Assembly: GCF_041886205.1 (NCBI RefSeq)
Contig: NZ_CP169029.1
Length of the DNA stretch: 64,000 bases
Direction: 5' to 3' (one strand)
DNA from: Escherichia coli
GTDB taxonomy: Bacteria > Pseudomonadota > Gammaproteobacteria > Enterobacterales > Enterobacteriaceae
Under the pieces are notes generated by a model. That model was not told the DNA's origin and did no database searches. It saw nothing but the letters and a program-made list of their open reading frames with translations. Both the position numbers and the translations under genes were made by a program. Below are positions 1 to 64,000 of this stretch, piece after piece (the first letter of the stretch is position 1; each line of letters begins with the position of its first letter).

Positions 1-2
1 GT

Positions 3-464
<462 letters not shown>

Positions 465-478
465 TCTCATCACTTATG

Positions 479-510
479 CCCGCACTCCCTTCCCCGAGTG
501 CGGGTGTTTG
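479..510 (+). terminator. Rho-independent terminator after dctA
   Basis: Stem cccgcactc / gagtgcggg followed by tgtttg. Confidence 0.6.
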
Positions 511-529
511 CGCATAATTGACCCCTGTG

Positions 530-566
530 CCTGAACTTACCACCTGGGTGAGTTCAGGTTTATTTC
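530..566 (+). terminator. Second hairpin terminator downstream of dctA
   Basis: Stem cctgaact / agttcagg followed by tttatttc. Confidence 0.5.
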
Positions 567-683
567 ACTTCTTCCGTGACATTTTCATGTTCTTGCGGTC
601 TAACACGAAGTGTTTTTAACGTCATTTAGACTGACCGACAACGGGCAGTTTTTTATTACCAGGATAGTTGATCAGGGGTTCAC

Positions 684-2180
684 ATGCAGGGCACAAAAAT
701 TCGACTTTTAGCGGGCGGTTTGCTGATGATGGCCACTGCTGGCTATGTGCAGGCAGATGCGCTCCAGCCTGATCCAGCATGGCAACAGGGGACGCTTTCC
801 AACGGTTTACAGTGGCAAGTGCTGACCACCCCCCAGCGTCCCAGCGATCGTGTTGAAATTCGCCTGCTGGTTAATACCGGTTCGCTCGCCGAAAGTACAC
901 AACAGAGCGGTTACAGTCACGCCATCCCTCGTATTGCGCTAACGCAAAGCGGTGGCCTTGACGCAGCACAGGCGCGTTCATTGTGGCAGCAGGGGATCGA
1001 CCCTAAACGCCCGATGCCGCCGGTAATTGTCTCTTATGACACCACGCTGTTTAATCTGAGTTTGCCCAATAACCGTAACGATTTGCTGAAAGAGGCGCTC
1101 TCTTATCTGGCAAATGCCACTGGCAAACTGACCATCACACCAGAAACCATCAACCACGCGCTGCAAAGTCAGGACATGGTGGCAACCTGGCCTGCCGATA
1201 CTAAAGAGGGCTGGTGGCGTTATCGTCTGAAAGGATCAACCCTGTTAGGTCACGATCCTGCCGATCCGCTGAAACAACCCGTTGAAGCGGAAAAAATTAA
1301 AGATTTCTATCAGAAATGGTACACCCCGGATGCAATGACGCTGCTGGTGGTGGGAAACGTGGATGCGCGCTCGGTCGTCGACCAAATCAACAAAACGTTT
1401 GGCGAACTGAAAGGCAAACGTGAAACACCGGCTCCGGTGCCGACGCTTTCTCCGCTGCGTGCGGAAGCGGTGAGTATTATGACTGACGCGGTGCGTCAGG
1501 ACCGGTTATCTATCATGTGGGATACGCCGTGGCAGCCGATTCGTGAATCAGCCGCACTGCTGCGCTACTGGCGTGCGGACCTGGCCCGTGAGGCGCTGTT
1601 CTGGCATGTTCAGCAAGCGTTAAGCGCCAGTAACAGTAAAGACATCGGTCTTGGATTTGACTGCCGTGTGCTGTATCTGCGTGCGCAGTGTGCCATCAAC
1701 ATCGAATCACCAAACGACAAGCTGAACAGCAACCTTAATCTGGTGGCGCGTGAACTGGCGAAGGTTCGCGATAAAGGTCTGCCGGAAGAAGAGTTCAATG
1801 CGTTAGTGGCGCAAAAGAAACTGGAGCTGCAGAAACTGTTTGCCGCCTATGCGCGGGCTGATACCGATATTCTGATGGGTCAGCGGATGCGTTCGTTGCA
1901 AAATCAGGTCGTCGATATCGCGCCGGAGCAGTATCAGAAACTGCGGCAGGATTTCCTTAACAGCCTGACGGTGGAGATGTTAAATCAGGATCTGCGTCAG
2001 CAGTTGTCGAATGATATGGCGTTAATACTGCTGCAGCCGAAAGGCGAGCCGGAATTTAACATGAAAGCGTTGCAGGCGGTCTGGGATCAAATCATGGCCC
2101 CATCTACCGCCGCTGCGACCACCTCTGTCGCCACGGATGACGTACATCCTGAAGTGACGGATATTCCACCTGCACAGTAA
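684..2180 (+). CDS. yhjJ: Predicted periplasmic zinc-dependent (M16-like) peptidase YhjJ, 498 aa
   Basis: Full-length ORF with signal-peptide-like N-terminus; recognised as E. coli YhjJ. Confidence 0.88.
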   Translation: MQGTKIRLLAGGLLMMATAGYVQADALQPDPAWQQGTLSNGLQWQVLTTPQRPSDRVEIRLLVNTGSLAESTQQSGYSHAIPRIALTQSGGLDAAQARSLWQQGIDPKRPMPPVIVSYDTTLFNLSLPNNRNDLLKEALSYLANATGKLTITPETINHALQSQDMVATWPADTKEGWWRYRLKGSTLLGHDPADPLKQPVEAEKIKDFYQKWYTPDAMTLLVVGNVDARSVVDQINKTFGELKGKRETPAPVPTLSPLRAEAVSIMTDAVRQDRLSIMWDTPWQPIRESAALLRYWRADLAREALFWHVQQALSASNSKDIGLGFDCRVLYLRAQCAINIESPNDKLNSNLNLVARELAKVRDKGLPEEEFNALVAQKKLELQKLFAAYARADTDILMGQRMRSLQNQVVDIAPEQYQKLRQDFLNSLTVEMLNQDLRQQLSNDMALILLQPKGEPEFNMKALQAVWDQIMAPSTAAATTSVATDDVHPEVTDIPPAQ

Positions 2181-2182
2181 TG

Positions 2183-2214
2183 CCTGATGGTGATGAGTTA
2201 GCACAACCATCAGG
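2183..2214. terminator. Bidirectional hairpin between convergent yhjJ and kdgK
   Basis: Inverted repeat cctgatggt ... accatcagg in the 95-bp convergent spacer. Confidence 0.55.
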
Positions 2215-2275
2215 TATTTATGGATGAGCTGGATAGAGGGGTAACACTTTATCCAGCCTTTTGCATATGCTGCGT

Positions 2276-3205
2276 TTACGCTGGCATCGCCTCACGCGGG
2301 ATAATCGCGCCGCGATACTGAATAACGGTACTTGCGGTCAGGTGCCCACGTTTCGCCGCGTTTTCCGCACTGCCGCCCGTCAAACGTACCGCCAGATAAC
2401 CGGCGCTGAAAGAGTCGCCAGCTGCGGTGGTATCGATCACTTTTTCTTTCGGCAGTTTCGCCGCCGGAACATCCACTAACCCTTCGCCTGCAATGGACAC
2501 CAGGCAAGAATCCGCCCCGCGTTTCACCACCACTTCTTTCACGCCCGCGTTATGGGTGCGCGCAATGACGTCTTCCACCGGCTGTTGACCCCACAGCGCG
2601 TCTTCATCGTCCAGCGTCAGGAAGGCGATATCCGTGCATTCCAGCATTTGTTGGTACACCTGCTGTGTCTCTTCTTTGCTGGCCCACAGGCGCGGACGAT
2701 AGTTATTGTCGAAAATCACTTTTCCGCCGTTGGCGCGGCATTCGCGCAGCAGGGAAAGCAGCTTTTCGCGGCTGGTCGGGCTTAAGATCGCCAGGCTAAT
2801 CCCGCTCAGGTAGAGATAATCGAAATTCGCCAGCTCTTCGCAAATCGCCGCAGACTGCTCACTCTCCAGCCAGAATTTGGCGGCGGCTTCGTTCCGCCAG
2901 TAGTAGAACGTACGTTCGCCGGTGCTGTCGGTTTCAATGTAGTAAAGGCCCGGAAGACGGTTTTCCATCCGTTGGGTCAGGGAAGTATCAACGTTCTCGC
3001 CGTGCCAGGCGTCCAGCATCTGCTGGCTAAAACTGTCCGTTCCCAGCGCCGTTACGTAATGAACGGTTAATGCCGCAGGATCAACCTGACGGGCGATATA
3101 GACGGAAGTGTTCAGGGTATCGCCGCCGAAACCGCGCTTAACGTCCGCGCCTTTCTCGGAAAGCTCAATCATGCATTCGCCAATCACGGCAATCTTTTTG
3201 GACAT
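2276..3205 (-). CDS. kdgK: 2-dehydro-3-deoxygluconokinase KdgK, 309 aa
   Basis: PfkB sugar kinase; start placed at MSKKIAVIGE (ATG at 3203-3205), not at the longer ORF-track start. Confidence 0.9.
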   Translation of the reverse strand: MSKKIAVIGECMIELSEKGADVKRGFGGDTLNTSVYIARQVDPAALTVHYVTALGTDSFSQQMLDAWHGENVDTSLTQRMENRLPGLYYIETDSTGERTFYYWRNEAAAKFWLESEQSAAICEELANFDYLYLSGISLAILSPTSREKLLSLLRECRANGGKVIFDNNYRPRLWASKEETQQVYQQMLECTDIAFLTLDDEDALWGQQPVEDVIARTHNAGVKEVVVKRGADSCLVSIAGEGLVDVPAAKLPKEKVIDTTAAGDSFSAGYLAVRLTGGSAENAAKRGHLTASTVIQYRGAIIPREAMPA

Positions 3206-3272
3206 AGTCGTGAACCTGATCTGTAAAAAATTAGCGTTAGTTTGCGCTGTGGTGGTTTGCTGGTCAACCATA

Positions 3273-3291
3273 TTAAAACAGTGTTCCATTA
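3273..3291 (-). promoter_or_regulatory. Candidate KdgR operator upstream of kdgK
   Basis: taatggaacactgttttaa on the kdgK strand resembles the KdgR box AATGAAACA-N-TGTTTCATT with two mismatches. Confidence 0.4.
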
Positions 3292-3361
3292 TTTTTTTGA
3301 GCCAGGACGTATTCCTGAAAGATTCCGTTGTGGAGTGAGGAAATTTACCCCGGCCAGGCGG

Positions 3362-3388
3362 TAAAGTTCTGCCCTTACGCGCCGATAA
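3362..3388 (+). promoter_or_regulatory. Sigma-28 (FliA) class 3 flagellar promoter for pdeH
   Basis: TAAAGTTC - 11 nt - GCCGATAA, near-perfect match to the sigma-28 consensus, about 50 bp upstream of the pdeH ATG. Confidence 0.8.
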
Positions 3389-3436
3389 TCTTTGTCGAGT
3401 CCGGGCAGCATCACTTTTAAACACAGGACATCTTTG

Positions 3437-4204
3437 ATGATAAGGCAGGTTATCCAGCGAATAAGCAACCCTGAAGCAAGCATCGAGAGCTTGCAGGAAC
3501 GGCGTTTTTGGTTGCAGTGTGAGCGTGCTTACACCTGGCAGCCGATCTATCAAACATGCGGGCGGTTAATGGCCGTGGAGCTATTAACGGTGGTCACGCA
3601 TCCCTTGAACCCTTCGCAACGCCTGCCGCCGGATCGCTATTTTACTGAAATCACCGTCAGCCATCGGATGGAGGTTGTGAAAGAGCAGATTGATTTGTTG
3701 GCGCAAAAAGCCGACTTCTTTATAGAGCACGGCCTGCTGGCATCGGTCAATATTGATGGCCCTACGCTCATCGCCCTGCGTCAGCAACCAAAAATCCTGC
3801 GCCAGATTGAGCGTCTTCCCTGGCTGCGTTTCGAACTGGTGGAGCATATCCGTCTGCCGAAAGATTCAACCTTTGCCTCGATGTGTGAATTTGGCCCGCT
3901 GTGGCTGGATGATTTTGGTACCGGGATGGCAAATTTCTCTGCACTAAGTGAAGTGCGTTATGACTACATCAAAATCGCGCGAGAACTGTTTGTGATGCTG
4001 CGTCAGTCGCCGGAAGGACGCACACTCTTTTCTCAGCTTTTACATCTAATGAATCGCTATTGTCGCGGGGTGATTGTTGAGGGCGTAGAAACGCCGGAAG
4101 AGTGGCGTGATGTACAGAACTCGCCCGCATTCGCCGCACAAGGCTGGTTTCTTTCACGCCCGGCACCGATAGAAACGCTGAATACGGCGGTTCTGGCGCT
4201 ATAA
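3437..4204 (+). CDS. pdeH: c-di-GMP phosphodiesterase PdeH (YhjH), EAL domain, 255 aa
   Basis: ORF matches YhjH; start at MIRQVIQR. Confidence 0.9.
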   Translation: MIRQVIQRISNPEASIESLQERRFWLQCERAYTWQPIYQTCGRLMAVELLTVVTHPLNPSQRLPPDRYFTEITVSHRMEVVKEQIDLLAQKADFFIEHGLLASVNIDGPTLIALRQQPKILRQIERLPWLRFELVEHIRLPKDSTFASMCEFGPLWLDDFGTGMANFSALSEVRYDYIKIARELFVMLRQSPEGRTLFSQLLHLMNRYCRGVIVEGVETPEEWRDVQNSPAFAAQGWFLSRPAPIETLNTAVLAL

Positions 4205-4273
4205 GCTGCCTCATTTTCCGCCTGGCTGGACTATCTTTAGGACTGGCACAGGAAGAATATGAGGAAGCGAACG

Positions 4274-6334
4274 ATGAGCAAGGCAGGCAAAATAACCGCT
4301 GCGATTTCAGGGGCTTTCTTGTTGTTGATTGTCGTGGCGATCATTTTGATTGCAACTTTTGACTGGAATCGACTCAAACCGACCATCAACCAGAAAGTCT
4401 CTGCGGAGTTGAATCGTCCGTTCGCTATCCGTGGCGATCTGGGCGTGGTGTGGGAGCGGCAAAAACAAGAAACTGGCTGGCGCAGCTGGGTGCCGTGGCC
4501 TCATGTACATGCAGAAGACATCATTCTTGGCAATCCACCGGATATTCCCGAAGTCACGATGGTGCATTTGCCGCGAGTAGAGGCAACGCTGGCACCGCTG
4601 GCGCTGCTGACCAAAACGGTCTGGCTGCCGTGGATCAAGCTCGAAAAGCCCGACGCGCGCCTGATTCGCCTCTCCGAAAAGAACAATAACTGGACGTTTA
4701 ATCTCGCCAACGATGATAACAAAGACGCGAATGCAAAGCCGTCGGCATGGTCGTTTCGGCTGGATAATATTCTGTTCGATCAAGGGCGGATCGCCATTGA
4801 TGACAAAGTAAGCAAAGCGGATCTGGAAATTTTTGTCGATCCGTTAGGCAAGCCGCTGCCGTTCAGCGAAGTTACTGGATCGAAAGGTAAAGCGGATAAA
4901 GAAAAGGTGGGCGATTACGTTTTTGGCCTGAAGGCGCAGGGACGTTATAACGGTGAACCGCTCACGGGTAAGGGGAAAATTGGCGGTATGCTGGCGCTGC
5001 GTGGCGAAGGGACGCCGTTTCCGGTACAGGCTGATTTCCGTTCAGGTAATACCCGTGTTGCTTTTGATGGCGTCGTGAATGACCCAATGAAGATGGGCGG
5101 TGTCGATTTACGGCTTAAATTTTCTGGCGATTCACTGGGTGATCTCTATGAACTGACGGGCGTTCTGCTGCCCGATACCCCGCCGTTTGAAACGGATGGT
5201 CGGCTGGTAGCGAAAATCGACACTGAAAAATCGTCGGTCTTTGATTATCGCGGTTTTAATGGGCGAATTGGCGATAGCGATATCCACGGTTCTCTGGTCT
5301 ACACCACCGGAAAGCCACGACCAAAACTGGAAGGTGATGTCGAGTCGCGGCAATTGCTGCTAGCGGACCTGGGACCGTTGATTGGCGTTGATTCCGGGAA
5401 AGGGGCAGAAAAGTCGAAACGGTCTGAACAGAAGAAGGGCGAAAAAAGCGTTCAGCCTGCGGGCAAAGTGCTGCCTTATGACCGCTTCGAAACCGATAAA
5501 TGGGATGTCATGGATGCCGATGTTCGCTTCAAAGGGCGGCGCATTGAGCATGGCAGTAGCCTGCCGATTAGCGATCTTTCTACTCATATCATCCTCAAAA
5601 ATGCTGACCTGCGCCTGCAACCGCTGAAATTTGGCATGGCGGGCGGCAGCATTGCGGCGAATATTCATCTGGAAGGCGATAAAAAGCCGATGCAGGGGCG
5701 GGCAGATATTCAGGCTCGTCGACTGAAACTGAAAGAACTGATGCCCGATGTGGAACTGATGCAGAAGACGCTGGGGGAAATGAACGGTGACGCGGAACTA
5801 CGCGGTAGCGGTAACTCGGTGGCGGCACTTTTAGGCAACAGTAACGGCAACCTGAAACTGTTGATGAATGACGGGCTGGTGAGCCGCAACCTGATGGAGA
5901 TTGTTGGGCTGAATGTCGGCAACTACATTGTCGGTGCGATATTTGGTGATGATGAGGTGCGGGTGAACTGCGCGGCGGCGAATCTTGATATTGCCAACGG
6001 CGTGGCGCGCCCGCAGATCTTTGCTTTCGATACGGAGAACGCGTTGATTAACGTTACCGGCACGGCAAGTTTTGCTTCGGAACAGCTGGATTTGACTATT
6101 GATCCGGAGAGTAAAGGGATTCGGATTATCACACTGCGTTCGCCGCTGTATGTGCGGGGGACGTTTAAAAATCCGGAGGCTGGGGTGAAAGCCGGACCGC
6201 TGATTGCCCGTGGTGCTGTTGCTGCGGCACTGGCAACGCTGGTAACACCGGCGGCGGCGTTACTGGCGCTGATCTCACCTTCCGAAGGGGAGGCTAATCA
6301 GTGTCGGACGATATTGTCGCAGATGAAGAAGTGA
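4274..6334 (+). CDS. yhjG: AsmA-family inner membrane protein YhjG, 686 aa
   Basis: ORF translation; start at MSKAGKIT with GAGGAAG Shine-Dalgarno 6 nt upstream. Confidence 0.85.
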   Translation: MSKAGKITAAISGAFLLLIVVAIILIATFDWNRLKPTINQKVSAELNRPFAIRGDLGVVWERQKQETGWRSWVPWPHVHAEDIILGNPPDIPEVTMVHLPRVEATLAPLALLTKTVWLPWIKLEKPDARLIRLSEKNNNWTFNLANDDNKDANAKPSAWSFRLDNILFDQGRIAIDDKVSKADLEIFVDPLGKPLPFSEVTGSKGKADKEKVGDYVFGLKAQGRYNGEPLTGKGKIGGMLALRGEGTPFPVQADFRSGNTRVAFDGVVNDPMKMGGVDLRLKFSGDSLGDLYELTGVLLPDTPPFETDGRLVAKIDTEKSSVFDYRGFNGRIGDSDIHGSLVYTTGKPRPKLEGDVESRQLLLADLGPLIGVDSGKGAEKSKRSEQKKGEKSVQPAGKVLPYDRFETDKWDVMDADVRFKGRRIEHGSSLPISDLSTHIILKNADLRLQPLKFGMAGGSIAANIHLEGDKKPMQGRADIQARRLKLKELMPDVELMQKTLGEMNGDAELRGSGNSVAALLGNSNGNLKLLMNDGLVSRNLMEIVGLNVGNYIVGAIFGDDEVRVNCAAANLDIANGVARPQIFAFDTENALINVTGTASFASEQLDLTIDPESKGIRIITLRSPLYVRGTFKNPEAGVKAGPLIARGAVAAALATLVTPAAALLALISPSEGEANQCRTILSQMKK

Positions 6335-6403
6335 TGATAATTGCCGGATGTCTGACATCCGGCAATTAAACAGATTTAGATTGTTGGCAAAGTGTGCTTT
6401 GTT

Positions 6404-6503
6404 CATGCCGGATGCGGCGTGAACGCCTTATCCGGCCTACAAATCCTTGCGAATTCAATATATTGTATGGAAGTTCAGGCCTGATAAGCGTAGCGCATCA
6501 GGC
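6404..6503. repeat. REP (repetitive extragenic palindrome) cluster between yhjG and yhjE, preceded by a 12-bp-stem hairpin at about 6341-6365
   Basis: gccggatgcggcgtgaacgccttatccggcctac and gcctgataagcgtagcgcatcaggc REP-type palindromes. Confidence 0.7.
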
Positions 6504-6515
6504 TTTTCACTCTTA

Positions 6516-7838
6516 TTACAACGACTGATGTCGCGTCTCATGGGTCAGCAGCAGGGCGATTAACGTCAAGCCAGCCATCGCCGCCAGATATAACCCCACC
6601 GCACCTAACCCGTAGTTAGTCTGCAACCAGGCTGCGATATACGGCGCAACGGAAGCCCCGAGAATCGACGCTACGTTGTAAGAGAACGATGCTCCGGTGT
6701 AACGCACTTCTGTCGGAAACAGCTCTGGTAACAGCGCACCCATCGGCCCGAAGGTCAGCCCCATTAGACTTAACCCCAGCAGCAAGAAGGCAAAAACCAG
6801 AATCGGGTTGCCAGAACCGAGCAGCGGGTTAAAGGCGAACAGCGCGAACAGGATGATCAGCGTGGTGATGATTACCATGCTTTTACGGCGACCAAAGGCA
6901 TCAGCCAGTAATCCGGCGACTGGCACCATCACGCCAAAACCAATAACTGCCATCATCAGCATCCACAACACTTCGTTACGCGGCAGGCCAAGCCCAACTG
7001 GCGCGGCGGCGGTACTGAAGGTCATAGAGTAGACCGTCATGATGTAAAACAGCGTATAGGTTGCCAGCATAATGAACGTACCCAGTACGGTTACGCGAAC
7101 ATGTTTGGTCAGCAGCGTACCCAGCGGGATCTTCACCTGTTTTTTCGCTTTAGCGACTTTCTCAAACACCGGCGACTCATGCAGCGACACGCGAACATAC
7201 AGGCCGATAATGACCAGCACCGCCGAGAAGATAAATGGCACACGCCAGCCCCAGCTCATAAACTGCTCATCGGTCAGTAGCCAGGAAAGCAGCAAGAAAG
7301 TGCCGTTGGCAAAGAAGAAGCCAATCGGTGCGCCCAGCTGTGGGAAGGAGCCATACAGTGCACGTTTGCGCGGTGGGGCGTTTTCAGTCGCCAGCAGCGC
7401 CGCGCCGCCCCATTCACCGCCTAAGCCCAGACCCTGACCAAATCGAGCCAGCGCCAGCAGCAGCGGGGCGAAAATACCAATCGTGGCATAGCCCGGCAGC
7501 AGACCAATCACCACGGTCGAAATCCCCATCGTTAGCAACGAGGCGACCAGCGTCGCTTTACGCCCAACGCGATCGCCAAAATGACCAAAAACGGCAGAGC
7601 CAATGGGGCGCGCGACGAAGGCGATGGCGAAGGTGGCGAGCGACTGTAGCGTTGCTGCCGTTGGATCGCCCTGCGGGAAGAAGATATGCGGAAACACAAT
7701 AACGGCCGCAGTGGCGTAAATGTAAAAGTCGAAGAACTCAATGGCCGTGCCAATGAGAGAGGCGACAAGGACTTTATTACGCGAGTTGATCGGCGTGTAT
7801 TCTTGCTCGTGGTCGAGTGTTGTGGCTGTTGCTTGCAT
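6516..7838 (-). CDS. yhjE: MFS transporter YhjE, 440 aa
   Basis: 12-TM MFS-like ORF matching YhjE. Confidence 0.9.
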   Translation of the reverse strand: MQATATTLDHEQEYTPINSRNKVLVASLIGTAIEFFDFYIYATAAVIVFPHIFFPQGDPTAATLQSLATFAIAFVARPIGSAVFGHFGDRVGRKATLVASLLTMGISTVVIGLLPGYATIGIFAPLLLALARFGQGLGLGGEWGGAALLATENAPPRKRALYGSFPQLGAPIGFFFANGTFLLLSWLLTDEQFMSWGWRVPFIFSAVLVIIGLYVRVSLHESPVFEKVAKAKKQVKIPLGTLLTKHVRVTVLGTFIMLATYTLFYIMTVYSMTFSTAAAPVGLGLPRNEVLWMLMMAVIGFGVMVPVAGLLADAFGRRKSMVIITTLIILFALFAFNPLLGSGNPILVFAFLLLGLSLMGLTFGPMGALLPELFPTEVRYTGASFSYNVASILGASVAPYIAAWLQTNYGLGAVGLYLAAMAGLTLIALLLTHETRHQSL

Positions 7839-8149
7839 AATCTTTTCTTATTTTTTGGCTAACGAATAGCCATATTACGCACAGCAAAAGTGATATTTCA
7901 ATGTGTAACAAATCGCGGAAATGGTCAAAAATAAGGCAAAAAGGGGATAATGTTTAGGCCAGTGATTTTTCTTCTATGAAATGCTTCACATAATTTTATA
8001 AATAGTGGATAAAACTGGTTTCAGGTTAAATAAAAGTTACCAACTGGATTTATATGCTGGGGTTATGAGTTGGTATGAAATTGTTTGCTCCCAAATAGAT
8101 GGCTGAAGAGGCTCTGGGGAAGAGTTTCAAGAGGTTATGTGCGCATTAT

Positions 8150-8229
8150 AGCCGGATGCGATGCTGGCGCATCTTATCCGGCCTACGGGGAGCCAGGCCG
8201 AATAAATTCGTACGCCGCATCCGGCCTAT
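8150..8229. repeat. REP cluster between yhjE and yhjD
   Basis: gccggatgcgatgctggcgcatcttatccggcctac and gtacgccgcatccggcctat palindromes. Confidence 0.7.
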
Positions 8230-8230
8230 T

Positions 8231-9244
8231 TTAAGGCTGCGTTTTCCCCGGCATTCGCGGGTCGTCTTTATATTCGGCGGTGGCAATCCACGCCGCGCAA
8301 AACAGCGTCAAACGGGCGAAGAAGTAGAAAAATGCCATCAGCCCCAGCACGGAACCAAATGCTGCGCCAGAGGGGGATTTCATCAGCGATGGCAGGGTGT
8401 AGGTCATCACGATTTTAATCACTTCAAAACCAATAGCAGCCAGAAATGTTCCGCGAATCAGGGCTTTTTTGCGCGGACGGTGGCGCGGCAACCGCCAGAA
8501 GATCCAGAAGAAAAGCAGATAGTTGGCGAAGATGGAAATCGCCAGGCCAATCAATCGCCACGTCGGTTTCAGCCACTCAATGCTGTTCAGGTGCAGGGCG
8601 CTAATAATCATTTGCTGCGCCGAACCGGCAACCGAGGTGATCGAAAGCGTCACAATCAGCGCAATCAACAAACCAATCAGCGAAATAAAATCACGCAGAT
8701 ATTTTACCCAGAACTTCTCCTGATCTTGCGGCGAGCGTTCCCAGACATCGCGCGACTGGGCGCGAATCGCTTCACGCAGGTTACCCATCCAGTTGATGCC
8801 AGAATAAAGCGCCACCGCCAGGCCGACAAGCCCTACAGTCGTACGCTGCTGAACGGCGGTGTTGATGGTGTTTTTCAACGTGGCGGCTAGTGTCGGATCG
8901 CTGATGTTTTGCAGAATTTTGTCGAAGATATCCTGTAGCAACATCGGATGGGAGGCCAGCACAAAGCCCCCTGCGGCAAACGACACCATCAAAATCGGGA
9001 TCATCGACAAAAATGAGAAATAGGTGATAGCCGCACCAAACTGGTTACCCAGCCGATCGTTAAAGCGTTCTGTCGCGCGAATAAGGTGCGCAATAACCGG
9101 TTGGCGTTGGACTTTTTCGGCAGTGGTGGTGACGGTTCCCAGCGCCTGGCTAACTTTGCCGCCTTTCTCGCTATTATCCAACTGCTTAATCGGCTCGTGC
9201 TCCAGATCCTGGGTGGGACGTTTGATCTCGTTTTCCTGCGTCAT
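8231..9244 (-). CDS. yhjD: Inner membrane protein YhjD, 337 aa
   Basis: ORF translation matches YhjD. Confidence 0.88.
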   Translation of the reverse strand: MTQENEIKRPTQDLEHEPIKQLDNSEKGGKVSQALGTVTTTAEKVQRQPVIAHLIRATERFNDRLGNQFGAAITYFSFLSMIPILMVSFAAGGFVLASHPMLLQDIFDKILQNISDPTLAATLKNTINTAVQQRTTVGLVGLAVALYSGINWMGNLREAIRAQSRDVWERSPQDQEKFWVKYLRDFISLIGLLIALIVTLSITSVAGSAQQMIISALHLNSIEWLKPTWRLIGLAISIFANYLLFFWIFWRLPRHRPRKKALIRGTFLAAIGFEVIKIVMTYTLPSLMKSPSGAAFGSVLGLMAFFYFFARLTLFCAAWIATAEYKDDPRMPGKTQP

Positions 9245-9292
9245 CCGCTCTTTTGTCCTTCTGTCGTGGTCATTCTTAAAAAGTATAGTCGG

Positions 9293-10192
9293 TCAGTCCA
9301 GGTGCTCTTTCATTACGCCAGCCAGCCACTGCATAAACAGGTTTACACGCCGGGAAAGCTCCCGACGCTGCGGGTAAACCAGCGAAAGGGAGAGCGGCTC
9401 GGCACGGTAGCCTGGCAACACTTCAATAAGCCGCCCGGCACGCAGGGCTTCGCGCACGGCAATGCGCGGGATCTGAATAATCCCCAGACCGGCAAGACCG
9501 GCGGCGAGATAGTTTTCGCTACTGTTTACCGTCAACATGCCGCCAGACTTAAACCACTGGACGCCATTAACGCTGGCAACCTCAAAACCTAACGGATGTA
9601 CACCCAGGTGCGGTGTATAACGCACTATTGCGTGTGAAGTCAGATCATCGGGGCTTTGCGGATAACCAAAGCGCGTCAGATAGTGCGGACTGGCACAGTT
9701 GACCATGGTCAGTTTGCCGAGGGGACGGGCGATAACGCCATCTTCCGGTAACGCGCCAGTGCGTATCACGCAATCAAAACCATCATGAAGAATATCTACC
9801 GGACGGTCATGGCTACTCAGTTCCAGCTCAATTCCCGGATGCAGATAGAGAAATTCCGACAGGCGCGGCAGTAACAGGCTTTTTGCGATTCCTGGCGGGA
9901 TGTCGATGCGTAATTTACCGCTGATACTGGTGGCATCCTGTTGAAACAGACCGTCCAGTTCGTTGAGATTACTCAACACATCTTTTGCCCGTTGATAATA
10001 GGTCATGCCTTCTGGCGTGAGTTTGACCCGTCGCGTGGTGCGCTGGAGAAGCTGGGTGCCAAGTTGATGTTCCAGTGCCTGTATCTGGCGCGAAACACTT
10101 CCCTTTGGCAAAGCAAAGAAATCCGCTGCGCGGGAAAAACTTTCCAGCTCCGCGACTTTGATGAACAACTGCATTGCGTGAATTTTATCCAT
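9293..10192 (-). CDS. yhjC: LysR-family transcriptional regulator YhjC, 299 aa
   Basis: N-terminal HTH plus LysR substrate-binding domain; start chosen at MDKIHAMQLF. Confidence 0.8.
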   Translation of the reverse strand: MDKIHAMQLFIKVAELESFSRAADFFALPKGSVSRQIQALEHQLGTQLLQRTTRRVKLTPEGMTYYQRAKDVLSNLNELDGLFQQDATSISGKLRIDIPPGIAKSLLLPRLSEFLYLHPGIELELSSHDRPVDILHDGFDCVIRTGALPEDGVIARPLGKLTMVNCASPHYLTRFGYPQSPDDLTSHAIVRYTPHLGVHPLGFEVASVNGVQWFKSGGMLTVNSSENYLAAGLAGLGIIQIPRIAVREALRAGRLIEVLPGYRAEPLSLSLVYPQRRELSRRVNLFMQWLAGVMKEHLD

Positions 10193-10711
10193 TTCTTTGA
10201 CCGATTGTTGTTCACAGCGAAACAGTAACGCGCATATCGCATTGTTTATTGTTTTTTCTAACATCTGATGCCGGGTTTCACAATGTTGTCATGACGAATG
10301 TGGCGATTTCTCAGCAGGAAAAGGGCGGAATAGCTTTCTGAGAAAGGTGAATCCCCTTAAACAGAGCGTATTTTTCAGCGATTCCCTTTAAAGTGAATAG
10401 AAGACGTATTGGCTATTTGTGCTTATTTTTGTCTCATTGCCGTTTGTTATTTTGGCTTGTGGTCGCGGAATTTGATTTTTAATTGCATGCGTACTAACCA
10501 CCAATATAAGGAAATCCTCAAAATTGTTTTAAATAGTGCCCTCGACATGTAATTTCAGGCGTTTAGCTGTAACTATTTATATCGGTAACTATTTTCTACG
10601 CGTCATCTCTGTAGAATGGCCACCGCCAAATGGCGAATTCTTATTTTTTCTCGCGGGTAATACCCTTCCACTACTTAAGTCTTTTTAACGTATTCAGGTG
10701 GAGATTCAGTT

Positions 10712-33991: not shown

Positions 33992-35743
33992 TTAACTTGC
34001 CAGCTTTCTGAGTTTTTCGATGCCCGTAGGTTCTTGTGCGAATAGAGGGACCAGCGCTACACGCTTAGCATGTCGGGCCATCACCGCCTCAATTTGTGGT
34101 CGTTCCTGCGTTGCTCGCTGACACAGTAGCGACGAACGTGTATCCGCAATAGAAAGGCAGTTATTGATTATCCAGCCCCAGGGATGAATCCCTGCGCGTT
34201 CAAGATCGGCCTGCAAATTAGCCGCTTCCAGTACGGGCGTGGTTTCAGGCAGCGTAACCAGCAGCACTTTGGTGCGTTGCGGATCCTGAAGTAGCATCAT
34301 TGGCGTAGTAAAGTGACCTTTTTCGCCCATTTTTTTCGCAATTTCACGGTGATAAGCCCCGGTGGCATCCAGCAATAACAGCGTGTGACCGGTTGGCGCG
34401 GTATCCATCACCACAAAACGTTTACCCGCCTCACGGATCACGCGCGAGAACGCCTGAAATACAGCAATCTCTTCGGTGCAAGGAGAGCGTAAATCCTCTT
34501 CCAGCAGTCGTTTCCCCGCTTCATCGAGATCTTTTCCCTTTGTCTCAAGGACATGCTGGCGATAGCGCTCGGTCTCTTCCTGCGGATTGATCCTGCTGAC
34601 CTGTAGGTTGGTAAGTGTGCCGTTTAGGGTAGTGTTAATGTGGGCAGCAGGATCGGAGGTTGTAAGATGCACATCGAATCCCATATCTGCCAGGCTGACG
34701 GCGATAGCTGCGGCCATTGTGGTTTTCCCCACGCCGCCTTTTCCCATCAGCATGATCAGACCGTGTTCACTGCGGGCAATATCATTCACTAGCTCAGAGA
34801 ATGACATGTTTTCAAAGAATTGCTGGCGCATCTGGTCAGAGAGCGGTGCAGGCTCGAAACGGGTATTAAAAAGACCTTTTAATGCAGGCACGCCAACCAT
34901 GTTCACCGGTTGAAGAAAGAGGGTATCTGCTGGAATGGTCGATAAACCGGCGGGTAAATTTACCAGGGCTTCCTGCTCACGCTGAACTATTGCCATTGCT
35001 AGTGGGTCATTTTGCTGCCCGGACTCAGGCAATACGCCGTTGATCACCAGATAATGATTTTTAAGACCAATCGCTGCCAGTTCTTCATGAGTGCGAGCGA
35101 CTTCCTGCAATGTTGATTTTTGCAGGCGTGCAACCAGCACCAGGCGGGTACGCTCAGGATCGGATAATGCTTCTACCGCATCAGCGTACTGCTCACGCTG
35201 TTTTTCCAGCCCAGCCATCGGGCCAAGACAGGAGGCACCATCGGGATTACTTTCAATAAAACTGCTCCAGGCACCGGGGAGCTGCAGAAGTCGTATGGTA
35301 TGGCCCGTTGGCGCGGTATCAAAAATGATGTGATCAAAGCGGGCCAGCAGAGAGGCATCGGTCAGTAAACCGGTGAACTCATCGAACGCCGCGATCTCCG
35401 TCGTACATGCTCCCGAAAGTTGTTCGCGTATACTATTTACAACCTCCTCAGGGAGAAGTCCTTTGATAGGGTCAACGATTCTGGCCCGATACTGTTCAGC
35501 GGCTTGCTGAGGATCAATTTCCAGCGCGGACAAACCGGGAACCGCTGTCACAGGAGTAATAGCGTTACCAATAGTTTGATTAAATACCTGACCGACATTC
35601 GACGCGGGGTCGGTGCTGACAAGCAGAACCCGTTTTCCCTGTTCCGCCAGATGGATAGCAGTTGCGCAGGAAATTGACGTTTTACCTACACCTCCCTTAC
35701 CGGTAAAAAACAGATAAGGCGGGATATTCTGTAAGAATTTCAT
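33992..35743 (-). CDS. arsA: Arsenite pump ATPase ArsA, 583 aa
   Basis: Two P-loops (GKGGVGKT in each half) typical of ArsA; start at MKFLQNIPP. Confidence 0.9.
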   Translation of the reverse strand: MKFLQNIPPYLFFTGKGGVGKTSISCATAIHLAEQGKRVLLVSTDPASNVGQVFNQTIGNAITPVTAVPGLSALEIDPQQAAEQYRARIVDPIKGLLPEEVVNSIREQLSGACTTEIAAFDEFTGLLTDASLLARFDHIIFDTAPTGHTIRLLQLPGAWSSFIESNPDGASCLGPMAGLEKQREQYADAVEALSDPERTRLVLVARLQKSTLQEVARTHEELAAIGLKNHYLVINGVLPESGQQNDPLAMAIVQREQEALVNLPAGLSTIPADTLFLQPVNMVGVPALKGLFNTRFEPAPLSDQMRQQFFENMSFSELVNDIARSEHGLIMLMGKGGVGKTTMAAAIAVSLADMGFDVHLTTSDPAAHINTTLNGTLTNLQVSRINPQEETERYRQHVLETKGKDLDEAGKRLLEEDLRSPCTEEIAVFQAFSRVIREAGKRFVVMDTAPTGHTLLLLDATGAYHREIAKKMGEKGHFTTPMMLLQDPQRTKVLLVTLPETTPVLEAANLQADLERAGIHPWGWIINNCLSIADTRSSLLCQRATQERPQIEAVMARHAKRVALVPLFAQEPTGIEKLRKLAS

Positions 35744-35760
35744 ATGTCCCCCTGACCGGC

Positions 35761-36123
35761 TCAACAACAGTCGGTTTTTCCGCCACAGCAGTGTGTTGGT
35801 GCCAGTCCCACCTTCTCCAGCGGGATCCCAAACCAGCGGGCTAGCTCGGCGCGTTTCGGATAACGGCCCGCCATCACGGTTTCGCCTCCCAGTAAGATCA
35901 AGGGCAATCCTTCCGCCCCGGAAGCCTCAAGAAACGCTTTCGCTTTTTCGTTTTGCACGAAACTCATCGGTTGCTGCGCGAGATTGTAACGTTCGACCTG
36001 AACACCGCGGCTTTTCAGCCATTGCACATCTGCGGAAAAATCGACCAGCACCTGATCAACATCAGAACCACAGACGCCGGTACTGCAACACATCGCCGGA
36101 TCAAACACCGTTAACGTCTTCAT
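35761..36123 (-). CDS. arsD: Arsenic metallochaperone ArsD, 120 aa
   Basis: MCCSTGVCG N-terminal motif and C-terminal CCGG...CC, close to plasmid R773 ArsD. Confidence 0.9.
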   Translation of the reverse strand: MKTLTVFDPAMCCSTGVCGSDVDQVLVDFSADVQWLKSRGVQVERYNLAQQPMSFVQNEKAKAFLEASGAEGLPLILLGGETVMAGRYPKRAELARWFGIPLEKVGLAPTHCCGGKTDCC

Positions 36124-36170
36124 CTTCGATACCTCACATTCGGAAAATCATATATATCAAGTCAAATTTT

Positions 36171-36524
36171 TTAACTGCAACTTGCTTTACCGTCAGCAGA
36201 GCAGTTGGCTGCGGCCAGCTTACGGGCGATAGCCTGCACGTCGTCCAGTTGGCTTAATCTTGTTTGCTCAATAATTTTCGCCGCCCATGCTGGAATATGC
36301 GGCGATAAGCGGTAATGAACCCACTTACCCTGCTTGCGATCCAGCAATAGCCCACTTTCACGCAGCAATGCCAGGTGGCGGGAGATCTTGGGCTGCGACT
36401 GGTCGAGAGCAGTACAGAGATCGCAGACACATAACTCTCCCAGCTCGCTGAGCAGTAAAACGATGCCCAGACGGGTCTCATCAGCAAGAATTTTGAACAG
36501 TTGGATGGGTAAGAGAAATGACAT
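36171..36524 (-). CDS. arsR: Arsenite-responsive repressor ArsR, 117 aa
   Basis: ELCVCDLC metal-binding site in an ArsR/SmtB fold. Confidence 0.93.
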   Translation of the reverse strand: MSFLLPIQLFKILADETRLGIVLLLSELGELCVCDLCTALDQSQPKISRHLALLRESGLLLDRKQGKWVHYRLSPHIPAWAAKIIEQTRLSQLDDVQAIARKLAAANCSADGKASCS

Positions 36525-36674
36525 ATTGCGCTCCTGATTGTTGCAGGTAGTGTCTCTCTTCGAAGCGGATAAGTCAAAAACATATATGACTTAACGAATG
36601 TGTAAGCGCAGAAGAAGGTAATAGGTGTGAATTTTGAGTTGGGTATTCATTTGAAAGGAGGTCTGAATCAGGAC

Positions 36675-36765
36675 GTAAAAAAACCGACTTTGTGTCGGTT
36701 TTTTACTTCCCAGCCCTGAGTTGGTGGCTCTGGCTGGAGTGAGAGAGCTCTTATCTAACAGTTCA
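36675..36765 (-). ncRNA. agrB: AgrB small RNA, trans-antisense regulator of dinQ
   Basis: Terminator hairpin plus U-tract on the minus strand; about 33 nt complementary to the dinQ 5' region with 2 mismatches; coordinates approximate. Confidence 0.65.
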
Positions 36766-36908
36766 ATACTATTAGCCAGTGGCTAACATTGCAAGAATTA
36801 GCGATTTCTTCAGCTGGAGAAGGGACAGTTTGCTATACATGTTGGTGAAAGAGGATTTATATACTTTCATCGGGTCGCTGCCGTACCAAGCCTTGTCCGA
36901 ATCCGGAT

Positions 36909-36998
36909 GTAAAAAAACCGACTTTGCGTCGGTTTTTTACTTTCCAGCCCTGAGTTGGTGGCTCTGACTGGAGTGAGATAGCCATCATCTAACGCATC
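36909..36998 (-). ncRNA. agrA: AgrA small RNA, paralog of AgrB
   Basis: Second copy of the same repeat with its own terminator and more mismatches to dinQ; coordinates approximate. Confidence 0.6.
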
Positions 36999-37057
36999 AA
37001 TGCTAATACCATACTGAAACTATTGCAAGGACGTGCTGGTTTTATAACCTGCATGTA

Positions 37058-37073
37058 CTGTATGATTATCCAG
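37058..37073 (+). promoter_or_regulatory. LexA box in the dinQ promoter
   Basis: CTGTATGATTATCCAG (CTG-N10-CAG) upstream of dinQ. Confidence 0.75.
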
Positions 37074-37266
37074 TTAGCTCTGAGGCATTTTCACTCTGGC
37101 AATGCGCATAAACGCTTTCAAAGTCCTGGTCAGAAGTACGGGTGGTGCCGTTAACTGATGCTCTGGCCGGAGTGAGAGAGTTCTTATCTAACAATGAGAC
37201 ATGCGCCGTGACAGGCAGTGGATGAGTAAGCGGATGCATTCTCACTCCATCGCATGGAGAAAACGG

Positions 37267-37350
37267 GTGATTGATAAAGCAATCATCGTTCTTGGGGCGT
37301 TAATTGCGCTGCTGGAACTGATCCGCTTTCTGCTTCAGCTTCTGAACTGA
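37267..37350 (+). CDS. dinQ: DinQ type I toxin peptide, 27 aa
   Basis: GTG-initiated ORF encoding (M)IDKAIIVLGALIALLELIRFLLQLLN, matching the DinQ peptide as remembered. Confidence 0.8.
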   Translation: MIDKAIIVLGALIALLELIRFLLQLLN

Positions 37351-37366
37351 TAGCGGAAACGTAATT

Positions 37367-37400
37367 AAGGGCTAAGAGCACACTACTCTTAGCCCTTTAA
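37367..37400. terminator. Bidirectional hairpin between convergent dinQ and gor
   Basis: Stem aagggctaagag / ctcttagccctt. Confidence 0.6.
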
Positions 37401-37403
37401 CAT

Positions 37404-38756
37404 TTAACGCATGGTCACGAACTCTTCTGCCGCCGTCGGGTGAATGGCAACCGTGTTGTCGAAGTCTTTTTTGGTTGCGCCCATCTTCAGCGCCACCGCG
37501 AAGCCCTGCAACATTTCGTCCATACCAAAACCAATTCCGTGAATACCGACAATCTTCTCTTCCGGCCCAACGCACACCAGCTTCATGCGGCACGGCTGGC
37601 GGTGAGTGGTGACTGCGGTATACATCGCGGTGAAAGAGGATTTATACACTTTCACCTGATCGTCGCCGTACTGCTCGCGCGCCTGCGGTTCCGTTAAACC
37701 AACAGTACCAATCGGCGGATGGCTGAAGACCACGGTCGGAATGTTGCTGTAATCCAGATGCTCATCCGGCTTGTTATTAAACAGGCGTTCAGAGAGGCGG
37801 CGACCCGCTGCAACTGCCACCGGTGTCAGTTCTACTGCACCCGTGTTATCGCCCACCGCGTAAATACCTTCAATGTTGGTGTTTTGATATTTATCGACGA
37901 CGATATAGCCTTTTTCGTTAGTTTTAACGCCAGCGGCTTCCAGGTTGATGTTGTCATTGGCAGGCTCGCGACCAATCGCCCAAATCAGGCAATCCACCGT
38001 TTCACTGCGACCATCTTCCAGCTCCAGCGTCAGGCTACCATCGGCATTTTTCACTACCGCTTTCGGGATGGCGTTGGTGTGCAACTGCGGGCCTTCGGCG
38101 TTCATCACTTCGACCAGCGTTTCAGAGATCATCGGGTCGAAGCTGCGCAGCGGCGCATGTTTACGCACAAACAGATGCGTTTTCGCGCCGAGGCCGTTAA
38201 TCACGCCCGCCAGCTCAACGGCGATGTAACCCGCGCCAACAACAGCCACGCGCTCTGGCAAAGCAGGAAGGGCGAAGAAGCCATCAGAATCAATACCGTA
38301 TTCCACGCCTGGAATATCCGGGTGGCTCGGACGACCGCCGGTGGCGATCAGAATATGATCGGCCGTGATGGTTTCGCCGTTTACCTCCAGCGTTTTGGCA
38401 TCAACGAAGCGGGCAAAGCCTTTGATTACATCAACGTTATTTTTACCGAGCACGTTTTCATAGGAAGTATGAATACGGTCGATATAGGCGGTACGGCTGG
38501 CGATCAACGTTTCCCAGTTGAATTTATTGATAGTGGTATCAAAACCATAATCCGGGCCGTACATATGGATCGCTTCACGGATTTGCGCCGCGTGCCACAT
38601 CACTTTCTTCGGTACGCAGCCGACGTTCACGCAGGTGCCGCCCAGCTCTTTGGCTTCAATCAGTGCGCATTTCTGGCCGTACATAGCCGCGCGGTTGATG
38701 GAGGCGATACCGCCGCTGCCGCCGCCGATGGCGATGTAATCATAGTGTTTAGTCAT
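37404..38756 (-). CDS. gor: Glutathione reductase Gor, 450 aa
   Basis: FAD-binding GGGSGG motif and redox-active CVNVGC. Confidence 0.95.
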
Positions 38757-38827
38757 GACAGAGTGTCCTTATCGTTGATTACCGCGATTGTAGCGCGAGA
38801 CGTAATAGGTGCCAGCAATGGCTGCAA

Positions 38828-39670
38828 TTACTCCGGCACGATCCAGCTTACGGTGGCGTGCCCGGTGCCTGCCGGAACCAGTTTGCTGTGCAGCCACGGC
38901 AGCACGTTATTCATCTGCTGTTCCAGCTTCCACGGCGGGTTAATCACAATCATGCCGGAAGCGGTCATGCCACGGCGATCGCTGTCTGGCAGCACCGCCA
39001 GTTCAATTTGCAGAATTTTGCGAATGCCAGTCGCTTCCAGGTCGTGGATCATGCGCTTAATTTGCTGGCGCAGCACCACCGGATACCACAATGCGTAAGT
39101 GCCAGTGGCGAAACGTTTGTAACCTTCTGCTATCCCGCTGACCACCGCCTGATAGTCAGTTTTCATTTCATACGGCGGGTCGATAAGGATTAAACCACGG
39201 CGAGAAACCGGCGGCAGTTTGGACTTAAGTTGCTGGAAACCGTCGGCTTTTTCGACGCGCGCACGGCTGTCTTTCTGAAATTCAGAACGCAGCAACGGGT
39301 AATCGCTCGGGTGCAGCTCGGTCAGTTGCAGGCTGTCTTGTTCGCGCAGTAGCTGGCGAGCAATCAACGGCGAACCGGGGTAGTAACGCAATTGACCGCT
39401 ACGGTTGAAGTGTTTTACCACATTGATGTACGGCTCCAGCTCCGCAGGCAAATCGTCCTGCTGCCAGATACGGGCGATACCTTCGAGATATTCGCCGGTA
39501 CGCTCGGCATGTTCGCTGCCTAACTGATAACGCCCGGCCCCTGCGTGGGTGTCGAGATAGAGAAACGGTTTATCTTTCTCTTTCAGCGACTCGATGATCA
39601 GGCTCTGAACGGTATGTTTAAGGACGTCGGCGTGGTTGCCAGCGTGAAAGCTGTGGCGATAACTGAGCAT
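38828..39670 (-). CDS. rlmJ: 23S rRNA m6A2030 methyltransferase RlmJ (YhiR), 280 aa
   Basis: Start at MLSYRHSFHAGN; the ORF track is extended 17 codons upstream. Confidence 0.88.
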   Translation of the reverse strand: MLSYRHSFHAGNHADVLKHTVQSLIIESLKEKDKPFLYLDTHAGAGRYQLGSEHAERTGEYLEGIARIWQQDDLPAELEPYINVVKHFNRSGQLRYYPGSPLIARQLLREQDSLQLTELHPSDYPLLRSEFQKDSRARVEKADGFQQLKSKLPPVSRRGLILIDPPYEMKTDYQAVVSGIAEGYKRFATGTYALWYPVVLRQQIKRMIHDLEATGIRKILQIELAVLPDSDRRGMTASGMIVINPPWKLEQQMNNVLPWLHSKLVPAGTGHATVSWIVPE

Positions 39671-39872
39671 GGGTAAAGGTGTTCCGGTAAGTAAAAATCG
39701 GCCCGTATTCGGGGCGCACAAAAGCCTATCAGGACAGTATACCGAAAAGAGGCCGCCGCCGCGAAAGCGTAACGTTTCTCATTGAAATTCACTACACTTA
39801 ACCCCATGCTACACACATTATGTAAAGCGCCCGTTGAGCGCTTCCCTAACCTCTTTAACCAGGACTGCGCGA

Positions 39873-41915
39873 ATGACGAATCCGTTACTGACTCCCTTTG
39901 AATTGCCTCCGTTTTCTAAAATTCTCCCGGAACATGTCGTTCCAGCCGTGACGAAGGCGCTGAACGACTGCCGGGAAAATGTGGAGCGCGTAGTAGCGCA
40001 AGGAGCACCGTACACCTGGGAAAATCTCTGCCAGCCGTTGGCGGAAGTGGACGATGTGCTTGGGCGTATTTTCTCCCCGGTCAGCCACCTGAACTCGGTG
40101 AAAAATAGCCCGGAACTGCGTGAAGCGTACGAACAAACCCTGCCGCTGCTGTCGGAATACAGCACCTGGGTAGGGCAACATGAAGGGCTGTATAAAGCGT
40201 ATCGCGACCTGCGCGATGGCGATCATTACGCCACGCTGAACACGGCGCAGAAGAAAGCGGTTGATAACGCACTGCGCGACTTTGAACTCTCTGGCATCGG
40301 TCTGCCGAAAGAGAAACAGCAGCGTTACGGCGAAATTGCTACCCGTCTTTCTGAACTGGGCAACCAGTACAGCAACAACGTCCTCGATGCGACGATGGGC
40401 TGGACCAAACTCGTTACCGACGAAGCGGAACTGGCGGGGATGCCAGAAAGCGCGCTGGCTGCGGCAAAAGCCCAGGCCGAAGCGAAAGAGCTGGAAGGCT
40501 ACCTGCTGACGCTGGATATCCCAAGCTACCTGCCGGTAATGACCTACTGCGACAACCAGGCTCTGCGCGAAGAGATGTATCGCGCATACAGCACCCGCGC
40601 CTCCGATCAAGGCCCGAACGCCGGTAAGTGGGATAACAGCAAGGTGATGGAAGAGATCCTCGCGCTGCGTCACGAACTGGCGCAACTGCTGGGCTTTGAA
40701 AACTACGCCTTTAAATCCCTTGCCACTAAAATGGCAGAAAACCCGCAGCAGGTGCTTGATTTCTTAACCGATCTGGCAAAACGCGCGCGTCCGCAAGGCG
40801 AAAAAGAGCTGGAGCAACTGCGTGCCTTCGCTAAAGCCGAATTTGGCGTGGATGAGTTGCAGCCGTGGGATATCGCTTACTACAGCGAAAAACAAAAACA
40901 GCATCTCTACAGCATCAGTGACGAACAGCTGCGTCCGTACTTCCCGGAAAACAAAGCGGTTAACGGCCTGTTTGAAGTGGTAAAACGTATTTACGGCATC
41001 ACCGCTAAAGAGCGTAAAGATGTTGATGTCTGGCATCCGGATGTACGTTTCTTCGAACTGTATGACGAGAACAACGAACTGCGCGGCAGCTTCTACCTCG
41101 ATCTGTATACCCGTGAAAACAAGCGCGGCGGGGCGTGGATGGATGACTGCGTAGGCCAGATGCGTAAAGCTGATGGTTCTCTGCAAAAACCGGTCGCGTA
41201 TCTAACCTGTAACTTCAACCGCCCGGTGAATGGTAAACCGGCGCTGTTTACCCATGACGAAGTTATCACCCTGTTCCATGAGTTCGGTCACGGCCTGCAC
41301 CATATGCTGACCCGCATCGAAACTGCCGGTGTGTCTGGTATCAGCGGGGTGCCGTGGGATGCGGTCGAACTGCCGAGCCAGTTTATGGAAAACTGGTGCT
41401 GGGAGCCGGAGGCGCTGGCGTTTATCTCTGGTCACTACGAAACCGGCGAACCGCTGCCGAAGGAACTACTGGATAAAATGCTGGCAGCGAAAAACTACCA
41501 GGCGGCACTGTTTATTCTGCGCCAGCTGGAGTTCGGCCTGTTCGATTTCCGCCTCCATGCCGAGTTCCGCCCGGATCAGGGAGCGAAAATCCTCGAAACT
41601 CTGGCAGAAATCAAGAAACTGGTTGCCGTGGTACCGTCTCCGTCATGGGGCCGTTTCCCACACGCTTTCAGCCATATTTTCGCCGGTGGTTATGCCGCAG
41701 GTTACTACAGCTACCTGTGGGCTGACGTACTGGCGGCAGATGCCTTCTCGCGCTTTGAGGAAGAGGGCATTTTCAACCGTAAAACCGGGCAGTCGTTCCT
41801 CGACAACATTCTAAGCCGTGGCGGTTCAGAAGAGCCGATGGATCTGTTCAAACGCTTCCGTGGTCGTGAACCGCAGCTGGATGCGATGCTGGAGCATTAC
41901 GGCATTAAGGGCTGA
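39873..41915 (+). CDS. prlC: Oligopeptidase A PrlC, 680 aa
   Basis: HEFGH zinc motif; start at MTNPLLTPF. Confidence 0.93.
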
Positions 41916-41922
41916 TCATTCA

Positions 41923-42675
41923 GTGAAAATCTGCTTAATTGATGAAACAGGCACCGGAGACGGTGCCTTATCTGTTCTGGCGGCTCGCTGGGGGCTGGAG
42001 CACGATGAAGACAACCTGATGGCGCTGGTGTTAACGCCGGAACATCTGGAATTGCGCAAGCGTGATGAGCCAAAACTTGGCGGCATCTTTGTTGATTTTG
42101 TTGGCGGAGCGATGGCGCACCGACGCAAATTCGGCGGTGGTCGCGGTGAGGCGGTGGCGAAAGCGGTGGGCATTAAAGGCGATTATTTGCCGGATGTGGT
42201 GGATGCCACTGCAGGACTGGGGCGCGATGCCTTTGTGCTGGCTTCAGTCGGTTGCCGCGTGCGGATGCTGGAGCGTAATCCAGTTGTTGCCGCATTGCTC
42301 GACGACGGCCTGGCGCGTGGTTATGCGGATGCGGAAATTGGCGGCTGGTTGCAGGAGCGTTTGCAACTGATCCACGCCTCCAGCCTGACGGCGCTGACCG
42401 ATATCACCCCGCGCCCGCAGGTGGTCTATCTCGATCCGATGTTCCCGCACAAGCAGAAAAGCGCGCTGGTGAAAAAAGAGATGCGTGTCTTTCAGTCGCT
42501 GGTGGGGCCGGATCTCGACGCGGATGGGTTGCTGGAGCCTGCGCGGCTGCTGGCGACTAAACGCGTGGTGGTAAAGCGTCCGGACTACGCGCCGCCGCTG
42601 GCAAATGTCGCTACGCCAAACGCGGTAGTCACTAAAGGGCATAGGTTTGATATTTATGCAGGTACGCCAGTGTAA
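41923..42675 (+). CDS. rsmJ: 16S rRNA m2G1516 methyltransferase RsmJ (YhiQ), 250 aa
   Basis: GTG start giving (M)KICLIDETG; the longer ORF-track frame overlaps the prlC 3' end. Confidence 0.85.
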
Positions 42676-42723
42676 AACTAAAGCAGGGTAGCGATAACGC
42701 TACCCTGCTTTCTGCAAGAATAA

Positions 42724-44193
42724 TTAATGGCTTTCCGGCGTCGCAATCATGCGTTTCAGCCACGGCACCATCAACAGCATCACTACTGCAACGCCCAGTG
42801 TGACCAGACCAATCTTACCAAACACGTTGGTATAGACGGGCAACGTCTCAAGCGGATCGGTAATGTTGTCCGGCACCGCGGTAAATGTTGCCACATAGCC
42901 GCCCAGCAAGAACGCGGCAGCCTGCGTCAGGAACCACATCCCGAGAATAAAGCCCATCAAATGCTGCGGCACCAGGGCAGCAATCATCGCCAGGCCAAGG
43001 GCGCTAATAAACAGTTCACCTAAGCTCTGGAATAAGTACACCAGCACGATAAACCATGGCGATGTCAGCCCTTGTGCATCCGCAAACCACATTCCCGCAG
43101 CTGCCGCCGTCAAAAAGCCCAGTGAGCACATAAACATGCCGAGAGTAAATTTCATCGGCATCGAGAGGTCTTTGCCTTTGTTACCCAGATGCGTGTAAAT
43201 GCCTGCCAGTATTGGGCTGGCGAGTACCACCCAGAACGGGTTAAGCGCCTGGAAGCTGACCGGGTTGATGGAAAAACCGAGAATTTCATGATGCACGTTG
43301 TTGATGGCAAAGAAGTTCAGCGATGTTGGCATCTGGGCGTAGAGAATGTAAAACACCACCGCTTCGAGCATCAGGACAAAGGCGACAAACATTTTATTGC
43401 GCCCGGTTTTATCCAGCTTGAATGCCTGACGAAAGAAGATGATGGTGACGACGATGGAGAGAACAATCAGCACCAGATTGGCGACTTCTACGTTGTGCAT
43501 CAGCCATGCGCATACGAAGATCATCACCACGCTGCCAAGTAACACGTACAACAGTTTGCTGAAGCTCATTGGCCGGAAGTCGGGTTCAGAACCAATGTCT
43601 TTCACCATTCCACGACAGGCGATGTAAACCAGTAATGCGATAATTAACCCCGCCCCGCACAGGTTGTAGGTGACTGAATAACCGAATCTATCAGCGATCA
43701 CAGGGGCCAGCGATAACGCTATCAACGAGCCGATGTTGATCGACATATAGAACAGGGTGAATGCGCCATCAAGCCGCGGATCTTTCGGCGGATAGCACTT
43801 CGAAAGCAAGCTGGCTGGGTTAGCTTTAAACAGGCCGTTACCTACAGCGATAGTCCCCAGGGCGATGAAAATCAGGTCAGGCTTAAGTAGCGACATGCCG
43901 GTCATGAAGTAGCCAATCGCCAGCACAAGTGCACCAAGAACAATGGTGCGTTTGGTCCCCAGCAGGTGGTCGCCGACATAGCCGCCAATGGAAATGAGGC
44001 CATAGACCAGCGCAGCAAAAGCACCAAAAGTGACAAAAGCCTGCTCTTGCGAGAATCCAAGCTGTTTAACGAAGAAAACCGCCAGTACGCCCTGCACGCC
44101 GTAGTAGCCGAATCGCTCCCATAACTCGACAAAAAAGATCATGAAAAATGGGCGAGGTTGCTGCAGCATCCCCATGGGTGTTGTTGTATTCAT
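42724..44193 (-). CDS. dtpB: Proton-dependent di/tripeptide transporter DtpB (YhiP), 489 aa
   Basis: POT-family ORF matching DtpB. Confidence 0.92.
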
Positions 44194-44452
44194 ATTTATT
44201 AACCTTCCAATACCATCCTGAAAAGTATGAACGCGTAAGGGATAACGCGCGAAAAAGTTTACATCTGTCAGAGATTCTTAATATTGATGCGGTGAATAGA
44301 TTAATACACTATTACAACAGAAAATAACCAGCTGATCACACTAATGATGGAAAATATGATGGTGTTAAATATTGTATTGGCTGGGGATTTTGATTGCGAA
44401 CGCAGACCGTAGGCCAGATAAGGTGTTTACGCTGGATCAGGTAACAAGGCGC

Positions 44453-44485
44453 GCCAAAAAGCAAAACGCCCGCATATGCGGGCGT
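44453..44485 (-). terminator. Rho-independent terminator of uspA
   Basis: Palindrome aacgcccgcatatgcgggcgtt followed by a U-tract on the minus strand; coordinates approximate. Confidence 0.7.
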
Positions 44486-44510
44486 TCAGGAACACGTCGT
44501 AGAGGGAAGA

Positions 44511-44945
44511 TTATTCTTCTTCGTCGCGCAGCGGAACAATCAGCATATCAACGTGAACGGTGTTGATCAGCTGACGTGCGGAAGACATCAGTTTGCTCCA
44601 GAAGTCCTGGTGGTGACCACAAACCACCAGATCCATATCGTATTTCTTGATTGCATCGACCAGAACCTGGCCCAGGTCGCCGCTGCCGCTCAGGGTTTCA
44701 GTGATTGGGTAGCCTGCATTAGTGGAAAGCTCGGTCAGCGCATGATGTGTCTCTTCTGAGATGCGTTTCTGCATATCACCCAGATTCACATCAATAAGCC
44801 CGGTGTATAGGTCAGAGTAGTTTACATCTACGTGGATCAGAGAAACTTTCGCATTGTAGGGGCGAGCCATAGAGACTGCTTTCTCTACCAGAACTTTGCT
44901 TTCCGGGGAGAGATCGACCGCGATGAGAATGTGTTTATAAGCCAT
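44511..44945 (-). CDS. uspA: Universal stress protein A, 144 aa
   Basis: ORF translation matches UspA. Confidence 0.95.
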
Positions 44946-45080
44946 AGTGTTACTCCTTCCATAAAGTTGTCGATGACTGGCCAGCTAGCGTTTCTTGTGC
45001 CGTTACGTCACCCGCGTCCTGCGAACTACGTGCGCGGGGCTAACCCAGCCGTAAAGATTCAGTGTTAAGACCATCCTTAC

Positions 45081-45107
45081 CTTATAGCGACCCGGATGAT
45101 CCGTCAA
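45081..45107 (-). promoter_or_regulatory. Candidate uspA sigma-70 promoter
   Basis: TTGACG ... TATAAG elements on the minus strand about 135 bp upstream of uspA; spacing is suboptimal so the exact boxes are uncertain. Confidence 0.35.
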
Positions 45108-45334
45108 TCCGCCTTGCTTACCCGTTAGATAAACAAATTTTCGACATGAATATATTGATAGTGGTTAACCTTCTGGAAAAAAAACAACCTGATCTCCTAC
45201 ACTATCTATAGAGCCGCTCGGATGTTGGTCACCACAAAAGCGGTTTCTCCAGGACCTGGTGTTAACTGATTGGCAGCGTATCGGGAGCGGTAGCCCCGGG
45301 GGGAACTCCGCGGGCAGGTCGCCGGGGAGGAGGT

Positions 45335-64000: not shown

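Follow-up and report, generated by a model that had tools for sequence, protein, structure and literature searches.

The FliA-dependent promoter of the c-di-GMP phosphodiesterase gene pdeH in Escherichia coli and its conservation across enterobacteria

The intergenic region between kdgK and pdeH (yhjH) in Escherichia coli carries a motif resembling the sigma-28 (FliA) promoter consensus, which raises the question of whether this element drives pdeH and thereby places a c-di-GMP phosphodiesterase in class 3 of the flagellar regulon. We analysed this locus within a window of 64,000 nucleotides, meaning the whole stretch of E. coli DNA under study, in which dctA, yhjJ and kdgK are followed divergently by pdeH and yhjG (coordinates in Table 1). 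Over its first 25 kb the window shared 100% identity with E. coli chromosomes, NZ_AP045833.1 among them, and the closest whole-region matches were wild isolates of which this chromosome is an example. A 351-nt region around the promoter was matched in 5421 of 5426 complete E. coli genomes, where the flanking genes are annotated as kdgK and pdeH.

The naming of the downstream gene as pdeH in the initial annotation agreed both with the RefSeq annotation of identical E. coli DNA and with Pfam, which placed an EAL domain (PF00563, E = 4.5e-32) over residues 26-242 of 255, most of the protein. Its start codon is the ATG at 3437-3439, which opens a clean 255-amino-acid reading frame, and not position 3438; the claimed distance to the promoter stands despite this correction. 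The neighbour kdgK is divergent, as had been described: it lies on the minus strand with its ATG at the complement of 3205, its product contains a PfkB kinase domain (Pfam, E = 2.3e-73), and the arrangement was kept in 77 of the 80 orthologous loci collected below. The two genes are separated by 231 nt. On the far side of pdeH, the yhjG product contains an AsmA domain (Pfam).

Table 1. Features of the kdgK-pdeH region, in coordinates of the 64-kb window
Feature	Position	Strand	Basis
kdgK CDS (2-dehydro-3-deoxygluconokinase), divergent neighbour	2276..3205	-	translation, annotation, Pfam
candidate KdgR operator TATTAAAACAGTGTTCCATTA	3271..3291		consensus match and conservation; kdgK side, outside the sigma-28 promoter
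sigma-28 (FliA) -35 box TAAAGTTC	3362..3369	+	direct reading; consensus TAAAGTTT
spacer tgcccttacgc, 11 nt, sequence unconstrained	3370..3380	+	direct reading
sigma-28 -10 box GCCGATAA, perfect consensus	3381..3388	+	direct reading; under the published FliA ChIP-seq motif
predicted transcription start (T), 7 nt past the -10 box	3395	+	RegulonDB yhjHp start site, inferred
predicted pdeH 5' UTR, 42 nt	3395..3436	+	from the inferred start site and the ATG
pdeH Shine-Dalgarno AGGA	3425-3428	+	within the predicted 5' UTR
pdeH (yhjH) CDS, 255 aa, stand-alone EAL-domain c-di-GMP phosphodiesterase	3437..4204	+	translation, RefSeq annotation, Pfam

The initial annotation had described a near-perfect FliA consensus at 3362-3388, and this was accurate in coordinates and strand: the element matched 15 of the 16 positions specified by TAAAGTTT-N11-GCCGATAA, with the canonical 11-nt spacing. 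It is co-oriented with pdeH, and the end of its -10 box lies 48 nt from the ATG, for which "about 50 bp" had been a fair estimate. When the whole 64-kb window was searched for this consensus with up to 3 mismatches, the promoter site was recovered with 1 mismatch, and the sole further match, at 25558-25584 on the minus strand, had 3. We also scored the window with a position weight matrix (PWM) trained on the 17 other FliA-bound motifs of Fitzgerald et al. 2014 (PMC4183435), with yhjH held out. The pdeH site scored 23.1 bits and ranked first among the ~128,000 window positions, compared with 14.6 bits for the runner-up and a top score of 19.8 bits over 20 shuffled windows; the training sites themselves spanned 10.9-31.3 bits.

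Short promoter consensuses recur in any long sequence, and weaker PWM matches of 11-14.6 bits dot the window within the range of the shuffles, so the motif could in principle be a chance resemblance to the FliA consensus that has no promoter function. Against this, the analytic chance expectation for a match with no more than 1 mismatch to the 16 specified bases is 0.0015 over both strands of the window (2 x 64 kb), and the pdeH site scored above every shuffle. The next-best PWM matches, located at 54989-55016 (plus strand), 25557-25584 (minus strand) and 21585-21612 (minus strand), scored 13.6-14.6 bits and are probably chance occurrences, being within the shuffle range of up to 19.8 bits.

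All of the experimental evidence for this promoter comes from K-12 rather than from the strain of the window, and the bearing of that evidence depends on how closely the two sequences agree. Across the kdgK-pdeH intergenic region the window differs from K-12 MG1655 by a single SNP at 3306 (G in the window, A in K-12), 56 nt 5' of the -35 box, and the promoter is base-for-base identical. The K-12 promoter yhjHp (RegulonDB ECK120009896) is therefore the same element, its 81-nt RegulonDB sequence and its 28-nt ChIP-seq motif both being identical to the window. It precedes the same gene at the same distance from the ATG and faces the same divergent kdgK; the SNP at 3306 and the strain background are the sole differences.

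Previous work in K-12 had shown a FliA ChIP-seq peak assigned to yhjH with a FAT score of 67, whose motif, TAAAGTTCTGCCCTTACGCGCCGATAAT, is identical to the window (PMC4183435 Table 2). The same study reported normalised yhjH RNA-seq values of 511 in motile MG1655 and 2 in the fliA deletion, a difference flagged as significant (Table 2), and ChIP-qPCR of FliA-FLAG at yhjH gave 10.1 compared to 0.31 for the untagged control (p = 0.004; PMC4183435 Table S1). By qRT-PCR, yhjH expression relative to a wild-type value of 1.0 fell to 0.027 in the fliA deletion and rose to 2.73 when the deletion strain carried pBAD-fliA (PMC4183435 Table S2). A microarray study by Zhao et al. 2007 found a change in yhjH of -9.6-fold in a fliA deletion and of +1.9-fold upon sigma-F induction or overexpression (PMC1935009), and Klauck et al. 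2018 used a pdeH promoter-gfp fusion as a reporter of sigma-FliA activity (PMC6119863). In the accessible part of the bioRxiv version of Fitzgerald 2018, the fliA, fliD, fliL, pntA and cvrA intergenic fusions are named as having no detectable FliA-dependent activity or as likely being masked by sigma-70; by elimination only, we infer that yhjH was among the 15 of 20 intergenic fusions that did show FliA-dependent activity.

FliA binding and FliA dependence have thus been shown by others on the identical K-12 sequence, and the promoter would be expected from that identity to be active in the strain of the window as well. The gene for the sigma factor itself was found in 5379 of the 5426 complete E. 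coli genomes. In vivo FliA binding together with a ~40- to 250-fold dependence on FliA is not what a chance resemblance would produce. The sigma-28 reading put forward in the initial annotation is borne out by the first rank in the PWM scan and by the published ChIP-seq peak and FliA dependence of the identical K-12 28-mer, and the element at 3362-3388 is almost certainly the FliA-dependent promoter of pdeH, known in K-12 as yhjHp. This is no discovery, as the pdeH FliA promoter is already known, catalogued and in use as a laboratory reporter.

To follow the element beyond E. coli, species-representative genomes were scanned with the PdeH protein, which yielded 80 loci at 67-92% amino-acid identity, 79 of them scannable for the promoter. 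The ~20 genera sampled included Escherichia, Salmonella, Citrobacter, Enterobacter, Lelliottia, Leclercia, Kosakonia and Atlantibacter, and further Siccibacter, Franconibacter, Pseudocitrobacter, Yokenella, Phytobacter, Silvania and Superficieibacter, among others. In all 79 loci the top PWM site within 300 nt upstream lay on the coding strand and had the form TAAAGTT(C/A)-N11-GCCGATAA(C/T), with scores of 16.2-26.7 bits, and in 78 of the 79 its distance to the start codon was 47-57 nt. As a control, the opposite strand of these upstream regions gave a median best score of 1.9 bits.

Conservation was concentrated in the two boxes. TAAAGTT and the -10 box were invariant in every one of the 79 loci, and among the 78 distinct sequences, anchored on the -35 box, the -35 and -10 boxes averaged 1.94 and 2.00 bits of information per position, compared to 0.60 for the spacer and 0.69 for the 20 upstream nucleotides. 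This pattern is the classic footprint of selection acting on the two boxes only and, as read from the alignment, indicates strict purifying selection across ~20 genera. Within E. coli, a 47-mer around the promoter was present exactly in 2514 genomes and with 1-4 differences in another 2907, together making up the 5421 of 5426 complete genomes. In four variant E. coli genomes, one of them from the most divergent band, the changes were confined to the spacer (for example A to G at 3376, and C to T) or to the flanks. Boxes that stay invariant over ~20 genera while the spacer drifts are hard to reconcile with a resemblance to FliA sites arising by chance; the probability that we would still give to that reading is next to nil, and the published ChIP-seq, RNA-seq and qRT-PCR results, taken with this conservation, effectively refute it.

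Two details of the orthologous promoters were also recorded. The eighth base of the -35 box was C (A in Kosakonia, Phytobacter and some others), the consensus T occurring in 0 of 79 loci, and the T at 3370 was invariant, which in effect extends the conserved -35 element to TAAAGTT(C/A)T. In Citrobacter amalonaticus S646 (locus L008, 2239-2503) the sigma-28 boxes were intact at 235 nt from the pdeH ATG, compared with the usual ~48. The pdeH 5' UTR of this strain contains an insertion of ~187 nt, G+C-rich and partly palindromic, between GAGTCCGGGCGGC and AATCACAGGACATC.

A FliA promoter at pdeH does not by itself establish that the gene belongs to class 3 alone, as several flagellar operons are under dual class 2/3 control (PMC4183435). 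If control were mixed, pdeH expression would also draw substantially on a sigma-70 or FlhDC-activated (class 2) promoter, as happens at fliA, fliD, flgK and flgM. The 2.7% of pdeH expression that persists in the fliA deletion leaves room for trace FliA-independent transcription, and conserved blocks are present within 150 nt upstream. These blocks, however, lie on the kdgK side, at a KdgR-like operator, and a sigma-70 consensus scan of 3150-3500 on both strands returned zero promoter-like matches between kdgK and pdeH. In addition, yhjH is missing from the FlhDC binding-site table of the genome-wide study, which mentions the gene three times in its main text, always in the context of FliA (PMC4183435).

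The size of the FliA effect weighs in the same direction. Loss of fliA removed 97-99.6% of yhjH mRNA in the published K-12 data (residual 0.4-2.7%), whereas the dual genes flgK, flgM and fliD kept ~20% of their expression in the fliA deletion in the same assay (PMC4183435 Table S2). The literature likewise treats yhjH/pdeH as a class 3 flagellar gene (PMC4238805, PMC6119863) that is driven through the CRP/FlhDC/FliA cascade, for which PMC4238805 refers to Ko and Park 2000, Frye 2006 and Girgis 2007. Because the scan found no sigma-70-like promoter, yhjH is missing from the published FlhDC site table and 97-99.6% of the mRNA is lost without FliA, the class 3 assignment made in the initial annotation is well supported, and a substantial contribution from a second promoter is highly improbable.

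The conserved blocks on the kdgK side include the site that the initial annotation had marked as a candidate KdgR operator. Scored against the palindromic KdgR consensus AAATGAAACAnTGTTTCATTT quoted from PMC5559549, it matched 15 of 20 positions, the best in the window, yet shuffled sequences reached 14-16, and by its score alone the site does no better than chance matches. Conservation speaks more strongly for it: TTAAAAC-NNN-GTTCCA was kept in 70 of the 79 loci with its three central bases variable, mostly at 86-92 nt upstream of the -35 box, and conserved half-sites around a variable centre support a real binding site for a KdgR dimer at this candidate position. The candidate is thus upheld by its conservation and not by its consensus score, which falls within the shuffle range. 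Between the end of the KdgR-like site and the -35 box lie 70 nt; with this clearance, the intergenic region would hold two control regions that do not overlap. A -10 box and start site for kdgK were not located by the sigma-70 scan of the intergenic region. A minus-strand TTGACC at 3267-3262 adjoins the KdgR-like site, and inspection by eye found no acceptable -10 box at 16-18 nt from it.

Comparison with the mapped K-12 yhjH promoter, which the initial annotation had proposed as a check, led to the same element, but the evidence behind the RegulonDB start site proved to include no code for transcription initiation mapping. RegulonDB places the yhjHp start at U00096.2 position 3677252, which corresponds to NC_000913.3 position 3679229 on the minus strand and to window position 3395 (PMC4183435 Table S3). 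The codes attached to this entry are HIPP and AIPP only, both denoting an inferred site, whereas fliC, tar, tsr and aer carry TIM (PMC4183435 Table S3). The accessible parts of the genome-wide start-site supplements of Kim et al. 2012, SMRT-Cappable-seq and Cappable-seq contained no yhjH entry, an absence that is not evidence in itself. The widely quoted yhjHp start site therefore seems to have been inferred and not mapped.

Taking position 3395 as the start defines the short leader listed in Table 1. The segment ACAGGACA within the pdeH leader was invariant in a 12-sequence alignment. A weak GUCC/GGAC pairing of about -7 kcal/mol, in which the pdeH Shine-Dalgarno sequence pairs with the 5' UTR, was judged unremarkable, and an Rfam scan of 3000-4500 gave zero family matches.

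Downstream, the question becomes where the sigma-28 transcript ends. A scan of 4100-6600 for intrinsic terminators found none after pdeH, and yhjG follows pdeH in 76 of the 80 loci, which is what would be expected if transcription from the FliA promoter read through into yhjG and formed a pdeH-yhjG operon. The gap between the genes is 69 nt, with the yhjG ATG at 4274, and holds an imperfect long hairpin at 4205-4268 (-31.6 kcal/mol, z = -3.7) that lacks a following U-tract; the Shine-Dalgarno sequence of yhjG, GAGGAA (4262-4267), is covered by its 3' arm. In such an operon the hairpin could modulate translation of yhjG or processing of the transcript. A comparably stable hairpin was present in every genus examined, with a median z of -2.8 and with z < -2 in 49 of 69 distinct sequences. 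The outer stem varied by genus (CCTCAT/ATGAGG, CCTCCTTTT/AAGGAGG and CCCCTTT/AAAGGGG), and judged from the sequences these differences look compensatory.

Several observations weigh against readthrough. Fitzgerald et al. give yhjH as a unit of one gene, and the accessible portion of their supplements makes no mention of yhjG (PMC4183435). In an alignment-free test, the Shine-Dalgarno sequence was paired at 0.70, barely and not significantly above the 0.60 of composition-matched controls, a result that supports a stable hairpin and not a specific sequestration of the Shine-Dalgarno sequence. RNAalifold on a MAFFT alignment of the gap returned no consensus structure. The centre of the hairpin suggests another explanation for its conservation: CTAT (4231-4237) was invariant in 52 of 52 aligned orthologous gaps and could belong to a -10-like hexamer of a separate yhjG promoter. 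This hexamer, TAT(C/A)(T/G)T, reads TATCTT (4232-4237) in E. coli and either TATATT or TATAGT in other loci, and it is not accompanied by a recognisable -35 box. By its sequence, the invariant centre could be the -10 element of yhjG's own promoter, instead of or besides an RNA loop.

On balance we regard a FliA-driven pdeH-yhjG operon as unlikely, and the more specific idea that the hairpin at 4205-4268 is an undescribed cis-regulatory RNA, coupling or gating yhjG to FliA-driven readthrough, as more doubtful still. If it were true, such gating would link an outer-membrane lipid-transport-type protein, the AsmA-family YhjG, to the flagellar regulon. Several genera carry a further palindrome of ~50 nt between the pdeH stop codon and the yhjG-proximal hairpin, for example CCCATAATAGCGCGTGGTTAACGCGTTATTACCGG, in loci L007, L011, L029, L031, L033, L037, L042, L048 and L049. 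E. coli lacks this palindrome, which may act as a terminator or represent a repetitive extragenic element.

For pdeH itself, the mechanism is expected to follow the established logic of class 3 genes. RNA polymerase carrying FliA would recognise TAAAGTTC and GCCGATAA set 11 nt apart and would start most likely at ~3395, the inferred site, giving an mRNA with a leader of ~42 nt that encodes the EAL-domain c-di-GMP phosphodiesterase PdeH. A point mutation in the -10 box, such as GCCGATAA to GCCGCTAA, would be expected to abolish promoter activity. FliA is encoded in a class 2 operon, and FlgM keeps it inactive until completion of the hook-basal body, when export of FlgM releases it. Since FliA is gated by FlgM in this way, pdeH is switched on together with the class 3 genes for flagellin, the motor and chemotaxis. 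PdeH then lowers c-di-GMP, so that YcgR does not brake the motor and expression of CsgD, curli and cellulose is delayed. This chain, from FliA and FlgM through PdeH and c-di-GMP to YcgR and CsgD, is established and has been summarised previously (PMC4238805, PMC6119863).

The promoter is thus the wiring point that ties the main c-di-GMP phosphodiesterase of E. coli to flagellar assembly, a connection that keeps c-di-GMP low during swimming and forms the basis of the motile-to-sessile switch. The link between FliA and pdeH has been known since 2000 and was confirmed genome-wide, and another E. coli genome adds nothing new to it. The small value of the present check lies in the strict purifying selection that the two boxes are under across ~20 genera and in the finding that the quoted transcription start was apparently inferred.

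Compared to the canonical class 3 promoters of tar, tsr, fliC, motA and flgM, the pdeH promoter shares the TAAAGTTT-N11-GCCGATAA architecture, FliA occupancy by ChIP and an almost complete loss of expression once fliA is deleted, and its PWM score falls mid-range among them. It differs in the eighth base of the -35 box, which is C or A and never T in pdeH orthologues, and in its product, a signalling enzyme rather than a structural or chemotaxis component; the tar, tsr and fliC start sites are also experimentally mapped (TIM), unlike that of yhjH. A similar logic is found in Pseudomonas putida, where the flagellar sigma factor drives BifA, a c-di-GMP phosphodiesterase that favours swimming (PMC5300878). 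The bifA gene is not orthologous to pdeH and, as published, is only partially under FliA control, which makes it an analogy of circuits and not a homology of promoters. A close counterpart is yhjH of Salmonella enterica (STM3611), which is treated as belonging to class 3 and as a strong target of FliA. Although the spacer sequence and the 5' UTR of Salmonella yhjH differ from those of E. coli, the promoter of S. enterica subsp. arizonae (locus L011) occupies the orthologous position, keeps both boxes unchanged and likewise lies 48 nt from the ATG.

Follow-up and report, generated by a model that had tools for sequence, protein, structure and literature searches.

Among the type I toxin-antitoxin loci of Escherichia coli, the ldr/rdl long direct repeats, ibs/sib and zor/orz are tandemly repeated. 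Pseudogene fragments remaining at the joints of tandem duplications are a general phenomenon of genome evolution, and some islands insert into the 3' end of a tRNA or protein gene and restore it, duplicating this 3' end. The copy number of zor/orz varies (PMC11264685). Weel-Sneve et al. (2013; PMC3567139) studied the type I toxin-antitoxin locus dinQ-agrAB and, as the two sRNAs are similar, presumed that agrA and agrB are tandem duplicates; AgrB acts as the effective antitoxin, and AgrA has partly degenerated. A literature search for a gor fragment in the arsR-gor spacer found no mention, and the gor relic described here (gor') is apparently undescribed for this locus as far as the literature found shows.

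The window analyzed here is a stretch of 64,000 nt of E. coli DNA (contig NZ_CP169029.1), whose arsR-gor spacer is 100% identical to that of E. coli strain 6EVA. The order along the window is agrB unit, relic, joint, agrA unit, dinQ and gor (37404–38756, minus strand, intact), with arsA, arsD and arsR on the minus strand to the left of agrB. The agrB repeat unit (36655–36794, minus strand) consists of a post-terminator tail, the terminator, the AgrB sRNA (36675–36758, minus strand; Rfam RF02891, 103.3 bits), a -10 element and the -35 element TTGCAA (36789–36794). The agrA repeat unit (36889–37028, minus strand) harbors the AgrA sRNA (36909–36992, minus strand; Rfam RF02891, 106.2 bits), a terminator and a promoter with the -35 element at 37023–37028. 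Both agr terminators have A- and T-runs on either side. By position and match to dinQ, the two sRNA genes are agrB and agrA of Weel-Sneve et al. They form a direct repeat with a period of 234 bp (36661–36774 and 36895–37008, 87% identical), which extends through both promoters once small gaps are allowed. A third, shorter copy of the repeat (37160–37193) is the antisense target in the 5' UTR of dinQ. The dinQ toxin ORF (37267–37350, plus strand; 27 aa, GTG start; annotated as 'dinQ' in RefSeq; PMC3567139) is preceded by a LexA box at 37058–37073. On the other side of the spacer, arsR, arsD and arsA (33992–36524; Pfam ArsD, ArsA_ATPase and HTH_5) lie beside agrB instead of the K-12 arsRBC arrangement. 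The arsR gene differs by 13.6% from a K-12-like arsR while the adjoining spacer is almost identical, which points to a recombination mosaic boundary near 36525.

The preliminary description had placed a 45-nt copy of an internal gor segment between agrB and agrA (36844–36888), about 80%–85% identical to gor and in the same orientation. The position was correct, with AgrB-family matches on both sides, and the similarity also held: the 45-mer matches 37629–37673 at 37 of 45 positions (82%) as a direct copy. The assignment to gor residues of about 370–385 was wrong, as the 45-mer corresponds to codons 362–376 and the whole relic to codons 362–388. While the copy itself is real, its left start had been set about 30 nt too far to the right. 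The best ungapped match was found between 36834–36886, the best-preserved core of the relic (minus strand), and gor 37619–37671 (44/53 positions, 83%, same orientation). In a self-comparison for repeats, the relic and gor formed a direct, colinear pair with a spacing of 785 bp. We compared this similarity to chance by 300 dinucleotide-preserving shuffles of the whole 879-bp arsR-gor spacer, searching both strands of gor. The Smith-Waterman score of the window relic against gor was 35, about 16 sd above the shuffles (mean 12.9, sd 1.3, maximum 18).

In the K-12-like, E69 and E. whittamii alleles the homology comprised 77 nt of the intact gor gene (37595–37671, minus strand; CDS 1086–1162). These alignments scored 33–47 against about 9 ± 1.4 for the shuffles (E. 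whittamii 47 against 9.2 ± 1.4, K-12-like 33). Alignments to gor located the corresponding relic of the window, termed allele 1, at 36813–36888 in the sense direction of gor (minus strand). Its left 21 nt are heavily decayed, its central 26 nt differ from gor at one base, and an 18-nt perfect match is kept. As the homology spans 77 nt in the other alleles, gor-derived DNA occupies almost the whole gap between the agrB promoter and the agrA unit. The similarity was colinear and in the same orientation, and the observed scores were reached by no shuffle. Judged from its sequence, the fragment is a genuine, decayed and non-coding relic of the 3' part of gor. When searched with the AgrB sRNA family model, the relic gave only a plus-strand match of 26.6 bits, which is below the gathering threshold of 40 bits and was driven by the adjacent terminator. 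A search for features of a mobile-element end found no flanking inverted repeat and no transposase or integrase ORF between arsR and gor.

We compared the gor neighborhoods from 80 enterobacterial species, with E. fergusonii, E. marmotae and E. ruysiae being outside the sample. Among the matches listed, dinQ and agr adjoin gor in E. coli E69, E. whittamii, E. albertii, Citrobacter youngae CCUG 30791 and Citrobacter sp. On2M, and Kosakonia sacchari has dinQ-like and agr-like genes one gene away from gor. The relic, whose conservation the preliminary description had proposed to check, was present in E. whittamii and E. albertii and absent in Citrobacter and Kosakonia. Both Citrobacter strains and Kosakonia have dinQ, a single agr and no gor-like DNA beside agr; in Citrobacter the agr tail leads directly into the end of the neighboring gene. 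In K. sacchari SP1 (L060, 4609–5100), the dinQ-like gene has 79% nucleotide identity, and it has the GTTAGTCAGAGACAGTTC antisense segment in common with the terminator-bearing, agr-like sRNA gene. This sRNA is below the Rfam gathering score for AgrB, and the family model therefore misses it.

E. whittamii has two agr genes together with the relic, and E. albertii has a single agr of the agrA type. In E. albertii the same post-terminator tail is followed by TAGTACGGCGGCAATCAGGT, which matches gor CDS 1084–1103 at 17 of 19 positions and starts as the E. coli relic does. Located 17 nt further, GCGGCGAAAGAATTCATGACCATGCGTTAA matches the last nine codons of gor and the stop codon (TAA) at 26 of 30 positions. 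The two pieces are colinear, and each scored above all 300 shuffles. They indicate that the copy once spanned at least CDS ~1084 to the stop codon (268 nt), with different lineages having lost different parts. The DNA behind the gor' stop codon is 94.8% identical to E. coli plasmids of about 90 kb, some of them annotated 'phage tail protein', which indicates a later insertion. We had considered this DNA as the native gor terminator and rejected this due to its phage-plasmid-like character. In E. albertii NBRC 107761 (L009, 4431–5657) the plasmid-like DNA is followed by a higB/higA-like pair, and the ars operon is absent there. An independent, E. albertii-like metagenome contig has the same structure; it was the one contig retrieved when metagenomes were searched for less decayed joints. 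The E. albertii-type relic was also sought in E. coli genomes and was found on none of the chromosomes.

The gor-proximal end of the relic (…GCCGTAC, 36886) is 3–8 nt distant from the base with which the agrA unit starts (…AAGCCTTGTCCGAATCCGGATGTAAAAAAACCGAC). With the relic ending at 36886–36888 and the agrA unit starting at 36889–36894, the copy ends at the boundary of the repeat unit. At the joint (36887–36894, no strand assigned), the gor homology (…CCGTAC) gives way to the first part of the agrA unit (…AAGCCTTGTCCGAATCC…). The only new joint of a direct tandem duplication is that of the far end of the block to its near end, and a piece of gor set against the beginning of an agr unit in the same orientation has just this appearance. 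The same joint was found in E. coli alleles 1 and 2 (allele 2 being the K-12 type), E. whittamii, E. albertii (L009, 4362–4375) and the E. albertii-like metagenome contig, and it was absent in both Citrobacter strains (L023, L025) and in Kosakonia (L060), as for a single origin. The proposal of a duplication scar involving the 3' portion of gor, which had been made in the preliminary description, was supported by the direct colinear copy, the position of the joint, its presence in several lineages, the outgroups and the tree of agr units.

In this neighbor-joining tree (promoter to tail), A and B units formed sister clades inside Escherichia. All agrA units fell into the A clade, together with the unit of E. 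albertii and those of some E. coli that have just one; the B clade contained agrB of E. coli and E. whittamii. The two clades are 17%–19% apart, and both are 21%–27% from Citrobacter. The divergence of gor' from gor (17%–25%) is similar to the distances of the agrA and agrB clades. Between E. coli and C. youngae, dinQ is 87% and gor 85% identical, and this agreement fits vertical descent. We also considered a foreign origin of the resident gor 3' end and rejected it, since there was no identity break in five bins against 15 species, and none of these species showed a divergence break at the last 268 nt of gor. Together with the similar identities of dinQ and gor, this leaves nothing to indicate an outside source for dinQ or for the 3' end of the resident gor. 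The sequences are most simply read as gor, dinQ and a single agr having been in place before the event, which probably happened after the split from Citrobacter and before the split of the Escherichia species.

We consider it probable that a single tandem duplication of ~785 bp, followed by deletion, left a non-functional relic, and this is our best explanation. The Escherichia ancestor of E. coli, E. whittamii and E. albertii would already have had gor, dinQ and one agr, as Citrobacter does. A block from gor CDS ~1084 to ~25 nt beyond the agr terminator would then have been duplicated in direct tandem. It would have run from the 3' 268 nt of gor, stop codon included, over the shared terminator and the toxin gene dinQ, which LexA controls, to the divergent promoters and agr. 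The sequences themselves show the homology, its orientation, the common joint, the distribution among species and the lack of constraint; we infer a full-length intermediate, arranged as gor, dinQ, agrA, joint, gor' (268 nt), dinQ' and agrB, and also the order of the deletions that followed. In the line of E. coli and E. whittamii, a deletion of ~551 bp, as calculated from the 785-bp source spacing minus the 234-bp repeat period, may have taken the remainder of gor' together with the second copies of the terminator, of dinQ and of the dinQ promoter. This would have left agrA, gor' (~77–93 nt), the agrB promoter and agrB. The putative deletion joint (36795–36812) is located between the agrB promoter and the relic, in a stretch conserved among the alleles. 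In E. albertii, an internal deletion would have kept nt 1–19 and the last 30 nt of gor' with the stop codon, and everything beyond gor' would have been replaced by foreign phage-plasmid-like DNA. The relic would have decayed neutrally thereafter. Two events, one duplication and one deletion, would thus account for the presence and orientation of a second agr gene and for the relic that separates the two.

Some observations speak against this explanation. The full intermediate was kept by no lineage examined, and in E. albertii no more than a few nt lie between the gor' stop codon and the foreign DNA, a coincidence under the duplication-deletion model. We found no remnant of a second dinQ' or terminator' between the relic and agrB, or beyond gor' of E. 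albertii, in the lineages examined; agrB is the sole surviving second copy from the block between the breakpoints. A similarity of 36808–36828 to the end of the dinQ ORF (37333–37353, 71%) was rejected as a dinQ' remnant, since 46 of 300 shuffles were as good and this stretch aligns with gor in other alleles. No gor relic was found between agrA and dinQ (37035–37150). AAGGC, which follows …GGAC in the agrA unit and in Citrobacter, is missing from the distal flank of the agrB unit, so that at least one extra event is needed under any model.

The relic may alternatively have arisen in two steps, a history that we regard as rather unlikely and that would yield an identical joint. The gor 3' end (~268 nt) would first have been duplicated beside agr, and a 234-bp unit made up of agr and the start of gor' would later have been duplicated to give agrB. 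The first step could have been the entry of a block of gor 3' end, dinQ and agr into the ancestor, displacing the native gor 3' end, by a single crossover or by homology-facilitated illegitimate recombination in gor; a local templated copy would be another route. E. albertii, which has neither dinQ' nor agrB, would require only the internal deletion, but E. coli would require more events, and the presumed 'native flank' of E. albertii is phage-plasmid-like DNA. The patchy distribution of the dinQ/agr module among genera, with differing neighbors, suggests mobility. Against the two-step history, no genus showed a divergence break to the last 268 nt of gor, and the identity of dinQ/agr between E. 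coli and Citrobacter equals that of gor. A relic distal to agrB is predicted by the two-step history, and in the window allele 64 nt at this position are weakly gor-like (12 of 1000 shuffles as high). In the five other of the six alleles the similarity was not significant (87–809 of 1000 shuffles, 0.09–0.81), and we did not accept this second relic as proven. The data do not fully separate the two-step history from the 785-bp duplication with deletion.

We also determined how the relic is distributed among 5426 complete E. coli genomes. The K-12 type (allele 2) was present in 3031 genomes and the window/O157 type (allele 1) in 810, together 3841 (71%). All copies are chromosomal, and all but about ten genomes have a single one. 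These about ten genomes have two allele-2 matches, suggesting further amplification of the 234-bp unit to three agr copies. The relic was missing from 1585 genomes (29%). About 900 of these have a 199-bp fusion, in which the agr antisense segment recombined with the dinQ target and both promoters are gone; the remainder, about 700 by subtraction, have one agr unit after a 234-bp deletion between the repeats. Each E. coli allele is nearly uniform, with 2 of 93 positions differing between the window and O157. Between the window (36801–36893) and a K-12-like strain, 25 of the 93 relic positions differ (27%); there is one difference in the adjoining 510 bp of agrA and dinQ, and the flanks differ by 0–3%. 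The relic is the least conserved and most variable segment of the spacer. In the window, an O157-type relic is set within agrA/dinQ sequence of the K-12 type. The E. whittamii relic shares 90% identity with allele 2 and 77% with allele 1, so the split of the alleles looks older than the split of the species. The divergent alleles could reflect a polymorphism of long standing or introgression from an Escherichia lineage outside the sample.

The 199-bp deletion occurs in about 15%–17% of complete E. coli genomes, for example at 715–849 of L003 (NZ_CP082047.1), which corresponds to 36961–37193 of the window. A 34-nt agr antisense segment had recombined with the target copy in the dinQ 5' UTR (…GGAGTGAGATAGC joined to CCACATCTAACAATGAG…). 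Since the agr promoter, the dinQ promoter and the LexA boxes are lost, the toxin-antitoxin locus looks transcriptionally dead in these strains, in which arsR and arsB are absent too. The 34-nt antisense/target segment is located at 36727–36760, 36961–36994 and 37160–37193 of the window, and the same segments are found in L001 and L004–L007. It occurs in at least three sequence types, which are spread differently over agrB, agrA and dinQ between strains. In L005, agrA is closer to dinQ than agrB is, and the single agr of L001 matches dinQ perfectly. This distribution suggests that the three repeats convert one another and that strains may differ in which copy is the effective antitoxin.

It appears very improbable to us that the fragment has a function, whether as upstream promoter DNA of agrB, as a small ORF (32 aa, minus strand, 36772–36870) or within a plus-strand RNA that is antisense to gor mRNA and stops at the bidirectional agrA terminator. 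The 18-nt perfect match to gor and an ATG-initiated ORF are kept in allele 1, the A- and T-runs on either side of the agr terminators would suit such a transcript, and two deeply diverged alleles persist within E. coli. However, a 4-nt deletion in the common K-12-type allele (3031 genomes) destroys both the ORF and the 18-nt match, and the ATG is not preceded by a Shine-Dalgarno sequence. A 2–3-nt gap in all alleles also shows that the reading frame is not kept, and the 27% divergence of the alleles without a codon pattern marks the fragment as a relic rather than a gene. When 36500–37450 was scanned for promoters, the plus strand had no promoter-like site. In view of these indels, the high variability of the segment, the lack of such a site and its absence from 1585 of 5426 genomes, the relic is most likely an evolutionary scar and not a working element. 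It is even harder to believe that allele-1 strains (O157:H7, the window) produce a putative plus-strand transcript with an 18–26-nt, near-perfect antisense match to gor codons 368–376. If true, this transcript would tie the SOS-controlled dinQ/agr locus to the expression of glutathione reductase, and selection on the match would explain the persistence of two divergent alleles.

Chance similarity, which nothing favors, or maintenance of the similarity by ongoing gene conversion from gor, with which the one-base difference in the central 26 nt of allele 1 would agree, is scarcely credible, as the score is far above that of all shuffles, all alleles have derived differences in common (the 2-nt gap, T in TATA[T]AC, GGG in C-GGGTC and the joint), and the relic does not follow the gor polymorphism at 37666, where L005 and E69 have G in gor and A in the relic.

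We concluded that gor' is a pseudogene-fragment scar of a local duplication, of modest and mainly evolutionary interest, which reveals no new mechanism or function. The relic turns the presumed tandem duplication of AgrA and AgrB into a concrete and testable reconstruction, which states how large the block was, where it was joined and when, and that the second toxin was lost while the extra antitoxin was kept. The locus would also be a small example of how an orphan antitoxin paralogue originates in a type I toxin-antitoxin locus. The relic can further be used as a neutral recombination marker; recombination between the repeats of this locus continues, as seen from the 234-bp and 199-bp deletions in ~29% of E. 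coli genomes.

Compared to the known systems, the locus is the same as that of Weel-Sneve et al. (PMC3567139), with the two antisense sRNA genes as tandem duplicates; that work does not mention DNA derived from gor, how far the duplication reached, where its joint lies or that a second dinQ disappeared, all of which the present reconstruction provides. Like pseudogene fragments at duplication joints, gor' is a direct, truncated end of a neighboring gene at the boundary of a repeat unit, has no reading frame and decays freely. Unlike such fragments generally, it lies within the regulatory region of a toxin-antitoxin locus, where the toxin copy was lost and the extra antitoxin was kept. It resembles the gene 3' ends flanking islands in being a displaced or duplicated direct 3' end on the far side of a block beside the intact gene. 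It differs from these since there is neither an integrase nor an att-like repeat, gor has no divergence break, and the dinQ-agr block appears to have been resident before the event. With ldr/rdl, ibs/sib and zor/orz the locus has in common the local tandem amplification of small toxin/antisense RNA modules and a copy number that varies between strains by recombination of repeats, here by the 234-bp and 199-bp deletions. While those loci repeat whole toxin-antitoxin pairs, the antitoxin alone has survived in duplicate at the dinQ-agr locus, with a piece of a housekeeping gene between the copies.
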